From Acidobacteriota bacterium (GTDB taxonomy: Bacteria; Acidobacteriota; Blastocatellia; RBC074), in contig JANPFP010000125.1 of the NCBI GenBank assembly GCA_031423495.1, positions 19,865 to 83,864 on the forward strand: a DNA stretch of 64,000 nt, in the 5' to 3' direction. Within the stretch, counting starts at the first letter, position 1. Each line of letters begins with the position of its first letter. The position numbers and the translations under genes were made by a program. Below, one piece after another: positions 1 through 64,000 of the stretch. The notes under the pieces are model-generated. The model ran no database searches and had not been told where the DNA came from. It worked only from the letters and a program-made list of their open reading frames with translations.

Positions 1-264
1 GTTTCCCCTGGCTTTATCGGGCGGGAAGTCATAGCCATCCCCATTTCAACGAGACAGCGCGGAGCGACAACTGCTCCCTATGACATTTTGTTTGACGTGA
101 CGAATCCTGAGTTTTCTCAAAGCGGATTACGCTTTCCTTCCGTGTTCCGCGCAAACAAGCTGGTTACGCTTGACGAATCATTACTGCGGAGCCGCTTGGG
201 CAAGCTCGGCGCAAAAACCAGCTTGGTCGTTGACCTGCAATTGCGAAAGGCGCTCTCGCTGTAA
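1..264 (+). CDS. PemK/MazF-family type II toxin, C-terminal fragment (5' end outside window)
   Basis: Frame 1 reads ...[70 protein letters not shown]...* ending at TAA 262-264. This matches the PemK/MazF pattern (vvPiTs...GL.k.Svv.cdqi.tid..rl). Confidence 0.5.
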
Positions 265-266
265 TC

Positions 267-1937
267 ATGAACTTTCTCGAACACATCTTTCGCCACCTAA
301 GCAAAACGCCTCATCGTCCGGTCGTCCGCGAAATCATTGACGGGCAGTTCGTCACGGTGACGTGCGGCGAATTGCTCGCGCAGATCAACGCGGCGCGTAC
401 GTTCATCCGCTTATCCAAGCTGCAATCCGGCGACCGCGTAGGCTTGCTCGCGCCCAATTCGATTCGTTGGGCGGCGATGGATTTGGCCTTGATGGCCGAG
501 GGCGTCGTCGTCGTACCGCTTTACGCGCGGCAAGACCCGAAAGAGTTGGTCGGCATGCTCAGGGATTGCGGTGCGGGCTTGGTCGTATGCGCCGATGAAT
601 CTTTACGTAAAGGCATCGCCGACCATTGGCCTAAAGACAGCGGAGCCTTTCCGCCGCCGCTGAAATTATTCGACGACATCTTTGCTCATACGCCTGACAG
701 CGCGCTCGACGACACGCCCAATGCTCGTAAAGATGAAGACCTCGTGACGATTATTTATACGTCGGGAACTTCGGGCGAACCCAAGGGCGTGATGCTGAAT
801 ACGACGAACCTGAATCACATGGTTCCTTGCACGGGCGCGCGCCTCGACCAATTGATGGAAGGCGCGACCGACAACGTAGCCGATCAGGTCTTTCATTATT
901 TGCCGTTCTGTTTTGCCGGTTCGTGGATTCTGTTGCTCACCGCCTTGTCGCGCCGCAGCCTGTTGTCGCTCTCGATGGATTTGAACAAGCTCGCCGACGA
1001 ACTCAAACTCGCCGCGCCGAACTATTGTTTGAACGTGCCTACGTTGCTCGAACGCATTCGCACGGGTGTTGAGAACCAAATCGCTACGAAACCCGGTGTC
1101 ATTCAATCGATCTATCAAAACGGCAAGGCCGCGTGGTTGCGTCGGCAGGAAGGGCAGGGCGGCGCGTTTGATACGTTGCAATTCAAGCTGGCGGACTGGC
1201 TGATTTTCAGCAACGTCAAAAAGAAAATCGGCGTGCAACTCAAAGCGTTGATTTGCGGCTCGGCTCCGCTGAACAAAGAGACGCAGCTTTTCTTTCAGAT
1301 GCTGGGCATCAAGGCGTTGCAGGTTTACGGATTGACCGAGACGACGGCCATTTGCACAATGGATGACCCGCGCGCTTATGTGCCGGGTCGCGTAGGCCCC
1401 GCCATCCCCGGCATCGAAATGCAACTGGGCGAAGGCGACGAAATCATCATTCGCGGGCCGCATATTTTCGCGGGCTATTGGAATAAACCAGAGGCTACGT
1501 CGGCGGCGTTGCGCGACAGCTGGTTCCATACGGGCGATCAGGGCGCGGTGGATGCGCAAGGCAATTGGGCCATCACCGGACGCCTCAAGAACCTGCTCAT
1601 TCTCAAATCGGGCCACAACGTCGCGCCCGAACCGCTCGAAGAAAAGCTCGCCTTCCACTTGCCCGCCGCGCAACAGTGCGTAGTGTTCGGCAATGATCGC
1701 GGCTTCCTGACGGCGCTCATTACGGGCGAAGTGAGTGCGACACAGGCCGACACCGCCGTCGCCCAACTCAACGCCGACCTGCCGCATTACAAACAGGTAC
1801 GCGCTTATCACCTGAGCAAAGAACCGCTCACGATTGAAAGCGGCTTGCTCACGGCGAACGGCAAACTCAAACGCGACGCCATCGCCAAACATTTCGTGGC
1901 GGAAATCGAAACGATGTATAGCAATACAAAGGCGTAG
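267..1937 (+). CDS. AMP-dependent synthetase/ligase (long-chain-fatty-acid--CoA ligase-like)
   Basis: 556 aa. AMP-binding motif [12 protein letters not shown], later YGLTET and GDxG/TGR regions; typical acyl-CoA synthetase length. Confidence 0.8.
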
Positions 1938-1940
1938 CAG

Positions 1941-2097
1941 TGTCCGTAGCCCGACCGTTAGAGAGGGCTACCGTCACGAGGCGCTTGTTGATGCCGAAGG
2001 GCGCTATGCCGAGATAGCCCTCTCTAACGGTCGGGCTACGGACACAAAAAGGGCGCAATGCCGAGGTAGCCCTCTCTAACGGTCGGGCTACGGACAC
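1941..2097. repeat. Palindromic intergenic repeat, family 1: full copy plus adjacent duplicated half copy
   Basis: GTCCGTAGCCCGACCGTTAGAGAGGGCTAC ... GTAGCCCTCTCTAACGGTCGGGCTACGGAC forms 30-nt inverted arms around a ~45-nt core. The right arm is duplicated again at 2051-2097. Near-identical arms recur at 53304-53410 and 57061-57189. Confidence 0.8.
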
Positions 2098-2195
2098 AAA
2101 ACCGTTCCCGCAAAATTGAAAGGCAGGCCAATTCATCAGCGGGCAATGATGCCAATCGTTCAACGGCTGGTCATTGGAATTCAGGCCGATACATC

Positions 2196-2423
2196 GGCCT
2201 TTCCCGCAGGGCGATTAGGCCAGCCGTTCAACGGCTGGTAAGCCGAGAGATATTTTGGATAGCCCGTTTGAACGGGCTTCCCAAAACTGGCTTCAGCCAA
2301 CGGGTTTCGACGCCCATCGGCTAAAGCCAGACACGAGAAAGACGCTAAAAGCGCCTTAACCGCAAACCGTCGCGCTTTACCAGCCGTCGAACGGCTGGCC
2401 TAATCGCCCTCGCGGGAAAGCCC
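2196..2423. mobile_element. MITE-like element with ~45-bp terminal inverted repeats
   Basis: Left arm GGCCTTTCCCGCAGGGCGATTAGGCCAGCCGTTCAACGGCTGG (2196-2238). Right arm at 2380-2423 is its reverse complement with 2-3 mismatches. An internal hairpin AGCCCGTTTGAACGGGCT is present, and an extra CGTTCAACGGCTGG core copy lies at 2146-2170. No coding capacity. Confidence 0.55.
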
Positions 2424-2666
2424 GATGAACGGGCTGGCAGATGTCACGCAGCGACTGCGTAAAAACGAACCGAAGAAAGGCTGATTCAATATGTTCATTT
2501 TGGCTGGCACATGCATCTTTCTCAGCATCGTGCTGGGCATTATGGGTTTGATGGCGTGGGGCGCGATGACGACGGAACCTCCAACGGATGAGCCAGCGTC
2601 GAGCGAGACACCGATACCACAGACCAATGAAGACTCCGAAAATTAAAACAGTAATACCTCATCACT

Positions 2667-3587
2667 ATGCCAATTCCTGATTATCAAACCTTGATGCTGC
2701 CGCTGCTCAAATATGCTGCTGATGAGCAAGAACACTCTTTGCGCGAAGCCATTGAATCGTTGGCTGATCAATTTCAACTCTCTGATGAGGATAGAAAAGA
2801 ACTACTTCCAAGCGGACAACAAGCTAGGTTTGATAATCGGGTTGGATGGGCGTGCACCTATCTGAAGAAAGCAGGTCTTTTAGAAGGATCAAGACGCGGG
2901 TATTTTAGGGCCACTGAACGAGGGCGTTCGGTATTGGGTAATGACCTTCAACGCATTGACCAAGCATACTTGCGCAAATTTCCTGAGTTTGTTGAATTCC
3001 AAAATCGCAGCAAAAGAAATTCTGACGAGGACGCGGTTTCACCTGAAATTGAGCAAAACGTTGAGATGACTCCAGAGGAATTAATTGAGTCTGCTCACCA
3101 AAGTTTGCGAGAAAATTTAGCTGCCGAGCTTTTGCAAACTATCAAAGGTTGTTCCCCTAATTTTTTTGAGCGCCTCGTCGTTGATTTGCTTTTGAAGATG
3201 GGCTACGGCGGCACTCGGCGCGACGCTGGCAAAGCTATCGGCAAGAGTGGAGATGGTGGAATTGACGGCGTCATCAACGAAGATCGGTTAGGTCTGGACG
3301 CTGTTTATATTCAAGCCAAAAGATGGGAAGGCTCTGTAGGCCGACCAGAAATTCAAAAATTTGTTGGCGCGTTACAAGGCCAACGAGCGCGCAAGGGCAT
3401 TTTTATCACTACATCATGGTTCACACGGGAGGCATTTGATTACGCTGGCAGAATTGAAAGTAAGGTCATTCTTATTGACGGCGAACAGCTTGCTCAATAC
3501 ATGATTGATTTCAATGTTGGTGTTTCTATCATCGCCAATTACGAACTCAAGAAAGTTGATCAGGATTACTTTACTGATGAACTATAA
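2667..3587 (+). CDS. mrr: Mrr-family methylation-dependent (type IV) restriction endonuclease
   Basis: 306 aa. Mrr_N-like winged-helix N-terminus. Mrr_cat core GKSGDGGIDGVINEDRLGLDAVYIQAKRW... is the Mrr-type PD-(D/E)xK variant (D..QAK). The gene is clearly AT-richer than its flanks. Confidence 0.75.
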   Translation: MPIPDYQTLMLPLLKYAADEQEHSLREAIESLADQFQLSDEDRKELLPSGQQARFDNRVGWACTYLKKAGLLEGSRRGYFRATERGRSVLGNDLQRIDQAYLRKFPEFVEFQNRSKRNSDEDAVSPEIEQNVEMTPEELIESAHQSLRENLAAELLQTIKGCSPNFFERLVVDLLLKMGYGGTRRDAGKAIGKSGDGGIDGVINEDRLGLDAVYIQAKRWEGSVGRPEIQKFVGALQGQRARKGIFITTSWFTREAFDYAGRIESKVILIDGEQLAQYMIDFNVGVSIIANYELKKVDQDYFTDEL

Positions 3588-3632
3588 CGCATTCCTGATA
3601 GGGAATGGGCTTATCAAGAAAGCATCGCAAGC

Positions 3633-4436
3633 ATGAATCAATTTCAGGGCGCAACGCTCTCGTGGGAACTCAAAGACGGATGTATCGAGCTCGCCTTGCA
3701 TCAGGAACCGGCGAACGAAATCGGCCTGCAAACATTGGCTGAACTCGAACGGTTCGTTGTTGCGCACGAGACGCTGCAACACGAGGCGCACGCGCTCATC
3801 ATTCACAGTGTGGTCAAGGCCGGTTTTTCGGCGGGCGCAGACTTGCGGGATTTATACGCGCAAGCCGATGCGATGGGATTCGCCAACGCAGCGCCGCAAG
3901 TGCGCGACTTTCTCAAGCGCATTCACGCCGTGATGAATACGTTGGACGCTTCGCCGCTGACGACGATTGCGGCAGTGCATGGCGTATGTTTTGGCGGTGG
4001 CTTTGAACTCGCGCTCGTCACCGATTTGATCGTAGCCGACAAGCTCGCGCGCTTTTGCTTTCCCGAATTGCGGCTGGGCTTGATTCCCGGTTTCGGCGGC
4101 ATTCCGCGTTTGCGGCGCGATCTGGGCAATGCGCTCGTCCGCGATTTGTTGCTCACCGGACGCAGCCTCAACGCCGCGCGCGCACAAGCCGTCGGCCTCG
4201 TGAGCCAATTAGTTGGCGAAGGCGATGCGCTCAAAGTCGCGCGCTTCACGGCGGCGCAGGTCAAGAAATTCGACCGTCAGACGAGCGCAGCGGCTAAACG
4301 ATTTATCAAACCGATTCCTTATGCGGAGTTAGAACAAGAGATTGAAATTTTTTGCGACCTCTTCACGCGACCCGCGACTGAAGCGGGTTTGCGCAAGTTC
4401 GTAGAAAGCACTGATAAACAACCTTATTTACCGTGA
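3633..4436 (+). CDS. Enoyl-CoA hydratase/isomerase (crotonase) family protein
   Basis: 267 aa. Crotonase-fold motifs GADLRDL and VHGVCFGGGFELALVTDLIVA. Confidence 0.75.
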   Translation: MNQFQGATLSWELKDGCIELALHQEPANEIGLQTLAELERFVVAHETLQHEAHALIIHSVVKAGFSAGADLRDLYAQADAMGFANAAPQVRDFLKRIHAVMNTLDASPLTTIAAVHGVCFGGGFELALVTDLIVADKLARFCFPELRLGLIPGFGGIPRLRRDLGNALVRDLLLTGRSLNAARAQAVGLVSQLVGEGDALKVARFTAAQVKKFDRQTSAAAKRFIKPIPYAELEQEIEIFCDLFTRPATEAGLRKFVESTDKQPYLP

Positions 4437-4456
4437 GGCATTTGAAGTAAGAGTCC

Positions 4457-5458
4457 ATGACGAAAAAACTGAGAGCCAAAATCACTGCGCTGGGGACGTA
4501 TGTTCCGCCGCGCGTCGTCACCAATCACGACATCGAAAAGATGGTCGCCACCAATCACGACTGGATCGTAGATCGCACGGGCATACACGAACGCCACTGG
4601 GTCGAACCGGGTACGCCCGCGTCTGAGTTGGGCGCGCAAGCCGCTACGCTGGCGCTAAAACAGCGTGGCATCGAACCCGATGAAATCGAACTCATCATCG
4701 TCTCGACGGTGACGCCCGATATGATGTTCCCTTCGACGGCTTGCATGATTCAGCACAAGATTCGCGCGAATAAAGCGTGGGGCTTCGACATTCTGGCGGC
4801 GTGTTCGTCGTTTCTTTACGCGCTCACGACGGGCGCGCAATTCATCGAGAACGGTACGCATAAAAAAGTATTGATCGTCGGAACAGACGTGATGACGAGC
4901 ATCCTGAATCCTGAAGATAGAACTACGCTCGTGCTATTCGGCGACGGTGCGGGCGCGATTTTGTTAGAGCCTTGCGAAGAAGGCGAAGACGTTGGCCTGA
5001 TTGATTATCATCACGAAATTGACGGCGCGGGCGGGCAGCATTTGTATATGCCCGGCGGCGGCAGTTTGCATCCGTCTTCGGCTGAAACGGTCGCGCAGAA
5101 GATGCATTATGTTCATCAAAACGGACAGGCCGTTTTCAAATTCGCCGTGCGCAAGATGGAAGAACTCAGCACCGGCATGCTCGCTAAACACAACCTGACC
5201 GGCGACGATCTTGCGCTGTTCATTTCGCACCAGGCGAACATGCGCATCATTGACGCGACGGCCAACAAGCTGGGCTTGCCTCCTGAAAAGGTCATCAAGA
5301 ACATTCACAAATATGGCAACACGACGGCGGCGACGATTCCGCTGGCGATGAACGACGCGATCAATGACGGCAAGCTGAAAAAAGGCGATTTGGTTTTATT
5401 CGCGGCGGTGGGCGCGGGCTTTACGGCGGGTTCGGTGTTGCTGCGGTGGGCTTATTGA
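4457..5458 (+). CDS. fabH: 3-oxoacyl-ACP synthase III (KAS III, FabH-like)
   Basis: 333 aa. Active-site Cys context [10 protein letters not shown]. His/Asn region HQANMRII...[12 protein letters not shown] as in FabH. Confidence 0.8.
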
Positions 5459-5472
5459 GATGAGATACCTTT

Positions 5473-5694
5473 ATGAAAATGGAAGACGATGAAGTCATGA
5501 AAGAAGTGCGCCGGGTACGCGATGAAATAGCAGCGCGTTTTAATTACGATGTTGATGCAATCGGCGCGCACTACCTTGAATTGCAAGAAAAGAGTGGAAT
5601 CAAGACCGTCTCTCTGCCGCCAAGAAAACCAGTATGTTTGCCGACGAATGAAGTCTCGGCGGATTTTGAGGAAGTGGCGGCTTTGCCGCAGTGA
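5473..5694 (+). CDS. Small hypothetical protein (73 aa); 3' end lies inside a repeat arm
   Basis: ORF with acidic N-terminus. Its last ~6 codons are encoded by the left TIR of the 5678-5893 element. Coding status uncertain. Confidence 0.25.
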   Translation: MKMEDDEVMKEVRRVRDEIAARFNYDVDAIGAHYLELQEKSGIKTVSLPPRKPVCLPTNEVSADFEEVAALPQ

Positions 5695-5893
5695 TGTGCG
5701 GAAAGTCTCTGACTTTCCGGTAGGCTGATAAACCTATCGGGCTACGCCCGTAACGTCACTGAGGTTAAGTCCCAACGGCTTTCGTCTTCGTCAATTTTGG
5801 TTGATTGATTGACGCTGCGGGCATAGCCCGAAGTGAAAGTTTGCCCCCTGCCGGAAAGTCAGAGACTTTCCGCACATCACTGCGGCAAAGCCG
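5678..5893. mobile_element. MITE-like element with 44-bp perfect terminal inverted repeats
   Basis: GCGGCTTTGCCGCAGTGATGTGCGGAAAGTCTCTGACTTTCCGG (5678-5721) is the exact reverse complement of 5850-5893. The ~130-bp internal AT-richer segment has no ORF. Confidence 0.55.
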
Positions 5894-5914
5894 CAAAGAA
5901 AGTTTGGTAAGGAA

Positions 5915-6853
5915 GTGATTGAGAAAGTAATGATGAGAAAATCGAAAGCGGAAAAATGCGCGAACCTCCTGGCAGTGTTGTTCAGTTTCACTTTTACCTT
6001 TGCCCTTGCCTCCGTCGGATATGCGCAAACCAAACTCACCGGACAAGTCGTCTGTTCGCAATGCTGGTCTGAAGCCGACCGCGACAAGGTCGCTTACGGT
6101 ACGCCCGCCGATATGGATTGCGCGAAAGAGTGCGCCGCCAAAGGCATCGGCGCTTCGCTCGCGGTCAAAGGTGAAAAGGACTGGACGCTCTATGAACTCG
6201 AATCCGGCACGTTCAAGAAACCCGGCAAAGACTGGCTCGCGTTTATGGCGCAGCAAGTCGAAATCACCGGAGCGACGCGCAAAGCGGGCGATAAGCAATT
6301 CGTGAAAGTGAATGCGCTGACGACGCTGGGCAATGCCAACGCGCTGGCGAATCAAGCCGCCGCCAAGCTGATCGGCACCGAAGCCGAACTCGCGCTCAAA
6401 GACCTGTTTGGCGCAGAGCAAAAGTTAAGCTCATATCGCGGGCGTCCCGTGTTGATTAACTTTTGGGCTACGTGGTGCGGGCCGTGCGTGAAAGAAATGC
6501 CCGAACTCGTCGCGTTGCAAAACGAATACGCCGCCTATGGCTTGCAGGTGATTGGCGCGACGGCGGATACGACTGAGACGTTGAAAGAAGTACGTGCCTT
6601 CATCAAAACCGCGAAGCTAAACTTTCCCGTATGGATGGGCGCGACTACGCAAGACATGGCGAAGTTCGGCTTGGGGCCAGCGTTGCCGGGTTCAGTCTTG
6701 ATCGGGCGCGACGGCAAGATCGTAGCCATTTTCAACGGCGTCATCACCGCCGCTGAACTCAAAAAGAAACTCGAAGCGTTGATCGCGCAAGCCGATAAAG
6801 AAGCCAAAAAACAAATCGCGCAAACGGCTGATTATTCGAGCGTACCGAGTTGA
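5915..6853 (+). CDS. Secreted TlpA/ResA-like thiol-disulfide oxidoreductase (thioredoxin fold) with N-terminal extra domain
   Basis: 312 aa. Signal-peptide-like N-terminus. Redoxin motif WATWCGPC. Confidence 0.7.
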   Translation: MIEKVMMRKSKAEKCANLLAVLFSFTFTFALASVGYAQTKLTGQVVCSQCWSEADRDKVAYGTPADMDCAKECAAKGIGASLAVKGEKDWTLYELESGTFKKPGKDWLAFMAQQVEITGATRKAGDKQFVKVNALTTLGNANALANQAAAKLIGTEAELALKDLFGAEQKLSSYRGRPVLINFWATWCGPCVKEMPELVALQNEYAAYGLQVIGATADTTETLKEVRAFIKTAKLNFPVWMGATTQDMAKFGLGPALPGSVLIGRDGKIVAIFNGVITAAELKKKLEALIAQADKEAKKQIAQTADYSSVPS

Positions 6854-6880
6854 CCGAGTTGACCGGGCGAGGGCCGCGCC

Positions 6881-7408
6881 GTGAGCGGGGCAGCAAACAC
6901 ATCAAAGCAAAAGTTCACGTTCAGCGCGCGTTGGCTGCCCGGTCAGATTGATCGTGCGGCATGGCGCACTACGCTGACCTATCGTTTTCATCCGCGCTTG
7001 ACGGCGGGCGTTGAATACAACCCGTCGGTAGGCGAATTCAAACCGCTGGTGAATTTTTTGCTGTTGACCGAAACGGCGAAACGTCCGGCGGTGATGTTGG
7101 GTACGAGTACGGATCGTTTAGGTACGCCGTCGGGGCAATCGTTTTATGCGACGGTGAGCAAGAGCATCCGCCGCGAAGTCGGTCTGCCCGTCGCGCCTTA
7201 CGTCGGCATCGCGTATGGCACTTATGAACACCGCTGGCTGCCGCTGGCGGGCGCGAACATCACGCTGACCAAACGCCTTTCGAGCGGCATCGTCTTCAAT
7301 GGCGTAGACACGCACGGCATGGTCAATTATCAGTTTGACCGCCACGTCGTTTCGCTCGTGATGGTGCGAATGCACGAACCGGGCGTGAGTTACAGCATTG
7401 TATTTTGA
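6881..7408 (+). CDS. Hypothetical protein (175 aa, GTG start)
   Basis: ORF in frame with good codon usage. No recognisable motif. Confidence 0.4.
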   Translation: MSGAANTSKQKFTFSARWLPGQIDRAAWRTTLTYRFHPRLTAGVEYNPSVGEFKPLVNFLLLTETAKRPAVMLGTSTDRLGTPSGQSFYATVSKSIRREVGLPVAPYVGIAYGTYEHRWLPLAGANITLTKRLSSGIVFNGVDTHGMVNYQFDRHVVSLVMVRMHEPGVSYSIVF

Positions 7409-7416
7409 ACAGTACG

Positions 7417-7477
7417 TAGTCCCGCCTTCAGGCGGAATGTCGTGATAGCCGAGACATTCCGCCTGAAGGCGGGACTA
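7417..7477 (+). terminator. Long perfect hairpin (27-bp stem), probable terminator/REP-like element
   Basis: AGTCCCGCCTTCAGGCGGAATGTCGTGATAGCCGAGACATTCCGCCTGAAGGCGGGACT immediately after the stop at 7408. Confidence 0.5.
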
Positions 7478-7491
7478 CATGCAATTTTCAT

Positions 7492-7734
7492 ATGAAAACT
7501 CTCGAACAAATCATTGATGAAATCCTGACGCTCGCGGCGACCCATTTCAAAGTCGAACGCGCGGCGCTCACACCGACCGACGACTTTTTCAAAACGCTGG
7601 GCATTGACAGTTTGCAGGCGCTCGAATTGCTCACACGGCTCGAAAACCATTTCGGTGTCGAACTGCCTGATTACGAAGTGCAAGGCGTAAGCGACTTTCG
7701 CACGCTGGCCGAGCGCATCGAAGCCCGGCTGTAA
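7492..7734 (+). CDS. Acyl carrier protein (phosphopantetheine-binding)
   Basis: 80 aa. Helix II motif [11 protein letters not shown] with the Ser attachment site. Confidence 0.75.
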
Positions 7735-7838
7735 ACCGTGACTCCGACGAAGTTGAAACCACGTCGGAAGAAAACGCATAATCCCAGCCATCCCCATCAC
7801 GCTTCCCCCATCATTCGTTAAATTCAACGAGGTATCGC

Positions 7839-9602
7839 ATGAAGTCTTGCTCACTGGCCTTGTGCCTGTGGTTGTGTTCTGTTGTTTCGCTTGCGCAAAT
7901 CAACGCGCGACTGGTCGGTCAACTCGATCCTTATCCTGACGTCAAAAATCGTTATGCCGATGTGTGGGGCGAGGGGAATTACGCCTATCTCGCGTCTTAT
8001 CGTGGCAGCGGCGTGATGATTATTGATATTTCAGACCCGCGTAATCCGCGCCAAGTGGGTTTTTATGACGCGCCCAACTCGGCGCAATTCCGCGATGTGA
8101 TTGTTAAAAATGGCATCGGGTATTTTTCGAGTGACGACGGCCTGGGCGTACACATCGTGGATGTGCGCGACCCGGTCAATCCGCGCTTGCTGAGTACAAT
8201 CACGCCTAACGAACAAGGCTTTAGCTCGGTTCACGAACAGCATTTAGACAACGGCTTTCTGATCGAATCGGATTCGCGTACGAACGTGATTAAAATTTTT
8301 GACGTGCGCGATCCGGCGCGTCCGGTGTTTAAGTGGGACGTGACGGTCAACAGCACGCGCGAAGCCGTGCATAACACCTTCGCGCAAAACGGGCGGATGT
8401 ATACGTCGGGGCTGAATGGCACGATGGATGTTTACGATATTTCGAATCTGGCGACGACTGCGCCGCGCCGCTTGGCGACGATCAACAGCGGCGGCGGTTC
8501 ACATAGTTCGTGGGCGACGAATGACGGAAAAATTCTCGCCAGTTGCCGCGAATCTTTCGGCGGTGACGTGCGGCTTTATGACATGACAGATGGCGTGAAT
8601 CCGAAGCTGGTCTCGACGATCACGCTCGCCTCTATCGGTCTCACGACCGAACGCGACGGTTATAGCGCGCACAATCCCGTGATCGTCGGCAACATGCTTT
8701 TCGTCACGTGGTATCAGGCGGGTACGTTGGTGTGGGACATCAGCAATCCCGCGACGCCGGTTTATCTGGGCGGCTATGACACTTTCTCCGGCCCGGTGAA
8801 TTGTCCGGCTGATTGCTATGAAGGCAATTGGGGCGTTTATCCGTTCAGCGGACTCGACCGCGTGCTGTTGAGCGATCTAGACGGCGGGCTGTTTATTGTG
8901 GATTTCAGCGCCCTCATCCCGAACGCCAAAGTCGTATCGTCCGCCAGTTATAGTTTCACCAGCCTCGCGCCGAATTCCATCGCGACCGCGTTTGGTGTCA
9001 ATCTGGCGAATGCCACCAGCGCTGCGAGTGCGATTCCGTTGCCGACGACTTTGGGTGGGGCACGCATTGCCGTGCAGGACGTGACGGGCACCGAACGCCT
9101 TGCACCGCTGTTTTTCGCCTCGCCCGGACAGATCAATTTTCAGCTTCCACCGGACACGCAACCCGGCCCGCTGTTGTTGAAATTCACCGACGCCAGCGGA
9201 CGCATTACGCAATCCGCCGCCGTCGCGCAATCGGCTGCGCCTTCGATTTTCACCCTCGACGCCAGCGGCAACGGAGCCGCCGCTGCTACAGACGCTATCA
9301 CCGGAGCCTTGCCGCCTTATGCCGCGTTGCGCGCCAACGGTGAGGCGAACATCCTTGCGGTGTATTTCACGGGCTTGGGCGCGGATGCCACCGACAGCGC
9401 GACGGCTAACGTAGCGAGTTCGGTGAGCGTGTTCATCAACGGTTTGCCTGCCACGGTGCAATACGCCGGACGCGCGCCGGGCTTTGTCGGGCTGAATCAG
9501 TTGAACATTGTGTTGCCTGCCGGGTTATCAAGTGGTGCGCAACGCTTGCGTATCGGCAGAGGCGGCTTGTTCAGCAACGAAACTACGATTGCGATTCGAT
9601 GA
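7839..9602 (+). CDS. Secreted LVIVD-repeat beta-propeller protein with Acidobacterial-type C-terminal domain
   Basis: 587 aa. Signal peptide. Repeated units GVMIIDISDPRNP / LGVHIVDVRDPVNP / VIKIFDVRDPARP / GTLVWDISNPATP. The C-terminus (...QLNIVLPAGL..GAQRLRI) resembles the TIGR03437/Soli_cterm tail. Confidence 0.55.
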   Translation: MKSCSLALCLWLCSVVSLAQINARLVGQLDPYPDVKNRYADVWGEGNYAYLASYRGSGVMIIDISDPRNPRQVGFYDAPNSAQFRDVIVKNGIGYFSSDDGLGVHIVDVRDPVNPRLLSTITPNEQGFSSVHEQHLDNGFLIESDSRTNVIKIFDVRDPARPVFKWDVTVNSTREAVHNTFAQNGRMYTSGLNGTMDVYDISNLATTAPRRLATINSGGGSHSSWATNDGKILASCRESFGGDVRLYDMTDGVNPKLVSTITLASIGLTTERDGYSAHNPVIVGNMLFVTWYQAGTLVWDISNPATPVYLGGYDTFSGPVNCPADCYEGNWGVYPFSGLDRVLLSDLDGGLFIVDFSALIPNAKVVSSASYSFTSLAPNSIATAFGVNLANATSAASAIPLPTTLGGARIAVQDVTGTERLAPLFFASPGQINFQLPPDTQPGPLLLKFTDASGRITQSAAVAQSAAPSIFTLDASGNGAAAATDAITGALPPYAALRANGEANILAVYFTGLGADATDSATANVASSVSVFINGLPATVQYAGRAPGFVGLNQLNIVLPAGLSSGAQRLRIGRGGLFSNETTIAIR

Positions 9603-9782
9603 GAAGAAAAAAATCCATAATTTTGAATTCATGCTAGACATCACCAAGTTGGATAACTATCATCCTACGCGCCGTCCTGGTAAATAACGCTGATGTCACC
9701 ACGCAGCGTTCAAGACAAACAGATTTAACGCCGACACTGACTGAAGTTAAGACTTATTGATCGGCAAACTCAACGGTGATTT

Positions 9783-10460
9783 ATGAAAAAGAACGTATCC
9801 GCCTGTCGCTTCCACCGCACGTGGCTTTCGGTTGGTTTGCTGGCTGTTCTTGTTGCTTCGGCGACTTTCGCGCAAGCGCCTGACGGCATCATTGCCAACT
9901 TACCGATTGAAGAAAAAACTGCTCCTGTTGCGCCGAGCAAACCGACTCTCGCGGTCGAAAACTGCAAGATCAAAAACTTCGGACAAGTTACCGATCAGTA
10001 TTTTCGCGGCGCGCAACCTAAGCCGGAAGAGTACCAGCAACTCGCGGCGCTCGGCGTGAAAACCGTGATTGATTTGCAGGCGGAAACCTCATCGTTCGCC
10101 AAAGCCAAGGCCGAAGCCGCCGGATTGCTCTATATCAATGTGCCGATGAGCGACACGAAATATCCCCCGCAGGAAACCATTCAACGCTTTCTTGAGTTGG
10201 TGAAAGACCAGACGAATTTCCCAATCTTTGTGCATTGCCGTGGCGGACGCCATCGCACCGGCGCATTTACGGCGGTTTTTCGTATGACTTTTCAAGGCTG
10301 GGACGTTGAAAAGGCCTACGATGAAATGAAGGATTACGATTTTTATACGCGGTGGGGACACAAGGCGATGAAAACTTTTGTCTTCGATTATTGGACGAAG
10401 CTGCAAACCCAACGCAAAGAAACCGCCGCGCAAACTCCGCCCGCGACCGTCGTTCCCTAA
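9783..10460 (+). CDS. Secreted protein-tyrosine/dual-specificity phosphatase family protein
   Basis: 225 aa. Signal peptide. CX5R P-loop VHCRGGRHRTGA. Confidence 0.75.
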   Translation: MKKNVSACRFHRTWLSVGLLAVLVASATFAQAPDGIIANLPIEEKTAPVAPSKPTLAVENCKIKNFGQVTDQYFRGAQPKPEEYQQLAALGVKTVIDLQAETSSFAKAKAEAAGLLYINVPMSDTKYPPQETIQRFLELVKDQTNFPIFVHCRGGRHRTGAFTAVFRMTFQGWDVEKAYDEMKDYDFYTRWGHKAMKTFVFDYWTKLQTQRKETAAQTPPATVVP

Positions 10461-10640
10461 ACTTGTGGACAAAGGAATAACGGCAAGGGAATGACACGAT
10501 TGAGCAAAGAAGCTCATTCCTCTGTCTTGATTCCTTTGCCGTTATTTTTTTGAGCAACAGTCTCAGCCTTGAAGTTTGACCAGTGCTACGCTTTCATTAC
10601 GGCTGCCTGCTAGGCAGTAACGGCGTGCCTATCTTTTTAA

Positions 10641-12386
10641 GTGTCAAACTCTCGCATGATAAAACTTGAACAACACTCTTCACTCGGTTCGGCCTTGCGT
10701 GCTGCGATGGCGGAGTTCGCCAACGAAACCTGCCTGATCGAAGCTGACCGTGAACGCGAAAACCATCGCTGGATTTATGGTGAATTCAACGCGCGTGCTT
10801 TGCCGTTGGCGCAATTCATCCAACAATGCGGCTTCGGGCAACGCGGCTTGGCGGCGAACGCACGCGGCGCGATTATCATGACTAATCAGTCGCGCTGGCC
10901 GTTGGCGGCTTACGCGATTTTTCACAGCGGCGGCGTGCTGGTTCCGTTGGATTACAAACTCTCAGCGCCCGAACATCTCGCATTGCTCAAACATTCGCAA
11001 GCCGAATTGCTCGTCACCGAATTCCATATCTGGCGCGGGATTACGCAATGCCCAGACTTTGCTGAACTCACGCAACTCAAGACCGTCATCGTCACTGACC
11101 CGCCGAAAAAAGGCGATCTGCTCAACGCCGTACCGTTTGACGAAGCGCGGGCCGAGGGCGAGCCGCGTTTCGTCGAGCGCCAGCGCAGCGATTGGGCTTG
11201 CATCGTCTATTCATCCGGCACGGGCGGGCGTCCGAAAGGTTGTGTGCTGACGCATAACAATTACCTCGAACAATGTGCGTCGCTGACTTCGCTTTATCCG
11301 TTCTGGCCGGGCGCGAATTATCTGAGCATTTTGCCGACCAATCACGCGATTGATTTTATGGTGGGCTTTCTGGGGCCGTTCGTATGCGGCGCGACCGTCG
11401 TACACCTGCGCACCTTGCGGCCTGAGTTTGTGCGCGAAGCCTTCACGCGCTTCAAGATCACTTACGTAGCCCTCGTGCCGCTCATCCTCAAAAACCTGCA
11501 AGCCGGACTCGAACAACGCTTCGCCGACTTGCCGCCGTTCAAACGTTTCGTGTTTGAACGCCTGCGATCATTGAATAAAACGCTGACGCGCGAACGTCCG
11601 AATCTCAACCTTAGCCGCAAGCTGCTCAAACAAGTTCACGCGGCGTTTGGCGGGGAACTGCGCGCGATCTTCACGGGCGGCACGTTTTGTGATCCGCAGA
11701 TCATTCAGTTTTTTTACGACTTGGGCATACAGGTTTCGATTGGCTACGGCCTGACTGAAGCGGGCACTACGATTACGTTGAACGACTTGAATCCCTTTCG
11801 CGCCGATACGGTGGGCAAGCCGCTGCCCGGTATGGAAGTCGAAGTTCGCAACCCCGATGTTGACGGCATTGGCATGGTCGCGGTACGCAGCGACACCGTG
11901 ATGTCGCATTACCTAGACGACCCTGAACTCACCGCCGAAACGATTCAGAACGGCTGGCTGTTGACCGGTGATTTGGGACGCTTCGACGCAACGGGACATT
12001 TGCAGCTTTTCGGACGCGCCAAAAACATGATCGTCACCGAAGAAGGCAAAAACGTTTATCCCGAAGACATCGAAAACGCCTTCGGCACACTGCCCGTCAA
12101 AGAGTATTGCGTCTTCGCGGCGAATTACATTTGGCCCGAACGTTCGATGCTCGGCGAAAAACTCGTCATCGTCCTGCGTTTGAACGAAGGCCAAAGCTTC
12201 ACCGACGAACTCAAACAACAACTCGCGCAATCAAACAGTAAGCTGCTCAATTTCAAACGGGTGAGCGGTTATGTGATTTGGGACGAAGACTTCCCGCGCA
12301 CGGCTTCGCTGAAAATCAAACGCATTGCGCTGGCTGAAGCCATTCGCGCGAAAGTGGATCGGCAGGCGGCTTTACAAGAGTTGTGA
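10641..12386 (+). CDS. AMP-dependent synthetase/ligase (acyl-CoA synthetase family)
   Basis: 581 aa. [14 protein letters not shown] motif, YGLTEAG and GDLG regions. Confidence 0.75.
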
Positions 12387-12432
12387 TATTTTCTCCCGCA
12401 CAACGGACATTGGAAGAAAGAGAGGCTACGTT

Positions 12433-13650
12433 ATGAGAGTCACTGAAATCACAGTTAAAGGCTTGTTCGGACTTTTCGATCACGTCATTCCGCTCAATTT
12501 AGAAGACCGCATCACCATCATTCACGGGCCGAATGGTGTAGGGAAAACTGTATTATTAAAGATGCTAGATGCGACTCTAAATGGAAAGTACGAATATCTG
12601 TGGGATATTAGCTTTAGTGAGTTCCGGGTGCGTTTTGACGACTCTTTGTCACTCCTTGTCCGTGGTAATGAGGAAAAGTTAGGGCTATTTTTGGTTGATG
12701 TGGAGAAGATTATCGAACGACACGTCTTACCGATTAAACGGGTTAAACCAGAGCGTCAACCTTGGATGAATGCACTGGAACGCCGCCGACTAACCAGAGA
12801 ATTAGATTATCCAGAATGGCTTCGTGAGCGCCAAAATGCCGCCCCAGTAAATTTGATTGAAACACAACGACTTATTTTACTGAACACTTTTGAGTACGCG
12901 GATGAACGGCGACAGACTGGCAGATATGTTGAGAAAAAAGATCACTACCTAATGATCACCGAATGTGCTCAAAAGTTATCTGAAAAAGTGAAAGCCATAT
13001 TAGCTGAGTCAGCCGAAAAATCTCAAAGTTTGGATCGAACTTTTCCTGCTCGGCTTTTGCAGCATAATTCAATATCAGTTTTGTCTGGTACTGTAATTAA
13101 AGACGAATTGAAACGCCTTGAGCTTGAACGAGAACGTTTAGTTAGTATTGGACTTCTTGATGCCGCAGAATTGGAGGTTTCCAGCGAGTTGCCGATTGAG
13201 CCGCAGAATGAAAGAGTTCTTTCCATCTACATTCAGGATGCCAAAGAGAAACTAGGCGTCTTCAAAGATATTGCTGAACGCCTTAGCCTGTTGCAACAAA
13301 TTATTAACAAGCGATTTCTATTTAAGAAGCTGAGTATTAACAAAGAGCAAGGATTTATTTTTACCTCTGACATCACGACTACTCGCATTCCCCTTGATGG
13401 CCTGTCTTCTGGGGAACAGCATGAGTTGGTGCTTCTTTACGAATTACTTTTCAATACCAAACCTAATTCACTGATTCTTATTGATGAGCCGGAAATTTCG
13501 TTACACGTCGCTTGGCAAATGGGTTTTCTGCGTGACTTGCAGGAAATCTGCCAGCTTGCCTCATTGGATGTGATTATCGCCACGCATTCACCTGAAATCG
13601 TCAGTGACCGTTGGGATTTGACGGTAGAATTAAAAGGCCCGACGAAATAA
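12433..13650 (+). CDS. ABC-type (SMC/RecF/OLD-like) ATPase, AriA-like component of a PARIS-type defense pair
   Basis: Probable start MRVTEITVKGLFG. Walker A GPNGVGKT. Coiled-coil insertion. ABC signature LSSGEQ. Walker B LILIDEPEISLH. H-loop ATHSPE. The gene is markedly AT-richer than the window. It ends 5 bp before the DUF4435-like gene. Confidence 0.65.
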   Translation: MRVTEITVKGLFGLFDHVIPLNLEDRITIIHGPNGVGKTVLLKMLDATLNGKYEYLWDISFSEFRVRFDDSLSLLVRGNEEKLGLFLVDVEKIIERHVLPIKRVKPERQPWMNALERRRLTRELDYPEWLRERQNAAPVNLIETQRLILLNTFEYADERRQTGRYVEKKDHYLMITECAQKLSEKVKAILAESAEKSQSLDRTFPARLLQHNSISVLSGTVIKDELKRLELERERLVSIGLLDAAELEVSSELPIEPQNERVLSIYIQDAKEKLGVFKDIAERLSLLQQIINKRFLFKKLSINKEQGFIFTSDITTTRIPLDGLSSGEQHELVLLYELLFNTKPNSLILIDEPEISLHVAWQMGFLRDLQEICQLASLDVIIATHSPEIVSDRWDLTVELKGPTK

Positions 13651-13655
13651 CCGTT

Positions 13656-14522
13656 ATGAGAGAGCTTCTCAGCCCAGCAACGATTGCCAATCGCATTCGC
13701 ATGAAACGATCACAGTTTCACGGCGCTTTCCTGATCGTCGAAGGCGACACTGATTCACGTTTGCTCCGCAACTTTGTCGTGACGGGAGATTGTCAGTTAG
13801 TAGGCGCTTATGGGAAGGACAATTTGTTCGGTGCGCTGGCGATCCTGAATGCCGAACAACGCACAGGTGTGCTGGCGATTGCGGACGCTGATTTCAAGCG
13901 GCTCGAAGGTCAATTACCTGCCATGCCCAACCTGCATTTCACCGATACGCACGATCTCGAAACGATGATCTTGCAATCGCCTGCGTTGCAAAAGGTTCTT
14001 TCTGAATTCGGCTCTGAACTTAAACTCAAGACGTTCGCCGAAATGCAGCAAGGCACTTTGCGCAGCGTTTTGTTGGCGAGTGGCAGCCGCGTGGGTTATT
14101 TGCGTTGGGCGTCATTGCAGCAACAGTTCGCCTTGAAATTCGAGGGCGTGAAGTTCAGCAAATTCATCAGCGACGAAACGCTGGCGATTGACGATGCCAA
14201 GCTGGTCAAGGCGGTGAAAGATCACTCTCAAGCCCATTACCTGAACGACGCTGACCTGCTCGCGTCAATGGCGCAGTTGCACGATGCGCAACACGATCAA
14301 TGGCAAGTTTGTTGCGGCCACGATTTGGTCGAAATTCTATCGGCTGGATTGCGCAAGGCCATCGGCACGAACGACGCAAAACAAGTAGAGTCGGAACGCC
14401 TCAATGGAGCATTGAGGCTGGCGTATGAGTTCGCCTATTTCTGCGCGACTTCGCTTTACGCCGCTATCAGGGAATGGGAAGCTGCCAATCCGAGGTATCA
14501 AGTTTTTCCTCGTAACGCATAG
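13656..14522 (+). CDS. DUF4435/TOPRIM-like (OLD-family nuclease-like) protein, AriB-like partner of the upstream ATPase
   Basis: 289 aa. N-terminal FLIVEGDTDSRLL (E...DxD Toprim-like signature typical of DUF4435). Translationally linked to the ATPase. Confidence 0.55.
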   Translation: MRELLSPATIANRIRMKRSQFHGAFLIVEGDTDSRLLRNFVVTGDCQLVGAYGKDNLFGALAILNAEQRTGVLAIADADFKRLEGQLPAMPNLHFTDTHDLETMILQSPALQKVLSEFGSELKLKTFAEMQQGTLRSVLLASGSRVGYLRWASLQQQFALKFEGVKFSKFISDETLAIDDAKLVKAVKDHSQAHYLNDADLLASMAQLHDAQHDQWQVCCGHDLVEILSAGLRKAIGTNDAKQVESERLNGALRLAYEFAYFCATSLYAAIREWEAANPRYQVFPRNA

Positions 14523-14642
14523 TTACGATTGTTCGCAAACCACCTTTCGGAAAACGTTATGCAGGTCAACACAGGCAAAGCGCGCAAAGTGTATGACGCA
14601 GTGATCGTAGGCTCAGGCGCGGCGAGCGGCGGCTTGGCTGTG

Positions 14643-15593
14643 TCAAGAAAGGAAAAGTCCGGGCTGAAGCGCTTCGCGTTTGCGCTTGGCTGAAGGCAAT
14701 TCGTCGGTTGGCATTTCTAGCGACGCTCCTTTGAATTTTGGATAGAGCGCGCTGAGTCGCGCAATGTTTTCGCGTAAAGCTGTGCAATACTCTTTGTCAA
14801 TTTCGACGCCGATGGAGTTGTAGCCGACCGCCTGGCAAGCGGCGATGGTTGAGCCTGATCCGCAAAACGGATCAAGGATAGTTCCTGCTTCCAGCGGCAA
14901 CAGGCTGCGCACGAGAATGCGCATCAGGTGTTGCGGCTTTAGCGTAGGGTGGTTGGAAATAGCTTCTTCGACTGCTGGCGTTTTGCCGCTGGGAATAATG
15001 TCGGGCAACGGTTGATCTTCGTTGAGTCTGCGCAATGCTCCCGTTCCATATTTTCTTAAGTTTTGGGCGACGGTTTTTTCTTCGATAGGCTTGCGAAAAA
15101 GCATCCAAGGTTCATAAGCTCCACGTGGCGTGACGCACACTTCGGGGAACTCATTTTCTGCGAGCTTGGGGCGGTCGCCGCCGCGAAAGCCGCGATAGAC
15201 GCGCATCAAGGCACCGCGCACTTCAAAACCCGCTTCAGCCATGCCGCTTTGCACCAAGTGTTGCAACATCGGCGTGCCTGCGAGCAAAACGTGTCCGCCC
15301 GGTACGAGAATGGGCAGCAAGGCTTCGCCGAATTCTTTGAAGTAAACACGCACGTGTTCACGCTCTTGCGCTGACAACGTAGTGAAACGAGGTAAAGGCG
15401 CGCGCTGGCTGCCGCCGATGTTGGGCGGAATGCGCCACACGCCGCCGCGCCCGTTACGCAACTTAGTCATCTCGTTCGGCAGAAACTCGACAATGCCGAA
15501 AGGCGGATCAGTGCAGACCCCATGCAAGCTGGCAGGCGCTTGCGCACGGAGCCAGGCAAAACAATCAGCGTGATAAAGGGTGTATGGAGTCAT
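14643..15593 (-). CDS. Beta-class DNA N6-adenine/N4-cytosine methyltransferase (type II R-M modification subunit)
   Basis: Start taken at internal Met (MTPYTLYHADCFAWL). Motif IV TDPPFGI near the N-terminus, HPTLKP, motif I FCGSGSTIAA near the C-terminus, giving beta-class order (PF01555-like). Confidence 0.8.
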   Translation of the reverse strand: MTPYTLYHADCFAWLRAQAPASLHGVCTDPPFGIVEFLPNEMTKLRNGRGGVWRIPPNIGGSQRAPLPRFTTLSAQEREHVRVYFKEFGEALLPILVPGGHVLLAGTPMLQHLVQSGMAEAGFEVRGALMRVYRGFRGGDRPKLAENEFPEVCVTPRGAYEPWMLFRKPIEEKTVAQNLRKYGTGALRRLNEDQPLPDIIPSGKTPAVEEAISNHPTLKPQHLMRILVRSLLPLEAGTILDPFCGSGSTIAACQAVGYNSIGVEIDKEYCTALRENIARLSALYPKFKGASLEMPTDELPSAKRKREALQPGLFLS

Positions 15594-15656
15594 TACTGTG
15601 ACTTTCACATATAGTTGAAAGACTGTCAAGAAGGCAGTTGATAGTATCCCGAAACA
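15594..15656. promoter_or_regulatory. Divergent promoter/operator region between methyltransferase and HTH-nuclease genes
   Basis: 63-bp AT-richer spacer between divergently transcribed genes, one of which encodes an XRE HTH. A likely C-box-type autoregulatory site, not directly identified. Confidence 0.3.
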
Positions 15657-16547
15657 ATGAGTGAAGCTCAAAAAATCATCGGCGCTTATGTGCGAGCCTT
15701 GCGCGAGCAGCGCGGCTTGTCGTTGGAAGCCTTAGCTGCTCAAGCCGACATCAGCTATCAATATCTCTCAGGCGTAGAAACCGGCAAACAGAATTTTAGT
15801 GTGCAAGTGCTGGAAGCGTTAGCGCGCGCGTTGGACCTTCCTATCAGGACTTTGATGGTCGGAGCTTACGACTTGGCCGCAGGAGCAGCGCCTCCAAGAT
15901 TGCACAAAGAGTATTTCAGGCCACAAGCGCCATTGCCACCCGGACTGACGCTCGCACATTTAGAAAACGCTGCCAATCAAACGCAAGCCATCATCCATCG
16001 CATCAATCGAAACCTGAGTGTAGAAGCCGGGCAAACTTTGCAATCGCTTATTCAGGGCAATAATTTTTCGGGTTTGGTTTCGAACATTTTTAGCAACTCA
16101 CTGGATGCGTTTTCGCCTTACAAGCACAACCATAGTCAACGTTACCCTGACTTGATTTATCAACCGGGCAAAAAAGGCGCGGCGGTTGGGCTTGAAGTGA
16201 AAGTTACGATCAACGCTGGTAAAGGGGGCGAAAGTCACAATGGTCATAGCGGTTGGCACGTTATTGCTTGCTACCATTTTGTTGAAAACGGTGATATTCA
16301 ATTTATCCACTTTATGTTTGCCCAACTGAATGGACACCAGCATTCAGAGTCTGACTGGAGCTATGTTGGCAGTAAGGTGAACGCAGCCACAGGCAGTCGG
16401 CGAACCGAAACTTATACGACCACATTGGCAGGAACTACGAAATTGCGAGATGGTTCGGTTTATCTGGATACCGGCAAAGTTGATTTTTCCCATTGGCGGC
16501 AAGCGCGCCAAGGAGAGCCTCCCGTTTGGTCGCTCTATGCTAAGTAA
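15657..16547 (+). CDS. XRE-family HTH fused to a putative PD-(D/E)xK nuclease domain (candidate restriction endonuclease with built-in controller)
   Basis: 296 aa. N-terminal HTH_3 (LSLEALAAQADISYQYLSGVETGKQN). The C-terminal domain has YPDLIY...GLEVKVT, matching PD-x(n)-E-x-K. Divergent to the MTase. Lower GC. Confidence 0.45.
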   Translation: MSEAQKIIGAYVRALREQRGLSLEALAAQADISYQYLSGVETGKQNFSVQVLEALARALDLPIRTLMVGAYDLAAGAAPPRLHKEYFRPQAPLPPGLTLAHLENAANQTQAIIHRINRNLSVEAGQTLQSLIQGNNFSGLVSNIFSNSLDAFSPYKHNHSQRYPDLIYQPGKKGAAVGLEVKVTINAGKGGESHNGHSGWHVIACYHFVENGDIQFIHFMFAQLNGHQHSESDWSYVGSKVNAATGSRRTETYTTTLAGTTKLRDGSVYLDTGKVDFSHWRQARQGEPPVWSLYAK

Positions 16548-16595
16548 ACTGAACTATCAATCGTCCCTAATTAACACCTGTTTACGAAAGTTGAA

Positions 16596-17438
16596 ATGAT
16601 GAAACTTTATCGAACCACGCACGGCCCCGTTCTCGAAGATCGCGGCGACCACTATCAACTGCCCGAATCTGATTGGGACGTATTGCTCAATCGCGGCGAT
16701 CACGAACACGTGTTGACGAGCATGTCGCGGCGCGCGACGCGCATTCACAACTTCACGATCAATGATGACGTACTCGCGCCGATCGGTACGCAGGAAGTAT
16801 GGGCGGCGGGTGTGACCTATTACCGCTCGCGTACGGCGCGGATGGAAGAATCGAAGGACGCAGGTGGCGGCAGCTTTTATGATCGCGTATACGATGCCGC
16901 GCGGCCTGAGTTGTTTTTCAAGGCTACGCCGCCGCGTGTTGCCGGGCCGGGGCAGAAAGTGCGCATTCGCAAAGATTCAAAGTGGAACGTGCCTGAACCT
17001 GAGTTCACGCTCGTGGCGAATGCGCAAGGTCAGATTATTGGCTACACGATTGGCAATGACATGAGTTCGCGCGACATCGAGGGCGAGAACCCTTTGTATT
17101 TGCCGCAGGCGAAATGTTACGCGCAAAGCTGTGGCCTTGGCCCGTGCGTGCTGCTGGCGAACGGCAATCCGATGCCGCGCGAAACCGCAATCACGATGGA
17201 TATTTTGCGCAACGGCGCGACGGCCTTTCACGGCGAAACGACGCTCACCGAACTCAAACGTACGCCCGAAGAACTGATCGAATATCTCTTCCGCGACAAT
17301 CATTTTTCTACGGGTGTATTCCTGCTTACCGGCGCGGGCATCATTCCGCCTGACGAATTCACGCTGCAACCCGACGACGAAGTGCGCATCACTATCGAAC
17401 CCATCGGCACGCTCGTGAATTACGTCGTGCAAGGCTGA
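16596..17438 (+). CDS. Fumarylacetoacetate hydrolase (FAH) family protein
   Basis: 280 aa. FAH-fold pattern ([10 protein letters not shown]..., [25 protein letters not shown]..., GTL). Confidence 0.7.
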
Positions 17439-17514
17439 GATGATTGCAGGTTGCAGATTGCAGATTGCAGATTTTCAGAACTAACAACGAACAACTGACC
17501 ACTAACAACTAACA

Positions 17515-19113
17515 ATGCAATTACATGGACAGAACATCATCGCAGGCCAATCGCAAGCGGGCGCTGGCTCAACTTTCAACGGCTTGAATCCGGCGACGAG
17601 CGCAGTGCTTGAGCCTGCTTATCAAGAGGCTTCGACCGAACAGATCAACGCGGCGGTCGAAGCGGCGGCTGCGGCGTTTGACGCTTATCGTCACAAGAGC
17701 GCCGACGAACGCGCGGCCTTTCTCGAACGCATTGCCGACGAAATACTGGCGTTGGGAGACGAGTTGTTGCAGCGCGCGCACGCCGAAACCGCTTTGCCGT
17801 TAGAGGCGCGACTGATGGGCGAACGCGGACGCACGATGGGGCAGTTGAAACAGTTCGCGGCGCTGGTGCGCGAAGGTTCGTGGGTCGAAGCGCGCATTGA
17901 TCTAGCGCAACCCGAACGTGCGCCGCTGCCCAAGCCCGACATTCGCCGGATGTTGATTCCGATGGGGCCGGTGGCGGTATTCGCCGCGAGCAATTTTCCG
18001 TTGGCGTTTTCGGTGGCGGGCGGCGATGCGGCTTCAGCGTTGGCGGCGGGCTGTCCCGTAGTTTTGAAAGCGCATCCCGCGCATCCAGGCACGTCAGAAA
18101 TAGTAGCGCGCGCGATTGCGACGGCGGCTGAAGCGACCGGCATGCCTGCAGGCGTATTCTCACTCGTTCACGGCACGAGCCACGAAGTCGGCAGCACGCT
18201 CGTCAAGCATCCGCTCATCAAGGCCGTAGGCTTCACCGGTTCGTTGCGCGGCGGACGCGCGCTGTTTGACGCGGCGGCGGCGCGACCTGAACCGATTCCG
18301 GTTTACGCCGAAATGGGCAGCATCAATCCCGTATTCATTTTGCCCGGCGCGTTGCGCGAACGTTCAGCGGCACTGGCCGAAGGCATGAAAAATTCTGTCA
18401 CACAGGGCGTAGGCCAGTTTTGCACTTGCCCCGGTTTGGCGGTTGGGTTGAGTGACGAGAGCTTCACGAATTTTTCAGACAAGCTGAATGAACTGATGGC
18501 TGACGCGCCGACGGCGACGATGTTGTATCCGGCGATTGCCAAATCGTTTTCCGACGGCGTGCGCAAGCTGGCGCATCTTGAAGGTGTGAAAACTACGCAA
18601 GCCAAACAGACGGCTGAGTTCGGCAAGACGCACGCTTCGCCGACGGTGTTTACGACTGATGCGGCTACGTTCAACGCGCATCACGAATTAAGCGAAGAAG
18701 TCTTTGGCCCGGCGACTGTCGTCGTCGCTTGCGATGATCGTGCGCAACTCGAATCCATCGCGCGCAATCTCGAAGGCCACTTGACCGCGACGATTCACGG
18801 TACGCCGGAAGACCTGAAAGAGTATGTGACGCTGGTTGAAATTCTTGCGACCAAAGCGGGGCGGCTGATTTTCAACGGCTATCCGACGGGCGTCGAAGTT
18901 TGTCCTTCGATGCAACACGGCGGGCCTTATCCCGCTACGACCGATGTGCGCACGACTTCAGTCGGCACGGCGGCGATTGCGCGCTTTGCGCGTCCGGTGG
19001 CTTATCAGGGCTTTCCGCAAGCGGCTTTGCCGGTCGAATTGCGCAACGAAAACGCGCGCGGCGTATGGCGTTTGGTGGATGGCGCAATGTCGCAAGCGAA
19101 TTGCGGTGAGTGA
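17515..19113 (+). CDS. NAD(P)-dependent aldehyde dehydrogenase (alpha-ketoglutarate semialdehyde dehydrogenase-like)
   Basis: 532 aa. ALDH-superfamily length and motifs (FTGS..G, EMGS.NP, catalytic Cys region GQFCTCPG). Confidence 0.75.
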   Translation: MQLHGQNIIAGQSQAGAGSTFNGLNPATSAVLEPAYQEASTEQINAAVEAAAAAFDAYRHKSADERAAFLERIADEILALGDELLQRAHAETALPLEARLMGERGRTMGQLKQFAALVREGSWVEARIDLAQPERAPLPKPDIRRMLIPMGPVAVFAASNFPLAFSVAGGDAASALAAGCPVVLKAHPAHPGTSEIVARAIATAAEATGMPAGVFSLVHGTSHEVGSTLVKHPLIKAVGFTGSLRGGRALFDAAAARPEPIPVYAEMGSINPVFILPGALRERSAALAEGMKNSVTQGVGQFCTCPGLAVGLSDESFTNFSDKLNELMADAPTATMLYPAIAKSFSDGVRKLAHLEGVKTTQAKQTAEFGKTHASPTVFTTDAATFNAHHELSEEVFGPATVVVACDDRAQLESIARNLEGHLTATIHGTPEDLKEYVTLVEILATKAGRLIFNGYPTGVEVCPSMQHGGPYPATTDVRTTSVGTAAIARFARPVAYQGFPQAALPVELRNENARGVWRLVDGAMSQANCGE

Positions 19114-19160
19114 TTGAGGTCAGTACTATTGCGCCGCTCAACGACACCGCGACATAACGA

Positions 19161-19592
19161 ATGAGAGGTAAGAGTATGAAAGTTTTTATTAGTTACGCTG
19201 ACACCGATCGTGAGGTGGCGCAGCGCGTGACGCAAAGCCTGAAAGCCGATGGCTTGTCGGTCTGGTCTGACGAAGACGAAGTTTTTCCGGGCGATAACTG
19301 GGCGGCGAAGGTAGCGCAGGGCGTGGAAGAAGCCGATGCGATTGTCGCTTTGCTGACGCCCGAATCGCTGCATTCACGTTCTGTGCGCTCAGACATCAAT
19401 TACGCGCTGGGCAAAAAAGCATTGAAGGACAAGCTCATTCCCGTGTGGTTGGGCGGAGAAGATTCCGCTCAACAAGAAAGTTTCCCGTGGATTTTGCGCC
19501 ACTTACCGATGATTCAACTGCTGGATAACGAACAGGATGAAGTCGGATTCAAACGTATTGCGGACGCGCTGCACGCGGCTCCTGCGCATTAA
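19161..19592 (+). CDS. TIR-domain-only protein 1
   Basis: 143 aa. MKVFISYADTDREVAQRV...LSVWSDEDEVFPGDNW...EADAIVALLTPESLHSRSVRSDINYAL is the canonical bacterial TIR/TIR-like (DUF1863) arrangement (FISY..D, conserved acidic W...D, alpha-C with S..W...E). Confidence 0.7.
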   Translation: MRGKSMKVFISYADTDREVAQRVTQSLKADGLSVWSDEDEVFPGDNWAAKVAQGVEEADAIVALLTPESLHSRSVRSDINYALGKKALKDKLIPVWLGGEDSAQQESFPWILRHLPMIQLLDNEQDEVGFKRIADALHAAPAH

Positions 19593-19623
19593 GCCATTGT
19601 TTTCACGCACGACGTGAGAGGCA

Positions 19624-20037
19624 GTGATGCTACCAACCGAATTGTTTCTCTCCCATTCCAGTCAGGATCAAGCCTTTGTCGATCCATTGGTTGCGGTGTT
19701 GCGTCGCCACGGCGTCCCGGTTTGGTATAGTCCCACGAATATCATCGGCGCGCAGCAATGGCACGATGAAATCGGTAAGGCGCTGAAACGATGCGATTGG
19801 TTTTGTGTGGTGCTTTCGCCGCAAGCCGTCGCCTCGACCTGGGTCAAACGCGAAACGGTTTACGCCTTGAACGACCGCCGTTATGACAATCGCATTGTCC
19901 CGCTGCTTTATCAGCCTTGCGCTCACGACAACCTTTCGTGGACGCTCAGTTCTCTGCAATTCGTAGACTTTTCGCAACAACTCGAAGACGGCTATCGCCA
20001 ACTTCTGCGCACTTGGGGGCTGGGTTATCAACTATAA
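19624..20037 (+). CDS. TIR-domain-only protein 2
   Basis: 137 aa. LFLSHSSQDQAFVDPLVAVLRRHGVPVWYSPTNIIGAQQWHDEIGKALKRCDWFCVVLSPQAVASTWVKRE... matches TIR_2 (FxSHSS.D...L...L...G..vw.d...i..G..w...I...l....vvlSp...S.W...E). Confidence 0.7.
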   Translation: MMLPTELFLSHSSQDQAFVDPLVAVLRRHGVPVWYSPTNIIGAQQWHDEIGKALKRCDWFCVVLSPQAVASTWVKRETVYALNDRRYDNRIVPLLYQPCAHDNLSWTLSSLQFVDFSQQLEDGYRQLLRTWGLGYQL

Positions 20038-20049
20038 ATCGGAGTCAAT

Positions 20050-20724
20050 ATGCCACGTAAAATCTCGCAAGGGCAGTGTCAATTCTGTAAGGAGTTCATA
20101 ACCAAAACGGCTGCCACGCGGCATCTGGCGAAATGCGAGGCTCGGCAAGCTGCTTTGGCTAAAGCAGAGAAGCAGTCTGTGCCCGAAGAGCCGTTGTTTT
20201 ATTTACGTGCGCAAGCCAATTACGCGCCGGAGTTCTGGCTTGATGTGGAAGTGAAAGGCAATGCGACGCTCGAATCGTTGGATGGATATTTACGTTCTAT
20301 CTGGTTGGAATGCTGCGGTCATCTGAGTCAATTCGGCGATTTCGGGGAAGATGAGTTGCCGATGACGATGAAAATCAGCCGCGCGTTGCCGGTGGGAGCC
20401 AGTTATTTACACCTTTATGATTTCGGTACGACCTCAGAAACTAATATCAAGTCGGTCTCATCGCGCGTCGGCAAGCCGCTCACGAAACATCCGATTACCT
20501 TGTTGTTTCGCAACGCGCCGCCCGAAGTGGAATGCATTGAATGCGGCGCGGCAGCGAAATGGTTTTGTCAGGAATGCCTGATCGAAGACGACTCGCCCGG
20601 CTTGCTGTGCGACCAGCACGTCGAAAATCATCCGCACGACGAGTATGGCGAACCGACGGAGTTGGTGAATTCGCCGCGCATGGGAATGTGCGGTTACGAC
20701 GGCCCCGCCGAACCACCTTACTGA
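20050..20724 (+). CDS. Cys/His-rich hypothetical protein (N-terminal C2HC finger, C-terminal zinc-ribbon-like cluster)
   Basis: 224 aa. C10-x2-C13-x11-H25-x3-C29. C-terminal CIEC-x8-CQEC-x10-C-x2-H-x3-H-x-H. The gene is 12 bp downstream of the second TIR gene. No recognised catalytic motif. Confidence 0.45.
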   Translation: MPRKISQGQCQFCKEFITKTAATRHLAKCEARQAALAKAEKQSVPEEPLFYLRAQANYAPEFWLDVEVKGNATLESLDGYLRSIWLECCGHLSQFGDFGEDELPMTMKISRALPVGASYLHLYDFGTTSETNIKSVSSRVGKPLTKHPITLLFRNAPPEVECIECGAAAKWFCQECLIEDDSPGLLCDQHVENHPHDEYGEPTELVNSPRMGMCGYDGPAEPPY

Positions 20725-20744
20725 TTTCAACCCAGGAGAATTTT

Positions 20745-22838
20745 ATGCCCTTCCTTCGCACGTATTTTCGCGCTGCTCTGGCAGTAATTTTGCTCGTCAC
20801 TTTCGCTTTTGCCCAAACGCAAATCGTGGGGCATTGGGAAGGTGCTATCGAAGTTCCCAACCTCGCACTCGGCATTCAAGTGGACGTTGACGGTAAGCTG
20901 AGCGCGACCATCACGATTCCAGCGCAAGGCGCAAAAGATTTGGCGTTGTCGAATGTGAACTTCGCGGCAGGTGAATTCACCTTTACCATTCCTGACGCGC
21001 CGGGCAATCCGCAATTCAAGGGTAAGCTCAATGCTGACGGTCAAAAGATCACGGGTACGTTCACGCAAGGCGGGCAGAGCTTTCCTTGCAACCTCACGCG
21101 CAAAGCCGAAGCAAAATCCGTAGACAATAATAAAGACCCGTTGGAAGGCTTTGAGGCCGTCGTCATTGAGGGCATGAAAAAACTCGAAGTCCCCGGCATG
21201 GCAATCGCCATCGTCAAAGGCAAAGAGGTGATTTGGGCAAAAGGCTTCGGCAAGCGTGACGTAGAAAAACAATTGCCCGTCACGCCCGACACGATCTTTG
21301 CCATCGGTTCAAGTACGAAGGCTTTCACGACCTTTACGCTCGGCACGCTGGTGGACGAAGGCAAAGTCGAATGGGACAAGCCGGTACGGAATTACCTGCC
21401 GTGGCTCAAGCTCTATGACCCCGCGATGACTGAACGCTTGAGCGTACGTGATTTGGTCACGCATCGTTCAGGGCTGCCGCGCCACGACTTGGTTTGGTAT
21501 GGCAATTACACTGCTTCGCGTGAATCCTTCGTGCGCAAGCTCGCCTTTCTTGAACCGAGCGCCGACCTGCGCGAGCGGTGGCAATACAACAATTTGATGT
21601 ATCTCACGGCGGGCTATCTCACTGAAGTTCTCACCGGCAAAACGTGGGAAGACGCCGTGCGCGCCCGCGTGTTTGAACCGCTGGGCATGAAGCGCAGCAA
21701 TTTCAGTATCAACGAATCGCAAAAGGACAACGACTTCGCGCAACCTTATGCCAAGCGCGGCGACGCGGTGGTCAAGATTCCGTTCCGCGACATCAGCAAC
21801 ATCGGCCCGGCGGGTTCGATCAATTCGAGCGTCAACGAAATGGCGCGCTGGGTGACGGCGCATCTCAACGGCGGCAAATATGGTGACCAACAAATCGCCT
21901 CTGCCGCGACGGTCAACGAAATGCACCTGCCGCAAATGGCTACGGGCGCGCCGGGCGATCATCCTGAAATTTCTTCGATGGATTACGGGTTGGGCTGGAT
22001 GATTGACACTTATCGCGGTCATCAGCGCGTACAGCACGGCGGCAACATTGACGGCTTCTCGGCGAATGTTGTGCTTTTCCCCAAAGATAAACTCGGCATC
22101 GTCGTGTTGACCAATCTCAACGGTTCGGCGTTGCGGGATTTGATTACGCGCGAAATGGCTGACCGCGTTTTCAAGCTGTCCAACGTGCCATGGATTGACG
22201 CGGCGGCAGCGAATCGCGCTACGCTCGAAGCCGCCTCAAAAGCCGGTGAAATGAAAAAAGAAGCCGCGCGCGTAGCGGGTACGCAACCCGCCCACAAGCT
22301 CTCAGATTACGTCGGCGACTATGAGCATCTCGGTTACGGCATCGTGAAAGTCGCCTTGAACGCGGGCAAACTCTCCGCGACGTTCAACACGATTGAGACG
22401 CCGCTGGAGCATTGGCATTACGAAACGTTTAATGGCGGCAAGGGCAAAGAAGTGACGTTTGAAAATATGAAATACACTTTTCAAACCGACGCGAAAGGTT
22501 TTGTCGCCAAGTTGGTGGGGGGCTTTGAACCGACCGTCAATGACATTGTGTTCGTCAAAAAGCCGGATGTGCGTTTGTTTGACGCAGCGCATCTGGCGCA
22601 CTTCGTCGGCACCTATGATTTGCTCGGGCAAGCCGTGACGGTGAGTTTGAAAGGGAATGTCTTGTTGATGCAAACCGGCAATCAACGACCAGCGGAATTG
22701 TCGCCCGGACTGGATGGCAGCTTCACGCCGAAAGTGGCGCGTTCGCAGAGTTTGTTTTTCGTGACCGACGCGAACGGCAAGGTGACGGCGGTTGAATTGC
22801 GGCAACCGAGTACTACGCTGACGGCGAAACGCAAATAA
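20745..22838 (+). CDS. Secreted serine hydrolase, class C beta-lactamase/PBP4-like family with C-terminal domain
   Basis: Start at MPFLRTYFRAALAVILL (signal peptide). SxxK motif AIGSSTKAFT, YxN-like and HxG regions. ~697 aa. Confidence 0.7.
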   Translation: MPFLRTYFRAALAVILLVTFAFAQTQIVGHWEGAIEVPNLALGIQVDVDGKLSATITIPAQGAKDLALSNVNFAAGEFTFTIPDAPGNPQFKGKLNADGQKITGTFTQGGQSFPCNLTRKAEAKSVDNNKDPLEGFEAVVIEGMKKLEVPGMAIAIVKGKEVIWAKGFGKRDVEKQLPVTPDTIFAIGSSTKAFTTFTLGTLVDEGKVEWDKPVRNYLPWLKLYDPAMTERLSVRDLVTHRSGLPRHDLVWYGNYTASRESFVRKLAFLEPSADLRERWQYNNLMYLTAGYLTEVLTGKTWEDAVRARVFEPLGMKRSNFSINESQKDNDFAQPYAKRGDAVVKIPFRDISNIGPAGSINSSVNEMARWVTAHLNGGKYGDQQIASAATVNEMHLPQMATGAPGDHPEISSMDYGLGWMIDTYRGHQRVQHGGNIDGFSANVVLFPKDKLGIVVLTNLNGSALRDLITREMADRVFKLSNVPWIDAAAANRATLEAASKAGEMKKEAARVAGTQPAHKLSDYVGDYEHLGYGIVKVALNAGKLSATFNTIETPLEHWHYETFNGGKGKEVTFENMKYTFQTDAKGFVAKLVGGFEPTVNDIVFVKKPDVRLFDAAHLAHFVGTYDLLGQAVTVSLKGNVLLMQTGNQRPAELSPGLDGSFTPKVARSQSLFFVTDANGKVTAVELRQPSTTLTAKRK

Positions 22839-23902
22839 TGACGCTCTTTGATTTTGCATTTGACGATCGCTTGGCTTATGCCGCGACGTTGCCTGCGCGG
22901 TTTTATCGCGGAGCCGAGACGCTGGCTGCCGAGCGCGAGCGCGTGTTTGCGGCCTCGTGGCAGTTGATGGGGCGAACCGATCAATTGCCTGAATCCGGCA
23001 GCTACTTCACGACCGAAATCGTAGGTGAGCCGCTGTTGATCGTGCGCGATCAGGCGGGCGAGATACGCGGCTTTTATAACGTATGCCGCCATCGAGCCGG
23101 TCGCGTAGCGGAAAGCACGGGTTGCCGGCCGACGTTTCGTTGCGGCTATCACGGTTGGACTTACGCGCTGGATGGCAGCTTGATTGGCGTGCCGGATTTC
23201 GCCGGCGTGCAAAATTTCGACAAGGTGGATTTCGCGCTCAAGCCGATTCGCGTCGCCGTGTGGGAACAGTTCATCTTTGTGAACTTGTCGAATAAGGCTG
23301 AAGACTTGTCAGTCTTTCTCGGTGACATTACCGCCAAGACGGCGCGGTTTAACGTCAGCCGGATGCAGTTGGTCGAGCGGCGCGATTACGTGATTGCGTG
23401 CAACTGGAAGGTTTACGTAGACAACTATCTCGAAGGCTATCACGTACCCGTAGCTCATCCGTCGTTGATGCGCGAACTTGATTACGTCAATTACCGCACG
23501 GTCACGCATCGCTACCATTCGTTGCAGGATGCGCCGCTCAAGCAAGACGCGCAGGTTTATTCGCCCGCCAGTGGTGGCGCAGAGGCGCTTTATTATTGGG
23601 TTTTTCCGAACCTGATGTTGAACGTTTATCCTGACAACTTGTCTACGAATTTGATCGTGCCGCTTGATGACGAACGCACGCTGACGGTCTTCGAATGGTA
23701 CTTTCACGATGCCGAGCCTGCGCGCGTGGTGCAAACCATCAAGTTCAGTGACGAAATTCAGCAGGAAGACATCACGCTTTGCGAAAACGTGCAGCGCGGG
23801 TTGCGTTCGCGTTCGTATGAGCGCGGACGGTATTCAGTGCGGCGCGAAAATGGCGTGCATCACTTTCACGGGCTGTGGCGCGAATTTATGACGAAAGCCT
23901 GA
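22838..23902 (+). CDS. Rieske [2Fe-2S] non-heme iron oxygenase alpha-subunit-like protein
   Basis: 354 aa. Rieske motif CRHRAG...CGYHGW. C-terminal catalytic domain with the E..H...H pattern (EGYHVPVAHP). Start overlaps the upstream stop (TAATG). Confidence 0.7.
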   Translation: MTLFDFAFDDRLAYAATLPARFYRGAETLAAERERVFAASWQLMGRTDQLPESGSYFTTEIVGEPLLIVRDQAGEIRGFYNVCRHRAGRVAESTGCRPTFRCGYHGWTYALDGSLIGVPDFAGVQNFDKVDFALKPIRVAVWEQFIFVNLSNKAEDLSVFLGDITAKTARFNVSRMQLVERRDYVIACNWKVYVDNYLEGYHVPVAHPSLMRELDYVNYRTVTHRYHSLQDAPLKQDAQVYSPASGGAEALYYWVFPNLMLNVYPDNLSTNLIVPLDDERTLTVFEWYFHDAEPARVVQTIKFSDEIQQEDITLCENVQRGLRSRSYERGRYSVRRENGVHHFHGLWREFMTKA

Positions 23903-23912
23903 GAGGCTTGCA

Positions 23913-24875
23913 ATGATTGACCACGACCGCATTTTCAAAGAGCTGATTCGCACCTTCTTTATCGAATTTATCGAGTTGTTTTTCCCTGAATTGCACGCCG
24001 ACCTCGAACCGGAGTCGCTGGAATTTCTCGACAAAGAGGTTTTCACCGATGTGACAGAAGGCGAGAAGCACGAAGCAGATTTGATTGTGAAGACGCGGTT
24101 GCGCGGGCAAGAGGCTTACTTCCTCATCCACATTGAGGCGCAAAGCTAGTGGCTTTCGGTCTTTCCGCGCCGGATGTTTACCTATTTCGCGCGCTTGCAC
24201 GAAAGCCATCAAGCACCAGTTTATCCGATTGTTGTGCTGACGGCTGAGAGTCCGTTGTATGCAGTGCCGAGTGAATACGTCGTGGCAGTTTCAGGCTGGA
24301 CGGTGTTGCAATTCAATTATCGCGTCGTGCAGTTGAACCGTTTGCCGTGGCGTGATTTCATCCGGCATGAGAATCCGCTGGCGAATGCGCTGATGGCGAA
24401 AATGCAAATGACACCGGAAGAGCGCAAGCAGGTCAAAGTCGAATGCCTGCGTTTGATTCTGACCTGCCAACTCGACCCGGCACGCATGCAAATGTTGGCG
24501 GGTTTCGTTGACACTTATTTGCGCTTGCCGCCGCAGGAAGAGCAATGGTTTGAAACCGAAGTGGCAAAATTTGATCCACCAAACAAGGAGAATGCTATGT
24601 ATCTCATGACAACCTGGGAAAGACTTGGAATGGAAAGAGGAATGGAAAAAGGCTTGCAACAAGGTGTTTCGCAAGAAGCGCAAACCTTCGTGTTGCGTCT
24701 GGCAGCGAAGCGGTTTGGTGTACCACTCGACAGCACGTTGGAAACGCGCATTCGACAACTTACAGTTCCGCGTCTTGAGGAATTGGGCGAGTCCCTCTTT
24801 GAGTTTCACGCGCTGATAGATTTAACCAATTGGTTAGAGCAGGCAGAAAACACTCCTCAAGCATTGTTGAATTAA
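23913..24875 (+). pseudogene. Rpn/YhgA-family (PD-(D/E)xK, Transposase_31/DUF4351) nuclease gene interrupted by in-frame TAG at 24147-24149
   Basis: N-part MIDHDRIFKELIRTFFIEFIELFFPELHADLEPESLEFLDKEVFTDV...EADLIVKTRL.GQEAYFLIHIEAQS, then TAG, then in-frame ...YFARLHESH.PVYPIVVL... The C-terminus has the DUF4351-like repeat (TWERLGMERGMEKG...). The two ORFs are in the same frame (261 nt apart). Confidence 0.6.
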
Positions 24876-24918
24876 CCGATTTCATTTCACCCAATTATCC
24901 CAAAACAGTTTCGTACTT

Positions 24919-26610
24919 ATGAGCAACATCAATCGTGACAGCTTGGAAGTAGACGTACTCTTTGTCGGCGCGGGTCCCGCTTCACTCGCGGGAGCCTTGC
25001 GCTTGCGGCAACTCATCAACGCCCACAACGAGAAATCCGATAACAAACTCGGAGAGATTCAAATCGCCGTCATCGAAAAAGGCCGCGAAGTCGGTTCGCA
25101 TATGATTTCAGGCGCGGTGATGGATCCGCGTCCGATGCAGGAATTGATGCCTGACTGGATTGAACGCGGCGCGCCGGTTGAATCGCTCGTCACCGAAGAA
25201 GACGTTTCCTATCTGTTCAAAAAGCGTAAGTTCAAGTTCCCGATCATTCCGCCGCCGCTCAAAAATCACGGCAAGTATGTCGTCAGTTTGAACAAGCTCA
25301 TTCGCTGGTTCGCGCCGCTGGTCGAAGCCGAAGACATTATGTTGTTGCCCGAATTCCCCGGCGCATCGTTGTTGTATGACGAAAGCGATAAGGTCATCGG
25401 CGTGCGCACGGGCGACAAGGGTATCGGCAAAGACGGCGAACCGAAACCGAACTTTGAGCCGGGCGCTGACATCTTCGCCAAGGTGACGGTGCTGGGCGAA
25501 GGCGCGCGCGGTTCATTGACCAAAAAGCATGTCGAGAAACTCGGACTCGAAGGCACGAATCCGCAGGTTTATGCGGTCGGTGTGAAAGAGATTTGGGAAT
25601 TGCCGAAAGGCCGCGTCAAGCCTGGTTTCGTGATGCATACGCTGGGGCATCCGCTGCCGGACGATGTGTTTGGCGGAGGCTTTGTTTATGGCATGCAAAA
25701 CGATTTGCTCGATGTTGGCTTAGTCGTGGGGCTTGATTACCACGATCCTTACACCGACCCGCATCGGTTGTTTAACGAGTTCAAACAGCACCCCGCGATT
25801 GCCGCGATGCTCGAAGGCGGGAAGATGCTGCATTACGGCGCAAAAACGATTCCCGAAGGCGGTTTGCTATCGCAGCCGAAATACTTTGGCGATGGTTTTT
25901 TGATCGTAGGCGACTCGGCCAGCTTCCTGAATTCGCAAAAGCTCAAGGGCATTCACCTGGCGATGAAATCAGGGATGCTCGCGGCGGAAACGATCTTTGA
26001 CGCCCTGCTGACCGAGCGATTCGACGCAGCCCAACTCAAATCATTCAAGACGAAAGTCGAGGCGAGTTACATTCAGCAAGAGTTGCATGAAGTGCGCAAC
26101 TTTCATCAGGCGTTTCGCAACGGGCGGTTGCTGGGCTTGCTCGAAAGCGGTTTTCAGGTTCCGACCAAAGGCTTTGGGTTGTTCGGCAACCTGCACGTAG
26201 ACGCGGGCCACGAACACATGCAAAAGCTGCATGTGTTGCAACGCTTGCCGAAAAAGGCGGGCGAGTTTTTGCAAGCCGAAGCGCCGAAATATGACAACCA
26301 GCTTACGTTTGAAAAAACGACGGACGTATATCGTTCAGGCACCGAACACGACGAAGATCAGCCTTCGCATTTGAAAGTACTAGACACGAATATCTGCGTC
26401 GAACGCTGTACGCACGAATATGGCAATCCTTGTCAGTACTTTTGTCCGGCGGCGGTTTACGAAGTCGTCGAATCAAACGGCGGACGCCAGCCGAAAATCA
26501 ATTTCTCAAACTGTGTGCATTGCAAGACCTGCGACATTATGGACCCGTATCAGATTATTGATTGGGTTACGCCGGAAGGTGGCGGCGGGCCGAATTACAT
26601 TAACCTGTAG
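24919..26610 (+). CDS. Electron-transfer flavoprotein:ubiquinone oxidoreductase (ETF-QO)
   Basis: 563 aa. N-terminal FAD motif VLFVGAGPASLAGA. C-terminal 4Fe-4S ferredoxin-like Cys cluster (C..C..C...CP...CVHCKTC). Confidence 0.8.
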   Translation: MSNINRDSLEVDVLFVGAGPASLAGALRLRQLINAHNEKSDNKLGEIQIAVIEKGREVGSHMISGAVMDPRPMQELMPDWIERGAPVESLVTEEDVSYLFKKRKFKFPIIPPPLKNHGKYVVSLNKLIRWFAPLVEAEDIMLLPEFPGASLLYDESDKVIGVRTGDKGIGKDGEPKPNFEPGADIFAKVTVLGEGARGSLTKKHVEKLGLEGTNPQVYAVGVKEIWELPKGRVKPGFVMHTLGHPLPDDVFGGGFVYGMQNDLLDVGLVVGLDYHDPYTDPHRLFNEFKQHPAIAAMLEGGKMLHYGAKTIPEGGLLSQPKYFGDGFLIVGDSASFLNSQKLKGIHLAMKSGMLAAETIFDALLTERFDAAQLKSFKTKVEASYIQQELHEVRNFHQAFRNGRLLGLLESGFQVPTKGFGLFGNLHVDAGHEHMQKLHVLQRLPKKAGEFLQAEAPKYDNQLTFEKTTDVYRSGTEHDEDQPSHLKVLDTNICVERCTHEYGNPCQYFCPAAVYEVVESNGGRQPKINFSNCVHCKTCDIMDPYQIIDWVTPEGGGGPNYINL

Positions 26611-26678
26611 TTACTGAGAGCACTTATAAACGGTTTAGTTTCAGGACGTGAAGCTATCGTTTCGCTCTGTGCTGTGCA

Positions 26679-27065
26679 ATGAAATTATGGCTCGGTATTT
26701 TGTTAGGCGGAGCGTGCGGCACTGGGTGTCGTTACGGATTGTCGCTGTTAATCAATAGCTGGTTGGGAGCGCGGGCTTTTCCGTGGGCGACGTTGGTGAT
26801 TAACGTGTCGGGCAGCTTTTTGATTGGGTTGATTGCGGAACTTTATCACGCGCAGGCTTTTACTTCCGTTACGTGGCGGCTGGCGTTAGTTACCGGCCTA
26901 CTGGGTGGTTACACGACTTTCTCAGCTTTCTCTCTCGAAAATTTGCAGTTATTACGCAATGGAGCTATCGGCAGCGCGTTGGCTTATGCCGTGGGCAGCG
27001 TAGTGTTAGGCGTCGGCGCGGCGTGGTTAGGAATGCGTGTCGTACACATATACGTGAATAGTTAG
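26679..27065 (+). CDS. crcB: Fluoride ion channel CrcB/FluC
   Basis: 128 aa. Four TM segments. Motif [12 protein letters not shown] (G..TTFS.F). Confidence 0.75.
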
Positions 27066-27078
27066 AAGGAATAACTCA

Positions 27079-28275
27079 ATGGCTGAAAATACGATTCTAT
27101 GTATGTCGAGTTATGAAAAAGGGCAGGAATTTATCCGCGAGTGCAAGCGGCAAGGCTGGCATGTATTGATGCTGACCGACCAGAAGCTGGAACACGCGAA
27201 ATGGCCGCGCGAGAGTATTGACGAATTTTTTATGATGGCGGATTTAACGAATCGCGTCGAAGTTATGAACGCGGTTAGTTACTTGGCGCGGCAGCATCGT
27301 ATTGATCGCATCGTGGCGCTGGATGAATTCGACATAGAGATGGCGGCCTCGTTGCGCGAACATTTGCGCGTACCGGGCATGGGTGAAACCACGAGTCGGC
27401 ACTTCCGCGACAAGCTGGCGATGCGCAAGCAAGCGCACGAACACGGCGTACGCGTACCTGAATTCGAGGGCGTGATTAATTACGATAAGTTGCGTAGCTA
27501 TATGGCGCGCGTGCCGGGGCCGTGGGTGTTAAAGCCGCGCACCTCGGCTTCGGCCATTGGGATTAAGAAGGTGCGTCAGGCCGATGAGTTATGGCCGTTG
27601 CTGGATGCGTTGGGCGATGAGCAGACTAATCATTTGTTAGAGCGTTTTGTTCCCGGCGATGTTTATCACGTTGATTCCATTATCTCGGAAAAAGAAGTCG
27701 TCTTTGCTTCAGTCAATAAATATGGCGACACGCCGATGAACGTGGCGCACGGCGGCGGTATATTCACGACGCGCACCTTGCCGCGCGCGAGTCTGGAGGT
27801 CGAAGCGCTCGAATCAATCAACCGCGAAGTTATTCACGCGCTCAAGTTAGTGCGCGGAGTAACTCACGCAGAATTTATTCGCGCACAAGCGGATGGGCAT
27901 TTTTATTTTCTCGAAATTGCTGCGCGCGTCGGCGGCGCGAATATCGCTGAGATGGTCGAAGCCGCTACGGGATTAAACCTGTGGGCCGAGTGGGCGAAAA
28001 TCGAAACGTCTACGAAAAAGAAATCCTATCAACTCACACCGACGCGCAATGATTACGCGGGCATTATGATCTCGCTGGCAAAGCAGCAATGGCCTGACAC
28101 TTCAGCTTATAACGACGCCGAAATCGTTTGGCGGATGAATAAGGAATACCACGCAGGCTTGATCGTCGCGTCAGCTTCGCCTGAGCGCGTGAAAGAATTG
28201 GAAGATAGTTATACTGAACGGTTTTATCAGGACTTTTACGCGACGGCCCCCTTGCCGGATAAGCCGACGGCATAA
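27079..28275 (+). CDS. ATP-grasp domain protein (carboxylate-amine ligase family)
   Basis: 398 aa. ATP-grasp elements ([38 protein letters not shown]). 14 bp downstream of crcB. Confidence 0.6.
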
Positions 28276-28493
28276 CGCATTCATTCCTCTGTCGTAGCCC
28301 GATACTACGGATATTGTAGATTGGCCGATGAATGTGGCTATCGTTATTTTCAACCCATCGTTGGTCACGGCGAGATTGTCGGATGCGCGACAGGTCACTA
28401 TACTTACCGATCGATTAGTTAAGTAATTCGCGCGTCCGTCCATTCAAACAAAACAAACCTGTCCATCAACCCGTCCGTCATTGAGGAGAAACC

Positions 28494-30407
28494 ATGGCGA
28501 AAAAGCCTGACGCTTCGAGAAGAAAATTTATGTCCGCCGCCGGAGCCACCACTGTCGCGGCGTTAAGCAACGCAACGGCGACTGCCACAACGGCTGACGA
28601 CATTAAGCCGATTACCATTCCGGCGGAATTCGCCGCCGCTGCCAATGTGGCTGCGGTCAAAGCGGTGTTTCCGATGAGCGGCGCGCAGGTGTTTGCGCGC
28701 GTCTGCAAAGAAGAAGGCTTGGCGGCGCTGTTTTCGTGCCCGGGCAATTATTCGATTGTGAATGCCATCGCACTCGAAGGCGTTCCGACGTATTCAGGCC
28801 GCCACGAAGGCGCGATGTGCCACGCGGCTGACGGATTCTGTCGCGTGACGGGCGAAGTCGCCGCAGCTTCAGGTACGGAAGGGCCGGGCTTCACCGATAT
28901 GATTAACGCCATCGCCACCGCCAACGCCGCGCGTTCGCCTGTGTTGGTGCTGGCGAGCAACATGACGCTGCGTCACGAAGACACCGAAGCCGGCATTCAA
29001 ATCGCTTATCAACAGCCTCAGACTGAAGGCATCAAGAAATACGGCAAGCGGCTGATTACGCCGTCGCGGGTGCATGAATACGGCGCGTATGCGTTTCGCC
29101 AGTTGCGCACCGGCGTACCGCGTCCCGTGCATTTAGACTTTCCTGCCGAAGTGGCGCGCGCTTCGTTTAAGTCGGCGAGCGAGTTGGATTATTACTTCGA
29201 CAAAGCACGTTATCGCACCGATGCCAAACCGCACCCTGATCCCAAAGCGTTAAAGGCCGCGATTGAGTTATTGAAACAGGCGCAACGTCCGATCATCGTT
29301 TCGAGCAACGGCGTTTTTTATAGCCGCGCGTGGGATGCGCTGAAACGATTGGCTGAGAAAGCCAACATCCCCGTCGTCGAATCGGGCGCGATGAAAGGGC
29401 AGTTCTCTGACGCTTCGCCGCTGTCAGCCAACGCCGCGCCTTCGGCTTTAGCCAGCGCCGATGTCGTCGTGCTGGTCGGGCAGTATTGCATGCCAACCGT
29501 GGGCGAATTCGCTTTCGGGCCAGATGCGAAATACATCCGCATTGATCCCGCGCCCGAAGACATTGGCCGCAATATGCCAATAGACATAGGCATGATCAGT
29601 TGCGAAAAAGCTGCGCTCGAAGCACTCGCCGACGCGATGCCCGCCATGAAGCACGACGCCTGGGTTGCTGAAATCGCCGCCGCCCGCAAAAAGTTCGAAG
29701 ACGAAAACGACGCGCATTACGCCAAAGGACTAACCTATACCGACGCAGTGCATCCCGCCGTGATCGCCAAAGAACTCAGCGATTTTATGTATCACGGCAA
29801 GTTGCCCAAAGAACAAACGACCTTTGTGGCGGGCGGTTATGGCATTGCGCGTTACGTGCGCCGTCGTTTGCGCAGCTATCGTCCCGGTCAGATTTTGAAT
29901 GGCGCTTATCAATACGGAGCCATCGGACCGGATGTCGGTTATGCGTTTGGCGCGGCGGTCGCGGTGCAACACGGCATCGGCCCGCAAGCCGCTTACAAAG
30001 GCGCTCCGGTGATTTGCGTGACGGGCGACGCGGGGATTGGTTACACGATCATGGAACTCGAAACCGCTGCCAAATATCGCCTGCCGATGATCGTGATCGT
30101 TTATAACAACAACGCCTGGGGTACGTGGACGGGCAACGCGCGCTCGCCCGTGACGTTGAGTATGCATCTGTTTCAGGAGAACGTACGTTACGACAAAGTG
30201 GCTGAAGGGCTGGGCGCGCACGGTGAATACGTGACGAAACCCGGCGACTTTCGCGCGGCGCTCGAACGTTGCTACGACTTGGCGGTCAAAGAGCGGCGGC
30301 CTTCGCTGATTAACTGTCAGGCAAAAAAAGAATTCTGGAACAAGCAACAATTCGAGCCGGGCTTTTTGGGTACGGTTGAGCCGGGCTGTATGTCATACAA
30401 CCACTGA
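28494..30407 (+). CDS. Thiamine-pyrophosphate-dependent enzyme (acetolactate synthase/benzoylformate decarboxylase superfamily) with twin-arginine signal peptide
   Basis: 637 aa. Tat motif [20 protein letters not shown]-binding fold [15 protein letters not shown]...NN..WG. N-terminal Pyr domain. Confidence 0.65.
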
Positions 30408-30482
30408 CGCAAAGTTTTACTTTGACTCGGCGCTCCCGAATTGGGATTATCCCAGCGTCGTAGATATTTGGGGGAGGCACAC

Positions 30483-30782
30483 GTGAGAATCATCAGCAAA
30501 AGCCGATTGAAAATCTTTTGGCGTAAATACCCGGAAGCCGAAAAAGCCTTGATGGAATGGTACAAAACCACTGACAAGGCCGATTGGGCGAACTTCGCGG
30601 AAGTTCGTGACAGCTTTCGGCATGCTGACGTTTATTGCGATTGTACGGTCTTCGATATCAAAGGGAACGATTACCGGCTGGTAACGATCATTCTCTATCG
30701 GGTGAAACACGTTTACGTGCGCGCCGTGCTGACGCACGCTGAATACGACAAAGGAAAGTGGAAAGATGATTGCAACTGCTAG
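30483..30782 (+). CDS. higB: HigB-family type II toxin (RelE/ParE superfamily)
   Basis: GTG start VRIISKSRLKIFWRKYPEAEKALMEWYKT...WANFAEVRDSFRHADVY...DIKGNDYRLVTIILYRVKHVYVRAVLTHAEYDKG matches HigB_toxin (PF09907) along its full length. Confidence 0.75.
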   Translation: MRIISKSRLKIFWRKYPEAEKALMEWYKTTDKADWANFAEVRDSFRHADVYCDCTVFDIKGNDYRLVTIILYRVKHVYVRAVLTHAEYDKGKWKDDCNC

Positions 30783-31197
30783 TCGAAGAACTTCACACCA
30801 AACCATAGACTTGAAAAAGTACGCGCGGTTGGTAGCCAAAGCGGTGCCGCTCATCATCGAAACTGAAGCGGAATTTGAACGCGCCGATGCAGAAATCGGC
30901 CGGTTGTTGCGCAAAGGCTATGACAAGCTGTCGGCTGAGGAACAAAAACTGTTGGCTCTCATAAGTCGGCTCATTGAGGATTATGAAAACCGCACGTTCC
31001 CTGTTCCCACCAGTCAACCTTATGAGACGTTGCAATTCCTGATGGAACAGAACGACTTGCGACAAGCTGACTTAGTGAAGATTTTCGGTTCGCGCGGGCG
31101 CGTGTCTGAAGTCGTCAACGGCAAGCGCGCCATCAGCAAGACGCAGGCAAAATCGTTGGGTGAGTTTTTCAGAGTATCGCCGGAGCTTTTCATCTGA
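30766..31197 (+). CDS. higA: HigA-family antitoxin (XRE HTH)
   Basis: 143 aa. C-terminal HTH ([38 protein letters not shown]). Overlaps higB by 17 nt. Toxin-first order is typical of Hig. Confidence 0.7.
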
Positions 31198-31658
31198 TGG
31201 CAAAAGATGCGTTGCCAATCGTGCGACATTCGCTGCAAGGCTACGCTGACTGCGGAGTCTTTCGCGGCTTCAGCGAAAGCAAACTGGGGCAATTCAAGTT
31301 CGTCTGGCTGCTGCAACATCAGATGGACTTGCACCTCGACACCGCCAAGCAGGAGTTGCGTTTCAAACAATTGCTGCCGGGCTTGCCTGCACGTTCGGCG
31401 TTGTATGCCGAACTCAAACAATTCATCGCGGAGCGCCACGACCGCGCGCTGCCCGAACATCGCCGCGTAGATCGTCGTCGCGCCGAAGCAACCTGTTCAA
31501 ACCGCAGCGGCTTCGTTTCGCTCACGTTGACGGTCAAAAAGAATCAATACGAATACGGCGTGAATCGTCTGGTGAATCTGGTGCATGAATTGTTTTTGCA
31601 CCTGCGCGAACATCACCCTGAATACTTAGTGGAGAATTTCAATGTACCGCAAGAGTAA
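31197..31658 (+). CDS. Hypothetical protein translationally coupled to higA
   Basis: 153 aa. Its start overlaps the higA stop and its end overlaps the cytochrome c start. No recognisable motif. Confidence 0.35.
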
Positions 31659-32058
31659 GTGGCTAGTGGTTAGCGGCTGTTGGCTAGTTATCAGTTTGAC
31701 GCTAGTCGTAATCGCACAAGAGCCGCGCCGCAATGCCGAAGCGCAGAAGCTCAAGAATCCTGAACCGAAAAACGCCGAGACCATCGAAGCAGGCAAGAAA
31801 CTTTATGCACGGCATTGCGCTTCGTGTCACGGGCCGCAAGGCAAGGGCGACGGCGGCATGGCGTTGGCAGGCGGTGCGCCGTCTGATTTGACTGACGAGG
31901 CGTGGGATTACGGTTCGACCGACGGCGAAATTTTCGTAGCCATCCGCGACGGCGTGTCTGCCGACATGCTGGCTTATCAAGACAAACTCGACGACAAGCA
32001 AACTTGGCAGGTCGTAACTTTTATTCGCAGTTTAGGCCCGAAGGAAGAAAAGAAATGA
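31642..32058 (+). CDS. Class I c-type cytochrome
   Basis: 138 aa. Signal/TM N-terminus. Heme motif CASCHG followed by a distal Met region. Confidence 0.7.
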
Positions 32059-33926
32059 GAGCAGCAAAAATCATTTTGACGGTGTGTTGCGTCATCGGCT
32101 TCGGCGGATGGCTTTTGAGCAAAACCTCTGCGCAAGGGCAAACCGGCCCAACCTCTGGTAAAGACGTTCCACCCGATGGCGCGAAGTTATACGTTGAGCG
32201 ATGCGCGGTTTGCCACGACAACGCGCAAGACCGTACGCCGCCCAAAACTGTCATCGCACGACGTACGGCAGACGAAGTTATCGCGGCGCTCACGACCGGT
32301 TCGATGAAAACGCAGGCCACCGGATTGAAAGAATTAGAGATTCGCGCCCTCGCCGTTTATCTCACCGGCAAACAACCGCGCGGCGTGATGGATGCGAATC
32401 AAATCGGCAATCGCTGCCCGGTCGCTGCCGGGCCGCTCAATCTAAAAGCGGCGGGCTGGAACGGCTGGGGCAATGATCTCGACAACACGCACTTTCAACC
32501 CAAGCCGGGTCTGAAAGCCGAAGACGTGCCGCGCCTCAAACTCAAGTGGGCTTTTGCTTATCCGGCGACGATGGCGATTGGGCAGCCTACGATTGTGGGT
32601 GACCGGCTTTATGTCACGAGCGATTCGGGACAGGTGATTGCCTTGAACGCGCAAACCGGCTGCACACACTGGGCGTTTAGCGTGGGCGCTCCGGTGCGCA
32701 CCTCAGTCTCAGTCGGCGCATTGCCCAAAGGCAGCGCGTCGAAATTCGCAGCGTATTTCGGCGACGAACGCGGGAACGTTTACGCCGTAGACGCCGACAC
32801 GGGCAAAGAGTTGTGGAAGATCAATCTCGACAAACATCCTGTCGCGCGCATCACCGGTTCGCCCGTGTTGCACGGCAATCGCTTGTATGTGCCGGTCTCG
32901 TCAGTCGAAGAAGCCATCTCGCGGCCAGACAAATATGAATGCTGTAAGTTTCGCGGCAGCATGGCGGCGCTCGACGCTTATACCGGCAAACTGATATGGC
33001 AGACTTACGCGATTCCTGATGAACCGAAGCCTTTCAAAAAGAACTCAGCCGGTACGCAACTTTATGGCCCGGCGGGCGCGGCGATTTGGTCTGCACCCAC
33101 GCTCGACCTGAAACGCGGCGTGCTTTATGCGGGCACGGGCAACTCTTACACCGACGTAGCGGCGGGCAACTCTGATTCGATCATCGCGTTTGAACTAGCG
33201 ACGGGAAAAATTCGCTGGGTGTTTCAAGCACTGCCGAACGACAATTTCATCATGAATTGCCGCCAACCCGGTGTGGGCAATTGCCCTGAAAACGCGGGGC
33301 CTGATTACGATTTTGGCAGTTCGCCGATCTTGCGCAAGCTGCCCAACGGCAAAGACGTTTTATTGGCGGGCAACAAGGCCGGCATCCTGTTCGCGCTCGA
33401 CCCTGACAACCAAGGCAAAAAACTTTGGGAAACCAAGCTCGGCGCGGGTACGGCGTTGGGTGGCATCGAGTGGGGTTTCACGGCGGATGCAACGAATGTA
33501 TACGTGCCGATTGCTGATCCGCCGATTGGCGCAATTGATCGCAAGCCCGGTTTGGCGGCGGTCAAAATCGCTACGGGCGAAAAGCTGTGGTTCACGCCTG
33601 CGCCCGCCGCGAAATGTTCGTGGGGCGCGGCGCGTTGCAACAACGCGCAATCGGCGGCGGCAACTTCGATTCCCGGCATCGTGTTTTCGGGCACGTCTGA
33701 CGGACACTTGCGCGCTTACGCGATGAGTGACGGCAAGATCGTTTTGGACATTGACACCGCCGCGCAGCCTTACGAAGCCGTCAACGGCAAGCCAGCCAAA
33801 GGCGGCACGATTGACGACGGCGGCGCAGTCATTGCGAACGGCGTGCTTTATGTGAATTCGGGCTACGGCAGAATTTTAGGGATGCCGGGCAATGCGCTGT
33901 TGGCTTATTCAGTGGATGGAAAATGA
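32055..33926 (+). CDS. PQQ-repeat beta-propeller dehydrogenase-like protein with N-terminal cytochrome c domain
   Basis: Start ATGA overlap with the upstream stop. N-terminal CAVCHD heme motif. Repeated W-containing PQQ/BamB-like blades ([44 protein letters not shown]...). Confidence 0.6.
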
Positions 33927-33930
33927 CGCG

Positions 33931-34764
33931 ATGCGAAAAGCCCTCTCACTCACGTTGTTATTGATCGGCGCTGTGATGCAAGTCGCAGCGCCGAATGCTT
34001 TCGCGCAACGCAAACCGATTCCGCCCAAAACCGTCGTACTCACCTTTGACGACGCGGTGAAAACGCATCTCACGAACGTCGCGCCGTTGCTCAAGAAGCT
34101 CGGCTTTCACGCTACGTTTTTTATCACGCACAAGTGGATGGACGATCCGGCTTACTTTTTGACGTGGCAGGAAGTCGGTCAGCTTCACCAGATGGGTTTC
34201 GAGATCGGCAATCACAGTTGGACGCACGGCAACTTTGGCAGTGCCGACAGCGCCACAAAACTCGGTGCAGAACTTGAGATGGTCGAAAAGGAGTTGGCGA
34301 ACGTCGGCGTGCCCAAACCGGTGAGCTTCGCGTGGTGCGGCAATGCGTTCGGGCCAGAGGCGCTGGCCGAGTTGCAGCGGCGCGGATACCAAACCGCGCG
34401 ACGCGGGATGCAACCTGAAATGGCTTATGGCGAGATGAAAGTTGGGCCAATGCTCGACGTGAAAAAACATCATCCGCTGTTGATCCCTACGTCAGGCGAT
34501 GCTTATCCCAATTGGACGTTCGAGCATTTCAAAAAGGTGTTAGCCAGCGCCCAACCCAACGAAATCATCGTGTTGCAATTTCATGGCGTACCCGACGAAA
34601 AGCATCCGTGGGTGACAACGCCAAAAGCGGCGTTCAAAGAATACATGTTTTACCTCAAGCAAAACGGCTATCGCACGCTGGCGCTGCGCGACGTGTTGCA
34701 GCATTACGATGCGAAACGCTGGCCGGATGACCCGCTGCGCCAAACCCGCTGCTGCGCGAAATAG
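33931..34764 (+). CDS. Polysaccharide deacetylase (NodB-homology) family protein
   Basis: Signal peptide. VVLTFDDA motif. His-rich metal site (HSWTHG). Confidence 0.7.
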   Translation: MRKALSLTLLLIGAVMQVAAPNAFAQRKPIPPKTVVLTFDDAVKTHLTNVAPLLKKLGFHATFFITHKWMDDPAYFLTWQEVGQLHQMGFEIGNHSWTHGNFGSADSATKLGAELEMVEKELANVGVPKPVSFAWCGNAFGPEALAELQRRGYQTARRGMQPEMAYGEMKVGPMLDVKKHHPLLIPTSGDAYPNWTFEHFKKVLASAQPNEIIVLQFHGVPDEKHPWVTTPKAAFKEYMFYLKQNGYRTLALRDVLQHYDAKRWPDDPLRQTRCCAK

Positions 34765-34780
34765 CCATAACCAACCAAGT

Positions 34781-36019
34781 TCATTTTGCCCACGGGAAGA
34801 CACGTTCAAACAGCCAGTCTTTGATCTCACGATCTAACAAACGCGTGTCTTGTGTCTTGTTCTTTTCGGTCGGCAACGCGTGCGTGTTGTAAGCGATGAC
34901 ATAAGCCGTGCGCGTGTCAGGCCGCAGGTAAAAGTGCGAGATGAAACCGTTCTGTCCACCACTATGGCCGATGAAGTGTTGGCCGAAATTGTCTTCGATA
35001 AAAAAGCTCAAGCCGATGGTATCTTTGCGGTTGCGGCCTTCGGGCGTAACCATTGCGTCAGGCGTCGCCGTGACTTGCGGCTGAAACATTTCTTCGAGCG
35101 AAGCGCGCTTCAACACGCCGTCATAAACTTCCTGCTTGCGCGCGTCACCCATCAGAAAGCTTAGATACTTTGCCATGTCAGGCAACGGCGCGTTGAGTCC
35201 GCCGTTCGAGACGGTGATGCCTGTGTCGGTATCAAAGCGCGCGGGCGTGTATTGCCCATCGCGCAAGTAGTAACTATACGAGCGATGTTTCAACAGGTGA
35301 TAAGGCGTCGTGTCGAAATAGCTGCGGTACATTTCGAGCGGCTTGAAGATGTTCTTGTCTATGTATACCTCGTAATCTTCTTTCGTCAGCGTTTCGATTA
35401 CGCGACCGAGATAAACAATGCCGGGGTTGGAATAACTAAACTTGCTGCCCGGCTTAAACAGGATTTCGGTGTAAGGCAACATCGCTACGAGTTGCGACCA
35501 GTGCTGCGGCTCATGCGGATGCCAATCTTTATCGCCGCCCCACGGCCACGTACCGTCACGAAAACCCGCGCTGTGCGACAGCAAATGCCGAATCGTAATC
35601 GCTTCCATTGGGCCAAACGGATTGTGTACCGCCTTGAGTTCCGGCACGTAGTTCACAATCGGATCGTCCAGCTTCAGCAAGCCGCGATCACGCAATTGCA
35701 TAATCGCAATGCCCGTGAACGTTTTCGTAATCGAAGCCCAGTGAAAGATCGTGTCTTCGGTGACGGGCAAATTCTTTTCGCGGTGCGCGAGTCCATAAAC
35801 GTGGCGGTCAATGATTTGGCCTTCGCGCAAGAGCATGAAGCTGCTGCCGATGATGCCGTGCTGTTTGAGTTTCGCTTCGTAAAAGGTTTTGAATGCGCGG
35901 CTCATAGCGTCGTAATTTTTCGGCCCAGCGTGTTTGAATGCCGTTTTGAGTTCGGCCTGCGCGTGTGCGACAACCGCACCAAGCAAGAGGCAAGCGACGA
36001 ACGACAAATTTTTTCTCAT
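34781..36019 (-). CDS. Secreted serine hydrolase (class C beta-lactamase-like)
   Basis: 412 aa. Signal peptide. SxxK motif ASITKTFT. HSAG/ YSN-like elements. Confidence 0.7.
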   Translation of the reverse strand: MRKNLSFVACLLLGAVVAHAQAELKTAFKHAGPKNYDAMSRAFKTFYEAKLKQHGIIGSSFMLLREGQIIDRHVYGLAHREKNLPVTEDTIFHWASITKTFTGIAIMQLRDRGLLKLDDPIVNYVPELKAVHNPFGPMEAITIRHLLSHSAGFRDGTWPWGGDKDWHPHEPQHWSQLVAMLPYTEILFKPGSKFSYSNPGIVYLGRVIETLTKEDYEVYIDKNIFKPLEMYRSYFDTTPYHLLKHRSYSYYLRDGQYTPARFDTDTGITVSNGGLNAPLPDMAKYLSFLMGDARKQEVYDGVLKRASLEEMFQPQVTATPDAMVTPEGRNRKDTIGLSFFIEDNFGQHFIGHSGGQNGFISHFYLRPDTRTAYVIAYNTHALPTEKNKTQDTRLLDREIKDWLFERVFPWAK

Positions 36020-36090
36020 GATTTTTCCTCGTGTGAGATGAACACTAACGCGCTAAAGCCTACGACAAAATTCTGAAAGGGCAACGCAAG

Positions 36091-37188
36091 ATGGATCCAA
36101 TCACGCATGGTTTATTAGGTGCAACCATCGCCAAAGTCATCACCGGCAAACGATTGCCGCGCGGCGCAGCCTTAATCGGCGGACTCAGCGCGATGGCTCC
36201 TGACGTAGACGTTTTCATGCCTTCGTTCGGCGACCCTACTGCCGACTGGATTTATCATCGCTACATCACGCACGCGCTCGTTGTTATTCCGCTGGGCGGA
36301 CTGATTTGCGCGCTCCCGTTTCTATGGCTCGAACGTTTCAAACCTTATCGCCAAGCCGTAATCATCGCGGCGATGCTTGGTTACGCCTCACATACGATGC
36401 TCGATTCGCTGACGAATTACGGCACGCAACAATTGCTGCCTTTCGCCGACACGCGCGTGACGTGGGACGCGATGCCGATTGTTGATCCGATTTATTCGCT
36501 GTTGTTGATTGCGGGCTTATGGCTTTCGGCTCGTACGCGTTGGCTTAACACCGCACGCTGGTCGTTGGCGCTATCGTTGCTCTATGTGGCGTTCGGCTTT
36601 TGGCAGCATCATCGAGCCGTGAATGTTCAACGCGAATTAATGGCGTGGCGTAAACATCAGGCAACGCAGTCGCGCGTATTGCCCATGCCTGGCTGGCTGA
36701 TTTTCTGGCGTTCGTTGTATGTGGCGGATGGCGTGCTTTACGCCGACGGCATTCGCCAGCCGTGGTGGGGAACCGCTGGCGTAAACCTCGGTAGCCACGC
36801 GCCAGTCATAAAGCTCGAAAATCTGCCCCTTGCCGCTCAAGCCAACCCAGAAACCGTAAGGCGTTTCAAAACGCTCGAATGGTTTGCGGGCGGCTATCTC
36901 GCACAGGTTGAAGGCCAGTCGCCCAACACTATCGGCGATCAACGCTTGGCTGGTGCAATTGATACGTTAAAACCGTTGTGGGGATTGAAATTCAGTCAGC
37001 AGGGCGAGGCGCTGCGATGGATGAATGCCAATCCTGATATTGAAGAATTGGTTTACGGGTTATTTTTTGGCGGTAGCGGATATGTGCCGCTCGCTAAACG
37101 TATAGCCTTTGAGCGCTGGGCAGAACAACTTAATCGTTCAGCGGGCGTGGAGGATTGGCCCAATGACCTGAAAGGTCAGAGCCGCTGA
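36091..37188 (+). CDS. Membrane-bound metal-dependent hydrolase (DUF457/YdjM-like) with C-terminal extension
   Basis: 365 aa. N-terminal MDPITHGLLGATIAKV typical of DUF457. Multiple TM segments. Confidence 0.55.
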   Translation: MDPITHGLLGATIAKVITGKRLPRGAALIGGLSAMAPDVDVFMPSFGDPTADWIYHRYITHALVVIPLGGLICALPFLWLERFKPYRQAVIIAAMLGYASHTMLDSLTNYGTQQLLPFADTRVTWDAMPIVDPIYSLLLIAGLWLSARTRWLNTARWSLALSLLYVAFGFWQHHRAVNVQRELMAWRKHQATQSRVLPMPGWLIFWRSLYVADGVLYADGIRQPWWGTAGVNLGSHAPVIKLENLPLAAQANPETVRRFKTLEWFAGGYLAQVEGQSPNTIGDQRLAGAIDTLKPLWGLKFSQQGEALRWMNANPDIEELVYGLFFGGSGYVPLAKRIAFERWAEQLNRSAGVEDWPNDLKGQSR

Positions 37189-37993
37189 CGATCACGCCTT
37201 TTTGATTCCAATCCATTCCGGCACGCACGTCCGTCGCCGTGTAACGCAGCGTCAATCCGCAGCGTCGTCGCGTAGAGGTATTCAACTCAGAGCCGTGCAA
37301 CAACAGATCGCTGTGAATTGAGACTTCACCCGCTTTGAGGATGTTGTCGAAAGGTGCGCCGAAGCGTTCCACTTCGGGTACGACCTGATTGAGAATGCTG
37401 TTGTCGCTTTCTTCGGTGAGTTGATAAGTCAGGTGGCCGAAATGATGCGAACCGGGAATGAAACGCATGGCGGCGTTTTCGACATCGGCATCGTCAATCG
37501 CCAGCCAAACAGTGACAGCCTTTGAGGGCGTCAGCGGCCAATAGCCTGCGTCTTGATGCCAGCCTACGGTTTTGCCGTCGCCGGGCAGCTTGCAAAAATA
37601 ATGCGAACCCCAGCCGATCACGTCTTCGCCGAGCAGGTCTTTGACATAAGCCACGACGCGCTGATTCGTCAGCAGGTCGTAAACCTTGCCGTAAAGCAGA
37701 TGCGCTGACTTGATCGAATAATTGTCCTGGCCCGAAGCCAGCACGCGCGCCAGCACGCCATCGAAATAGCGACGGTGTTCAGCCATCTCGGCTTCGCTGA
37801 ATAGCCGAATGCCGCTGACAAATCCGTCGCGATTGAACTTTTCGATTTGCCCGACCGTCAGCTTTTTCGGATGCGTCGTCGCGGACGGATGAAAGGCAAA
37901 CTCGCGCCCCATCGCCGCCAACTGGTCTTCTTCGGGAAACAGTTTGTTGAACTCTTCGTTCTGGTGTTGATTGACAGAATCCGTTTCTAGCAT
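37130..37993 (-). CDS. Phytanoyl-CoA dioxygenase (PhyH) family Fe(II)/2OG oxygenase
   Basis: 287 aa. WHQDAGYW...H.D facial triad region. PhyH-like length. Confidence 0.65.
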   Translation of the reverse strand: MLETDSVNQHQNEEFNKLFPEEDQLAAMGREFAFHPSATTHPKKLTVGQIEKFNRDGFVSGIRLFSEAEMAEHRRYFDGVLARVLASGQDNYSIKSAHLLYGKVYDLLTNQRVVAYVKDLLGEDVIGWGSHYFCKLPGDGKTVGWHQDAGYWPLTPSKAVTVWLAIDDADVENAAMRFIPGSHHFGHLTYQLTEESDNSILNQVVPEVERFGAPFDNILKAGEVSIHSDLLLHGSELNTSTRRRCGLTLRYTATDVRAGMDWNQKGVIVSGSDLSGHWANPPRPLND

Positions 37994-38037
37994 CGCGTGT
38001 CACCCAATCACTTTTCACTTTTCACTTTTCACTGACC

Positions 38038-38787
<750 letters not shown>

Positions 38788-38877
38788 AGATAAGTTTGAG
38801 TTCGTGAATGTAACGGTGGTAAGGAAGCTGGATAATACTTCACCGTTGGTTGGCGCGAAAGGCCGAGAAAAAAGTAG

Positions 38878-40083
38878 TTAAGCCGCCATCTGGGTTTCGG
38901 CTTCGAGCGGAGCCAGCGGCGCGCGTTCTTCTACTTTCAGCATCAACTCTTTAACAATGCGTTGCGTCGCGTCAGGGATGGCAATGCGCGCCGCCGCCAA
39001 ACGCATCGCCGCGTGATGCGCCGGATCGTTCAACAATTGGCGCACGAGCGGCACGATGTCTTGCGTACGTTTTAGCATGACGCCGGCTTGATGGCGTTCG
39101 ACTAACGCGGCTGTCTGCGCCTCCTGCGGCATCGGTTCAGTCGTCGTATCGGCAATAATCGGCAAGCGCGAAGCGAGCGCCTCAAAGGTCGTCAGCCCGC
39201 CGAGTTTAGAAACCATCACATCAGCCGCGCCCATCAGCTTTTCCATCGCGTTTGAATAACCAATCACTTTGGTCGGAAACGGCGCGCGTTCGGCCAAGCG
39301 ACTGATCTTGTCGTAAAGCGGCTGATTGCGTCCGGCCAGAAATACGGCCTGCGCATCTTTCAGTGATTCGCCTTGCGCGACCATTTCTTCAAAGATGGCA
39401 GGGATGTTTCCGCCGCCAACCCAACCCGCGTTGATGAACATTGTGAACTTGTCGGGTACGAGGCCGAGTTCTTCGCGCGCCGCAAACTTCTGGTCGTCAT
39501 CCTGAAACTGAAACTTAGGATGAATCGGCATGCCGCAAATTTTTATCTTCTCTGACGGTACGCCGTAATCCAGCAACTGTTGCCGCGCTTCGTCTGAGGC
39601 GACCAGATACAAGCTGACTTCGTCGCACGCCCAGCCGCGCCAGAATCCGTAACAAGGATCAGTCACGACCGTGACCAGCGGAATCGTTTCGAGCAAGCCG
39701 AGTTCGCGCAACGCCCGCGCGAAAAAATGCTGCGTCATCGGATGCACCGACACTACGACTTGCGGGCAGTATTTCTCGAACAACTGCTTCACGTAACGCG
39801 CCGTGATGCGATAAACAAAGCTTGATTCGTTCGGACGAAAACGCTGAATCGCGGCGTAGTAATACTTCACGAAGGGCTGATGGTGACGCAGCAGGTAGTT
39901 ATAAAACTCGGCAAACTTCTGCATCAGGTAATGCGACTCTTCGATAGCGCGCGCGATGTTGACGAGACATTCGGGCGCGGCAAAACGCTTCAAGCCCTCG
40001 GCAATCGCGTTCGCGGCTGAGGTATGTCCGCCGCCCGTGTCAGAAGTGATTATGAGAAATTTCGGAGTCGCTTCGTTCGCCAT
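38878..40083 (-). CDS. GT28-family glycosyltransferase (MGDG synthase/UgtP-like diacylglycerol glycosyltransferase)
   Basis: 401 aa. N-terminal FLIITSDTGGGHTSAANAIAEGL, characteristic of MGDG synthase/UgtP N-termini. Confidence 0.6.
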   Translation of the reverse strand: MANEATPKFLIITSDTGGGHTSAANAIAEGLKRFAAPECLVNIARAIEESHYLMQKFAEFYNYLLRHHQPFVKYYYAAIQRFRPNESSFVYRITARYVKQLFEKYCPQVVVSVHPMTQHFFARALRELGLLETIPLVTVVTDPCYGFWRGWACDEVSLYLVASDEARQQLLDYGVPSEKIKICGMPIHPKFQFQDDDQKFAAREELGLVPDKFTMFINAGWVGGGNIPAIFEEMVAQGESLKDAQAVFLAGRNQPLYDKISRLAERAPFPTKVIGYSNAMEKLMGAADVMVSKLGGLTTFEALASRLPIIADTTTEPMPQEAQTAALVERHQAGVMLKRTQDIVPLVRQLLNDPAHHAAMRLAAARIAIPDATQRIVKELMLKVEERAPLAPLEAETQMAA

Positions 40084-40107
40084 ACGTCATCACCTAAACT
40101 TTAATTT

Positions 40108-40791
40108 TTACTTCGAACCTGCCTGTTGAATGACCCATTCTTCAAAAGCGAGCAACGTTTCCAACTCGCCTTCATTGCGGTAACGATTGAGGTATTCGGT
40201 CAGCACTTCGCTCGTCAGCAACGGAACCGCCAAGCTTTGCGGAACCGGATGATATTCGCCCGCCTGCAACTGATAGATCAGGACGCGCTGCGTGTCGTAA
40301 TGCCAAATCTCCGGCACGTCCAACGCCGCATAAATTGGAAACTTCGAAAGCGATTCATGAAAGACATCCACTTCGACCGCGATGTCGGGGAAAGGGTCTT
40401 GCCCGAAATCCAGCGCGATCTTATTGCCGATGAGCGCAACACGCTGCACGTAAAAGCAGGCATCCGGTTCGTTGCCCTTTTTCTGACGGTCACTCTTGAG
40501 TGTCGTCGAACCAAAGAAGCGAATGTTCAAACGCAAACGCAAGCTGATGATGTTCATCAAGCGATTGAAAAACATCGCATAGCTTTCGTGCGAAGCTGAG
40601 ACAGGCATGATTTGCAACCTCCCCTCGTCATAACTGAGGCGCACGCTTTTCACTTCAGGCAAAGCGTCGAGCCAGTCCTGATATTCATCCCAACTTACGC
40701 CCTGCAACGTCAGCGTGGCGTAATCGGGCAACTCGTCCAACAACGAGAGTGGGATCTGTCTTTTCGGACTTGGAGCAAACGCTACACTCAT
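40108..40791 (-). CDS. Uma2-family (DUF820) putative restriction endonuclease-like protein
   Basis: 227 aa. PDIAVEVDVFHESLSKF... (PD-(D/E)xK core). EIWHYD tail typical of Uma2. Confidence 0.6.
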   Translation of the reverse strand: MSVAFAPSPKRQIPLSLLDELPDYATLTLQGVSWDEYQDWLDALPEVKSVRLSYDEGRLQIMPVSASHESYAMFFNRLMNIISLRLRLNIRFFGSTTLKSDRQKKGNEPDACFYVQRVALIGNKIALDFGQDPFPDIAVEVDVFHESLSKFPIYAALDVPEIWHYDTQRVLIYQLQAGEYHPVPQSLAVPLLTSEVLTEYLNRYRNEGELETLLAFEEWVIQQAGSK

Positions 40792-40801
40792 ACGACCTCA
40801 A

Positions 40802-41950
40802 CTAAGCGTGACTCGGTGACAATGCCAGCGCGTCATCGTTTGCGTGCGATTTCTTCAACTGGCGTTCGAGCTTTTTGATTTTCACCAGATGCTTCGGATT
40901 GAACGCCAACGACGGGTAATAACAATTCGACTCGTGCGTGCAGAAACAGTCGTTTTTGACATGCGCGCGGCGTACTTTCATTTCGGGCGAATTCCACAGT
41001 GCCCAGAAATCCCAGTTGTAATCGCGTAAGTTGCCGACGGCGTCGAGCTTTTCACAGCTTGAAACCGTGCCTTCGTCATAGATCACGCCGCCCGTCGTAC
41101 CCGCGTGGCAACGCAATTGGGCTTTGTGTTGTTCTTCGGTGCGCGCGATGAGTTCGTGCATGTAAATATCAATCGCCGCCTTAAAGTATCCGCCCTTGCC
41201 TTTGTAATGGTTCTTGATGACGCCGCGTTGCGAGTCGTCGTCAATCAGCGCGGAGAGCTTGCGATAACGCGAAATATCAATGTTCAGTTCTTGCGGGTCT
41301 TTTGACGGCGGGCGTATGTAATTGACGTTGATCTTGTCGGGCTTCAGTTCGTAGCGCAGATAATCGTACCAATCGAAAATGCGATCCTGATTCGAGTTCA
41401 TGAAACAAGTGCAAGTTTGCACGTCGAGGCGCGGGATTTCTTTTTGAATCTCTTGCAACTGGCGCGCGGTCGAAATGGCCTTGTCCCAACTGTCTTTCTT
41501 GCCGCGAATTTTTTCGTGATCTTCTTTGAGACCGTCTATGCCAAGCGCGACTGTGACGTTGAGCTTCGGGCATTCGTCGAGGATGCGCTGCACGTCGGGC
41601 ATGATGCGTTGCTGAATGCCGCCGTTCGACATCAGATAAACCGATTCGAGTTGGTTGTTTTCGTAAAAAGCGCGAACCACTTCGGGCAAATCTTTGCGCG
41701 TGAACGGTTCGCCGCCCGCGATGATCAGCACCGGCAATGTGCCGCCCAGCGTTTCGCTGATGCGTTGTAATTGCGCCGTCGTCATCTGCGATTTTTTGCG
41801 TTCTTTGTCGTCGAGTTCTTCGGTGTAAAAGCAATGCGAGCAACGCATGTCGCACACCGACGTAATCAAAATGTTCAAAATGACCGGCGACGTAACGCCG
41901 CCCATCATCACTTTGCCGTAACGTTTAATGAGTTCTAAGTTGTAGTCCAT
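40802..41950 (-). CDS. Radical SAM protein with C-terminal Cys-rich (SPASM-like) region
   Basis: 382 aa. CDMRCSHCFY (Cx3Cx2C). IAGGEP glycine-rich SAM motif. C-terminal cysteines (C..C...C, CFCTHESNCYY). Confidence 0.65.
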   Translation of the reverse strand: MDYNLELIKRYGKVMMGGVTSPVILNILITSVCDMRCSHCFYTEELDDKERKKSQMTTAQLQRISETLGGTLPVLIIAGGEPFTRKDLPEVVRAFYENNQLESVYLMSNGGIQQRIMPDVQRILDECPKLNVTVALGIDGLKEDHEKIRGKKDSWDKAISTARQLQEIQKEIPRLDVQTCTCFMNSNQDRIFDWYDYLRYELKPDKINVNYIRPPSKDPQELNIDISRYRKLSALIDDDSQRGVIKNHYKGKGGYFKAAIDIYMHELIARTEEQHKAQLRCHAGTTGGVIYDEGTVSSCEKLDAVGNLRDYNWDFWALWNSPEMKVRRAHVKNDCFCTHESNCYYPSLAFNPKHLVKIKKLERQLKKSHANDDALALSPSHA

Positions 41951-42102
41951 AAAAATCTTTCTAACAGGAATGCCATATAAAATAAGGATGCGTAAAACGG
42001 GACGTATTAGGCTTTACCCACTTGCGCAAAGTCAATCTTGAACATGCCTTAGCTGCCAGCTTGCCTGACGCGACGACGGTTCGCTATCCTCGCAGCACTT
42101 TT

Positions 42103-43056
42103 ATGAATCCTTCCACCGCATCCGTAAATCGCCGAGCCGAACTGGCACTGCTCGCGTTAGCCCTGATTTGGGGTACTTCGCACGTTATCACCAAAAACAT
42201 TCTGACCGTGCATACGCCGTTTTTTTATAACAGCTTGCGCTTCGGTTTTGCTTCGTTGTGTTTCGGGTTGCTGTTTGCCGGACATTTACGCAAAGCCCAG
42301 TCACGCGAAATCCGGCAAGGCATACTGCTCGGTTTGTGCAGCTTCGTCGGCATCGTGTGTTACTCGGTCGGGCTGATTTTTACGGCGGCGTCAAAGGCTG
42401 GTTTCATCACCGGCTTGTATCTCGTCTTCACGCCACTCGTAGCCTTCGCGCTCTTCCGCGCACGTCCCGCCGCCGATCATCTCGTCGGCCTAGCCGTAGC
42501 CGTTTGCGGCTTCGGCATCTTGAGTTACCCGCAAGGCGGCACAACCTTTAACTGGGGAGACGGACTGATTCTGTTTGCCGCACTGGCTTGGGCGTTTCAC
42601 ATCGCCGCGACCAGCCACTTCGCCAGCCAAAGCGATGTCAAAACACTTGCCGCCGCGCAAGTTGTCACCGTCGCGCTGTTATCTATCGCCGCTTATTTCG
42701 TACTGCGTTACGCCGTTGGCACGAACTGGCCTGCGCCGCTTGACCGCCTGCCTTCGCTCGAAGCACGCGCCAACGTCTGGCAAGCGAATACGTTATTACA
42801 AATTTGCTATATGGCGTTGGTCGTAACTTTCGCCGCCGCACTGCTGCAAACCTGGGCGCAAGGCAAAGTGGCAGCGACTTTCGCCGTGTTGCTTTACGCG
42901 CTCGAACCCGTCACGGCGGCGCTCTTTGCGTGGGCGGTGTTGGGCGAACAACTCACCGCGCGCAGCATCGCAGGCGCTACGTTAATTGTGGCAGGCGTAT
43001 TCATTTCGCGACTGAACTTATGGCAGCCATTCGCTCGTGCAAAACGCCTAGCGTGA
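42103..43056 (+). CDS. EamA/DMT-family transporter
   Basis: ~10 TM helices with duplicated EamA halves. Start uncertain (42022 or 42103). Confidence 0.6.
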   Translation: MNPSTASVNRRAELALLALALIWGTSHVITKNILTVHTPFFYNSLRFGFASLCFGLLFAGHLRKAQSREIRQGILLGLCSFVGIVCYSVGLIFTAASKAGFITGLYLVFTPLVAFALFRARPAADHLVGLAVAVCGFGILSYPQGGTTFNWGDGLILFAALAWAFHIAATSHFASQSDVKTLAAAQVVTVALLSIAAYFVLRYAVGTNWPAPLDRLPSLEARANVWQANTLLQICYMALVVTFAAALLQTWAQGKVAATFAVLLYALEPVTAALFAWAVLGEQLTARSIAGATLIVAGVFISRLNLWQPFARAKRLA

Positions 43057-43066
43057 GTAACCTGAG

Positions 43067-44065
43067 CTATAAGCCTGCGCCACGTAGGCCCAGGTGCGCG
43101 ACGATTTGTTTGCCGTGAAAGCGTCCGTTCTCAATGAAAATCTTGCCAGTCTCTTTGCCCGCGATGACGACGCCCGCGAGATATATGCCGGGGGCGTTCG
43201 ATTCGAGTGTGTCAGCATCAAACGTGGGTTTCATCGTGTCGTTATCAATCGTGACGCCGAGGCTGCGCAAAAAATCGTTGTCAGTGTGATAGCCCGTCAG
43301 CGCGAATACGAAATCGTTCGGCAGCGTTTGCGTCGCATCCGTAAGCAAATTGCGCACTTGAATTTCAGTCGGCGTAATCGCCGTCACGACTGAGTTGAAA
43401 TACGCCGTGATTTCGCCGTTGGCGAGGCGGTTTTCGATGTCGGGCAGAATCCAGTATTTGATCGAACGCTTGACCTCAGCGCCGCGATGGATGAGCGAGA
43501 CGCGCGCGCCGTGACGGTATAAATCCAGCGCGGCGAGTGCGGCGGAATTGCCCGCGCCGATGACGGCGATGTCGCGCTGATAGAACGGATGCGCGTCTTT
43601 GTAATAGTGCGAAACTTTCGGCAGGTCTTCGCCCGCGATGCCCATCGTGTTGGCTTGATCGTAATAACCAATCGCGACGATCAGTTTACGCGCTTGATAG
43701 CGGCAAGTTTCTTTAGTGGCTAATTCGGTATGCACGACAAACGCGCCGTCGCTGCCTTCGACATGCGTGACCCGTTCGTATTGCCGCACGTTCAGCCGAT
43801 AGCTGTCAGCCACGCGACGATAGTATTTCAACGCTTCGGCGCGATTAGGTTTTTCGCGTTCAGAAACAAAAGGCAGGTCGCCGATTTCCAATAGTTCAGG
43901 CGTAGTAAAAAACACCATCGCCGTCGGGTAGTGATAAAGCGAATTGACCAGACAGCCTTTCTCAATCACCAATGCCGACAGCCCTGCGCGTTGCGCTTCG
44001 ATGGCGCACGCCAAGCCGGTGGGGCCTCCGCCAATTACCATCACATCGGTTGTCGGTTCTTTCAT
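43067..44065 (-). CDS. FAD-dependent pyridine nucleotide-disulfide oxidoreductase, YpdA-like
   Basis: 332 aa. N-terminal VMVIGGGPTGLACAIEAQRAGLSALVIEKG. Second dinucleotide motif IAVIGAGNSA. Confidence 0.65.
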   Translation of the reverse strand: MKEPTTDVMVIGGGPTGLACAIEAQRAGLSALVIEKGCLVNSLYHYPTAMVFFTTPELLEIGDLPFVSEREKPNRAEALKYYRRVADSYRLNVRQYERVTHVEGSDGAFVVHTELATKETCRYQARKLIVAIGYYDQANTMGIAGEDLPKVSHYYKDAHPFYQRDIAVIGAGNSAALAALDLYRHGARVSLIHRGAEVKRSIKYWILPDIENRLANGEITAYFNSVVTAITPTEIQVRNLLTDATQTLPNDFVFALTGYHTDNDFLRSLGVTIDNDTMKPTFDADTLESNAPGIYLAGVVIAGKETGKIFIENGRFHGKQIVAHLGLRGAGL

Positions 44066-44245
44066 CTCGAAATTATTGCCAGTCAGGGTGTATGAACGTC
44101 ATGGCGCTCAATATTCTCCATTCCTTATTCTCAATTCTTCGACAGGTACAGCCTTTTTCTTGTGGAAGAATTGAGAATAGGGAATGGAGAATGTCGGCAT
44201 TCAAAGGAAACGCCTTTGAACCAAATTCAACTGCCGACCATTGCC

Positions 44246-44686
44246 TCAGACTTTCTCAAGTAAATGCAGCGACGGCGTATAGCCGATTTCCCAGTCGGGA
44301 TAACTGCCCAGCACGTGGCACCACGCGCAGCGTTCGCCGACGTAAAGCCATTGCACGCCGTGGCGCGCTTCGTCTAAGCAGAAGCCAACGGCGAGGTTGA
44401 ATTCCTCTGAGTTGCAAATCGTACACGCCAGCCGCGCGGAGTTTTCTTCTTCCCAAAATTCTTTGGTGTCGCCGATGAAATGCGAGTTGCGGCATAGCAC
44501 GCACACGCGCCGCGCACCTGCCGTATTCGTCGCATAATCCAAATGAAAGAGCGACGAACCGCAGACGCACAACGACGCGCGCACTTCATTGACGCGGCGC
44601 GGCGGCACGGTCAGGGCCAACAGATAAGGTTCGATGTCGCGGGCTTCGCCGCCATACCACCACTGCCCGATTTGTTCGATTGCCAT
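44246..44686 (-). CDS. Cys-rich hypothetical protein
   Basis: 146 aa with multiple CxxC pairs (CVC, CVLC, CTIC, CAWC). No assignable family. Confidence 0.35.
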   Translation of the reverse strand: MAIEQIGQWWYGGEARDIEPYLLALTVPPRRVNEVRASLCVCGSSLFHLDYATNTAGARRVCVLCRNSHFIGDTKEFWEEENSARLACTICNSEEFNLAVGFCLDEARHGVQWLYVGERCAWCHVLGSYPDWEIGYTPSLHLLEKV

Positions 44687-44783
44687 AAGAAGAGTGGCTA
44701 GTGGTTAGTGGTTAGTGGCTAGTTGGCGAGCTTTATTCACTAGCCACTAACCACTAACTGCTAGCCACTAACTTTGCAGGTGT
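44687..44783. repeat. Long palindrome built from TAGTGGCTAGTGG-type units (REP/terminator-like)
   Basis: GAGTGGCTAGTGGTTAGTGGTTAGTGGCTAG...CTAGCCACTAACCACTAACTGCTAGCCACTAAC. A related palindrome lies at 55366-55441. Confidence 0.6.
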
Positions 44784-45253
44784 GCTTCTAAAAACCAGAG
44801 CGATTTGTCGAGATCGCGCGACATACCGGTGAAAAGGTCTGCGGTGTCGGCATCGCCAGCGCCGGTGGCTTCGTCAATGGCGTTGCGTGTTGACGTAGCC
44901 AGTTGCGCGTAACGTTCGGCCAGCGTTTTGACCGTCGTCATGCCTTCGACCGCATCGGCGGGATAGTCCAGCAGCCGCGAAGCCTTCGCCGTCATACGCG
45001 CCGTACCCATCGCCGTGCCGCCCAAGGCCGTAGCGCGTTCGGCAATCGTGTCCACGAAAGCAAGCAAGTCGGTGGCGAGCTTGTCATAAAGCTCATGCAG
45101 TTGAATGAACTGCGGCCCTTTGACGTTCCAGTGCGCCTGCTTGGCCTGACTGTAAAGGTCGAAAGTGTCTACTAATTGTTGATTGAGCAAGCCGATCATT
45201 TGTGACCGGGCTTCGATGTTGAGATCAATACTAGTTGAATAAGTTTTTGCCAT
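44768..45253 (-). CDS. dps: Dps (DNA-binding ferritin-like protein)
   Basis: HWNVKGPQFIQLHELYDKLA ferroxidase-site region. ~161 aa from the internal Met. Confidence 0.75.
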   Translation of the reverse strand: MAKTYSTSIDLNIEARSQMIGLLNQQLVDTFDLYSQAKQAHWNVKGPQFIQLHELYDKLATDLLAFVDTIAERATALGGTAMGTARMTAKASRLLDYPADAVEGMTTVKTLAERYAQLATSTRNAIDEATGAGDADTADLFTGMSRDLDKSLWFLEAHLQS

Positions 45254-45334
45254 GTCCCTCTCTCTAAGTTGGATTGAATACATTAGGCGCGGATTCTATG
45301 GTGTGCGCGAAACTGCTTCAAACAAGGAGACATT

Positions 45335-45658
45335 ATGACGAATCAACTGAACCGCCTTACGCCTGCGCTCGAGAGTGACGACCTGATGCGTACGCTCAGG
45401 TTTTATACCGAGGTGTTGGGTTTTGAATGCGTCGCGCGCTGGCCTGAACACCGCCGCGAATTCGCTGCGTCGCCGCCGCCGCTGTTGACCGGCTCGCTCT
45501 ATTTCAACACCAACGACGTCGAAGCGTGGTGGGAACGTTTGCGCGCGCGCGCGACGGTTGAGTATCCGCTTGAGACTTTCGATTACGGCATGCGCGAGTT
45601 CGCTATTCGGGACGATTGCGGGTACCTGTTGCAGTTCGGTCAAGACGTGACCGATTAA
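45335..45658 (+). CDS. VOC/glyoxalase-bleomycin-resistance family protein
   Basis: 107 aa. VOC-fold pattern (FYTEVLGFE...). Confidence 0.5.
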   Translation: MTNQLNRLTPALESDDLMRTLRFYTEVLGFECVARWPEHRREFAASPPPLLTGSLYFNTNDVEAWWERLRARATVEYPLETFDYGMREFAIRDDCGYLLQFGQDVTD

Positions 45659-45721
45659 ACAAAAGAAAGGCCGCGCGAGTTTCGACGCCGCGCGGCCTTT
45701 CTTACAGCGAGTTTAGCCAGC

Positions 45722-46288
45722 CTATTTTTTCTCAGCTACACTGACCCAGGCTTTGGTGTTTTCCCATTCAAACACCAGCATCGAATCAGGGCCGACGCGA
45801 TCAAGCGTAATCAGAAAACGATCCAGCGAAGTGCTGGAGGCTTCAACTTTCATGTCTGCCGTCGTCAGCACAGTGGCATCGTATTCGGGTTTATAAGGCG
45901 TACCCCAAATGTTGATGGTCTTGTTGATTTGCAGCACCCATTTGTCTTTGCTCGGGGTGATCCAGAGCGAATAGGTTCCGGCGGGAACTTCTTTGCCGCC
46001 GATGAGCAACGGCACTTCAGTCGTCAGGTGCGTCGCCTCGTTGGCTCCCGCACGCCAGATTTTATCCATCGGTACGAGTTCGCCAAAGACCTTGCGGCCA
46101 CGGGCGGCGGGGCTGCCGTAATTGACGATGACTTTTTTCTGCGCATTGCGCGGGCCGAATCCGAGTTCGGTCGAACGGCGCGGGCTATAAGGACGCGGCG
46201 CTGCCGCAGGCGTTTGGGCGGCAGCCATCACGGCCATTGCCAACAAGAGTGAGCAAGCGAGAACAGTGCGAAGCGAAAATGCTTTCAC
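45722..46288 (-). CDS. Secreted DUF2911-family protein
   Basis: 188 aa. Signal peptide. WRAGANEATHLTT...GTYSLW pattern. Confidence 0.5.
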   Translation of the reverse strand: MKAFSLRTVLACSLLLAMAVMAAAQTPAAAPRPYSPRRSTELGFGPRNAQKKVIVNYGSPAARGRKVFGELVPMDKIWRAGANEATHLTTEVPLLIGGKEVPAGTYSLWITPSKDKWVLQINKTINIWGTPYKPEYDATVLTTADMKVEASSTSLDRFLITLDRVGPDSMLVFEWENTKAWVSVAEKK

Positions 46289-46398
46289 GATATTTTTCCT
46301 CCAAATGGTTGATGTGGTTAAAAGTTGCAGGAACGGTTCAGGCCAATGATGTCCTGAAGCCAGAGGCTAGCATCCGGTTTGCGCCAAGCCAAGCGGCT

Positions 46399-46935
46399 TC
46401 ACAGCGGGCGCACCATCCACCAGTCAATTTGCGGATCGTCGCCCATCGGAAAGACGTGTTCGCCGACGCGCGCGAAACCGTGCTTGCGGTAAAAGGCTTG
46501 CGCACGCGGATTGTGTTCCCAGACGCCGAGAAACATAGCTTTGAACTTTTCGCGGCGCGCGGCTTTGAAACAGTGTTCGATCAACGCGGGCGCTACGCCG
46601 TGGCCGTGGCAGTGTTGCTCGACGTAAAGCCGCGAGAGTTCAATCGCGTTACGTTCTTCTACGCAATCGGGCGGCTCAGGGCGAAAGAGTTTGGCGTAAC
46701 CCACCAGTTGTTCATCTAACTCCGCCAGATAAAACGTAGCGAGCGCGTCTTCCCATTCGTCGGTGAATTGCTCGACGGTGAAAGCCGTAGACATATACGC
46801 CTGCATATTTTCGGGCGTATTGGTGGCGACAAAGGCGTCATAAAACGTACGCGCGGCGAGTTCGGTCAGCGCCGGAAGATCAGAGCGTAGGGCTAAACGA
46901 ATCAAGGGCTTTTTCATACACCAATCTGCATCCAT
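46399..46935 (-). CDS. GNAT-family N-acetyltransferase
   Basis: 178 aa. Acetyl-CoA-binding region QHCHGHGVAPAL (Q/RxxGxG/A). Confidence 0.65.
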   Translation of the reverse strand: MDADWCMKKPLIRLALRSDLPALTELAARTFYDAFVATNTPENMQAYMSTAFTVEQFTDEWEDALATFYLAELDEQLVGYAKLFRPEPPDCVEERNAIELSRLYVEQHCHGHGVAPALIEHCFKAARREKFKAMFLGVWEHNPRAQAFYRKHGFARVGEHVFPMGDDPQIDWWMVRPL

Positions 46936-47345
46936 CGTTCAGGGTTTTTCAGCGGTACGAAACCGGTATGTGCATACATCCCGTGTGCGTCTTGCGTCGT
47001 CAGCAACCAGCGCCGCAGGCTTTCCAATTCAGGATGCGTTTGCATCGTTCGCATCAACCATTGGCCCAAGCCCTGGCCGCGTTCGCTTTCCAGCACGAAC
47101 ACATCGCACACATACGCAAAGATCGTGTAATCGGTCACGACGCGCGCGAAACCGATTTGCTGCTCACCGCGATAGAGGCCAAAGACCAGCGAATGCTCAA
47201 GCGAACGTTCGATCTCGGCGCGCGAACGATTGCGCGCCCAATAAGATTGTTGCTGCAAAAACGCTACGATCACGTCGGTGTCCAGCCGCGCGCGGTCGGT
47301 GCTGATCGTGCAATCATCAAGTTGCCATTCACAGATATTCATCAA
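46914..47345 (-). CDS. GNAT-family N-acetyltransferase
   Basis: 143 aa. ERGQGLGQWLM motif. Overlaps the downstream GNAT gene by 22 nt. Confidence 0.6.
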   Translation of the reverse strand: MMNICEWQLDDCTISTDRARLDTDVIVAFLQQQSYWARNRSRAEIERSLEHSLVFGLYRGEQQIGFARVVTDYTIFAYVCDVFVLESERGQGLGQWLMRTMQTHPELESLRRWLLTTQDAHGMYAHTGFVPLKNPERWMQIGV

Positions 47346-47491
47346 AGTTTCAGCGAGTATAGTTTTCTGTCAGACGATGAAGGAAAGACCATTGTCAATT
47401 TCCCCTGGTTAATTTGGCAAGTTTCATGTGTCCGCCAACCGTTCTTGGAAAACAGGCCCCTCCTCGGTAAGATCGCAAAGCAACCCAACCA

Positions 47492-47908
47492 ATGTCGTCT
47501 CTCGCTATGAAAAGCTTTCACTTTATTTTTGGGCTGGTGATGTTCGTCGCTTTTTTGCTCACCGGCCAATACATGGACAAGTTCCACCATCATCTTGAAG
47601 GCACTGAAATCGGTGTCAGGATGCTTTATCGCACGCGGCATATATTTATTTTGCTGGCGAGCCTGACGCATCTGGCGTTGGGGCTTTATCACCAAACGCG
47701 CGCGGGGCAATGGCAGCGTTGGGCACAACGCGCTGGCTCGGCGGCGTTGGCGGGCGGTTCGTTGTTGCTGATCGTAGCCTTTTTCAATGAAGCAAAAACC
47801 AGAGACCTGACTACGCCTTTTTCGCATTGGGCGCTGTATCTCAGCCTGTTTGGCATCGTCTTACACATCGCCAGCGGATATGTGAGCAGCCTCAAACAAA
47901 AGCCGTAA
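47492..47908 (+). CDS. Small integral membrane protein (hypothetical)
   Basis: 138 aa with 4 predicted TM segments. Confidence 0.4.
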
Positions 47909-49028
47909 ACACTTCGTTTGCCAACACTGTGCCTGCGCGTGAAATGCGCAAGGTTTCATCATCCAATTCAATCAAGCCAGCTTCGTGCAGCCGCGCGAGT
48001 TCGTCGCGGTAACGTTCGCGTACATTGACGCCGAACTGTTGTTCGTGGGCTTTCAAATTGACGCCTTCTTTGAGACGCAAGCGCAAGAACAGGTTTTCGC
48101 TCTGGCGGTCTTCGTCGTCGAGCGGAATGGTTTCGGCGATGGGCGAAGCGTCGCTTTCGATGCGTTGCAAATACTCATTCAAGTTGCGCGTATTCGACCA
48201 GCGCGTCGCGCCGTCATAACCAGCCGCCGATACGCCAAACGCCCAGTAAGGCGCACCCGTCCAGTATTTCAAATTGTGCCGCGACTCGTGACCGGCGCGC
48301 GCCCAGTTAGAGATTTCGTAGTGCTCAAAGCCATGCCGCGCGGCTTCGTCTTTGAGGGCGAAATACATTTCGACGGTGAGTTCGTCGTCAATGGCTTGAA
48401 GCTCGCCGCGCTTGATGCGATGCAAGAGCGGCGCGTCTTGATAAAGTTCGAGCAGATAAACCGACAGGTGATCAGGCGCGAGCGCGAAGGCTTCCTGCAA
48501 GTTGCGCTGCCATGTCGCGCGTTGTTGTTCGGGCAATCCGGCGATGAGGTCGAGGCTGACGTTATCGAATCCGGCTAGACGCGCCAGCTTGATCGCATCG
48601 CGCGCAGCTTGCGCGTTGTGGATGCGTCCGATCATTTCGAGTTCTTCGTCAGCGAACGATTGCACGCCGAAACTGAGGCGATTGATGCCCAATGCGCGCA
48701 AGGCTTCGAGGTATTCCAGCGAGATCGAACCGGGATTGGCCTCGGTAGTGATTTCGGCGTTGGGCTTTACCTCAAAGGTCGCGCGGCAAAGTTCGAGAAT
48801 GCGCGCGAACTGTTCGACCGTCAGTGTCGTAGGCGTTCCGCCGCCGAAATAGATGGTGTCTACGCGACGCATCGTTTCGGTCACGTCAGCGCGTTCGATC
48901 TCAGCGCACAGCGCGTTGACGTAACGCGCCGCGAGTTCAGCTTCATAACCGCCCGTGGCGAAGTTGCAGTAATGACAGCGCGCTGCGCAAAACGGGATGT
49001 GAAGGTAAATGCCTGCGAGTTCCTGCAT
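47892..49028 (-). CDS. hemW: Radical SAM family heme chaperone HemW (oxygen-independent coproporphyrinogen III oxidase-like)
   Basis: 378 aa. [20 protein letters not shown]-terminal motif. HemN_C-like tail. Confidence 0.8.
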
Positions 49029-49037
49029 AACGGCACA

Positions 49038-50807
49038 CTACCTTTGGCGTCGCGCGAAGCGCAACAGCGTCCAGCCCAACAGCGCGAACCACGAAATCAG
49101 TGATAAGCTATTGGCTAAGCGATAAGCCCAGGTACGACGCGCGAATTCAAACGTCAACGTATGCGCGCCTGCCGGAATCTCGCAACGCACCAAGCCGTTG
49201 AGCGCCTTCCACGCGAGCGGTTGTCCATCGAGTTGCGCCGACCAGCGAGGATAAGCGTAGGTTTCAAGTTGCACTTGCAACGGTTCTTCTGCGTTAAGTT
49301 GAAAGCGGCGGCGTTCGTTGGTGAGTTGTTGTGTGACGACGTTGCCGCGTCCGTCGAGGATGGTGAGTCCGCCGTATTGTTCTGTCGCAGGGTAAATCTC
49401 TTGATCGGCTTCCAGCGGACGGAAGTAAACCTGATTGGCGGTCAACGCGAGGCGCACGGGTTTGAGTTCGTCGGGCATTTCGCGGACGTAATAAAAAGGC
49501 ATCGGTTCAAACGATTGGTGGAAGGCTGATGGCAATGCGATGTCAGCTTCAGTTTGCGGAGCGCGCGCGATTTGTGCGGTGAGAACAGCGAGGCACAGGC
49601 CGGATAACACAACCACGGGCGTGAGCGTTAAGCGGCGTACGCGCGGGATGCTTTGCCAATACGTGATGACCAGCGCGCTCAGTGCGGAGGCGGCGAGCGC
49701 GGCGAAAGGCTGCCAACGCCACGGAAATTGAATGAACGCCAAGCCCGGAATCAGCTCCCAAAGCGGAACCGCCCAGGGCAGGGAAATCAGCAAACCGAAA
49801 GCGGCCACGGTCAGCGCCCAGTGTTTGATGGGGATCATCCCGATACGCCACAGCAACGCCACGCAGGCCGCGCATAACGCTGCTTGCAACAAAGTCATCC
49901 AGCTTGCGAGTTCGTTGAGTCCGAACCACGCGCGGCCAAAAGGCGTGTCGCGCACGAGCGGCGCAAACAGCAAGTACTGTCGAAAATCTTGCTGCGTCAG
50001 TTGCAAACCGACTTGCACCAAAGGCATTTCGAGTTGTTGCGGCAACCAGAAAAACGCCGTGAGCGCGAGCGCGGCTGCGGCGGCCAATCCCAAACGCAAA
50101 ACGTGGGGCCGCGTCCGTTGAGCCAGCACGACGAATAGCAGCAACCATCCGCACAGATAAGTCGTGATGACGTGAGTGAGAATCAAGGCACTGAGCGAAA
50201 GCACGAAAAGCCCAAAGCCGCGCCAGTTGTTTTCCTTCCTCAGCAATTGAAACGCACCGAGCAAGACGAGCGGCACTTCGGCCAGCGCCAACGCGTTCGG
50301 CAAGAAGGCGCGATGCAAGGCCAATAAGCTGAAAGTCGGCAACAGCACATAGGCTACGCTGATGAGCGCGCTCAAACCGCGTGTGAAAAAATGCCGCGCA
50401 AATAGATACGCTGAGAATTGCGCAAACCAGAGCGAAAAGATCGCGATGAATTTCAGCGCGCCCAACAACTTTGCGCCGCTGGCGAACATAAACAAAGCGC
50501 CCAGCCAATAAGCCAACGGCGGATAAAACGTGAAGATCGCATCGCCGCGTCCACCGTCGAGCAAGCCCGCCCAATGCGGAAACCAGTCGCCTTCTTGTGC
50601 GCTGCGCCAAAACGCGCGCATCAGATGATAGTGAATTGGCAAGTCGCCTTGCGCGCCGAATTCCGCGTTGCTCATACGCGGCAAGGTCAGCAACGCGGTG
50701 ACCACAGTCCATAGCAAAGCCACGAGCGCGAGCGGTTTTAGATTGGCGCGCTTTAGCATCAGTAGGTTATTGCGACGGAAGACATTGAGGAATTTGCATT
50801 TTTGCAC
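49038..50807 (-). CDS. Large polytopic membrane protein (possible glycosyltransferase-39/YfhO-like)
   Basis: 589 aa, >12 TM segments with a C-terminal soluble domain. Family not confidently assignable. Confidence 0.45.
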   Translation of the reverse strand: MQKCKFLNVFRRNNLLMLKRANLKPLALVALLWTVVTALLTLPRMSNAEFGAQGDLPIHYHLMRAFWRSAQEGDWFPHWAGLLDGGRGDAIFTFYPPLAYWLGALFMFASGAKLLGALKFIAIFSLWFAQFSAYLFARHFFTRGLSALISVAYVLLPTFSLLALHRAFLPNALALAEVPLVLLGAFQLLRKENNWRGFGLFVLSLSALILTHVITTYLCGWLLLFVVLAQRTRPHVLRLGLAAAAALALTAFFWLPQQLEMPLVQVGLQLTQQDFRQYLLFAPLVRDTPFGRAWFGLNELASWMTLLQAALCAACVALLWRIGMIPIKHWALTVAAFGLLISLPWAVPLWELIPGLAFIQFPWRWQPFAALAASALSALVITYWQSIPRVRRLTLTPVVVLSGLCLAVLTAQIARAPQTEADIALPSAFHQSFEPMPFYYVREMPDELKPVRLALTANQVYFRPLEADQEIYPATEQYGGLTILDGRGNVVTQQLTNERRRFQLNAEEPLQVQLETYAYPRWSAQLDGQPLAWKALNGLVRCEIPAGAHTLTFEFARRTWAYRLANSLSLISWFALLGWTLLRFARRQR

Positions 50808-50948
50808 CCACGATCAACCCAAACCATTTGATGACCGGCATTGTCACTTATCCATTTTCAATTGTTAGGCAGGGGTAAACCTTAATAACGACGGCCTTTG
50901 CCAATAATTTAAAATGGATAAGGGATAATGCTGGTCGCCAATGTGAAG

Positions 50949-51959
50949 CTAGGAAACTTTGACGATGAGTTTGCCTTGATTGGAACCATCGAAGAGTTTG
51001 CTCAAGGCTGAGGGGGCATTCTTTAAGCCTTCGACCACATCTACGCGATATTTGAGCTTGCCTTGTTGGAACCATTCGCCCAAATCTTTCATCGCTTCCT
51101 GCGCGCGCGGCATGTAATCGGTCACGATGAAACCCTGCATCTTCGCGCGTTTGGCAATCAGATTGATCATATTGAAGGGGCCAGGCGCTGACTCACTGGC
51201 GTTGTATTGCGAGATCATTCCGCAGACCGAGATGCGCGCGCCCAGATTGATTTGCCCCAGCACTGCACTGAGTATCTCGCCGCCGACGTTCTCGAAATCA
51301 ATATCAATGCCCTTAGGACATTCGCGGCGCAGCGCAGTCGAAACCTTTTCTTTTTTGTAATTGATGGCTGCGTCAAAGCCGAGTTCGTCAACGATCCATT
51401 TGCACTTGTCATCGCTGCCCGCGATGCCTACGACGCGGCAGCCTTTGATCTTGCCAATTTGACCGACGAGCGAGCCGACGGCTCCGGCGGCGGCGGATAC
51501 GACCAGCGTTTCGCCTTCTTTGGGATCGCAAATATCGAGCAAGCCGAAATACGCCGTGAGGCCGATGTGTCCGAAAAGACCGAGATAAGCCGTCAACGGC
51601 AAGCCGGGCATCTCAGGCAACTTGCTTACGCCTTTGCCGTCGCTCATCAGATATTCCTGCCAGCCGATCATGGTTTGTACGTGATCGCCGACCGCGAACT
51701 TGGGGTTATTGGATTCTTCGACGATGCCGACTGCGCCGCCTTCCATCACTGCGCCGAGGGCGATTTCGTCGCGGTAAGAACCGCCCTCGCGCACCCAGCC
51801 GCGATTGGCGGGATCGAGCGAAAGATACAGCGAGCGAATCAAAATCTCGCCGTCTTGCAGCGCAGGCACAGGCGTTTCGATCCAGTTGAAATTGGCTTCG
51901 GTCAAATCGCCGACAGGGCGCGAAGCGAGTTGCCATTGATGGTTGATGCGTTCAGTCAT
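50949..51959 (-). CDS. NADP-dependent medium-chain dehydrogenase/reductase (alkenal/one oxidoreductase-like)
   Basis: 336 aa. Cofactor motif AAAGAVGSLVGQIGK. Confidence 0.75.
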   Translation of the reverse strand: MTERINHQWQLASRPVGDLTEANFNWIETPVPALQDGEILIRSLYLSLDPANRGWVREGGSYRDEIALGAVMEGGAVGIVEESNNPKFAVGDHVQTMIGWQEYLMSDGKGVSKLPEMPGLPLTAYLGLFGHIGLTAYFGLLDICDPKEGETLVVSAAAGAVGSLVGQIGKIKGCRVVGIAGSDDKCKWIVDELGFDAAINYKKEKVSTALRRECPKGIDIDFENVGGEILSAVLGQINLGARISVCGMISQYNASESAPGPFNMINLIAKRAKMQGFIVTDYMPRAQEAMKDLGEWFQQGKLKYRVDVVEGLKNAPSALSKLFDGSNQGKLIVKVS

Positions 51960-51964
51960 TGCGG

Positions 51965-52048
51965 ATGCTCCTTGGTTTTAGCATGTAGTACCGGCTTCAG
52001 CCGGAACGTTTTGGTTGTTGAAACATTCCGGCTGAAGCCGGTACTACA
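51965..52048. repeat. Long near-perfect palindrome (~34-bp arms), REP/terminator-like
   Basis: TTAGCATGTAGTACCGGCTTCAGCCGGAACGTTTTGG|TTGTTGAAACATTCCGGCTGAAGCCGGTACTACATGC between two minus-strand genes. Confidence 0.55.
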
Positions 52049-52054
52049 TGCGCT

Positions 52055-53281
52055 TTATATTTCCCGTCGCAGCGGCGCGACGATGTTTGCGATGAGTGTG
52101 CCTGCCACTAAAGCGACAGCAGTCAGAATCATTTTGAAGGTCGTGTCTACGCCAGAGATGACCTGTTTGTCGAGCAGGGCGGCGAGACCGCGAAAGCCTA
52201 CGCTGCCCGGTACGAGCAGCAAGATGCCCGGCACTTGCGTGATCAACGCCGGACGATCAAAGGCGCGCGCATAACAACGGCTGGCGACGCCTACGACGAG
52301 TGCGCCGATGAACGCGCCGAGGTCAGAGCCGAACCAGCGCGTACCCGCTTGGCTGCCAATGACGGCGAGCGCACCGGCGACGGCGATCCAGATGGCGTCG
52401 CGGGCTTTGGCGCGCAGCAAGACGGTGAACGCGAGCGACATCGCAACGATAGCCAACCATTCCGTCCACGCGGGCAAGGCGACAGCGCGCGCGATGCGCG
52501 GTTCGTCGAGCCACGCGGTGATCAGCGTATTGCCCATCGCTACGCCAAAGCCCATGCCGAGGAAGGTGACGAAAGCCGAACTCAACCGCGCCGTGCCCGA
52601 CGCCAAATGTTGCGTAGACAATTCGATCATCGCCACCGTCAGCGTGAGGCCGGGCATAAGGATGATGAGGCCCGCCAGCGCCGCGTTCGACACGGCAAAA
52701 GCGCCGAACACCAAACTAAACGCCGCCGCCAGAAACGTAGCCACAAACGCCGCCATCGGTTCAAAGACGCGCCCGACTGACGACCACCGCCCCGCGAGCA
52801 GCGCGAGCAAGCCGATGACAAAACCCAACACCGCAGACAATCCGATCTCTTTCAATCCTCCCCCTAAAAAGCGCGAAGCCGCCGCCGAAGCCAACGCGAA
52901 AGCCATGACAGTCAACGGTTGCGAATAGCGCGCAGGCGCGGCTTCTATTTCTTCAATGCGTTGTGAACCATTCGTCACGCTCTCATTGCCGCGCAATACG
53001 CCCACGGCGACGGCATCGAGATCGGCGAGTTTGCCGAGGTCTTGTCCGCCGGGGTTTACGCGCAAAAGATAAGTGTGCTGCTGTTCTTCACGACCGAAGG
53101 CCGCAAAAATCGAAGTCGGCGTCGAAAAGAATTGCCCTTCCAAGCCGAGCTTCTGTGCCGCGCGTTCGAGAATATCTTCGAGCCGATGCGCGGGTATGCC
53201 GTAACTGTGCAAGGCGCGCGCGAGTCGCAAGACAAAGCCGATTTCGGCGCGGGTTTCAGTTGGTGGTTGAAGTTCAGTCAT
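52055..53281 (-). CDS. ThrE-family (YjjP/YjjB-like, DUF1212+DUF3815) putative amino-acid/carboxylate exporter
   Basis: 408 aa. N-terminal soluble region then ~10 TM helices. Confidence 0.55.
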   Translation of the reverse strand: MTELQPPTETRAEIGFVLRLARALHSYGIPAHRLEDILERAAQKLGLEGQFFSTPTSIFAAFGREEQQHTYLLRVNPGGQDLGKLADLDAVAVGVLRGNESVTNGSQRIEEIEAAPARYSQPLTVMAFALASAAASRFLGGGLKEIGLSAVLGFVIGLLALLAGRWSSVGRVFEPMAAFVATFLAAAFSLVFGAFAVSNAALAGLIILMPGLTLTVAMIELSTQHLASGTARLSSAFVTFLGMGFGVAMGNTLITAWLDEPRIARAVALPAWTEWLAIVAMSLAFTVLLRAKARDAIWIAVAGALAVIGSQAGTRWFGSDLGAFIGALVVGVASRCYARAFDRPALITQVPGILLLVPGSVGFRGLAALLDKQVISGVDTTFKMILTAVALVAGTLIANIVAPLRREI

Positions 53282-53303
53282 TTCATTTTGCTAACGCGGC
53301 AGC

Positions 53304-53410
53304 GTGTCCGTAGCCCGACCGTAAGCGAGGGCTGCCTTGACGATGCGCTTGATGATGCCGAAGGGCGCAACGCCAAGGCAGCCCTCGCTTACGGTCGGGC
53401 TACGGACACG
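53304..53410. repeat. Palindromic intergenic repeat, family 1 (copy 3)
   Basis: GTGTCCGTAGCCCGACCGTAAGCGAGGGCTGCC...GGCAGCCCTCGCTTACGGTCGGGCTACGGACAC. The central GATGCCGAAGGGCGC core is shared with the 1941-2045 copy. Confidence 0.8.
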
Positions 53411-53411
53411 G

Positions 53412-54236
53412 TCATTCAAACAGTCCGCCTTGTTGTGGTTCCAGTCCCAGCACTTCGCGCACCGGACGAAAGCTGCGGCGATGGATGGGCAGCGCGCCGC
53501 GTTCGCGCAAGGCCGCGAAATGTTCCGGCGTCGGATAGCCTTTGTGCGAAGCGAAACCGTAACCCGGATAGGCGCGTTCGAATTCATCCATCAGCGCATC
53601 GCGCGCGGTTTTCGCCAAAATCGAAGCCGCCGCAATGCTCGCCGACAGGCTGTCGCCTTTGATGATGCCGCGTTGCGGTTGCTTGATGACGGGGATGGTG
53701 CGCGCGTCTACTAAAACGTAATCAGGCTTTTGCGCGAGCGATTCGACGGCGCGGCGCATCGCCAGCAGTCCGGCGTGATAAATGTTCAGGCGATCAATTT
53801 CGACAGGTTCGGCTTGCGCGACGGCCCACGCGACGGCGTCGGCTTTGATTTGCACGGCGAGCTTTTCGCGTTGCGCGGCGTCGAGCTTTTTTGAATCGTT
53901 GAGTTCGCGCAACTTGTAACCTTCGGGCAAGATGGCGGCGGCAGCGACGACCGGGCCAGCGAGCGGGCCGACACCGGCTTCGTCTACGCCGGCGACGAAT
54001 TTGAAACCTTGCTGCCAGAGTTCGTTTTCGTATTTCAGCAAGAAGCGCAATCGCTGGCCTTCGATTTGATTGGCCTGACGACGCTTGCGCAATTGTGCGG
54101 CGAGTTGGCGTGCGCCGCTGCGCGCGTCTTGTTCCAGCGCGATGAGCAAGCCTTGCGGCACGGCGTTATCGTCGTCCAGCAAACGAGCTTTGAGTTGCGT
54201 GACGGGCAGCGCCAGCCATTCGTCGAGTGAAGTCAT
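53412..54236 (-). CDS. rnhB: Ribonuclease HII with N-terminal extension
   Basis: [20 protein letters not shown] catalytic DEAG motif. RNase HII core ~190 aa preceded by ~80 extra residues. Confidence 0.75.
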
Positions 54237-54386
54237 CAGTAGTGAATCCGTTTTCTTGGGTTGAACGTAAAACCTGAAGCGCAGCGATTATAGCGATACG
54301 TTGCTTGGCGTCACACGCGGGCGTCGGAATAAAATGCGCAGCCGATGTGATAAAGATGAAAGCGAATCATTCGTGCGAGAGAAACT

Positions 54387-55364
54387 ATGCTCATAAAAAA
54401 AACTGACGACATCAAAAGCAGCGAAATCACCAGCGAAAGCGTTTATCTGAATCGCCGCAATTTCATTCGCGCGGCGACGCTGGCTGGGACGGTAGGCGCT
54501 TCGGGCTTGCTCTATCGCCGCTTGAATCCTGCCAGCCAGAAAACCGCTGTGCCAGTGACGGCGGCGAATAACACTGTCTCTGCCAGCTATCGCACGCCCG
54601 AAGGCGAAGCTGCGAATTCATTCGACGACATCACGACCTATAACAACTTTTATGAGTTTGACACCAGCAAGAGCGGCGTAGCCTCAGCGTCGCAAGGTTT
54701 CATCACGCGCCCGTGGACGGTGCGCGTAGAAGGTCTCGTCAATGAACCGCGTACCTTTGATCTCGACGATTTGCTCAAGCTCGCGCCGCTCGAAGAGCGC
54801 GTCTATCGCTTTCGTTGCGTCGAAGCCTGGTCAATGGTCATCCCGTGGTTGGGCTTGCCGCTGGCGACATTGCTCGCCGCCGTCGAACCGATGAGCAATG
54901 CGAAATACGTCAAGTTCGTCACGCTTTTTGATAAGCAACAGATGCCGAACCTGCGCACCGACATTCTCGATTGGCCTTACGCCGAAGGCTTGCGAATGGA
55001 TGAAGCGATGAATCCGCTGACGCTGTTGGCGAGCGGGTTGTATGGCAAATCGTTGCCGCCGCAAAACGGAGCGCCGCTCAGATTGGTTGTGCCGTGGAAG
55101 TACGGATTCAAGAGCATCAAGTCCATCGTGCAAATCGTGCTGATGGAAGAACAGCCGCGCACTACGTGGAATATGGCGAACGATGAAGAGTACGGTTTTT
55201 ATTCCAACGTCAACCCGCAAGTAGACCATCCGCGCTGGAGCCAAGCCACTGAACGTCGCATCGGCGGCCTCTTCGGCTCGCGCATCGAAACCAAAATGTA
55301 CAACGGATACGCCGATCAAGTCGCGTCTATGTACGCAGGCATGGACTTGAAGAAAGATTTTTAG
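54387..55364 (+). CDS. msrP: Protein-methionine-sulfoxide reductase catalytic subunit MsrP (YedY, molybdopterin)
   Basis: 325 aa. Tat signal [13 protein letters not shown]. Sulfite-oxidase-like Mo domain ([11 protein letters not shown]). Confidence 0.8.
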
Positions 55365-55365
55365 T

Positions 55366-55441
55366 CGCTAGTGGCTGGTGGCTAGTGGCTAGTTTTTTCT
55401 AGCCGCGACTAGCCACTAGCCACCAGCCACTAGCCACTATT
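55366..55441. repeat. Palindrome of TAGTGGCTAGTGG-type units between msrP and msrQ
   Basis: GTCGCTAGTGGCTGGTGGCTAGTGGCTAGTTTTTTCTAGCCGCGACTAGCCACTAGCCACCAGCCACTAGCCAC. Related to 44687-44783. Confidence 0.6.
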
Positions 55442-55442
55442 T

Positions 55443-56072
55443 ATGACCAAGCAAGACATTCAATTCGCCAAGTACGTCGTATTAACCAACAGCCTCTTAC
55501 CGCTCGCGTTGTTGTTGTGGGATTGGTCGCGCGGGCAATTGGGCGCGAATCCGTTGGAGTATCTGACGCATACGACGGGTACGCTGACGCTGATCTTTTT
55601 GTGTGTATCGCTTGCCGTCACGCCGCTGCGCAAAGTGCTGGCGCAACCGTGGCTGGGGCAGGTGCGGCGAATGTGCGGCTTGTTCGCGTTCTTTTATGGC
55701 TCAGTGCATTTGCTGACGTATGTGTGGTTCGACAAGTCGTTTGGGCTGTCGGTGATTCTGAAAGACGTGGCACAACGCCGCTTCATCACCTTGGGCATGT
55801 TGAGTTGGCTGGTGATGTTGCCGCTGGCGCTGACTTCGACGAATGCGATGGTGAAAAAGTTAGGCGGCAAGCGTTGGAACCGTTTGCACAAGCTAGCTTA
55901 CGTCGCGGCGATTGCCGGAGTCGTCCATTATTACCTGTTGGTCAAAGCCGACATCACCAAGCCCGTCGCGTTTGGCGTTGTGGTCGCTGTGTTGTTGGCC
56001 TATCGCGTGGCGAATAAGTACTTGCCCGATTGGACGCAGCGCAAACCGGTACGGGCTGTGACCGTGCGTTAA
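55443..56072 (+). CDS. msrQ: MsrQ (YedZ) heme-binding membrane subunit
   Basis: 209 aa. Six TM helices. Conserved His residues for heme b. Immediately downstream of msrP. Confidence 0.75.
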   Translation: MTKQDIQFAKYVVLTNSLLPLALLLWDWSRGQLGANPLEYLTHTTGTLTLIFLCVSLAVTPLRKVLAQPWLGQVRRMCGLFAFFYGSVHLLTYVWFDKSFGLSVILKDVAQRRFITLGMLSWLVMLPLALTSTNAMVKKLGGKRWNRLHKLAYVAAIAGVVHYYLLVKADITKPVAFGVVVAVLLAYRVANKYLPDWTQRKPVRAVTVR

Positions 56073-56075
56073 TTC

Positions 56076-56165
56076 GTATCGCAACCTGTTAGGTTGCGAA
56101 GCCTTCACCAAAGAACCGATGGGCTAACACCCGAAGCCTTCGCAACCTGACAGGTTGCGATACCA
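56076..56165. repeat. Long palindrome (~30-bp arms), terminator/REP-like
   Basis: GTATCGCAACCTGTTAGGTTGCGAAGCCTTC...GAAGCCTTCGCAACCTGACAGGTTGCGATAC just after the msrQ stop. Confidence 0.55.
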
Positions 56166-56352
56166 AAAACTCTCAAAGCCTTCTCGCCAACTTAAATCCG
56201 TCGTAAGATGCGCCCGCATCTCCAAGCAAATTGAAAGTCAGTCCGATTTCTTGAACTTCCCCTGACGCCTTTCGTAACTCACACACGAAAGACGCCCGCA
56301 GTCGAAACGGCTTACAGTTCACTCGCAGCACGAGCCGTGGCGAGCGTTTTCA

Positions 56353-57045
56353 ATGATGGAAGCATTCTTATTCATTTCGCTTTTCCTGCTTGCCGTTGTA
56401 GGCATCGGCTTTTGGTTCGCCGCCAAGCCGCGACGCATTTCAACGGCACTCCCGACGAACAACACTTTTGCTCACGTGCCGCCGGGCCGCGCGCTTTTCG
56501 CCAACGAAGAAGCGGCTGCGGAATTCGTGGCGGCAGAAGCTGAACGCCTTGCGGTTGAGGCGCGCGAACTGCAATTGCAACGCGCGCACAGCGGAGACGT
56601 GTCGGTGTTGTCCGAAGTGCAAGAAGACGCTGCGCTTTATCGCGCGGCGTTGGATGCGCTAACTGAGGAAGCGAATGATGAGGCTGCGTTGCAAGCTCTG
56701 ACGCAAGCGGTGTTGCAACAAACTGACTGGCTGACTTCGCCGCGTTTGGCACAAGCGGTCATTCAACGTGTGCAGTCGTTCGCATTCAACGATGTATTGC
56801 ACACAGCAGCTTTGAGCGGTGACGCCGCGTGTTATCAGCAAGCGGTCGAAGCCGTACTGATAAACTGGCAAGCCGGAAAGTTGCCGCGATTGACAGCGGC
56901 GCAAGTGAGTGAATCCATCAAAAGCGAGTATTGGCTGCTCTCGTCTGAAGCCAGAAATTCAGGCGCAGGATTTTTGCTCAAACAGAAACTCGTTGCCGTG
57001 CGTCGTGAGCTAGCGGCGGTGGCGCAGCGGGTTTCGATCAAATAG
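56353..57045 (+). CDS. Hypothetical protein with N-terminal TM helix, Ala/Gln-rich
   Basis: 230 aa. Coding-like codon bias. No motif. Confidence 0.4.
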   Translation: MMEAFLFISLFLLAVVGIGFWFAAKPRRISTALPTNNTFAHVPPGRALFANEEAAAEFVAAEAERLAVEARELQLQRAHSGDVSVLSEVQEDAALYRAALDALTEEANDEAALQALTQAVLQQTDWLTSPRLAQAVIQRVQSFAFNDVLHTAALSGDAACYQQAVEAVLINWQAGKLPRLTAAQVSESIKSEYWLLSSEARNSGAGFLLKQKLVAVRRELAAVAQRVSIK

Positions 57046-57060
57046 TTCATTGAGATCAAC

Positions 57061-57189
57061 GCGAAGCGTGTCCGTAGCCCGACCGTTAGCGAGGGCTACC
57101 TTGAGGATGTTTTGATTGGGTTCGGTGACGCCGTTGCGTCCAGTGCCGAGGTAGCCCTCTCTTACGGTCGGGCTACGGACACGCTTCGC
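57061..57189. repeat. Palindromic intergenic repeat, family 1 (copy 4, extended arms)
   Basis: GCGAAGCGTGTCCGTAGCCCGACCGTTAGCGAGGGCTACC...GGTAGCCCTCTCTTACGGTCGGGCTACGGACACGCTTCGC. Confidence 0.8.
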
Positions 57190-57193
57190 GCAC

Positions 57194-59413
57194 TTGAATG
57201 AGCTAACAAAACAAGTAACTCGGCTAGCAAAGGATTATCTTATGGCAGGTTTTACCCCAATTTTTATAGGGCTGATGGCAATCGGCGCGTTGGTCGTGCT
57301 GTATGTCTTCCGCAAAGTTTTCGTCAACGTAGGCGCGCAAGAGATCGCAATCAAAGAGCGCCGCTACATCGGCGCGAAGATGCCGCCCGGTCGTGTCGTT
57401 GCGACCGAGGGCGAGGTCGGCATTCAGGCTGACGTACTCAAACCCGGCCTGCATTTCATCAAGTACCCGTTTGAGCAAGTCGTCAGAAAAGTGCCGCTCA
57501 TCGAAATCGCTTCGGACGAGATGGGCGTGATCGAAGCCATTGACGGCGACCCGTTGCCGCCGGGGCGCATTTTCGCGCCCGACCGCGCGCAAAACGCGCA
57601 CAACAACTTTCAAGACCCGATTGCGTTTATCAAACAAGGCGGCGTCAAAGGCATTCAGATGCGCACCTTGCCGCCGGGCTTGTGGCCGATTCACCCTTAT
57701 CTGTTTCGCGTTTCGATGGCGAAATCCACGACGATTCCGCAAGGCAAGGTCGGCATCGTTATCGCTACTGACGGAACGTCGCTCGACGCGGGCTGTTTGC
57801 TGGCGCGTGCCATCGAAGGCCATCGCAACTTTCAGGACGCTGAACATTTCATCGCCGCGAACGGACAGAAAGGGCCGCAACTCGAACTGCTGACGCCCGG
57901 CACTTATCGCATCCTGACCAATTCGCTCGACCCTGACGACAACACGATCAAGTCGGGTTTGTTTTCGATACAACTGTTTGACGCGACGGTTATTCCCGAA
58001 AACCAGATCGGTTTGGTCGAAGCGTTGGACGGTTCGCCGCTCGACCCGCGTGATTACGTAGCGACGCCGGTCGAAGGCCACAAAAACTTTCAGGCCGGTC
58101 ATGCTTTCATTCAACTCGGCGGTCAACGCGGACCGCAAAAAGATTTGTTGTTGCCCGGCACTTATTACATCAATCCGCTGCTGTTTAAGGTCATTCCTGA
58201 AAAGGCCAATGAGATCAGACCCGGCGAAGTGGCCGTCATCGTTTCTAACGAAGGCAAAGACCCTACGCCTGAGATTCGCAAGGTGATGGCTGCCAAAGTG
58301 CGCGAAAAACTCGAACGCGAAGAGCGCGAACAACTCGCCGCTGCCGCCGCGCACCTCGACCAACTCGACGGCCAGAAAGGCGATGATCTCGCCCAACTCG
58401 AACACGAGCTTAAAGTATCCGACCCCGCCGACAAGCGGTTAGATCAGGGCGCGCACGAGGCTTATGTCATGCCCGCAGGCTTTCGCGGCATACAAGAAAC
58501 AGTCGTCGGCCCCGGTCGCTATTACATCAACACGCTGGCGGCTACGCCCGTCATCATCTTGACGACGAACCAAACCGTCGAATGGACTGCCGAAGAACTT
58601 GGCGGTTCGTTCGATCCGTTTGAAGTCATCTCGAAAGACGGTTTCACGATGCGCCTCGAAGTGCGCGTCGTCTTTCGCGTCAAACCCGAAGACGCGCCGT
58701 TTATGGTCGCCAAGATCGGTTCGATTGATCGGCTGATTCAAAACGTGATGCATCCGCTGATTGATTCGATCTTTCGCAATCAGGCCAGCGAATCGAGCGC
58801 GATGGCTTATCTGCAAAACCGCCACGAAGAGCAGGAACGCGCTGAAGCCCGGGTACGCGCGCACTTGCTCAAATACCATGTGGACGTCGTCAACGTACTC
58901 ATCTGCCACATTCGCTTGCCCGAAGAGCTGATGAAAACGCAGACGGAAAAGATTCTGGCCGAACAAAACCAGACGATGTATGACGCGCAACGCGAAGCCG
59001 AAACCAAACGCATCGAACTCGAAAAGACGCGCGCGCATGCCAACAACCAAAAGGCGTTGATGGAAGCGACCGTCGGCGTAGACATCGCCAGCCGCCGCGC
59101 TGAACAGCGCAAGTCTGAAGGCGAAGGCGAAGCGGCTTACATCCGCCAAACCGGCCAGGCCGAGGCCGAAAAGGTTCGTCTGATGGGCGAAGCGCAAGGC
59201 GTCGCTTACCGCGAACAAGTCAGCGCCCTCGGCGCGCAAGGCGTCGCGCTAGTCGAGACGTTAAAAGTCATCGGCGAAAAAGGCGTACGCATCACGCCTG
59301 ACATAATGGCGACCGGCGGCGGCAACGGCGAAGGCGGCGGCGGGATTGGCACGTTGTTGTTGCTCAATCTGTTTCGGGATCAGATGAAACAGAACGGCGA
59401 CGGCAAGGAATAG
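57194..59413 (+). CDS. Flotillin/SPFH (Band 7) family protein, unusually long
   Basis: 739 aa. N-terminal TM. SPFH-like region. Flotillin-type Ala/Glu-rich coiled-coil tail (EAETKRIELEKTRAHANNQKALMEATVGVDIASRRAEQRK...). Confidence 0.6.
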   Translation: MNELTKQVTRLAKDYLMAGFTPIFIGLMAIGALVVLYVFRKVFVNVGAQEIAIKERRYIGAKMPPGRVVATEGEVGIQADVLKPGLHFIKYPFEQVVRKVPLIEIASDEMGVIEAIDGDPLPPGRIFAPDRAQNAHNNFQDPIAFIKQGGVKGIQMRTLPPGLWPIHPYLFRVSMAKSTTIPQGKVGIVIATDGTSLDAGCLLARAIEGHRNFQDAEHFIAANGQKGPQLELLTPGTYRILTNSLDPDDNTIKSGLFSIQLFDATVIPENQIGLVEALDGSPLDPRDYVATPVEGHKNFQAGHAFIQLGGQRGPQKDLLLPGTYYINPLLFKVIPEKANEIRPGEVAVIVSNEGKDPTPEIRKVMAAKVREKLEREEREQLAAAAAHLDQLDGQKGDDLAQLEHELKVSDPADKRLDQGAHEAYVMPAGFRGIQETVVGPGRYYINTLAATPVIILTTNQTVEWTAEELGGSFDPFEVISKDGFTMRLEVRVVFRVKPEDAPFMVAKIGSIDRLIQNVMHPLIDSIFRNQASESSAMAYLQNRHEEQERAEARVRAHLLKYHVDVVNVLICHIRLPEELMKTQTEKILAEQNQTMYDAQREAETKRIELEKTRAHANNQKALMEATVGVDIASRRAEQRKSEGEGEAAYIRQTGQAEAEKVRLMGEAQGVAYREQVSALGAQGVALVETLKVIGEKGVRITPDIMATGGGNGEGGGGIGTLLLLNLFRDQMKQNGDGKE

Positions 59414-59991
59414 GTTGTTCGTTGCAGGTAGTACTGATGCAAAACGCCAGACGCGCTTCGTTAAGAAACGTGTCTGGCGTTTTTGCTGATCTATAGTAAC
59501 AAGCCTGAGGTGGGCGGTCAGGCTACCGCACAAATTACTCAGCACCGCCGGTTGCTAAGCCGAACAGTGTTGTCATCAAACCGCCTTCGGGTTCGAGGCG
59601 TTCGATCATCAGGTCAACTTGTTTGCGTCCGTCGCGGCGGGCGGTCAGGCGAAAGGCTTTGCGGCGGCGGCGCAGCACGTAATGCGTCGGGCCGCGATTG
59701 GCTTGTGCCGTAGACGGCGGCTGAAAGCCCCAGCGGAGCTTTCCGTTTTCGGTCTCGCTGATCAGGTTTTCTAAAATGCTGTCAGCTTCTGCGGTGGTTG
59801 GTTGGGTGTTCTCAGTAATCAATTCGGTCTCGTGGTAAAAAACGCCTGCGTTAATCCAGGGAGGAAAATTGCGTCGAGCGCCACTATAACAATCCCGCCC
59901 TGACTGCACTACTCAAGCCGCCAAGGTTTCGCGCTACTCGCTTCGCCGCGCAATCAGCCGCAGGCTGAAGTTACAGGTTAGGCAGGCGTAG

Positions 59992-60858
59992 TTATTTCTG
60001 TGTGGCGCTCAATGCCTCAGTGAAAAATCTCAACACACGCTGTTCGTATTCAGCCTCGGCTTTGGCGTGCAGGTTTTCATGCTGCGCGTCTTTCACAACC
60101 CATAAATCTTTCGGTGCGCGGGCGGCGTCGAACAGTTCCTGTGATTCGTTAAGTGGCGTACGCCGGTCGCGCTCGCCTACGATAAAAAGTTTGGGGAAGG
60201 GCAGTGCCGCGACGTGATCAATCGGACGTAAGGCTTCGCTGCCTACGCCGAGGCGCGGCTTGAGTTGCCATTCCAGCAAGGGCGTAAGGCCGCGCGCCCA
60301 GTTGCCGAGATAGTGGGTGACGCGGTTTTCGACGGCGCGATGGATGTCGGGATAAACCATTTCGAGAATCAGCGCATCGAGCGGCAACGGAGGTTCGGCT
60401 AAACAAATCGCTGCGCCGCCGAGCGAAATGCCCAACGCGCCGAGACGTTCGTGAGGAAACCGCTGACGTAAAAATTGCACGGCGGCTTGTGCGTCGCGGC
60501 TTTCGAGATAGCCGAACGTAATTTGTTTACCCGTGCTTTCGCCGTGCGCTTGCTGATCAATTTGGAGTACTCCAAAACCTGCCTGCCGCAAGAACGCCGC
60601 ACGCGACGCAGTTTCCAGCCGATTGGCGCGGACTCCGTGCAAGAGCAAAACTACGCCTTGATTGGGCTGCCCGTTGAATAGCCATCCGCGAATCGTGGCA
60701 CCAGAACGGCTGCTGAATTCGACGGCTTCGGCTCCATCAGGCGGCGCGGGCATCGTCGTGCGCGCAGGCCAACTCAACACCGTACCCGCCAGCCAAATGG
60801 CTACCGGCAAGGCTATTAAACTGAAAGCGAGCGAAATCCATCGTCGTTTTATTTTCAT
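59992..60858 (-). CDS. Alpha/beta hydrolase
   Basis: 288 aa. Signal/TM N-terminus. Nucleophile elbow GISLGGAA (GxSxG). HGV oxyanion region. Confidence 0.7.
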   Translation of the reverse strand: MKIKRRWISLAFSLIALPVAIWLAGTVLSWPARTTMPAPPDGAEAVEFSSRSGATIRGWLFNGQPNQGVVLLLHGVRANRLETASRAAFLRQAGFGVLQIDQQAHGESTGKQITFGYLESRDAQAAVQFLRQRFPHERLGALGISLGGAAICLAEPPLPLDALILEMVYPDIHRAVENRVTHYLGNWARGLTPLLEWQLKPRLGVGSEALRPIDHVAALPFPKLFIVGERDRRTPLNESQELFDAARAPKDLWVVKDAQHENLHAKAEAEYEQRVLRFFTEALSATQK

Positions 60859-61044
60859 ATCCTCAATACTTTCAGGCTTGAGAGTGCATTTTCAAAACTC
60901 TTTTATCGAAAATTCAAAAAACGTTTAAGACGGCGGCGGCGGATTGGACTACGCTGCGATGGTTAGCACGGAGTAAAGGTTTTCAAGCTAGACGCGAAGG
61001 GAAACGAGCTTTCACCTATCGCTCACAGAATTGGAGGGGGAGCC

Positions 61045-61773
61045 ATGTCGTACAGGGCAGAAGCAGCGCCGGAAGTGATGAACGCCGACCGGTTGGTGCC
61101 GACGATTACGCAATTGATCGTAAGGCAGGCGATGGAGCGCGCGGACGTGACGGCTTTGCTCGACCAAAAGACCGGACGCCGCATCAGTTATCGCCAACTT
61201 GCCAGCGAAACGCGCCACGCCGCCAAAGCTCTGGCCTTGCGCGGCTTGCAAAAAGGCGAAGTCGTTTGCCTGTACAGTCCGAACTTGCCTGAGTACGCCG
61301 TGGCTGTGCTGGCGGTGACATTGGCGGGCGGCGTGATTACGCTAGCGGCCCCGACACTCGAAGCCGACGCGCTGGCACAACGGCTGGCGGTTACGCACGC
61401 GCAATGGCTGGTGACCACCAAAGCACACTTGCGCCACGCGGTGTTGGCAGCGAGCCAGTCTTCGGTGCGACAGGTATATAGCTTCGATCCGGCGCTGGGC
61501 GCGCATCACGTAGGCGAGCTTTTCGAGACGGTGATGGCAGATAACGAACGGACGACGGAAGCGTTGATTGATCCGCAACGTGACATGATGGTCTGGTTTT
61601 TCGATAAGGCTGAATGCGGCAAGCCGTATCGTTATGCGGCGGTCGCTGCGCACTTGGCTGAATATCATTTGCCGAGCGGTGCGGTCGAGTTGAGCGGTGT
61701 TTCGCTGGCCGAGCCAGATTCTTTCTGGCTGTTACTCGCTGCGCTGGCAAATGGTAAGACGGTGTTGTTGTGA
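61045..61773 (+). pseudogene. Truncated acyl-CoA synthetase-like gene (N-terminal ~240 aa only)
   Basis: Similar to the N-terminal half of AMP-binding enzymes (VCLYSPNLPEYAVAVLAVTLAGGVITLAAP). It lacks the T[SG]G[ST]TGxPKG motif and the whole C-terminal half. The stop is followed by 2.2 kb of ORF-free AT-rich DNA. Confidence 0.4.
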
Positions 61774-64000
61774 AAAAAAGCGGCTTATTTTCCGTTACCA
61801 ACTATCTTTTACTGTAATGATTTTTAGATTGACGGAGTAACAGGTCGTATGTAGAATGCGCCCTGTTTGCTGCTAATGGATACCGAAAAAGGTAGCAGTT
61901 AGTTGGCTTCTGGTAGTAGATTTAGTTACTCACTCCTTAGCATCCCGCCGAAATTTCCAAAACGAATATCGTAAATTCACTTCCTCTGAGTTTTAGCGCT
62001 ATTGTTGTCTATGTGATTGGTTTGTTCCTCGTGCCTGAGTGACGTGGAATTGATGGGGTGATGGTGGCTGGTGAAGGTGTTGGCGATCAATTTTTCGTCC
62101 GAACCTCTTGAATTGCCTATCAGGCAGCGAGTTTTATCGCATAACCGTATTGATTGAAAATCAGTGTTAATCTGCCCTTGCACAGTGCTGGCCCGTACCT
62201 TTTACCGACCCACGAAGTCGAACTTTTGGTCGCCCGCTGTTTGCTCAAGTCGCCGAGTGTGTGCGTTGCCCACGAAGTAACACCTGCCTCGCCCTTGAGC
62301 CATTGGTTTCGCTAAAGATTAAATTGAATAATTCAGTCTGTTTCGGTTCGTTGGTATAACTCAAGCCTCCTCGCGCAATTCATTTAAGTTACTAATTAAG
62401 AGAACAAAACTGACGCTGAAAAGTGTTGGCGATTAATTATTTTTTGCAGTTAAGCGAAAATGACGGCATAGCTATGTCTATTATTAGCGAGCCGGTCAGG
62501 TGCTAGGCGTATGCGAGAGTTGAAAAAATACTGGCAAGCGATGGCGACCGCGTTGGAAAACGTGCGCGCGAACGATGAACAAGTTAGCGCGTCGAGAGTG
62601 CGCGTAGATATTGCTGGTTGTCGCGTGATGGCTCCGCCGGTGCGTCAACAGCAGGGAGCCAGTTACATCCCGCGCACCAGTACTGCGACGTTGTCAGAAG
62701 AGATAGAAGGAAGTCAGGGAGGTAAGCGATATGCGCCTTATGCGCCTTGTCCGAAAGATGCGTCGGGAAAATCCGCTACCCCAAATCAAGGGGCTGCGTT
62801 CCCTGAATTTTTCACTGCGGCCCTTCCGCTGGCGGATGACGTTTTATTTATTCCTATTGCGCCCGCAACGGCTCCCGCAAGCGATGTGCCTGCGCATCAA
62901 GTTGAGCGCGGAACAATGGCACGTTTCGTTTGAACGCCCGACGCAGGCTGCGTTTTTGGGGATTAAGCGTCCTTTCAGAGCCAGAGTTTGGCGTCCGCGC
63001 GTTATGTCAGTTCCGGTTCAACCGGAGATCGAAATCATTCCGTTGGCTCCGGTTTGGCGAGCCACGATGTAAGGATGATGTAAGCAGGTTTTTGAATTTT
63101 TGAGATTGCTCAGGCTGAAGCTTTCTGTGGCTTGCCGTTAGGCGAGCTAGTGACGACCATTTAAGTGCCCAAGGTTTAGTCACTCGTTATCGCGTTGACC
63201 CACGACAACCGCAGATATTGCCCCCCCACCCTGTCACCACGATGACAAACGGCTTGAGCAACCGCTCGCAACGACAGTGCGCCGACTTCGGTCGTCGTTG
63301 CGAGCCAATTTTCTTATTCGATTCTGCCCTAACCACTGGCGTATGGCAGGGGGCAAATTTGCCACACGCTGGCTGGTGTACGGTTGAGGCAGACAGATCT
63401 GTCACGGGGGTCTGCCTCAGCCGTTCTCCTAAAACACTCACTTTTAGGCAACTGATTTTTGACAAGCAAAAAGGAAAGGCGTTTTGCGTCTCGCAGGTAG
63501 AGGCAAAACGGCAGAAGTAACTAAATGTCTGAAAAAAGGTGCCCCTTTTTCGACCCACGCTTTTGCCGTTTTCCCTGTGCCTCACGGCACGCAAGTTACC
63601 TCGCCTCCTTTTTGCCTACTCCTGCTCTGCCGGTCGGTGCGCATTTGCAATCTGACCGGCATTTTTTTGTTTAGGCGGCGATAACGTAAGTAAATAAAGA
63701 GGAAAGCAAAAATCTTGAGAGTTGTTGTGATATTTGGAATCAATGACTTGATTACCACAGGTGCTGGCGTAACGGTGAGAGTAAAGCACCAGCCATTCTC
63801 AATTCACCATTCTCGATTCTTTGACAGAGGCAATCTTTACGGATGTTTTCTCTCTGTCTAAGCTCGACTTTGTACATTTTCAAAAGCGGGGACGCCATAC
63901 GTTATAAGTCTTTTGTTTTCAGCGCGGGGAATTTCTGAACATCAGCTTCTCGTCCTGATGTTCAGAAATTCAACTCTTGAAATGGCAACGTAAAGTCTTT

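What the first reader, a model, noticed from the sequence alone, without database searches (positions are those of the whole stretch)
1941..2097. Family of ~105-130-bp palindromic intergenic elements (GTCCGTAGCCCGACCGT...ACGGTCGGGCTACGGAC) present in at least 4 copies
Near-identical 30-nt inverted arms flank a short variable core at 1941-2045, with a duplicated right half at 2051-2097. Further copies lie at 53304-53410 and 57061-57189. The cores of copies 1 and 3 share GATGCCGAAGGGCGC, whereas copy 4 has a different core. All copies sit exactly at gene boundaries, within 1-5 bp of stop or start codons. Six-frame ORFs through them (e.g. VRSPTVREGY) are artefacts. They behave like REP/BIME or small MITE elements. 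They could act as terminators or mRNA stabilisers, or encode a structured sRNA.
Basis: seen in the sequence. Interest (0 to 1): 0.6.

Follow-up and report, generated by a model that had tools for sequence, protein, structure and literature searches.

The report
REP-doublet mobile hairpins of Acidobacteria
These intergenic palindromes are REPIN-like miniature mobile elements, made of two inverted copies of a 29-base REP unit, and relatives carry a matching tyrosine (HUH-Y1) transposase gene flanked by the same unit; this is a known kind of bacterial selfish DNA, seen here in a little-studied branch.

Summary
The window holds seven perfect copies of a 29-nt unit, GTGTCCGTAGCCCGACCGTNAGNGAGGGC. 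They form three inverted doublets (1940-2045, 53303-53410, 57060-57190) plus one extra right half (2046-2097). The same unit occurs in dozens of Blastocatellia (Acidobacteriota) genomes.

In seven of seven loci examined, a 175-185 aa HUH-Y1 transposase gene lies between inverted copies of this unit. Three of those loci were found by protein similarity alone. The gene passes Pfam Y1_Tnp, has an IS200/IS605/RAYT fold, and carries NHVH and Y-x4-Q motifs.

Protein and repeat match the rarely studied "class 3" TnpA-Y1 system of Quentin et al. 2018. The repeat has the same hairpin architecture as that paper's Solibacter and Legionella repeats.

There are no target-site duplications, and the two arms co-vary. 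One insertion (B) is shared by two species but lost in a third, which keeps only its first 9 nt. Site A's 540-nt insert is absent from the closest relative.

Verdict: REP/REPIN-type non-autonomous elements, a new member of a known kind. Terminator or sRNA roles are unsupported. Mobilisation by the transposase is inferred, not shown.

The parts
1940..2045 (.). Doublet A (102-nt family). Left REP unit 1940-1968 (+), core with GATGCCGAAGGGCGC, right REP unit 2017-2045 (-). Starts 2 nt after the CoA-ligase stop codon (1935-1937).
2046..2097 (-). Tandem (52-nt period) copy of A's right half. It holds one REP unit, 2069-2097 (-), with no partner of its own, i.e. a REP singlet.
   Evidence: (families D1/D2)
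53303..53410 (.). Doublet B (102-nt family). REP units 53304-53332 (+) and 53381-53409 (-). Lies between the rnhB stop (53412-53414, minus strand) and the thrE start (53279-53281). Present at the same site in L024, lost in L091, absent in L092/93/95.
57060..57190 (.). Doublet C (111-nt family with a different core). REP units 57068-57096 (+, TAGCG variant) and 57154-57182 (-, AAGAG variant). The palindrome extends into CGCGAAGCG / CGCTTCGCG.
   Evidence: (I6)
1934..2473 (.). 540-nt insert, relative to the closest relative (L096), that contains A, its half copy and other palindromic repeats. It is bracketed by ACAAAGGC (1926-1933) and AGAAAGGC (2474-2481). The ancestral gene end AAGAAAGGCTGA survives at 2473-2484.

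Best explanation
The elements are REPIN-type non-autonomous mobile DNA.

Anatomy. Each element is two inverted copies of a 29-nt REP unit, (C)GTGTC-C/a-GT|AGCCC-GA-CC-GTNA-GN-GA-GGGC, around a variable core. The whole can extrude as a ~100-nt hairpin in single-stranded DNA or RNA. The REP unit is the recognition sequence of a small HUH-Y1 tyrosine transposase of the 'class 3 TnpA-Y1' group. In related genomes that gene itself sits between two inverted REP units.

Proposed mechanism (inferred). The enzyme, supplied in trans, binds the small REP hairpin in single-stranded DNA, for example on the lagging-strand template. That hairpin has a GCCC/GGGC stem, a tandem G.A internal loop and a GTNA loop. 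The enzyme cuts next to the 5' 'foot' CnGT and moves or copies the doublet without making target duplications.

Likely consequences (inferred). Copies accumulate just past stop codons, where they do least harm. Their hairpins may secondarily affect mRNA 3' ends or the coupling of adjacent genes.

Shown here: repeat family, unit definition, association with the Y1 gene, absence of target duplications, arm co-variation, and gain/loss between relatives. Not shown: catalysis, the cut site, and any effect on the host.
For: 1. Repeat family. There are 7 perfect units in 64 kb. More than 86 loci were found in a truncated scan of species-representative genomes, nearly all Blastocatellia/Acidobacteriota, often at contig ends.
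2. Unit definition. In 139 arms, conservation runs from -3 to +26 with only two free positions.
3. Transposase association. Four loci found through the repeat carry a 175-185 aa ORF between or next to the arms (L080, L029, L051, L032). Three homologues fetched by protein similarity alone (L088, L089, L090) also have inverted REP units flanking the gene, 14-25 nt from its start and stop in L088 and L090.
4. Transposase identity. The protein passes Pfam Y1_Tnp at 28.9-30.2 bits against a cut-off of 23. NHVH, W and Y-V-x-x-x-Q are invariant. The AF2 model has pLDDT 80.8, and its 30 best PDB matches are all ISDra2, IS608 or IS200 TnpA or the E. coli RAYT 4ER8. JGI names many of the 3908 homologues 'REP element-mobilizing transposase RayT'.
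5. Match to published class 3. The motifs, ~178 aa length and taxa fit. The class-3 repeats in Table S1, such as Solibacter CAGAGCCGCGACCGTTAGGGAGCG with structure ((((..((....))..)))), align without gaps to our unit. The stem change CCGC/GCGG to GCCC/GGGC is compensated.
6. Inner hairpin pair. The pair between positions 13 and 20 is compensated in 19 of 19 units where position 13 changes.
7. No target-site duplication at any tested boundary.
8. Arm co-variation. Pair 20-89 is UA16/AU6/CG2, pair 23-86 is CG19/AU4, pair 31-78 is AU19/GC4. Thirty cells carry a double change against 14.6 +/- 4 in shuffles, 0/500.
9. Turnover. B is filled in the window and in the outgroup L024, but its closest relative L091 keeps only CGTGTCCGT joined to the right flank. 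More distant genomes have abutting genes. Site A's 540-nt insert is absent from L096.
Against: - No Y1 gene lies in the window itself (tblastn), and the window's own genome could not be searched. The cognate enzyme is known only from relatives, including a sister MAG at ~85% nucleotide identity.
- Activity of any class-3 Y1 protein has never been shown.
- The single REP unit folds only weakly as ssDNA, at -5 to -7 kcal/mol and not beyond shuffles.
- In the window's own lineage the inner 13-20 pair is broken: 70 of 134 units are AC|CG or AC|AG.
- The proposed cut site rests on one loss allele. Solo feet are not enriched (27 found, ~43 expected).
- Arm co-variation could reflect copying of REP variants rather than selection for a hairpin.
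- An 8-nt imperfect direct repeat brackets the composite insert at site A. A Y1 mechanism does not explain this, although other element families share that insert.
- One MAG has two Y1 genes (L029, L089), so 'single-copy domesticated RAYT' is not established.
Confidence: 0.85

Rival explanations
1. The elements are classical MITEs: internally deleted copies of an insertion sequence with a DDE transposase, whose terminal inverted repeats are the ~30-nt arms, moved by cut-and-paste with target-site duplication.
For: Arms are long, near-identical and inverted, like TIRs. The Y1 gene bracketed by the same arms looks superficially like an IS with TIRs. An 8-nt imperfect direct repeat flanks the composite insert at site A.
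Against: No target duplication is found at any boundary offset in 49 copies; counts equal the shuffled null. The only gene found between arms is an HUH-Y1 enzyme, not a DDE transposase. REP units also occur singly and in direct tandem arrays (L019, L053, L080), which TIRs do not. The site A repeat brackets a nest of several element families, so it cannot be assigned to this one.
Confidence: 0.04
2. The hairpins are host-selected RNA elements (mRNA 3'-end stabilisers, attenuators between co-transcribed genes, or a structured sRNA), and their spread is secondary to that function.
For: Folds are very stable on both strands, with compensated arm changes. Placement is 1-2 nt after stop codons at A and B. 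B sits between rnhB and thrE, which overlap or lie 8 nt apart in genomes without the element, so a -99 kcal/mol hairpin there should alter coupling. REPs in E. coli are reported as 3'UTR regulators (titles and abstracts listed).
Against: There is no Rfam family and no promoter or U-tract terminator at the elements. The asymmetric core faces opposite ways relative to the flanking genes in A and B. Cores differ between subfamilies. Close relatives do without the element at the same sites. The 29-nt unit, not the overall hairpin, is what is conserved between orthologous copies.
Confidence: 0.08
3. The REP-Y1-REP unit is an autonomous IS200/IS605-like insertion sequence that still transposes itself, and the doublets are its palindrome-associated deletion derivatives. 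This differs from a single-copy, vertically inherited RAYT with a REPIN population.
For: The Y1 gene is tightly bracketed by one inverted REP pair in L088 and L090. Its neighbours differ in every locus. In L088 the cassette sits inside the 3' end of an aminoacyl-tRNA synthetase gene. One MAG has two Y1 genes (L029, L089). Quentin et al. describe class 3 as resembling both IS and REPtrons.
Against: Several loci carry multiple REP units in arrays around the gene, REPtron-like (L080, L029, L089). The two genes in one MAG are only distantly related and carry different REP variants, as with separate RAYT/REP pairs. The paper's table lists 1.2 for class 3, read here as copies per genome. The loci compared are from different genera, so differing neighbours are weak evidence.
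Confidence: 0.2

Closest known systems
Class 3 TnpA-Y1 genes and their 'atypical' REP-like repeats (Quentin et al. 2018, PMC6006769; Solibacter usitatus, Legionella pneumophila, Planctomyces limnophilus)
   Same: Protein: ~178 aa with HuH NHVH, W[TA]-type W motif and Y-x4-Q tyrosine motif. Repeat: a 5' foot CnG(A/T), a 4-bp GC stem, a GA/GA internal loop, 2 bp, and a GTNA loop whose third base is variable. It aligns without gaps to CAGAGCCGCGACCGTTAGGGAGCG. Weak single hairpin, high copy number, and an Acidobacteria host.
   Different: - The stem is GCCC/GGGC rather than CCGC/GCGG.
- The foot is mostly CCGT rather than CnGA, although CAGA variants occur.
- Units are organised as ~70-135-nt inverted doublets with shared cores. 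The passages of the paper read here do not describe doublets.
- In the window's lineage the inner base pair is lost.
- The host class is Blastocatellia rather than Solibacter.
- Membership was judged by motifs and alignment, not with the authors' HMM.
REPIN-RAYT systems of Pseudomonas fluorescens SBW25 and E. coli BIMEs (Bertels & Rainey 2011, PMC3116915/PMC3337134; Nunvar 2010, PMC2817692)
   Same: Two inverted REP units separated by a spacer form a hairpin. Location is extragenic. The cognate Y1 gene is flanked by the same REPs. There are no target duplications. The arms evolve as a unit. Singlets and arrays occur alongside doublets. Pyrinomonadaceae have mixed-type doublets (type 1 plus type 2 arms), reminiscent of Y/Z REP pairs.
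   Different: The transposase belongs to a different Y1 class. It scores below the NCBIfam REP_Tyr_transpos cut-off (19 against 80 bits) and has Y-x4-Q rather than YIxxNP. The REP hairpin does not meet the canonical rule of GT[AG]G plus a fully paired stem of at least 7 bp. The host phylum is different.
IS200/IS605 insertion sequences (IS608, ISDra2) and their palindrome-associated derivatives
   Same: HUH-Y1 fold, with the best structural matches. Subterminal hairpins flank the gene, and no target duplication is made. The loss allele in L091 looks like a donor joint that keeps the left flank up to a short 'foot'.
   Different: No TnpB partner was seen. The ends are symmetrical rather than distinct left and right ends. 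The short elements greatly outnumber the gene. The protein scores below the NCBIfam IS200 cut-off (28.8 against 55 bits).
TIRYT/TIRtron elements of Acidobacteria (Di Nocera et al. 2013, PMC3733652)
   Same: Y1 transposase genes in Acidobacteria are flanked by long inverted repeats that can form moderately abundant families.
   Different: Quentin et al. place most TIRYTs in subclass 2.1, with HTH domains and GGGG[AT][CG]A[CG] repeats. Our protein has neither feature. Whether the acidobacterial TIRYT group equals class 3 was not tested.
Correia/NEMIS, ERIC and RUP-type MITEs
   Same: Size of ~100-150 bp, long inverted arms, intergenic location and strong RNA hairpins.
   Different: From my own knowledge, those elements have target duplications (for example TA for Correia) or no linked Y1 gene. 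Here duplications are absent and a Y1 gene is linked.

Membership tests
REPIN / REP-RAYT system | [quoted passage not shown] | tested here: met
   Three doublets are in the window. 46 doublets were extracted from the loci and window together. Folds are -78 to -100 kcal/mol.
REPIN / REP-RAYT system | Short repeat present in many extragenic copies per genome | tested here: inconclusive
No complete genome of this organism was available for a count.
REPIN / REP-RAYT system | A Y1 transposase gene flanked by the same REP units | tested here: met
   Met in 7 of 7 loci in relatives, 3 of them found by protein similarity only. No such gene lies in the window itself.
REPIN / REP-RAYT system | Canonical REP: 5' GT[AG]G, 0-2 nt from a fully paired stem of at least 7 bp with a 2-5 nt loop (rule quoted in PMC6006769 Methods) | tested here: not met
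   GTAG is present but overlaps a 4-bp stem followed by a GA/GA internal loop. The single unit folds at only -5 to -7 kcal/mol. This is the 'atypical' class-3 form.
REPIN / REP-RAYT system | Transposase is single-copy and vertically inherited | tested here: inconclusive
   One MAG has two divergent genes with different REP variants (L029, L089). Neighbours differ between loci from different genera.
REPIN / REP-RAYT system | No target-site duplication | tested here: met
   In 49 copies, counts of direct repeats equal the shuffled null at every boundary offset.
REPIN / REP-RAYT system | The doublet evolves as a unit (compensated changes between arms) | tested here: met
   Arms agree at the variable positions in 37/46 and 34/46 doublets. 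Thirty double-change cells were seen against 14.6 +/- 4 in shuffles, 0/500. The test does not separate hairpin selection from copying of REP variants.
REPIN / REP-RAYT system | The transposase binds and cleaves the REP and mobilises the doublet | not testable with these tools
   The only indirect hint is the loss allele in L091, whose breakpoint lies between CCGT and AGCCC.
Class 3 TnpA-Y1 (Quentin et al. 2018) | ~178 aa protein with NHVH, W[TA] and YV[VI][AENY]EQ motifs | tested here: met
   Proteins are 171-210 aa (mostly 174-186). N-H-V/x-H, W152 and Y163-V164-x3-Q168 are invariant in 22 sequences. Minor deviations: W followed by T, S or I, and E replaced by G before Q. The authors' HMM was not available.
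Class 3 TnpA-Y1 (Quentin et al. 2018) | Gene flanked by atypical weak hairpins with a 5' foot CnGA, present in high copy number | tested here: met
   The hairpin has the same ((((..((....))..)))) architecture and aligns without gaps to the Table S1 repeats. The foot is CnGT in most units and CAGA in some.
HUH-Y1 transposase superfamily (Pfam PF01797) | Profile match above the curated threshold, and a TnpA fold | tested here: met
   28.9 and 30.2 bits against a cut-off of 23. The top 30 Foldseek matches are all IS200/IS605 TnpA or RAYT. There was no sequence-level PDB hit.
DDE-type MITE | Target-site duplication, and TIRs matching an IS with a DDE transposase | tested here: not met
   No duplication. 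The only gene found between arms is a Y1 enzyme.
Intrinsic terminator | GC-rich hairpin followed by a U-tract | tested here: not met
   No element was called as a terminator, and the sequences after the arms lack T runs.
Curated RNA families (Rfam 15) | Match at the gathering score | tested here: not met
   0 matches in the whole window.

The most novel reading that the evidence does not exclude
These doublets may represent a third, independent REPIN-RAYT-like lineage built on class-3 HUH-Y1 enzymes. On this reading:
- The enzyme recognises a small hairpin with a tandem G.A internal loop and a GTNA loop.
- It cuts inside the GT|AG of the foot, as the L091 remnant suggests.
- REP variants co-evolve with transposase clades. 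AG[C/A]GAGGGC goes with the L080/L029 clade, and AGGGAGGGC with the rest.
- The lineage is large and old in soil Acidobacteria: more than 3900 protein clusters, insertions shared between species at ~85% identity, and the same hairpin plan in Solibacter, Legionella and Planctomycetes.

That would make class 3 a tractable 'missing link' between IS200/IS605 and REPtrons.
Probability: 0.35. Interest if true: 0.5.

Novelty: new member of a known kind. Interest (0 to 1): 0.35.

Why it matters
REP/REPIN-RAYT systems have been studied almost only in Gammaproteobacteria. The class-3 Y1 group is covered by one short section of one paper, which ends by calling for experiments.

This window and its relatives add several things:
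- Class 3 is abundant in Blastocatellia.
- Its repeat unit is defined to the base.
- The doublet is the common form.
- There is a candidate cut site.
- There are natural filled, lost and empty alleles at two sites.

Together these make a cleavage assay and an evolutionary study straightforward to design.

On the practical side, these repeats break short-read assemblies of soil Acidobacteria and create spurious ORFs. Annotation pipelines should mask them.

Tried and rejected
- Rfam at gathering threshold on the whole window gave 0 hits. ARAGORN found no tRNA or tmRNA.
- The terminator and promoter scan called nothing at the elements.
- tblastn of the Y1 protein against the window found nothing.
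- A PDB sequence search with the Y1 protein found nothing at E <= 1. Only the fold search worked.
- NCBIfam matches to IS200 and REP_Tyr_transpos were both well below their cut-offs, so the protein is not filed under either equivalog.
- The target-site duplication search at nine boundary offsets was negative.
- I tested whether 'solo feet' GTGTC[CA]GT mark frequent excision scars. They are not enriched: 27 found against ~43 expected.
- My first idea, that the GTAGCCC...GGGCTAC inner palindrome is the REP hairpin, was dropped. Only AGCCC/GGGCT is general, and the published class-3 fold fits better.
- A strict scan for canonical GTAG hairpins missed the window's other REP-like doublets, because their stems have one mismatch.
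- The window's own genome could not be recovered. The exact rnhB protein occurs only on a 1.7-kb Logan contig that ends at the repeat.
- L029 and L030 are syntenic only up to the Y1 locus, so that comparison did not show whether the Y1 cassette is an insertion.
- Non-acidobacterial 17-mer hits (Streptomyces, Hymenobacter, Variovorax and others) are single arms with no partner and match the number expected by chance.

Full report
**Observation.** The reported sequences are present at the stated coordinates.
- The 17-mer GTCCGTAGCCCGACCGT occurs seven times, against 0.12 expected.
- A 29-nt pattern finds the same seven units with no mismatch at any fixed position, and no decayed copies at up to 7 mismatches.
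- The units form three inverted doublets: A at 1940-2045, B at 53303-53410 and C at 57060-57190. One further right half at 2046-2097 is a 52-nt-period tandem copy of A's right half.
- Either strand folds into a long hairpin of -78 to -100 kcal/mol, with z-scores of -12 to -16.
- A and B share a core, and C has another.
- The claim that all copies lie within 1-5 bp of codons is true for A (2 nt after a stop) and for one side of B (1 nt after the rnhB stop). It is not true for B's other side (21 nt) or for C, whose extended palindrome lies 14 nt after a stop and 51 nt before the next start.

- Almost all loci are from Blastocatellia-type Acidobacteriota MAGs (Pyrinomonadaceae, Chloracidobacterium, Aridibacter). 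Many hits lie at contig ends, as expected for assembly-breaking repeats.
- The few hits in other phyla are mostly single arms without a partner (L043 carries a doublet), at about the number expected by chance.
- From the loci and window together I extracted 46 doublets of 54-259 nt.
- In 139 arms, conservation runs from position -3 to +26: (C)GTGTC[C/a]GTAGCCCGACCGT-N-AG-N-GAGGGC. Only two positions are free. Positions 0-16 are conserved by construction of the search; the rest is independent evidence.

**The associated gene.**
- Four of the repeat-derived loci contain a 175-185 aa ORF directly between or beside arms: L080, L029, L051 and L032.
- The ORF passes the Pfam Y1_Tnp threshold. It falls below the NCBIfam cut-offs for both IS200 transposase and REP tyrosine transposase.
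- It has 3908 homologues, many named RayT by JGI.
- As an independent test I fetched three homologues chosen only by protein similarity and contig length: L088, L089 and L090. All three have inverted units of the same family flanking the gene, 14-25 nt from the start and stop codons in L088 and L090.
- An alignment of 22 homologues shows invariant N-H-x-H, a W, and Y-V-x3-Q.
- An AlphaFold model (pLDDT 80.8) has as its 30 best PDB matches only ISDra2, IS608, IS200 and Sulfolobus TnpA and the E. coli RAYT 4ER8.
- No homologue lies in the window. L080 comes from the same MAG as L024, which is the ~85%-identical orthologue of window 52055-57041.

**Placement among known systems.**
- Quentin et al. 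2018 define a small 'class 3' of TnpA-Y1. These proteins are ~178 aa with NHVH, W[TA] and YV[VI][AENY]EQ motifs. They occur in Planctomycetes, Acidobacteria and Proteobacteria. [quoted passage not shown]
- Their Table S1 lists repeats such as CAGAGCCGCGACCGTTAGGGAGCG (Solibacter) and CCGAGCCGCGACCGTAAGGGAGCGGA (Legionella), folded as ((((..((....))..)))).
- Our unit aligns to these without gaps: CnGTA-GCCC-GA-CC-GTNA-GN-GA-GGGC. It has the same plan, the stem change CCGC/GCGG to GCCC/GGGC is compensated, and the same loop position is variable.
- The GAGGG variant of our unit is predicted to adopt exactly that shape.
- Across 134 units, whenever position 13 changes (to G or A), position 20 changes to its complement, in 19 of 19 cases. 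Foot variants include CAGA.
- In the window's own lineage (AG[C/A]GAGGGC) that inner pair is broken.
- No paper in the searchable library links Blastocatellia to REPs or REPINs.

**Behaviour as mobile DNA.**
- No target-site duplication is detectable at any boundary offset.
- The two arms of a doublet agree at the two variable positions in 37/46 and 34/46 cases.
- On 24 aligned members of the 102-nt family, three stem pairs show clean compensated variants. Double-change cells number 30, against 14.6 +/- 4 in shuffles.
- Site B:
  - The rnhB-thrE-adh synteny is conserved.
  - The window and L024 carry the element at the same nucleotide position. The arms are nearly intact, one change is compensated (GTAAGCG/CGCTTAC against GTTAGCG/CGCTAAC), and the core is far more diverged.
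  - L091, the window's nearest relative (88-91% against 85% for L024), has only TAAC-CGTGTCCGT-TGCCGCG. That is the first 9 nt of the element joined to the right flank.
  - Three more distant genomes have overlapping or 8-nt-spaced genes there.
  - Loss in L091 is the most parsimonious reading. The breakpoint falls between the foot CCGT and AGCCC. This is a single case, and solo feet are not enriched elsewhere.
- Site A:
  - The nearest relative, L096, has 6 nt between the CoA-ligase stop and a conserved small ORF.
  - The window has a 540-nt insert there holding A, its half copy and other palindromes. It still retains the ancestral gene end AAGAAAGGCTGA at 2473-2484.
  - L097 has a different palindromic family at the same spot.

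**Function.**
- The best-supported account is selfish, non-autonomous DNA moved in trans by a class-3 Y1 enzyme acting on single-stranded DNA. The catalytic steps are inferred from the family.
- None of the copies has a U-tract or is called a terminator. There is no Rfam match.
- The asymmetric core faces opposite ways relative to the flanking genes in A and B. This argues against a dedicated sRNA.
- A secondary effect of a -99 kcal/mol hairpin placed between rnhB and thrE is plausible but untested.

**Verdict.** It is a new member of a known kind: REP doublets with a cognate Y1 transposase, in the little-studied class 3 and in a phylum where they have barely been described. Interest is moderate to low for a general reader and moderate for specialists in REPIN/RAYT or HUH enzymes.

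Noticed in passing
window 2098-2472: The rest of the site A insert is a nest of other palindromic repeats. One is a ~227-bp element with 53-nt inverted arms (2196-2248 and 2370-2422). There are also three or more copies of a CCAGCCGTTCAACGGCTGG hairpin (about 2153-2171, 2221-2239, 2381-2399).
   Followed up: partly
window 1926-1933 and 2474-2481: An 8-nt imperfect direct repeat (ACAAAGGC / AGAAAGGC) brackets the 540-nt insert, and the ancestral stop context AAGAAAGGCTGA is kept at 2473-2484. The present CoA-ligase stop TAG (1935-1937) lies in inserted or rearranged sequence. A Y1 mechanism does not explain the duplication.
   Followed up: partly
window 2491-2645: A 51-aa hydrophobic small ORF (MFILAGTCIFLSIVLGIMGLMAWGAMTTEPPTD...) lies directly downstream of the CoA ligase. 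It is conserved in L096 (1859-2038) and L097, and was below the 80-aa ORF list cut-off.
   Followed up: no
window 2667-3587: An Mrr-type restriction endonuclease gene lies between the small ORF and the enoyl-CoA hydratase gene. L096 and L097 have unrelated ORFs there, so this is a variable region next to the repeat nest.
   Followed up: no
window 7416-7478 and 51981-52051: Two inverted doublets belong to a different, canonical-looking REP family: GTAG-T-N6-TTCA-N6 (GTAGTCCCGCCTTCAGGCGGAA and GTAGTACCGGCTTCAGCCGGAA), with compensated stem differences. The L024 contig ends right next to the second one.
   Followed up: partly
window 31658-31689, 44690-44769, 55362-55439: This palindromic family is built from GCTAGTGG/GTTAGTGG-type short repeats. 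The copy at 55362-55439 lies where the L091 contig ends.
   Followed up: no
window 5677-5724 / 5847-5894; 56073-56166; 44113-44192; 50828-50941: Four more inverted-repeat elements are present: 48-nt arms at 98% complementarity, 122 nt apart; a doublet of CGCAACCTGTTAGGTTGCG hairpins; an AT-rich palindrome; and a 39-nt imperfect pair. The window is unusually rich in distinct palindromic families.
   Followed up: no
L017 4485-4743: This is a 259-nt copy of the doublet in which another inverted-repeat element (AGTGAGATTAAGGCAAGG...CCTTGCCTTAATCTCATTG) has inserted into the right arm. It carries a direct duplication of about 11 bp (CGCTTACGGTC), so it is a true TSD-making MITE nested in a REP doublet.
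   Followed up: partly
L088 9700-10900: The REP-Y1-REP cassette sits at the 3' end of an Asp/Lys-type tRNA synthetase gene. About 190 bp of the gene's end is duplicated on both sides; the second copy was called as a 64-aa tRNA-synt_2 fragment.
   Followed up: partly
L097 2322-2488: At the orthologue of site A, the sister MAG carries four copies of another palindromic unit (CTCCGTTAGGAGCGA / TCGCTCCTAACGGAG) instead of the REP doublet. The spot just past this stop codon looks like a hotspot for several element families.
   Followed up: no
L082 771-7795 versus window 45652-45663: The relative carries ~7 kb of extra DNA between a gene end and its terminator hairpin. A REP doublet sits at the right edge of the extra segment (7684-7785). 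The window has the uninterrupted arrangement.
   Followed up: no
L089 9805-10768 and 13205-13420; L037, L026, L003, L068: In Pyrinomonadaceae-type genomes, most doublets pair two different REP types: type 2, GTAGCCCGC[G/A]CGTNAG[C/T]AAGGGC, with type 1. This resembles the Y/Z REP pairs of E. coli BIMEs.
   Followed up: partly

What the first reader, a model, noticed from the sequence alone, without database searches (positions are those of the whole stretch)
2196..2423. 228-bp MITE-like element with ~45-bp TIRs next to the low-GC mrr gene
GGCCTTTCCCGCAGGGCGATTAGGCCAGCCGTTCAACGGCTGG is repeated in inverse orientation 140 bp away with 2-3 mismatches. An extra copy of the palindromic core CGTTCAACGGCTGG lies just upstream at 2146-2170. 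The ~700-bp non-coding stretch at 1938-2666 thus contains two different repeat families in tandem. It directly precedes an AT-rich Mrr type IV restriction gene, which suggests the repeats mark a recombination or insertion hotspot used for gene acquisition.
Basis: seen in the sequence. Interest (0 to 1): 0.5.

Follow-up and report, generated by a model that had tools for sequence, protein, structure and literature searches.

The report
Gene-less copy of a hairpin-ended transposon
The 255-bp palindrome is real, and it is a gene-less copy of a small mobile element whose full version carries an IS200-like single-strand DNA transposase between the same two hairpin-rich arms; it is an ordinary kind of bacterial repeat from a family I could not find described, and nothing ties it to the arrival of the neighbouring mrr gene.

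Summary
The inverted repeat is confirmed. The element is larger than reported, at window 2182-2436 (255 bp), and the whole stretch is an imperfect palindrome.

It is a mirror-symmetric string of small hairpins: H1-H2-(TAG)-H3-H4, a centre, then H4'-H3'-H2'-H1'. Across 127 arms from many genomes the stems change by compensatory substitutions, so local hairpins are conserved rather than the TIR sequence.

Full-length, half-size and single-arm relatives occur in several copies per genome in Acidobacteriota (Blastocatellia-like) and Phycisphaerae MAGs. None has a consistent target-site duplication.

The key result came from 80 metagenomic loci picked only for encoding one clade of Y1 (HUH) IS200-like transposase. 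In 70 of them the gene lies between two arms of this element, and no locus lacks an arm. The window copy is therefore the two arms joined without the gene, a non-autonomous REPIN/PATE-like derivative, probably moved in trans as single-stranded DNA.

"MITE-like" is right in spirit but wrong in mechanism: there is no DDE transposase and no TSD.

The mrr link is not supported. A conserved small ORF separates the element from mrr, and a close relative lacks all the repeats yet still has different genes in the mrr slot.

Verdict: a new member of a known kind, of moderate interest.

The parts
2182..2436 (.). Full non-autonomous element (255 bp): two inverted arms of about 117 nt plus a 20-nt centre; an imperfect palindrome over its whole length
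   Evidence: Self-reverse-complement match. nhmmer hit 2179-2436 on both strands. The conservation boundary lies at the H1 foot. Fold z = -14.5.
2183..2200 (+). H1, outermost hairpin of the left arm (AGGCCGAT-ACA-TCGGCCT)
   Evidence: All 7 pairs show double-sided compensatory changes across 127 arms; 93.8% of cells are paired.
2203..2211 (+). H2, short hairpin CCC-GCA-GGG
   Evidence: Largely invariant C-G pairs, 91-92% paired; the stem is longer in some subfamilies.
2216..2218 (+). Unpaired TAG tag immediately 5' of H3 (an NTAG tetranucleotide); candidate guide or recognition motif
   Evidence: T 93%, A 98%, G 99% across 127 arms. The preceding base is free: CTAG 37, TTAG 35, ATAG 31, GTAG 11. 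The role is inferred by analogy with the GTAG of REPs.
2220..2238 (+).
   Evidence: 7 of 8 pairs show double-sided changes (for example CCAGCGC/GCGCTGG, CCCGCCG/CGGCGGG); 97.9% paired.
2261..2278 (+). H4, inner hairpin of the left arm (AGCCCGTT-TG-AACGGGCT)
   Evidence: 5 of 8 pairs show double-sided changes; 97.8% paired.
2289..2328 (.). Central joint: GGCTTCAGCC, a 20-nt centre, then GGCTAAAGCC. In gene-carrying relatives the Y1 transposase ORF sits between these two 10-mers.
   Evidence: Autonomous units read ...GGCTTTAGCC(N)ATG...stop...GGCTAAAGCC.... The centre of the L009/L019 copies keeps ATGCCTCG, the first 8 nt of the ORF.
2340..2357 (-). H4', inner hairpin of the right arm (has a G.T wobble when read in arm orientation)
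   Evidence: Aligned as window:2314-2446:- in A2. This wobble position is enriched in gene-downstream arms, 15/45 against 2/33.
2380..2402 (-). H3' (2380-2398) plus the complement of the TAG tag (CTA, 2400-2402)
2407..2435 (-). H2' (2407-2416) and H1' (2419-2435) of the right arm
   Evidence: H1 and H1' in the window differ by changes that keep each local hairpin but break H1:H1' long-range pairing (read directly from the sequence).
2124..2174 (+). Degenerate single arm (decayed H1-H2-H3) just upstream, in the same orientation as the left arm
   Evidence: nhmmer hit to HMM positions 5-65, E = 8e-4. Direct repeat D3, 84%. Absent from the orthologous locus L028.

Best explanation
Window 2182-2436 is a non-autonomous member of a family of palindromic extragenic elements that belong to one clade of IS200-related Y1 (HUH) single-strand DNA transposases.

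The complete unit is about 680-700 bp. It consists of a left arm of about 120 nt with four hairpins (H1, H2, TAG-H3, H4), a Y1 gene of 142-150 codons, and the same arm inverted. The window copy is the two arms joined with the gene missing. In function it is a REPIN/PATE-like element.

Proposed mechanism (inferred, not shown): when the DNA is single-stranded, for example on the lagging-strand template, the arms fold into their local hairpins. A Y1 transposase encoded elsewhere in the genome binds a hairpin, most plausibly H3 with its invariant unpaired TAG. It then cuts and rejoins single strands through its HUH motif and catalytic tyrosine, moving or copying the element without a target-site duplication.

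Copies accumulate in intergenic spaces, here in a cluster with a second, unrelated REP-like family directly after the stop codon of an acyl-CoA ligase gene.
For: Shown:
(a) A dispersed family. A 21-mer from H3 recovered 29 genome loci. About 20 of them, in Acidobacteriota and Phycisphaerae MAGs, hold full (230-260 bp), half-size or single-arm homologues. There are at least 7 copies on 6 contigs of one MAG.
(b) Link to the transposase, starting from DNA. In 3 of those loci a Pfam Y1_Tnp / NCBIfam transpos_IS200 gene lies between or next to arms: L009, L008 and L014.
(c) The reverse test, starting from protein. Of 80 metagenomic loci chosen only by Y1 protein similarity, 70 have arms on both sides of the gene, 7 upstream only, 3 downstream only, and none has no arm. 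The upstream arm matches HMM positions ~3-125 and the downstream arm ~130-252, which is the order found in the window element.
(d) The HUH histidines and the tyrosine are invariant in the aligned Y1 proteins. The closest solved structures are IS608 and ISDra2 TnpA.
(e) Local hairpins are under structural constraint. 96.1% of cells are paired against 80.6% in shuffles; 425 cells show double-sided changes against 120; slid controls give 23-51%.
(f) No consistent TSD, as expected for Y1 transposition (established knowledge of IS200/IS605; PMC6006769).
(g) Presence/absence at orthologous sites. The element is present in the window and in L028, and the whole block is absent in L033. The Y1 gene plus a second element is present in L009 and absent in L019.
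(h) The centre of the L009/L019 copies retains the first 8 nt of the Y1 ORF.
Against: No Y1 gene lies in the 64-kb window, and I could not find the cognate gene of the window's own organism. Trans-mobilisation in this genome is therefore inferred.

No transposition event or empty site specific to this single element was captured. The empty site in L033 lacks a 534-bp block made of several repeats.

Copy number looks modest (roughly ten per MAG), far below classical REPs.

Which hairpin the enzyme recognises, which strand, and where it cuts are all unknown.

The orthologous copies in the window and L028 are only 80% identical, so this copy may be old and inactive.
Confidence: 0.8

Rival explanations
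1. It is a classical MITE: a deletion derivative of a DDE-transposase IS, recognised through its ~45-bp terminal inverted repeats and inserted with a target-site duplication.
For: Long inverted arms, small size, multiple copies at unrelated loci, and presence/absence between relatives.
Against: There is no consistent flanking direct repeat in 14 full copies examined by eye; a formal script covered 9 of them before stopping. The one apparent 6-bp repeat (L004, ACTAGC) is an outward extension of the inverted repeat in one subfamily, and it contains the palindrome CTAG.

The gene found between the arms is a Y1/HUH transposase in 80 of 80 loci tested from the protein side, not a DDE enzyme.

The stems covary, so structure is what is kept, not TIR sequence.
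Confidence: 0.04
2. It is the remnant of an ordinary, selfish IS200-family insertion sequence: a PATE-type internal deletion, now immobile junk. It would not be part of a domesticated REP/RAYT-like system with many trans-mobilised copies.
For: NCBIfam places the protein in the IS200 equivalog model (78.5 bits against a cutoff of 55). The nearest structures are IS608/ISDra2 TnpA. The gene-carrying unit is IS200-sized (about 700 bp). The centre of some copies keeps the start of the ORF. Copy number is modest.
Against: IS200/IS605 elements lack long inverted arms, whereas here the arms are inverted and carry four hairpins each.

The protein carries the WQ and Y---Q--HH signature that PMC6006769 assigns to subclass 1.2, described there as low-copy and lacking IS properties.

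Gene-less copies outnumber gene-carrying ones in each MAG sampled.

Nearly all Y1 gene pairs with >=90% identity are the same locus seen in another sample, not new insertions. Metagenome assembly would hide multi-copy IS, so this last point is weak.

This rival differs from the best explanation mainly in whether gene-less copies are still mobilised.
Confidence: 0.12
3. It is a structured non-coding RNA or a cis-acting transcript element (a terminator or mRNA-stabilising hairpin) that acts on the ligase / small-ORF transcript.
For: A very stable fold and compensatory changes in the stems. It sits immediately after a stop codon and between co-directional genes. REPs in other bacteria are known to affect mRNA stability and termination (background in PMC6006769 and PMC3733652).
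Against: There is no Rfam match at gathering or relaxed thresholds, no terminator-like T-run and no promoter-like site.

The same arms occur in inverted orientation on both sides of a transposase gene in 70 of 80 loci, which an RNA-gene model does not explain.

The closest relative, L033, has no element at this site, so it is dispensable for the locus. A secondary effect on the transcript is not excluded.
Confidence: 0.04

Closest known systems
REP/REPIN-RAYT systems (REPtrons; Nunvar 2010, Bertels & Rainey 2011 PMC3116915, Ton-Hoang 2012 PMC3333891)
   Same: Both are extragenic palindromic repeats that fold as hairpins. In both, two inverted units form a larger hairpin. The same units flank a Y1/HUH transposase gene in inverted orientation. 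Gene-less copies are scattered in intergenic DNA, often in clusters. There is no TSD. A conserved unpaired tag sits 5' of a hairpin foot: NTAG here, GTAG in many REPs.
   Different: Each arm is about 120 nt and holds four distinct hairpins, where a REP is a single hairpin of 20-40 nt. The full element is 255 bp, against about 70-110 bp for a REPIN. The protein lacks the class-2 RAYT tyrosine motif (Y..[LN]NP) and instead has YI(R/K)NQKEHH. E. coli TnpA-REP is not among the PDB sequence hits. Copy number appears to be about ten per genome rather than hundreds. The hosts are Acidobacteriota and Phycisphaerae.
TIRtrons / TIRYTs (Di Nocera et al. 2013, PMC3733652)
   Same: Both are Y1 transposase genes flanked by long terminal inverted repeats that are not classical GTAG REPs. 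Some of those TIRs contain self-complementary tracts. The TIR families are moderately abundant and occur as dimers or clusters. An Acidobacteria-specific group was noted.
   Different: The GGGGWSAS motif typical of most TIRtron TIRs is absent (2 of 127 arms). Most TIRYTs are subclass 2.1 proteins of about 238 aa with an HTH tail (PMC6006769). The protein here is 142-150 aa with the subclass 1.2 signature.
IS200/IS605 insertion sequences and their gene-less PATE derivatives
   Same: The transposase is a Y1/HUH enzyme that passes the NCBIfam IS200 equivalog cutoff. The nearest structures are IS608/ISDra2 TnpA. The unit is about 700 bp with a single ORF. The ends are hairpin-rich. There is no TSD. 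Gene-less derivatives keep both ends.
   Different: IS200/IS605 ends are not inverted repeats and carry one subterminal hairpin each. Here the ends are long inverted arms with four hairpins each. The protein motifs are WQ and YIxNQKEHH, where IS200 (subclass 1.1) has W[TS] and Y[IV]ENQ. No tnpB partner was seen.
TnpA-Y1 subclass 1.2 (Quentin et al. 2018, PMC6006769)
   Same: The key motifs match (DH[IV]H, WQ, YIKNQKEHH), the median length matches (148 aa), and the genes appear to be low-copy and diverged.
   Different: The paper reports this subclass mostly in Cyanobacteria and Bacteroidetes, with no REP sequences nearby ('REP: no') and generally without terminal secondary structures. In the Acidobacteriota/Planctomycetota clade studied here, 70 of 80 genes sit between two conserved multi-hairpin arms, and gene-less arm pairs are dispersed.

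Membership tests
MITE (DDE-transposon derivative) | Terminal inverted repeats | tested here: met
   53-nt arms, 83% complementary; the whole element is palindromic.
MITE (DDE-transposon derivative) | Target-site duplication of fixed length flanking each copy | tested here: not met
   No consistent direct repeat at the borders of 14 full copies by eye; a script covered 9 before stopping. The L004 6-mer is an extension of the inverted repeat.
MITE (DDE-transposon derivative) | A parent IS with the same termini that encodes a DDE transposase | tested here: not met
   The gene found between the arms is Pfam Y1_Tnp (HUH) in every case.
REP/REPIN-RAYT (REPtron) | Extragenic palindromic units conserved as hairpins | tested here: met
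   Intergenic positions. Covariation supports H1, H3 and H4.
REP/REPIN-RAYT (REPtron) | Units flank a Y1 transposase gene in inverted orientation | tested here: met
   70 of 80 protein-selected loci have arms on both sides, and none lacks arms.
REP/REPIN-RAYT (REPtron) | Conserved unpaired GTAG (or CGTC) tetranucleotide at the hairpin foot | tested here: inconclusive
   An NTAG tag precedes H3, with TAG 93-99% conserved, but G at the first position in only 11 of 127 arms.
REP/REPIN-RAYT (REPtron) | RAYT (class 2) protein signature, tyrosine motif Y..[LN]NP | tested here: not met
   The consensus is YI(R/K/Q)NQKEHH, compared with Table 1 of PMC6006769.
REP/REPIN-RAYT (REPtron) | A single-copy, vertically inherited transposase gene with tens to hundreds of gene-less repeats per genome | tested here: inconclusive
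   There is one Y1 locus among 6 element-bearing contigs of MAG JAYSVR and among 3 of JAFDVL. Identical Y1 genes share flanks. No complete genome was available for counting.
IS200/IS605 family | Y1 transposase with an HUH motif and a catalytic tyrosine | tested here: met
   Pfam PF01797 E = 2e-23. NCBIfam NF033573, 78.5 bits against a cutoff of 55. H57, H59 and Y117 are invariant.
IS200/IS605 family | Ends are not inverted repeats; one subterminal hairpin at each end | tested here: not met
   The ends are inverted arms of about 120 nt with four hairpins each.
IS200/IS605 family | Insertion without a TSD | tested here: met
IS200/IS605 family | Subclass 1.1 motifs W[TS] and Y[IV]ENQ; several near-identical gene copies per genome | tested here: not met
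   The motifs are WQ and YIxNQKEHH. No pair of near-identical genes with unrelated flanks was found, apart from one ambiguous pair. The copy-number part of this test is weak in metagenomes.
TnpA-Y1 subclass 1.2 (PMC6006769) | DH[IV]H, WQ and Y---Q--HH motifs; about 148 aa | tested here: met
   Consensus of 16 proteins compared by eye with the published table. The authors' HMM was not available.
TIRtron/TIRYT (PMC3733652) | Y1 gene flanked by long TIRs; TIR family repeated in the genome | tested here: met
TIRtron/TIRYT (PMC3733652) | GGGGWSAS motif in the TIRs (majority type) | tested here: not met
   Present in 2 of 127 arms.

The most novel reading that the evidence does not exclude
These arms are the so-far-missing DNA partner of the 'subclass 1.2' Y1 proteins. 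That subclass comprises IS200 relatives reported to have no REP sequences and no IS behaviour. On this reading, the family is a compound four-hairpin REPtron shared by Acidobacteriota and Planctomycetota. It would represent an intermediate stage between a selfish IS200-type element and a domesticated REP/RAYT system, with H3 plus its NTAG tag as the ancestral REP-like recognition unit.
Probability: 0.35. Interest if true: 0.55.

Novelty: new member of a known kind. Interest (0 to 1): 0.4.

Why it matters
It replaces a vague 'MITE next to a restriction gene' with a concrete and testable system: a defined 255-bp element, a defined partner enzyme, a set of covariation-supported hairpins, and an invariant TAG tag.

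Its protein belongs to a subclass for which no associated repeats had been reported.

For genome annotation, it explains why short-read assemblies of these Acidobacteriota break at such sites. It also warns against reading nearby cargo genes such as mrr as having been delivered by the repeats.

Tried and rejected
- Rfam, at gathering threshold on the whole window and at relaxed threshold on 1900-2700: only noise.
- Promoter and terminator scan of 1800-2800: nothing in the element.
- Search for a Y1 homologue in the window, by tblastn and by an HMM of the Y1 alignment against all ORFs of at least 70 aa: none.
- Attempt to find the Y1 gene of the window's own organism through Logan contigs of close homologues (P0123, P0128): these came from other samples.
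- TSD search: negative (the script stopped on an error after 9 copies, and the rest were judged by eye).
- Integron attC site: considered because the element is a folded imperfect palindrome next to a cassette-like gene. Rejected because it is 255 bp long, flanks a Y1 gene rather than ending cassettes, and no second copy follows mrr. No formal attC model was run.
- Long-range stem as the selected structure: rejected. H1 and H1' in the window differ by changes that keep each local hairpin but break H1:H1' pairing.
- Hits in Sphingomonadaceae (L013, L029) and several other phyla from the 21-mer scan: these are isolated H3-like palindromes without the tag or the other hairpins, and I treated them as chance or unrelated.
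- The 12-nt imperfect direct repeat around the whole repeat block: noted but not resolved.
- One literature query failed on syntax.

Full report
**1. The observation**

Its arms are 2196-2248 and 2370-2422: 53 nt, 83% complementary, 121 nt apart. The palindromic core CCAGCCGTTCAACGGCTGG occurs three times, at 2152-2170, 2220-2238 and 2380-2398, against none expected in shuffles.

The symmetry reaches further than reported. Window 2182-2436 matches its own reverse complement at 73% over 258 nt. As a single strand it folds at -160.9 kcal/mol with z = -14.5; the DNA-parameter fold gives the same picture. The window holds one full copy plus a degenerate single arm at 2124-2174.

The upstream repeats at 1940-2097 are a separate family. 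It also occurs at 53304-53409 and 57068-57182.

**2. Anatomy**

I aligned the window copy with relatives. The element is a mirror-symmetric chain of small hairpins:
- H1, 2183-2200
- H2, 2203-2211
- an unpaired TAG, 2216-2218
- H3, 2220-2238
- a variable spacer
- H4, 2261-2278
- GGCTTCAGCC, a 20-nt centre, GGCTAAAGCC (2289-2328)
- then H4', H3', H2' and H1' in inverse order, up to 2435.

In 127 arms from many genomes, conservation begins 1 nt outside the H1 foot. The element is therefore 2182-2436, 255 bp.

The stems of H1, H3 and H4 vary by compensatory changes:
- 96.1% of cells form pairs, against 80.6% after shuffling.
- 425 cells have changes on both sides, against 120 expected.
- Sliding the 3' partners by 1-3 columns drops pairing to 23-51%.

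In the window itself, H1 and H1' differ in a way that keeps each local hairpin but spoils H1:H1' pairing. So local hairpins are what is maintained, not one long stem.

The most conserved unpaired bases are the TAG just 5' of H3 (93-99%). The base before it is free.

**3. A dispersed family**

I scanned one genome per species with a 21-mer from H3. This returned 29 loci. BLAST and an HMM built from the copies showed that about 20 of them hold homologues, all in Acidobacteriota (Blastocatellia- and Pyrinomonadaceae-type MAGs) or Phycisphaerae. The homologues are full (230-260 bp), half-size (120-200 bp) or single-arm (about 60 nt), and several MAGs carry more than one copy.

None of the full copies has a consistent flanking direct repeat. 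The one apparent 6-bp duplication is an outward extension of the inverted repeat in one subfamily.

**4. The partner gene**

In L009, two full copies bracket a 150-178-codon ORF. It is Pfam Y1_Tnp (E = 2e-23) and passes the NCBIfam IS200 equivalog cutoff. Homologues of this ORF lie between two half-elements in L008 and next to a copy in L014.

For the reverse test I aligned 16 of these proteins. The HUH histidines and the tyrosine are invariant. I then used the alignment to fetch loci from metagenomes by protein similarity alone. Of the 80 loci kept:
- 70 have arms of the element on both sides of the gene;
- 7 have an arm upstream only and 3 downstream only, mostly at contig ends;
- none has no arm.

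The upstream arm corresponds to the left half of the window element and the downstream arm to the right half. The gene sits between the GGCTTTAGCC and GGCTAAAGCC motifs. The window element is therefore the two arms of a roughly 700-bp gene-carrying unit, joined without the gene. In one subfamily the joint still carries ATGCCTCG, the first 8 nt of the ORF.

**5. Which kind of Y1 system**

The protein is nearest in sequence to the IS608 and ISDra2 transposases. It does not hit E. coli TnpA-REP at E <= 0.01. Its motifs (DHVH, WQ, YI[R/K/Q]NQKEHH) and its length match the signature that Quentin et al. give for their subclass 1.2. They describe that subclass as IS200-related but low-copy, lacking IS properties, with 'REP: no', and found mostly in Cyanobacteria and Bacteroidetes (PMC6006769).

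The long inverted arms resemble the 'TIRtrons' of Di Nocera et al. (PMC3733652), but their GGGGWSAS motif is absent here.

Among 84 Y1 loci, nearly all gene pairs with at least 90% identity share their flanks. They are the same locus seen in another sample, not fresh insertions. This test is weak, because metagenome assemblies collapse repeats.

Within each MAG sampled, gene-less copies outnumber gene-carrying ones. I found no description of this family in the searchable literature.

**6. The locus and the mrr hypothesis**

Three related loci were compared with the window:
- L028, from the sister MAG, is the orthologous locus (ligase 89.6% nucleotide identity). It carries the first repeat family and the element (80% identity), but not the single arm.
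- L033 is closer still (ligase 94% nt, 95% aa). Its ligase stop codon is followed after 6 nt by the start of a small ORF homologous to window 2491-2646. The whole 534-bp repeat block (1939-2472) is absent.
- L034 (76% aa) has a different REP-like family in that gap.

In all three relatives, as far as the sequence reaches, the gene order is ligase - small ORF - variable gene(s) - enoyl-CoA hydratase - KAS III. The variable slot holds Mrr in the window (GC 0.45; Pfam Mrr_N + Mrr_cat), two small ORFs in L033 and a 423-aa ORF in L034. No repeat flanks mrr.

So the slot varies with or without the repeats, and a conserved gene start separates it from the element. The data do not support a role for the element in acquiring mrr.

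**7. Mechanism and confidence**

Shown:
- the family exists and its hairpins are structurally conserved;
- it is tightly associated with an intact-looking Y1/HUH transposase;
- there is no TSD;
- it is present or absent at orthologous sites.

Inferred from what is established for IS200/IS605 and TnpA-REP:
- the arms fold when the DNA is single-stranded;
- the Y1 enzyme recognises a hairpin (my candidate is H3 with its TAG tag) and cuts and rejoins single strands;
- gene-less copies are moved in trans.

Unknown: the cognate gene in this organism, the cleavage sites, and whether this 80%-diverged copy is still active.

I put 0.8 on 'non-autonomous derivative of this Y1 unit'. The remainder is split between a dead IS200-type remnant, a classical MITE and an RNA element.

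**8. Verdict**

The feature is real and is correctly flagged as mobile-element-like, but the mechanism was misassigned and the link to mrr is not supported. It is a new member of a known kind (Y1-transposase-associated palindromic repeats), with an unusual compound arm and a protein subclass not previously tied to repeats. Interest is moderate.

Noticed in passing
window 1940-2097; 53304-53409; 57068-57182: This is a second, unrelated repeat family. It consists of inverted doublets of a 31-33-nt unit, GTGTCCGTAGCCCGACCGTTAGAGAGGGCTA (GTAG followed by a GC-rich stem), with a 44-nt spacer, and all copies are intergenic. At the first site a 52-nt tandem duplication (1997-2100) adds a third arm. 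It looks like a classical GTAG-tagged REPIN. Short-read contigs of the same organism break exactly there (L030 ends and L031 starts inside it). No RAYT gene for it lies in the window.
   Followed up: partly
window 2491-2646: This is a small ORF of 51 aa with a hydrophobic N-terminal helix (MFILAGTCIFLSIVLGIMGLMAWGAM...). In L033 its start codon lies 6 nt after the ligase stop.
   Followed up: partly
window ~2590-3631 (mrr 2667-3587): A variable gene slot lies between the small ORF and the enoyl-CoA hydratase gene. It holds low-GC Mrr here, ORFs of 124 and 149 aa in L033, and a 423-aa ORF without a Pfam hit in L034. No flanking repeats or integrase were seen, and how the slot turns over is unexplained.
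   Followed up: partly
window 1927-1938 and 2473-2484; L034 ~2311-2324 and ~2486-2496: An imperfect 12-nt direct repeat (ACAAAGGCGTAG / AAGAAAGGCTGA) brackets the whole 534-bp repeat block, and the empty site in L033 has a single copy (AAGAAAGGCTGA, the ligase 3' end). L034 shows an analogous pair (TCAAAGGCTAA / TGAAAGGTTAA) around a different repeat family. It could be a duplication made on insertion, the substrate of the deletion in L033, or the Shine-Dalgarno region of the small ORF. This was not resolved.
   Followed up: no
L034 2325-2488: A third, different REP-like family (palindromes built on GCTCCGTTAGGAGCGA) occupies the same ligase / small-ORF gap in a more distant relative. This suggests the gap repeatedly collects palindromic repeats.
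   Followed up: no
L009 4234-5365 versus L019 1915-2165: This is an orthologous locus in two Acidobacteriota species, lying between a Ser/Thr kinase-FGE gene and a UvrD-like helicase gene. One species has element - Y1 gene - element, and the other has a single element and no Y1 gene. This fits loss of the gene by recombination between the flanking copies, or gain of the gene within a resident element.
   Followed up: partly
alignment A2, H4 pair columns 159/171: A G.T wobble at one position of H4 (AGCGCG...CGTGCT) is frequent in arms downstream of the Y1 gene (15/45) and rare upstream (2/33). It may mark which end or which strand is which.
   Followed up: partly
L030 4148-5998 (upstream of the ligase gene in the window's own organism): A run of small toxin-antitoxin-type genes (two BrnT toxin genes and one PemK toxin gene, each with a small partner ORF) lies just upstream of the ligase gene, partly beyond the left end of the window.
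   Followed up: no
L115-L117: A Y1 gene of this clade sits directly downstream of uvrB in L115, and the same arrangement recurs on contigs from two further samples (L116, L117). All contigs end about 200 nt after the gene, which is where a repeated arm would break an assembly.
   Followed up: no

What the first reader, a model, noticed from the sequence alone, without database searches (positions are those of the whole stretch)
12433..14522. PARIS-like two-gene defense module: ABC ATPase (AriA-like) plus DUF4435/TOPRIM protein (AriB-like) in an AT-rich islet
Gene 1 has the full ABC/SMC-type ATPase motif set split by a coiled-coil insertion: Walker A GPNGVGKT, signature LSSGEQ, Walker B LILIDEPEISLH, H-loop ATHSPE. 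Gene 2 starts 5 bp after it and opens with FLIVEGDTDSRLL, the E...DxD Toprim-like signature of DUF4435 proteins. This ATPase+DUF4435 architecture is that of PARIS (AriA/AriB), an abortive-infection system triggered by phage anti-restriction proteins such as Ocr. It also resembles split OLD/AbiL-type modules. Both genes are visibly lower in GC than the ~60% background, consistent with horizontal acquisition. The module sits directly beside a type II R-M system, which fits the anti-anti-restriction logic of PARIS.
Basis: partly seen in the sequence, partly recalled or inferred. Interest (0 to 1): 0.7.

Follow-up and report, generated by a model that had tools for sequence, protein, structure and literature searches.

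The report
PARIS (AriA/AriB) anti-phage gene pair
Two adjacent genes encode an intact, distant relative of the known PARIS anti-phage system (an ATPase sensor plus an RNA-cutting Toprim nuclease), so this is an ordinary new member of a known, widespread defence family.

Summary
Gene 1 (12433-13650, 405 aa) and gene 2 (13656-14522, 288 aa) are intact, on the same strand and 5 bp apart, and every quoted motif is present.

- Only ariA is strongly AT-rich (42.4% against 54.4% for the window); ariB is at 52.6%.
- The pair is not a recent islet. It holds the same chromosomal position in related Acidobacteriota.
- The adjacent probable R-M pair is a separate 2.06-kb indel that a close relative lacks, so there is no evidence of functional coupling.

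AriA residues 78-175 are hypervariable and are probably the trigger sensor.

Verdict: new member of a known kind, low interest. Defence activity, trigger and RNA target are inferred, not tested.

The parts
12433..13650 (+). ariA: 405-aa ABC ATPase of the AAA_15/AAA_21 type, the probable sensor/scaffold subunit
   Evidence: Pfam AAA_15 71.9 bits over its full length and AAA_21 60.8 bits. PADLOC's best models are AriA. The best PDB sequence hit is E. coli AriA at 4e-16. The AF2 model (pLDDT 82.6) has AriA chains as its top 16 Foldseek hits.
12526..12549 (+). Walker A motif GPNGVGKT. K38 corresponds to E. coli AriA K39.
   Evidence: P33, N34, G35, G37, K38 and T39 are invariant in 30 homologues; G32 is nearly invariant and position 36 varies.
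12664..12957 (+). Hypervariable insert of AriA (aa 78-175), the probable trigger-recognition region. It contains the conserved Q-loop island ETQRL at 12859-12873.
   Evidence: Mean pairwise identity is 26% here against 59% for the rest of the protein. Its length ranges from 45 to 152 aa across 79 homologues. An overlapping stretch (window 12574-12999) finds no nucleotide match in close relative L092, although the flanks are 80-87% identical. pLDDT is below 50 at aa 108-112 and 146-171. The role is inferred by analogy with the poorly conserved pore residues of E. coli AriA (PMC11464382).
13402..13419 (+). ABC signature motif LSSGEQ (aa 324-329)
   Evidence: The motif aligns to LSSGER of E. coli AriA.
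13471..13506 (+). Walker B/D-loop LILIDEPEISLH. E352 corresponds to E. coli AriA E393.
13579..13596 (+). H-loop ATHSPE (H385)
   Evidence: H385 is invariant.
13656..14522 (+). ariB: 288-aa DUF4435/Toprim protein, the probable nuclease effector
13728..13766 (+). Toprim motif FLIVEGDTDSRLL. E29 and D33 correspond to E. coli AriB E26 and D30.
   Evidence: E29 and D33 are invariant in alignments A1 and A3. The hhalign alignment to E. coli-type AriB gives the residue mapping. Residue roles come from PMC11464382.
13884..13895 (+). Toprim DxD motif (DADF). D77 and D79 correspond to E. coli D88 and E90.
13947..13961 (+). THDLE motif. H99 and E102 correspond to E. coli H119 and E122.
14310..14324 (+). 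CCGHD motif. G221 and H222 match the invariant G233-H234 of the E. coli-type set by eye only, not by alignment. Its role is unknown.
   Evidence: G221, H222 and D223 are invariant; G233 and H234 are invariant in A4. The hhalign alignment does not extend this far.
14522..16583 (.). Adjacent but separate element: a 2062-bp indel. It carries an N6/N4 DNA methyltransferase (14643-15593, -) and an HTH-fused 296-aa candidate restriction enzyme (15657-16547, +).
   Evidence: Relative L006 has 175 bp here, between AriB and the FAH gene. The MTase scores 266 bits on PADLOC MTase_II. The C-terminal 216 aa give a weak REase_II hit, E 1.9e-4. Homologues of both genes sit side by side on small Klebsiella plasmids.

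Best explanation
This is a two-gene PARIS system of the AAA_15 + DUF4435 kind, resident in the chromosome of an Acidobacteriota bacterium.

The mechanism is inferred by homology with E. coli PARIS. AriA, an ABC ATPase with a helical coiled-coil insert, assembles into an oligomeric scaffold that holds the Toprim nuclease AriB inactive. A phage protein binds AriA in an ATP-dependent way, probably at the hypervariable insert (aa 78-175). AriB is then released, dimerises and cleaves host tRNAs. Translation stops and the infection aborts.

Shown here:
- gene integrity and strict pairing of the two genes
- family membership by profile and by fold
- conservation of all catalytic residues
- purifying selection and co-evolution of the two proteins
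- hypervariability of the AriA insert

Inferred only: the complex and its stoichiometry, the trigger, the RNA target and the abortive-infection outcome.
For: - Detection rule. The published rule needs adjacent genes with AAA_15 at 32 bits or more (or AAA_21 at 27 or more) plus DUF4435 at 27 or more (PMC9122126). The window scores 71.9, 60.8 and 44.9.
- PADLOC. The best models are AriA (90 and 84 bits) and AriB (68.7 bits, full length).
- PDB sequence search. Gene 1's best hit is E. coli AriA at 4e-16, against 2e-5 for OLD.
- Catalytic residues. AriA K38 and E352 align with K39 and E393. AriB E29, D33, D77, D79 and E102 align with E26, D30, D88, E90 and E122.
- Pairing. An AriA homologue lies directly upstream of AriB in 79 of 79 genome loci where upstream DNA is present, usually with overlapping stop and start codons. 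The same holds in more distant plasmid and P2-like phage homologues.
- Co-evolution. AriA-core and AriB pairwise identities correlate at r = 0.93 over 79 pairs.
- Selection. dN/dS is 0.12 for AriB and 0.09 for the AriA core.
Against: - Nothing functional was tested.
- Sequence identity to the only characterised PARIS system is very low: 14-18% in structural alignments.
- Profiles of this AriB clade never reach E. coli AriB by hmmsearch. hhalign links them only weakly (E 0.004, probability 8%).
- Foldseek TM for AriB is only about 0.52.
- The pair is embedded in a conserved lipid-type gene cluster in related Acidobacteriota. In L003-L005 its stop and start codons overlap those of non-defence genes, which is unusual for a mobile defence cassette.
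- No relative of this clade was found in IMG/VR viral contigs, whereas E. coli PARIS is typically carried by satellites or phages.
Confidence: 0.85

Rival explanations
1. The pair belongs to a different ABC-ATPase/Toprim defence family: class 1 OLD, Gabija (GajA/GajB), AbiL (AbiLi/AbiLii), MADS3-4, or Septu/retron PtuAB.
Against: AriA models score best and over the full length, and AriA and AriB structures win by wide margins. At E 0.01 or better, gene 2 hits only DUF4435 in Pfam, with no RloB, Toprim_Old or DUF4276 match. Across the related loci no third gene family recurs in more than 19 of 82, and the window's own neighbours carry no HNH, UvrD-helicase or reverse-transcriptase domain. ATPase and Toprim are separate genes, unlike OLD and GajA.
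Confidence: 0.05
2. The pair is a domesticated chromosomal module with a non-defence role in this lineage, for example a toxin-antitoxin-like stress or RNA-turnover function. This would explain why it keeps a fixed position inside a conserved gene cluster.
For: In the window and three other Acidobacteriota MAGs the pair holds the same position after the orthologous AMP-binding gene (76-79% identical), within an AMP-binding/ECH/KASIII/ACP cluster. In L003-L005 it overlaps downstream SnoaL2/DAGK genes. Oscillatoriales cyanobacteria show a similarly fixed site between a Metallophos/SbcD-like gene and fmt. No viral-contig relatives were found.
Against: The flanking context differs completely between phyla, and no third gene is conserved beyond 19 of 82 loci. 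The pair evolves much faster than its flanks: AriB dS is 0.77 against 0.32 for the adjacent FAH gene, and AriA has a hypervariable insert. Persistent low GC in 75 of 75 loci and other defence-type genes nearby (Mrr, MTase, TIR) fit an arms-race defence gene. Distant homologues sit on plasmids and in a P2-like phage beside its integrase.
Confidence: 0.06
3. The pair is an inactive remnant of a PARIS system.
For: AriA is shorter (405 aa) than most homologues, which run to about 440-460 aa. Its insert is 98 aa against a median of 135.
Against: Both ORFs are intact with all catalytic residues. dN/dS is about 0.1. Even shorter inserts exist in intact relatives, down to 45 aa, and L092's AriA is 373 aa. 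The AF2 models are confident.
Confidence: 0.03

Closest known systems
PARIS (AriA/AriB) of E. coli B185; structures 8UX9 and 8V45-8V49
   Same: Both are two-gene cassettes with the ATPase gene first. The ATPase is an AAA_15/21 ABC ATPase with a helical insert, and the partner is a DUF4435 Toprim protein. Walker A K, Walker B E, signature motif, H-loop and all five Toprim acidic residues are conserved. These are the best structural matches for both proteins. As reported for PARIS clades, the AriA insert/pore region is hypervariable.
   Different: Identity in structural alignments is only 13-18%. The AriB clades cannot be linked by HMM search. AriA is 405 aa against 464, with a shorter insert. 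The pair sits at a chromosomal site conserved among related Acidobacteriota, rather than in a P4 satellite or P2 phage hotspot. Trigger and tRNA targets are unknown.
AAA ATPase + DUF4435 pairs on plasmids and in Yersinia phage vB_YenM_31.17 (a P2-like phage)
   Same: The gene order and sizes are the same. Their AriB proteins are 23-30% identical to the window's over 85-94% of its length.
   Different: They are carried on mobile elements, next to CI/integrase in the phage. None has been characterised experimentally, as far as I could find.
OLD-family nucleases: class 1 P2 Old, class 2, and Gabija GajA
   Different: There the ATPase and Toprim are fused in one polypeptide, and the Toprim is of the Toprim_Old type rather than DUF4435. 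Gabija needs the GajB helicase, which is absent here.
Septu/retron PtuA
   Same: A related AAA_15/21 ATPase that forms oligomeric scaffolds. It is the second-best structural family for gene 1 (E about 1e-10).
   Different: Its partner is an HNH nuclease (PtuB), not a Toprim protein, and TM is only about 0.4.

Membership tests
PARIS (AriA/AriB) | Adjacent genes that pass the published detection rule: AAA_15 at 32 bits or more, or AAA_21 at 27 or more, together with DUF4435 at 27 or more | tested here: met
   AAA_15 71.9, AAA_21 60.8 and DUF4435 44.9 bits, with a 5-bp gap on the same strand. The rule comes from PMC9122126.
PARIS (AriA/AriB) | AriA has intact ABC ATPase catalytic motifs, including Walker A K39 and Walker B E393, which are required for defence in E. 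coli | tested here: met
   K38 and E352 align to K39 and E393. The signature motif and H-loop are present and invariant in homologues. Residue roles come from PMC11464382.
PARIS (AriA/AriB) | AriA fold (ATPase head plus helical insert) is closer to AriA than to other ABC ATPases | tested here: met
   The top 16 Foldseek hits are AriA chains, with the best at E 4.5e-18 and TM 0.67. PtuA follows at 5e-11 and TM about 0.4.
PARIS (AriA/AriB) | AriB has a DUF4435 Toprim fold | tested here: met
PARIS (AriA/AriB) | AriB has the metal-binding acidic residues E26, D30, D88, E90 and E122 | tested here: met
   E29, D33, D77, D79 and E102 are invariant or nearly so. The mapping comes from hhalign, whose overall score is weak (E 0.004), though all three motifs align in register.
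PARIS (AriA/AriB) | ariA and ariB co-evolve as a unit | tested here: met
   Pairwise identities correlate at r = 0.93 (Spearman 0.73) over 79 pairs. Pairing holds in 79 of 79 loci.
PARIS (AriA/AriB) | AriA hexamer sequesters three AriB monomers | not testable with these tools
   No multimer prediction or biochemistry was available.
PARIS (AriA/AriB) | Activation by a phage-encoded trigger such as Ocr, with ATP-dependent release of AriB | not testable with these tools
   This needs phage assays or pulldowns. Only the hypervariability of the presumed sensor region is shown.
PARIS (AriA/AriB) | AriB cleaves host tRNAs and causes growth arrest | not testable with these tools
   This needs tRNA sequencing or in vitro cleavage.
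OLD family class 1/2 (P2 Old, Gabija GajA) | ATPase and Toprim_Old domains in a single polypeptide; for Gabija, also a GajB helicase partner | tested here: not met
   There are two separate genes. The only Old hit is PADLOC E 0.0034 over 63 aa, and Pfam gives no Toprim_Old hit. The annotated neighbours are an AMP-binding enzyme, a methyltransferase, an HTH protein and an FAA hydrolase, none a helicase.
AbiL | The AbiLii partner is of the RloB type (PF13707) | tested here: not met
   Gene 2 hits only DUF4435 in Pfam, and only AriB and Old in PADLOC.
   SMC_N scores 19.5 bits against a cut-off of 40. The window's neighbours are an AMP-binding enzyme and a methyltransferase. An SbcD-like neighbour occurs only in 19 of 82 cyanobacterial loci.

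The most novel reading that the evidence does not exclude
This Acidobacteriota/Cyanobacteria AriAB clade may be a chromosomally fixed PARIS lineage that diversifies in place. Its AriA insert (aa 78-175) would act as a swappable specificity cassette, exchanged by recombination between alleles. Two observations point this way: an overlapping stretch of ariA finds no nucleotide match although its flanks are 80-87% identical, and AriB's dS is 2.4 times that of the adjacent housekeeping gene. Its very divergent AriB (about 15% identical to the E. coli protein) may also recognise a different RNA target or respond to a different class of trigger than DNA-mimic anti-restriction proteins.
Probability: 0.25. 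Interest if true: 0.4.

Novelty: new member of a known kind. Interest (0 to 1): 0.2.

Why it matters
PARIS has been reported in about 5% of prokaryotic genomes, but it has been characterised only in E. coli. This locus adds a well-documented, very divergent member from a poorly studied phylum. It also offers natural allelic series: the window, L092, L006 and L093 share 78-83% identical AriB proteins, and in the one pair where both AriA genes are complete (window and L092) the inserts are unrelated. Such series could be used to map what determines trigger specificity. It does not change how PARIS is understood.

Tried and rejected
- **Sequence link from the window's AriB to solved AriB.** phmmer, a 30-sequence clade profile and a broadened profile with plasmid and phage homologues all failed to reach E. 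coli AriB. They gave only spurious matches to de novo TIM barrels and a marginal RNase M5 hit. The Yersinia-phage and Salmonella-plasmid AriB proteins did not hit either. I made the link in three steps: I rebuilt the E. coli AriB sequence from a Pseudoalteromonas homologue's PDB alignment, ran hhalign, and compared structures.
- **Net positive charge of the AriA insert.** This would be expected if it binds acidic DNA mimics. There is no signal: the mean is -1.3 per 100 aa and the window's value is +2. Dropped.
- **A conserved third gene.** None was found. The largest neighbour family occurs in 19 of 82 loci and is lineage-specific.
- **Mobile-element scars.** There are no tRNA genes, Rfam hits or convincing flanking repeats or terminators.
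- **Viral contigs.** No relatives were found. The scan is pattern-based, so absence is weak evidence.
- **Numbering error.** One search used a residue numbering that was off by 36 aa, because the long TTG ORF was taken. Its variable-region numbers are superseded.
Full report
**1. The observation**

The region holds two intact ORFs on the same strand. Gene 1 starts at ATG 12433, preceded by GAAAGAGAGG, and ends at 13650 (405 aa). Gene 2 starts at ATG 13656, 5 bp later, and ends at 14522 (288 aa).

Pfam gives AAA_15 (1e-19, full length) and AAA_21 (3e-16) for gene 1, and DUF4435 (1.6e-11) for gene 2. SMC_N is far below its threshold, at 19.5 bits against 40.

The GC statement needs correcting. 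The window averages 54.4% GC. ariA is 42.4%, the lowest 1200-bp stretch in the whole 64 kb. ariB is 52.6% with GC3 of 61%, which is indistinguishable from its neighbours.

**2. Identity of the two proteins**

- **PADLOC.** The best models are AriA for gene 1 (90 bits; 84 bits over the full length of the AAA_15-type model) and AriB for gene 2 (68.7 bits, full length). Gene 2 has no other hit except a marginal Old match.
- **Detection rule.** The published operational definition of PARIS is adjacent AAA_15 at 32 bits or more (or AAA_21 at 27 or more) plus DUF4435 at 27 or more (PMC9122126). The pair meets it.
- **PDB sequences.** Gene 1's best hits are the E. coli AriA chains at 4e-16. OLD and PtuA follow at about 1e-5. 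Walker A K38 aligns to K39 and Walker B E352 aligns to E393. Both residues are required for PARIS function (PMC11464382).
- **AriA structure.** An AF2 model (pLDDT 82.6) returns AriA chains as its top 16 Foldseek hits, the best at E 4.5e-18 and TM 0.67. PtuA follows at 5e-11 and TM about 0.4.
- **AriB catalytic residues.** I recovered the E. coli AriB sequence through a Pseudoalteromonas homologue and ran a profile-profile alignment. Its overall score is weak (E 0.004), but it aligns all three motifs in register:
  - VEGDTD with VEGRHD (E29/D33 to E26/D30)
  - DADF with DREF (D77/D79 to D88/E90)
  - TDTHDLE with TLGHSLE (H99/E102 to H119/E122)

  These residues are invariant or nearly so across close and distant homologues.

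**3. The two genes as a unit**

A scan of one genome per GTDB species found 237 relatives. Of the 80 loci kept, all 79 that include upstream DNA have an AriA homologue directly upstream of AriB, mostly with overlapping stop and start codons. More distant homologues (23-30% identity) keep the same ATPase-then-DUF4435 order. They occur on plasmids of Bacillus, Salmonella, Rouxiella, Aliivibrio and Streptomyces, and next to CI and integrase in a P2-like Yersinia phage.

Pairwise identities of the AriA core and AriB correlate at r = 0.93 over 79 pairs. No third gene is conserved: the largest neighbour family occurs in 19 of 82 loci and is lineage-restricted. Against close relatives, dN/dS is 0.12 for AriB and 0.09 for the AriA core, so both genes are under purifying selection.

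**4. The AriA hypervariable insert**

Residues 78-175 (nt 12664-12957) average 26% pairwise identity, against 59% for the rest of the protein. Their length ranges from 45 to 152 aa; the window has 98 and the median is 135. The only conserved islands are EPxW and the Q-loop ETQRL.

Against the close relative L092, the flanking parts of ariA are 80-87% identical at nucleotide level. The stretch 12574-12999 finds no nucleotide match at all. At protein level the core is 77% identical, the insert 18% and AriB 83%. The AF2 model is disordered at aa 108-112 and 146-171.

This matches the published remark that the pore residues of AriA, which bind the trigger Ocr, are poorly conserved among PARIS clades. 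I therefore take the insert to be the trigger-recognition element. That is an inference.

**5. Genomic setting**

The nearest relatives are Acidobacteriota MAGs. The window keeps their gene cluster, with these protein identities to L003:

| Gene | Window position | Identity to L003 |
|---|---|---|
| AMP-binding 1 | 267-1934 | 74% |
| ECH | 3633-4433 | 80% |
| KASIII | 4469-5455 | 83% |
| ACP | 7492-7731 | 86% |
| AMP-binding 2 | 10656-12383 | 76% |
| AriA | 12433-13647 | 40% |
| AriB | 13656-14507 | 64% |

In three such MAGs the pair sits at exactly this position. It is therefore a long-standing resident that evolves faster than its flanks, not a recent islet.

Low GC relative to flanks is a property of the whole family. 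It holds in 75 of 75 loci for AriA (mean -9.7 points) and in 73 of 75 for AriB (mean -6.7 points). Between the window and L006, AriB has dS 0.77 while the adjacent FAH gene has 0.32. This hints at allelic exchange at a fixed locus.

**6. The R-M neighbour**

L006 (AriB 83% identical) runs from AriB straight into the FAH gene, with 175 bp between them. The window has 2062 bp there (14522-16583), carrying the methyltransferase and an HTH-fused 296-aa protein. Other relatives have different cargo at the same junction:

| Relative | What follows AriB |
|---|---|
| L006 | FAH gene directly (175 bp gap) |
| Window | MTase plus HTH-fused protein (2062 bp), then FAH |
| L092 | Unknown 330-aa ORF, then an 82%-identical MTase |
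| L093 | GMC oxidoreductase, then the FAH gene |
| L094 | A long ORF in the same position; the contig ends inside it and Pfam was not looked up |

The junction is thus a variable spot.

The methyltransferase is solid (PADLOC MTase_II, 266 bits). The restriction-enzyme assignment is only probable. Its N-terminal HTH resembles R-M controller proteins. Its C-terminal 216 aa have no Pfam hit and a weak REase_II hit (E 1.9e-4). Homologues of both genes are adjacent on 4.9-kb Klebsiella Col plasmids.

PARIS works without any R-M system in the cell, and its known trigger Ocr targets type I R-M and BREX. The adjacency is best read as clustering of defence genes. An Mrr gene at 2667-3587 and two TIR genes at 19161-20037 lie in the same region.

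**7. Verdict**

This is a PARIS system of the AAA_15 + DUF4435 type. It is very divergent from the characterised E. coli system (13-18% identity in structural alignments) but has every testable defining feature. Complex formation, trigger, RNA target and abortive outcome are inferred by homology and remain untested.

It is a new member of a known kind. Interest is low to modest. The most useful aspect is the natural series of closely related alleles: AriB is 78-83% identical across them, and the two complete AriA genes (window and L092) have unrelated inserts.

Noticed in passing
window 2667-3587 (+): An Mrr-type restriction gene (Mrr_N + Mrr_cat) lies in a low-GC patch. It is inserted between the AMP-binding and ECH genes of the conserved cluster, where relatives L003-L005 have only a 45-47-aa ORF.
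   Followed up: partly
window 19161-19592 and 19624-20037 (+): Two tandem small proteins consist only of a TIR_2 domain (E 1e-25 and 1e-26), with weak ThsB-like hits. They may be a further defence element 4.6 kb downstream of ariB.
   Followed up: no
window 14522-16583: This 2062-bp indel relative to L006 carries an N6/N4 methyltransferase and a controller-like HTH fused to an uncharacterised 216-aa domain. Homologues of both occur as an adjacent pair on 4.9-kb Klebsiella/Citrobacter Col plasmids such as NZ_CP040037.1, which suggests an unannotated type II restriction enzyme family.
   Followed up: partly
L092 2465-3457: In a close relative, a 330-aa ORF between ariB and the orthologous methyltransferase has no Pfam hit and only a marginal PADLOC hit (DrmMI, E 0.037).
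   Followed up: no
L033 3213-9864 and 18 other cyanobacterial loci: In Oscillatoriales the ariAB pair lies directly downstream, on the same strand, of a Metallophos/SbcD-like gene. In L033 that gene is preceded by Uma2 and an ATP-dependent DNA ligase. The pair is followed by fmt in 18 of the 82 loci, 13 of which also have the SbcD-like gene. This is a second example of a lineage-fixed chromosomal site.
   Followed up: partly
window 13656-14519 versus 16596-17435, compared with L006: Synonymous divergence of ariB (dS 0.77) is about 2.4 times that of the adjacent FAH gene (dS 0.32) in the same genome pair. This suggests allelic exchange or a different history for the defence genes.
   Followed up: partly
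window 7839-10460: An LVIVD-repeat secreted protein and a tyrosine-phosphatase-like gene lie between the ACP and the second AMP-binding gene. Relatives L003-L005 have only short or no ORFs there. This is another lineage-specific insertion in the cluster.
   Followed up: no
alignments A1 and A3 searched against PDB: AriB-clade profiles give apparently significant hits (down to E 5e-10) to de novo designed TIM barrels. This is most likely an artefact of idealised repeated beta-alpha units, not homology.
   Followed up: no

What the first reader, a model, noticed from the sequence alone, without database searches (positions are those of the whole stretch)
14643..16547. Divergent type II R-M module in which the nuclease candidate is an XRE-HTH::PD-(D/E)xK fusion
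The minus-strand gene is a clear beta-class N6A/N4C methyltransferase (DPPF ... HPTLKP ... FCGSGST). Across a 63-bp spacer, the plus-strand gene encodes an N-terminal XRE HTH fused to a domain containing YPDLIY...GLEVKVT. That is a textbook PD-x(n)-(D/E)-x-K nuclease signature. Controller C-proteins of R-M systems are normally separate small HTH proteins. Here the controller appears fused to the endonuclease, which would couple autoregulation and cleavage in a single polypeptide. Alternatively this is an orphan MTase next to an HTH regulator with a degenerate nuclease fold.
Basis: partly seen in the sequence, partly recalled or inferred. Interest (0 to 1): 0.6.

Follow-up and report, generated by a model that had tools for sequence, protein, structure and literature searches.

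The report
Restriction enzyme fused to its regulator
This is a two-gene bacterial restriction-modification defence module whose DNA-cutting enzyme carries its own gene-regulating DNA-binding domain; such fusions have been described once before, but this enzyme family is large, uncharacterised and labelled only as "transcriptional regulator" in the databases checked here.

Summary
A 316-aa beta-class N6/N4 DNA methyltransferase (14643-15593, minus) and a 296-aa XRE-HTH protein (15657-16547, plus) face away from each other across 63 bp.

- **Motif:** P164-D165...E180-x-K182 is invariant in 33 close homologues and at least 90% conserved in 47 divergent relatives.
- **Linkage:** all 80 other genomic loci, from many phyla, keep the divergent methyltransferase while the flanks differ.
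- **Relatives:** unfused relatives sit next to orthologous methyltransferases, one in a classic C-R-M layout. Relatives that have lost the motif have no methyltransferase.
- **Operator:** a 16-bp palindrome (window 15604-15619) occurs at a fixed position in 79 of 80 loci. The one locus without it has a different HTH recognition helix.

My conclusion is a type II R-M system with a controller-endonuclease fusion. The kind is known (CR.NsoJS138I, PvuII family, 2013). This is a new, unannotated enzyme family of that kind. The recognition site, cleavage and the regulatory logic remain untested.

The parts
14643..15593 (-). DNA methyltransferase gene (316 aa), beta-class N6-adenine/N4-cytosine family. 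The DPPF motif hints at N6-adenine; this is an inference.
   Evidence: Pfam N6_N4_Mtase E 9e-19. PADLOC MTase_II PDLC03215 E 7e-80. Motif order IV before I. A homologue of 59-78% identity lies divergent from the fusion gene in all 80 loci from other genomes.
15594..15656 (.). 63-bp divergent control region shared by both genes. Neither gene has a Shine-Dalgarno sequence, so the transcripts are probably leaderless or have a very short leader.
   Evidence: Sequence. Alignment of 80 spacers.
15604..15619 (.). Operator candidate TTCACATATAGTTGAA, a 16-bp near-palindrome (family consensus TTC-NN-CTATAG-NN-GAA).
   Evidence: Present at 9 or more of 12 specified bases in 79 of 80 loci. The distance to the fusion-gene ATG is 35-37 nt in 69 loci. 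The only locus without it (L041) has a different HTH recognition helix. In this window alone the match is not significant.
15624..15629 (-). Candidate -35 hexamer TTGACA of the methyltransferase promoter (inferred). Its 17-nt spacer contains the operator.
   Evidence: TTGACA at this fixed offset in 28 of 79 loci, and TTG in 67 of 79. The consensus promoter scan found nothing, so this is inference only.
15601..15606 (-). Candidate weak -10 (GAAAGT) of the methyltransferase promoter, 7 nt from the ATG (inferred).
   Evidence: GAAACT, GAACCT or GAAAAT occupy the same offset in other loci. Part of the hexamer belongs to the palindrome, so its conservation is ambiguous.
15639..15647 (+). Candidate extended -10 (TGaTAGTAT) of the fusion-gene promoter, 9 nt from the ATG (inferred). 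It places the operator centre near -42.5.
   Evidence: A hexamer beginning with TA lies 38 nt (5 loci: 36; 3 loci: 39) after the operator start in 78 of 79 loci.
15657..15872 (+). N-terminal XRE/Cro-C1 HTH domain (aa 1-72) of the fusion protein. It is controller-protein-like and its recognition helix is SYQYLSGVETGK.
   Evidence: Pfam HTH_3 E 2e-14. PADLOC Control_protein E 5e-11. The best PDB sequence matches of the family profile are C.BclI (1e-11) and C.AhdI (2e-9). The helix residues are invariant in the 33 close homologues of alignment A1.
15873..15908 (+). Variable linker (aa 73-84).
   Evidence: Low conservation and low pLDDT in the full-length model.
15909..16547 (+). PD-(D/E)xK restriction endonuclease domain (aa 85-296, plus the stop codon). 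Codons of the putative catalytic residues: D165 at 16149-16151, E180 at 16194-16196, K182 at 16200-16202.

Best explanation
This is a mobile two-gene type II restriction-modification system.

**Components (shown or well supported).** The minus-strand gene makes a beta-class amino-methyltransferase that protects host DNA. The plus-strand gene makes one polypeptide with two parts. An N-terminal controller-type XRE HTH domain is joined by a linker of about 12 aa to a PD-(D/E)xK endonuclease domain of the EcoRV/NaeI/SfiI structural branch. The putative active site is D165, E180 and K182.

**Regulation (inferred).** The HTH domain, as a dimer, binds the 16-bp palindrome at 15604-15619. That site lies inside the spacer of a methyltransferase promoter with a consensus -35 hexamer. 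It is also centred about 42 bp upstream of the predicted start of the fusion gene's own weak promoter, which overlaps the first and points the other way.

1. On entering a new cell, the methyltransferase promoter fires first.
2. As the fusion protein accumulates, it occupies the operator.
3. Occupancy shuts down the methyltransferase promoter and favours its own, by direct activation or by removing promoter competition.
4. Restriction activity therefore appears only after the genome has been methylated.

In about half of the related loci, though not in this window, a second operator copy overlaps the fusion gene's -10 element and start codon. That copy would add auto-repression at high protein concentration.
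For: **The nuclease**
- Confident nuclease-domain model whose best structural matches are type II restriction endonucleases.
- PD...ExK is invariant or nearly so across the family.

**Linkage to the methyltransferase**
- A methyltransferase homologue lies divergent from the fusion gene in all 80 loci from other genomes, across Proteobacteria, Cyanobacteria, Acidobacteria, Deinococcales, Verrucomicrobia and Planctomycetes; in 79 of them it is immediately adjacent, and in L043 an IS insertion separates the two genes. Two further loci, L001 and L002, are metagenome copies of this same locus.
- None of the window's flanking genes is shared with those loci.
- Unfused relatives of 200-230 aa sit next to methyltransferases. 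The three full-length ones match the same PADLOC family (PDLC03215), and the one compared directly is 53% identical to the window's. One locus has a separate 79-aa HTH gene overlapping the nuclease gene, the classic C-R-M layout.
- Fused relatives that have lost PD and K have no methyltransferase and sit among housekeeping genes.

**The regulatory domain and its site**
- The HTH resembles R-M controller proteins most closely.
- The operator palindrome lies at a fixed position in 79 of 80 loci. A second copy occurs in 41 loci.
- A -10-like hexamer lies at an almost fixed offset in 78 of 79 loci.
- L041 lacks the operator and has a diverged recognition helix.

**Precedents**
- An active C-REase fusion (PMC3850674).
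- A C protein that acts only by repressing a methyltransferase promoter overlapping the divergent C/R promoter (PMC12707154).
Against: - There is no biochemical evidence for cleavage, methylation, the recognition sequence or operator binding.
- Promoter elements are assigned by eye. The consensus scan found no sigma-70-type promoter, and the proposed methyltransferase -10 is weak and partly overlaps the palindrome.
- The window's clade has only one operator copy, so a negative-feedback step is not evident here.
- The window's operator is an imperfect palindrome (12 of 16 positions self-complementary) and is not significant in the window alone.
- The full-length model is poor (pLDDT 62), so the geometry of two simultaneous dimer interfaces is unknown.
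- I could not inspect residue-level superposition of D165/E180/K182 on NaeI's catalytic residues.
- N6-adenine versus N4-cytosine specificity is unresolved.
Confidence: 0.82

Rival explanations
1. The methyltransferase is an orphan (epigenetic) enzyme controlled by an HTH regulator whose C-terminal domain is a catalytically dead nuclease fold used only for dimerisation or sensing.
For: Every database record seen calls the protein a transcriptional regulator. Nuclease-dead fused relatives really exist (P0153, P0173, P0202, P0220). The helix residue that is E in distant relatives (xxSE) is N143 in this clade.
Against: In this clade P164, D165, E180 and K182 are invariant. The dead relatives are exactly the ones that have lost the methyltransferase. 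Every relative with an intact motif that I examined keeps one. That pattern is expected if intact forms are toxic without methylation.
Confidence: 0.06
2. The HTH is not a transcription controller. It is an extra DNA-recognition or effector domain of the nuclease, like the second DNA-binding domain of the type IIE enzyme NaeI. It would help target recognition or allosteric activation on substrate DNA.
For: The best structural match is NaeI, a two-domain type IIE enzyme. The HTH is retained in nearly all members of this clade. The two roles are not mutually exclusive.
Against: The HTH's closest relatives are R-M controller proteins. A conserved palindrome sits at a fixed place in the module's own promoter region in 79 of 80 loci and co-varies with the recognition helix. 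Unfused family members work with a separate small HTH gene or with none. Outside the operators CTATAG is no more depleted than other palindromes.
Confidence: 0.1
3. The nuclease is a modification-dependent (type IV-like) enzyme or another kind of toxin, and its linkage to the methyltransferase is not a protect-and-cut relationship.
Against: A modification-dependent nuclease strictly co-inherited with an active methyltransferase would be self-destructive. Methyltransferase linkage persists across three gene arrangements (divergent, convergent, C-R-M) and is lost when the motif degenerates. That fits a cognate pair.
Confidence: 0.02

Closest known systems
CR.NsoJS138I and related C-REase fusions of the PvuII family (Liang & Blumenthal 2013, PMC3850674)
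   Same: A single polypeptide with an N-terminal controller-type HTH and a C-terminal type IIP PD-(D/E)xK endonuclease, paired with a separate beta-class amino-methyltransferase. The fusion was shown to be active in both roles.
   Different: The nuclease domain here has no detectable sequence similarity to R.PvuII. Its best fold matches are NaeI and SfiI. The operator is a single 16-bp palindrome, or two copies 32-39 bp apart in other clades, rather than adjacent double C-boxes. This family is far larger: 1228 proteins at E<=1e-3, a count that may include proteins matching only the HTH, and 182 stretches matched in the scan of species-representative genomes.
Classical C-protein-controlled type II R-M systems (PvuII, AhdI, Esp1396I, BclI, Kpn2I, EcoRV types)
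   Same: An XRE HTH most similar to C.BclI, C.AhdI and C.Esp1396I, an operator upstream of its own gene, probably leaderless transcripts, and an unfused sister system with a C-R-M layout (L087). One operator that represses the methyltransferase promoter while favouring an overlapping divergent C/R promoter has a described precedent (PMC12707154).
   Different: The controller is covalently joined to the nuclease, so regulator and enzyme are made in a fixed 1:1 ratio. Both domains probably need to dimerise.
NaeI / SfiI / SwaI / EcoRV structural branch of PD-(D/E)xK restriction endonucleases
   Different: No sequence-level relationship: no Pfam, NCBIfam or PDB sequence hit for aa 85-296. The recognition site and cleavage geometry are unknown.
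HTH-methyltransferase fusions (SsoII, Ecl18kI, EcoRII and MspI types)
   Same: A regulatory HTH fused to an R-M enzyme that binds an operator between divergent, overlapping R and M promoters (PMC12707154).
   Different: There the HTH is on the methyltransferase. Here it is on the endonuclease, so the sensor reports nuclease level rather than methyltransferase level.

Membership tests
Type II restriction-modification system | A DNA methyltransferase with SAM-binding and catalytic motifs | tested here: met
   Pfam N6_N4_Mtase E 9e-19. PADLOC MTase_II E 7e-80. DPPF and FCGSGST are present in beta-class order.
Type II restriction-modification system | An adjacent, separately encoded endonuclease with a nuclease fold and conserved catalytic residues | tested here: met
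   pLDDT 94.7 model. The best fold matches are type II restriction endonucleases. PD...ExK is conserved.
Type II restriction-modification system | Co-inheritance of the two genes as a unit across genomes | tested here: met
   82 of 82 loci, of which two are copies of this locus, with no shared flanks. Linkage also holds for unfused relatives and is lost in motif-degenerate relatives.
Type II restriction-modification system | The nuclease cleaves at or near the same specific sequence that the methyltransferase modifies, and methylation blocks cleavage | not testable with these tools
   This needs methylome data and an in vitro cleavage assay. Palindrome-avoidance statistics were not diagnostic.
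R-M controller (C) proteins | An XRE-type HTH with sequence similarity to known C proteins | tested here: met
   PADLOC Control_protein models down to E 5e-11. The family profile's best PDB matches are C.BclI (1.3e-11), C.AhdI (2e-9) and the 3clc controller-protein entry (3e-7).
R-M controller (C) proteins | Encoded upstream of, and co-expressed with, the endonuclease | tested here: met
   Here the link is a translational fusion in one ORF with no conserved internal start.
R-M controller (C) proteins | A conserved symmetric operator (C-box) upstream of its own gene | tested here: met
   A 16-bp palindrome at a fixed offset in 79 of 80 loci, co-varying with the recognition helix. The window has a single palindrome, not the PvuII-type double box. 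Single-palindrome C-box classes are described in PMC2632904.
R-M controller (C) proteins | Autogenous activation and/or repression of transcription | not testable with these tools
   This needs reporter fusions, EMSA and transcription-start mapping. The promoter assignment is inferred.
PvuII-family C-REase fusions (CR.NsoJS138I) | Nuclease domain orthologous to R.PvuII | tested here: not met
PvuII-family C-REase fusions (CR.NsoJS138I) | An N-terminal C-type HTH fused in frame to a type IIP endonuclease | tested here: met
   The architecture is the same but the nuclease family is different.
NaeI restriction endonuclease family | Sequence membership (Pfam or PDB sequence match to NaeI) | tested here: not met

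The most novel reading that the evidence does not exclude
The fusion may be more than a convenience. It could be a distinct regulatory design. Both the HTH and the nuclease need to dimerise and the linker is short, so operator-bound and cleavage-competent states may compete. That would tie nuclease activity to occupancy of the module's own promoter and set a sharp delay and threshold during establishment in a new host. The same lineage has also given rise to nuclease-dead, methyltransferase-free descendants that may now serve as ordinary chromosomal regulators. That would make it a traceable case of a restriction enzyme turned into a transcription factor.
Probability: 0.25. Interest if true: 0.6.

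Novelty: new member of a known kind. Interest (0 to 1): 0.4.

Why it matters
- **Annotation.** 1228 database proteins match at E<=1e-3, and 182 stretches were found in species-representative genomes across many phyla. Every source name listed for them calls them an HTH or XRE transcriptional regulator. They are most likely restriction endonucleases with no Pfam family and no solved structure. Recognising them would correct R-M and defence-island annotation and add a new enzyme family with an unknown specificity.
- **An open question.** Liang & Blumenthal (2013) asked how a protein that must dimerise through two different domains times restriction against methylation. This family offers a second, independent and much more abundant system in which to test that.
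- **Material for experiments.** The conserved operator, the one-site and two-site variants, the unfused sister systems and the nuclease-dead descendants form a ready-made comparative series.

Tried and rejected
1. **Sequence searches of the C-terminal domain.** Pfam, NCBIfam and PDB sequences gave nothing. PADLOC gave only a weak REase_II hit (PDLC03564, E 5e-4). A distant fused relative hits the same model at 2e-10.
2. **Full-length AlphaFold2 model from 33 close homologues.** It was poor for the nuclease part (pLDDT 62) and I discarded it. The model built from a diverse 47-sequence alignment succeeded.
3. **Foldseek against afdb50.** The library was unavailable.
4. **Guessing the recognition site from palindrome avoidance.**
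   - Across 884 kb of the window plus related loci, many 6-mers are depleted to O/E 0.27-0.5 and none stands out.
   - CTATAG, the operator core, looked enriched only because of the operators themselves. With operators masked it is 18 observed against 45 expected, within the general range. This test was inconclusive.
5. **Automatic promoter scan of 15400-15800.** It found no sigma-70 consensus promoter. The promoter elements in this report are therefore manual inferences from cross-locus conservation.
6. **Inverted-repeat finder on the spacer.** It reported nothing because the window's palindrome is imperfect. The site emerged only from the 80-locus comparison.
7. **Plasmid and phage collections.** There is no close homologue. 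One distant analogue lies on a Psychrobacter plasmid.
8. **Methyltransferase against PDB sequences.** Only the SAM-binding region aligns, so N6 versus N4 is undecided.
9. **P0178.** This 1930-aa tandem-repeat protein from the representative search is a spurious match.
Full report
**1. Observation**

The minus-strand ORF is listed from a TTG at 15671. Homologues align from the ATG at 15593: in 77 of the 82 loci the alignment begins at residues 1-4. That gives a 316-aa protein and a 63-bp spacer (15594-15656). It carries DPPF at aa 29, HPTLKP at aa 215 and FCGSGST at aa 243. Catalytic motif IV therefore comes before SAM motif I, which is the beta-class order. It matches Pfam N6_N4_Mtase (E 9e-19) and one specific PADLOC type II methyltransferase model (PDLC03215, E 7e-80).

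The plus-strand ORF (15657-16547, 296 aa) has an XRE HTH at aa 12-64 (HTH_3, E 2e-14). It also has P164-D165-x14-E180-V-K182. Residues 85-296 match nothing in Pfam, NCBIfam or the PDB by sequence.

**2. The C-terminal domain is a restriction-endonuclease fold**

A full-length AlphaFold2 run using only close homologues failed for this domain (pLDDT 62).

A search of 1.8 billion representative proteins with the domain alone found 100 clusters at E<=1e-3. They include HTH-fused forms of about 300 aa and stand-alone forms of 200-230 aa. With a 47-sequence alignment of these (A2), the domain modelled at pLDDT 94.7 and pTM 0.90.

- **Foldseek:** the same enzymes, with weak E-values.
- **Active-site placement:** D165 directly precedes one beta-strand, and E180/K182 lie in the next. 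That is the canonical position.
- **Conservation:** P164, D165, E180 and K182 are invariant in 33 homologues of 65-89% identity. They are at least 90% conserved in A2, which reaches about 25% identity.

Neither is met.

**3. Comparative genomics shows a cognate R-M pair**

- The genome-collection scan matched 182 stretches that encode a relative, and 80 loci were kept. They come from Gamma- and Betaproteobacteria, Cyanobacteria, Acidobacteria, Deinococcales, Verrucomicrobia, Planctomycetes and others.
- In all 82 loci, counting two metagenome copies of this same locus, a methyltransferase homologue of 59-78% identity lies divergently upstream. The gap is usually 54-86 bp.
- None of the window's other neighbours occurs in any of those loci. 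The two genes are therefore the mobile unit.
- More distant stand-alone nucleases are also methyltransferase-linked. P0195 and P0143 have convergent methyltransferases, and P0131 has a divergent one.
- P0188 sits in a classic layout: a 79-aa HTH gene overlaps the nuclease gene and a methyltransferase lies convergent to them. That methyltransferase is 53% identical to the window's. The three full-length partner methyltransferases match the same PADLOC family.
- A second fused clade (P0205) has an HTH that matches controller models at E 5e-23 and a convergent methyltransferase.
- Fused relatives that have lost PD and K (P0153, P0173) have no methyltransferase. They sit between housekeeping genes: HEM4 and GlgB in one case, and PriA, a thioesterase and a GGDEF protein in the other.

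An intact motif goes with a methyltransferase, and a degenerate motif goes without one. This is what an active, potentially lethal nuclease would produce.

**4. The HTH is controller-like and has a conserved operator**

The HTH matches PADLOC Control_protein models (E 5e-11). The family profile's best PDB hits are C.BclI (1.3e-11) and C.AhdI (2e-9).

Aligning the 80 spacers revealed a block, TTTC(G/A)(C/A)CTATAG(T/G)(T/C)GAAAGAC. It contains the 16-bp palindrome TTC-NN-CTATAG-NN-GAA.

- The palindrome is present in 79 of 80 loci. It lies 35-37 nt from the fusion gene's ATG in 69 loci and mostly 9-12 nt from the methyltransferase ATG.
- In the window it is TTCACATATAGTTGAA (15604-15619). That is one mismatch to the consensus, and 12 of 16 positions are self-complementary. 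It is not significant within the window alone.
- The recognition helix SYQYLSGVETGK is invariant in the 33 close homologues of alignment A1.
- The one locus without the palindrome (L041) has a different helix, SVGELAAIEAGE. This co-variation supports HTH-operator recognition.
- 41 loci carry a second copy. In Verrucomicrobia it lies 39 nt downstream and abuts the ATG. In cyanobacteria it lies 32 nt downstream.

**5. Proposed mechanism (inferred)**

On the minus strand, TTGACA (15629-15624), a 17-nt spacer and GAAAGT (15606-15601) precede the methyltransferase ATG by 7 nt. The operator fills that spacer. TTG is at this offset in 67 of 79 loci and the full TTGACA in 28.

On the plus strand, a -10-like hexamer beginning with TA lies about 38 nt after the operator start in 78 of 79 loci. 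In the window it is TGaTAGTAT (15639-15647), 9 nt from the ATG. That puts the operator centre near -42.5, a position typical of activators that contact RNA polymerase.

Neither gene has a Shine-Dalgarno sequence, so both mRNAs are probably leaderless, as is common for C genes. The two promoters overlap back to back.

The model is therefore:

1. The methyltransferase is expressed first from its better promoter.
2. The accumulating fusion protein binds the operator.
3. Binding blocks the methyltransferase promoter and favours the fusion gene's own.

A described precedent exists: a C protein that binds only at the methyltransferase promoter and thereby frees an overlapping divergent C/R promoter (PMC12707154). 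Where a second site overlaps the -10 and start codon, it would give auto-repression.

The automatic promoter scan found nothing. All of this section needs experimental confirmation.

**6. Comparison with what is known**

C-REase fusions have been described. CR.NsoJS138I, from the PvuII family, cleaves like PvuII and activates its own promoter (PMC3850674). The 2025 EcoSal review also mentions the phenomenon.

This locus is the same kind of system, but it is not a member of that family.

- The nuclease domain has no PvuII similarity, and its nearest folds are NaeI and SfiI.
- The operator architecture differs.
- The family is much larger: 1228 database proteins match at E<=1e-3 (some perhaps through the HTH alone), and every source name listed calls them an HTH regulator.

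It is therefore a new, unannotated restriction-enzyme family within a known kind. It is not a new principle.

A Psychrobacter plasmid (pA15BP4) carries an analogous HTH::PD...ExK protein. It is 27% identical over aa 12-189 and lies divergent from a C5-cytosine methyltransferase. The architecture therefore recurs with different methyltransferase classes.

**7. What remains unknown**

- The recognition sequence. Palindrome-avoidance analysis was uninformative.
- N6-adenine versus N4-cytosine specificity. DPPF hints at N6A from general knowledge of motif IV, but one search is not decisive.
- Cleavage geometry.
- The real transcription start sites.
- Whether the HTH and nuclease dimer interfaces can form at the same time across the roughly 12-aa linker.

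**8. Verdict**

Novelty is moderate. My confidence that this is an R-M system with a controller-endonuclease fusion is about 0.8. My confidence in the specific promoter-switch mechanism is about 0.5.

Noticed in passing
window 12430-14522 (+): The two genes directly upstream of the R-M module form a PARIS anti-phage system. One is an AriA-type ABC ATPase (PADLOC AriA E 4e-26; Pfam AAA_15/AAA_21). The other is an AriB DUF4435/Toprim protein (PADLOC AriB E 2e-19). The region therefore looks like a small defence island. The pair is not linked to the R-M module in any other genome.
   Followed up: partly
window 19161-19592 (+): A 143-aa stand-alone TIR-domain protein (Pfam TIR_2 E 2e-25, with weak ThsB_TIR and CAP12 TIR hits) lies about 2.6 kb downstream of the R-M module. 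It may be another defence component.
   Followed up: no
whole window (64 kb): The window shows extreme avoidance of 6-bp palindromes. CCGCGG occurs 0 times against 32.8 expected, GGCGCC 0 against 32.7, GTCGAC 0 against 15.1, TGGCCA 0 against 12.6, and CTCGAG 1 against 17.5. This suggests a host under heavy pressure from multiple R-M systems. It also prevented me from inferring this system's recognition site.
   Followed up: partly
L043 4104-6000 (Halieaceae MAG chromosome OZ242189.1): An insertion sequence encoding a 465-aa DDE transposase (Pfam DDE_Tnp_1) has landed in the HTH-coding part of the fusion gene. Only residues 54-296 of the fusion protein remain, cut off from the promoter, while the methyltransferase is intact. 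This is a natural knock-out of the nuclease.
   Followed up: partly
L088 1927-2832; L091 4001-4909 (proteins P0153, P0173; also P0202, P0220): These fused relatives of about 300 aa keep the HTH and the nuclease fold but have lost the PD and K residues. P0153 and P0173 have no adjacent methyltransferase and sit among housekeeping genes. They may be restriction enzymes domesticated into regulators.
   Followed up: partly
L094 1731-3864 (Psychrobacter sp. plasmid pA15BP4, NZ_MN657034.1): A small mobilisable plasmid carries a distantly related HTH::PD...ExK protein of 299 aa, annotated as an HTH regulator. It lies divergent from a C5-cytosine methyltransferase. The same fused architecture is thus paired with a different methyltransferase class.
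   Followed up: partly
L041 5900-6879 (Comamonas sp. MAG): This is the only one of the 80 loci without the conserved palindrome. Its HTH recognition helix has also diverged (SVGELAAIEAGE instead of SYQYLSGVETGK), which suggests a switched operator specificity.
   Followed up: partly
window 15613-15621 and 15636-15644: The operator's right half-site AGTTGAAAG recurs as AGTTGATAG 23 bp downstream, overlapping the proposed -10 of the fusion gene. It could be a remnant of, or a weak, second half-operator in a clade that otherwise has one site.
   Followed up: no
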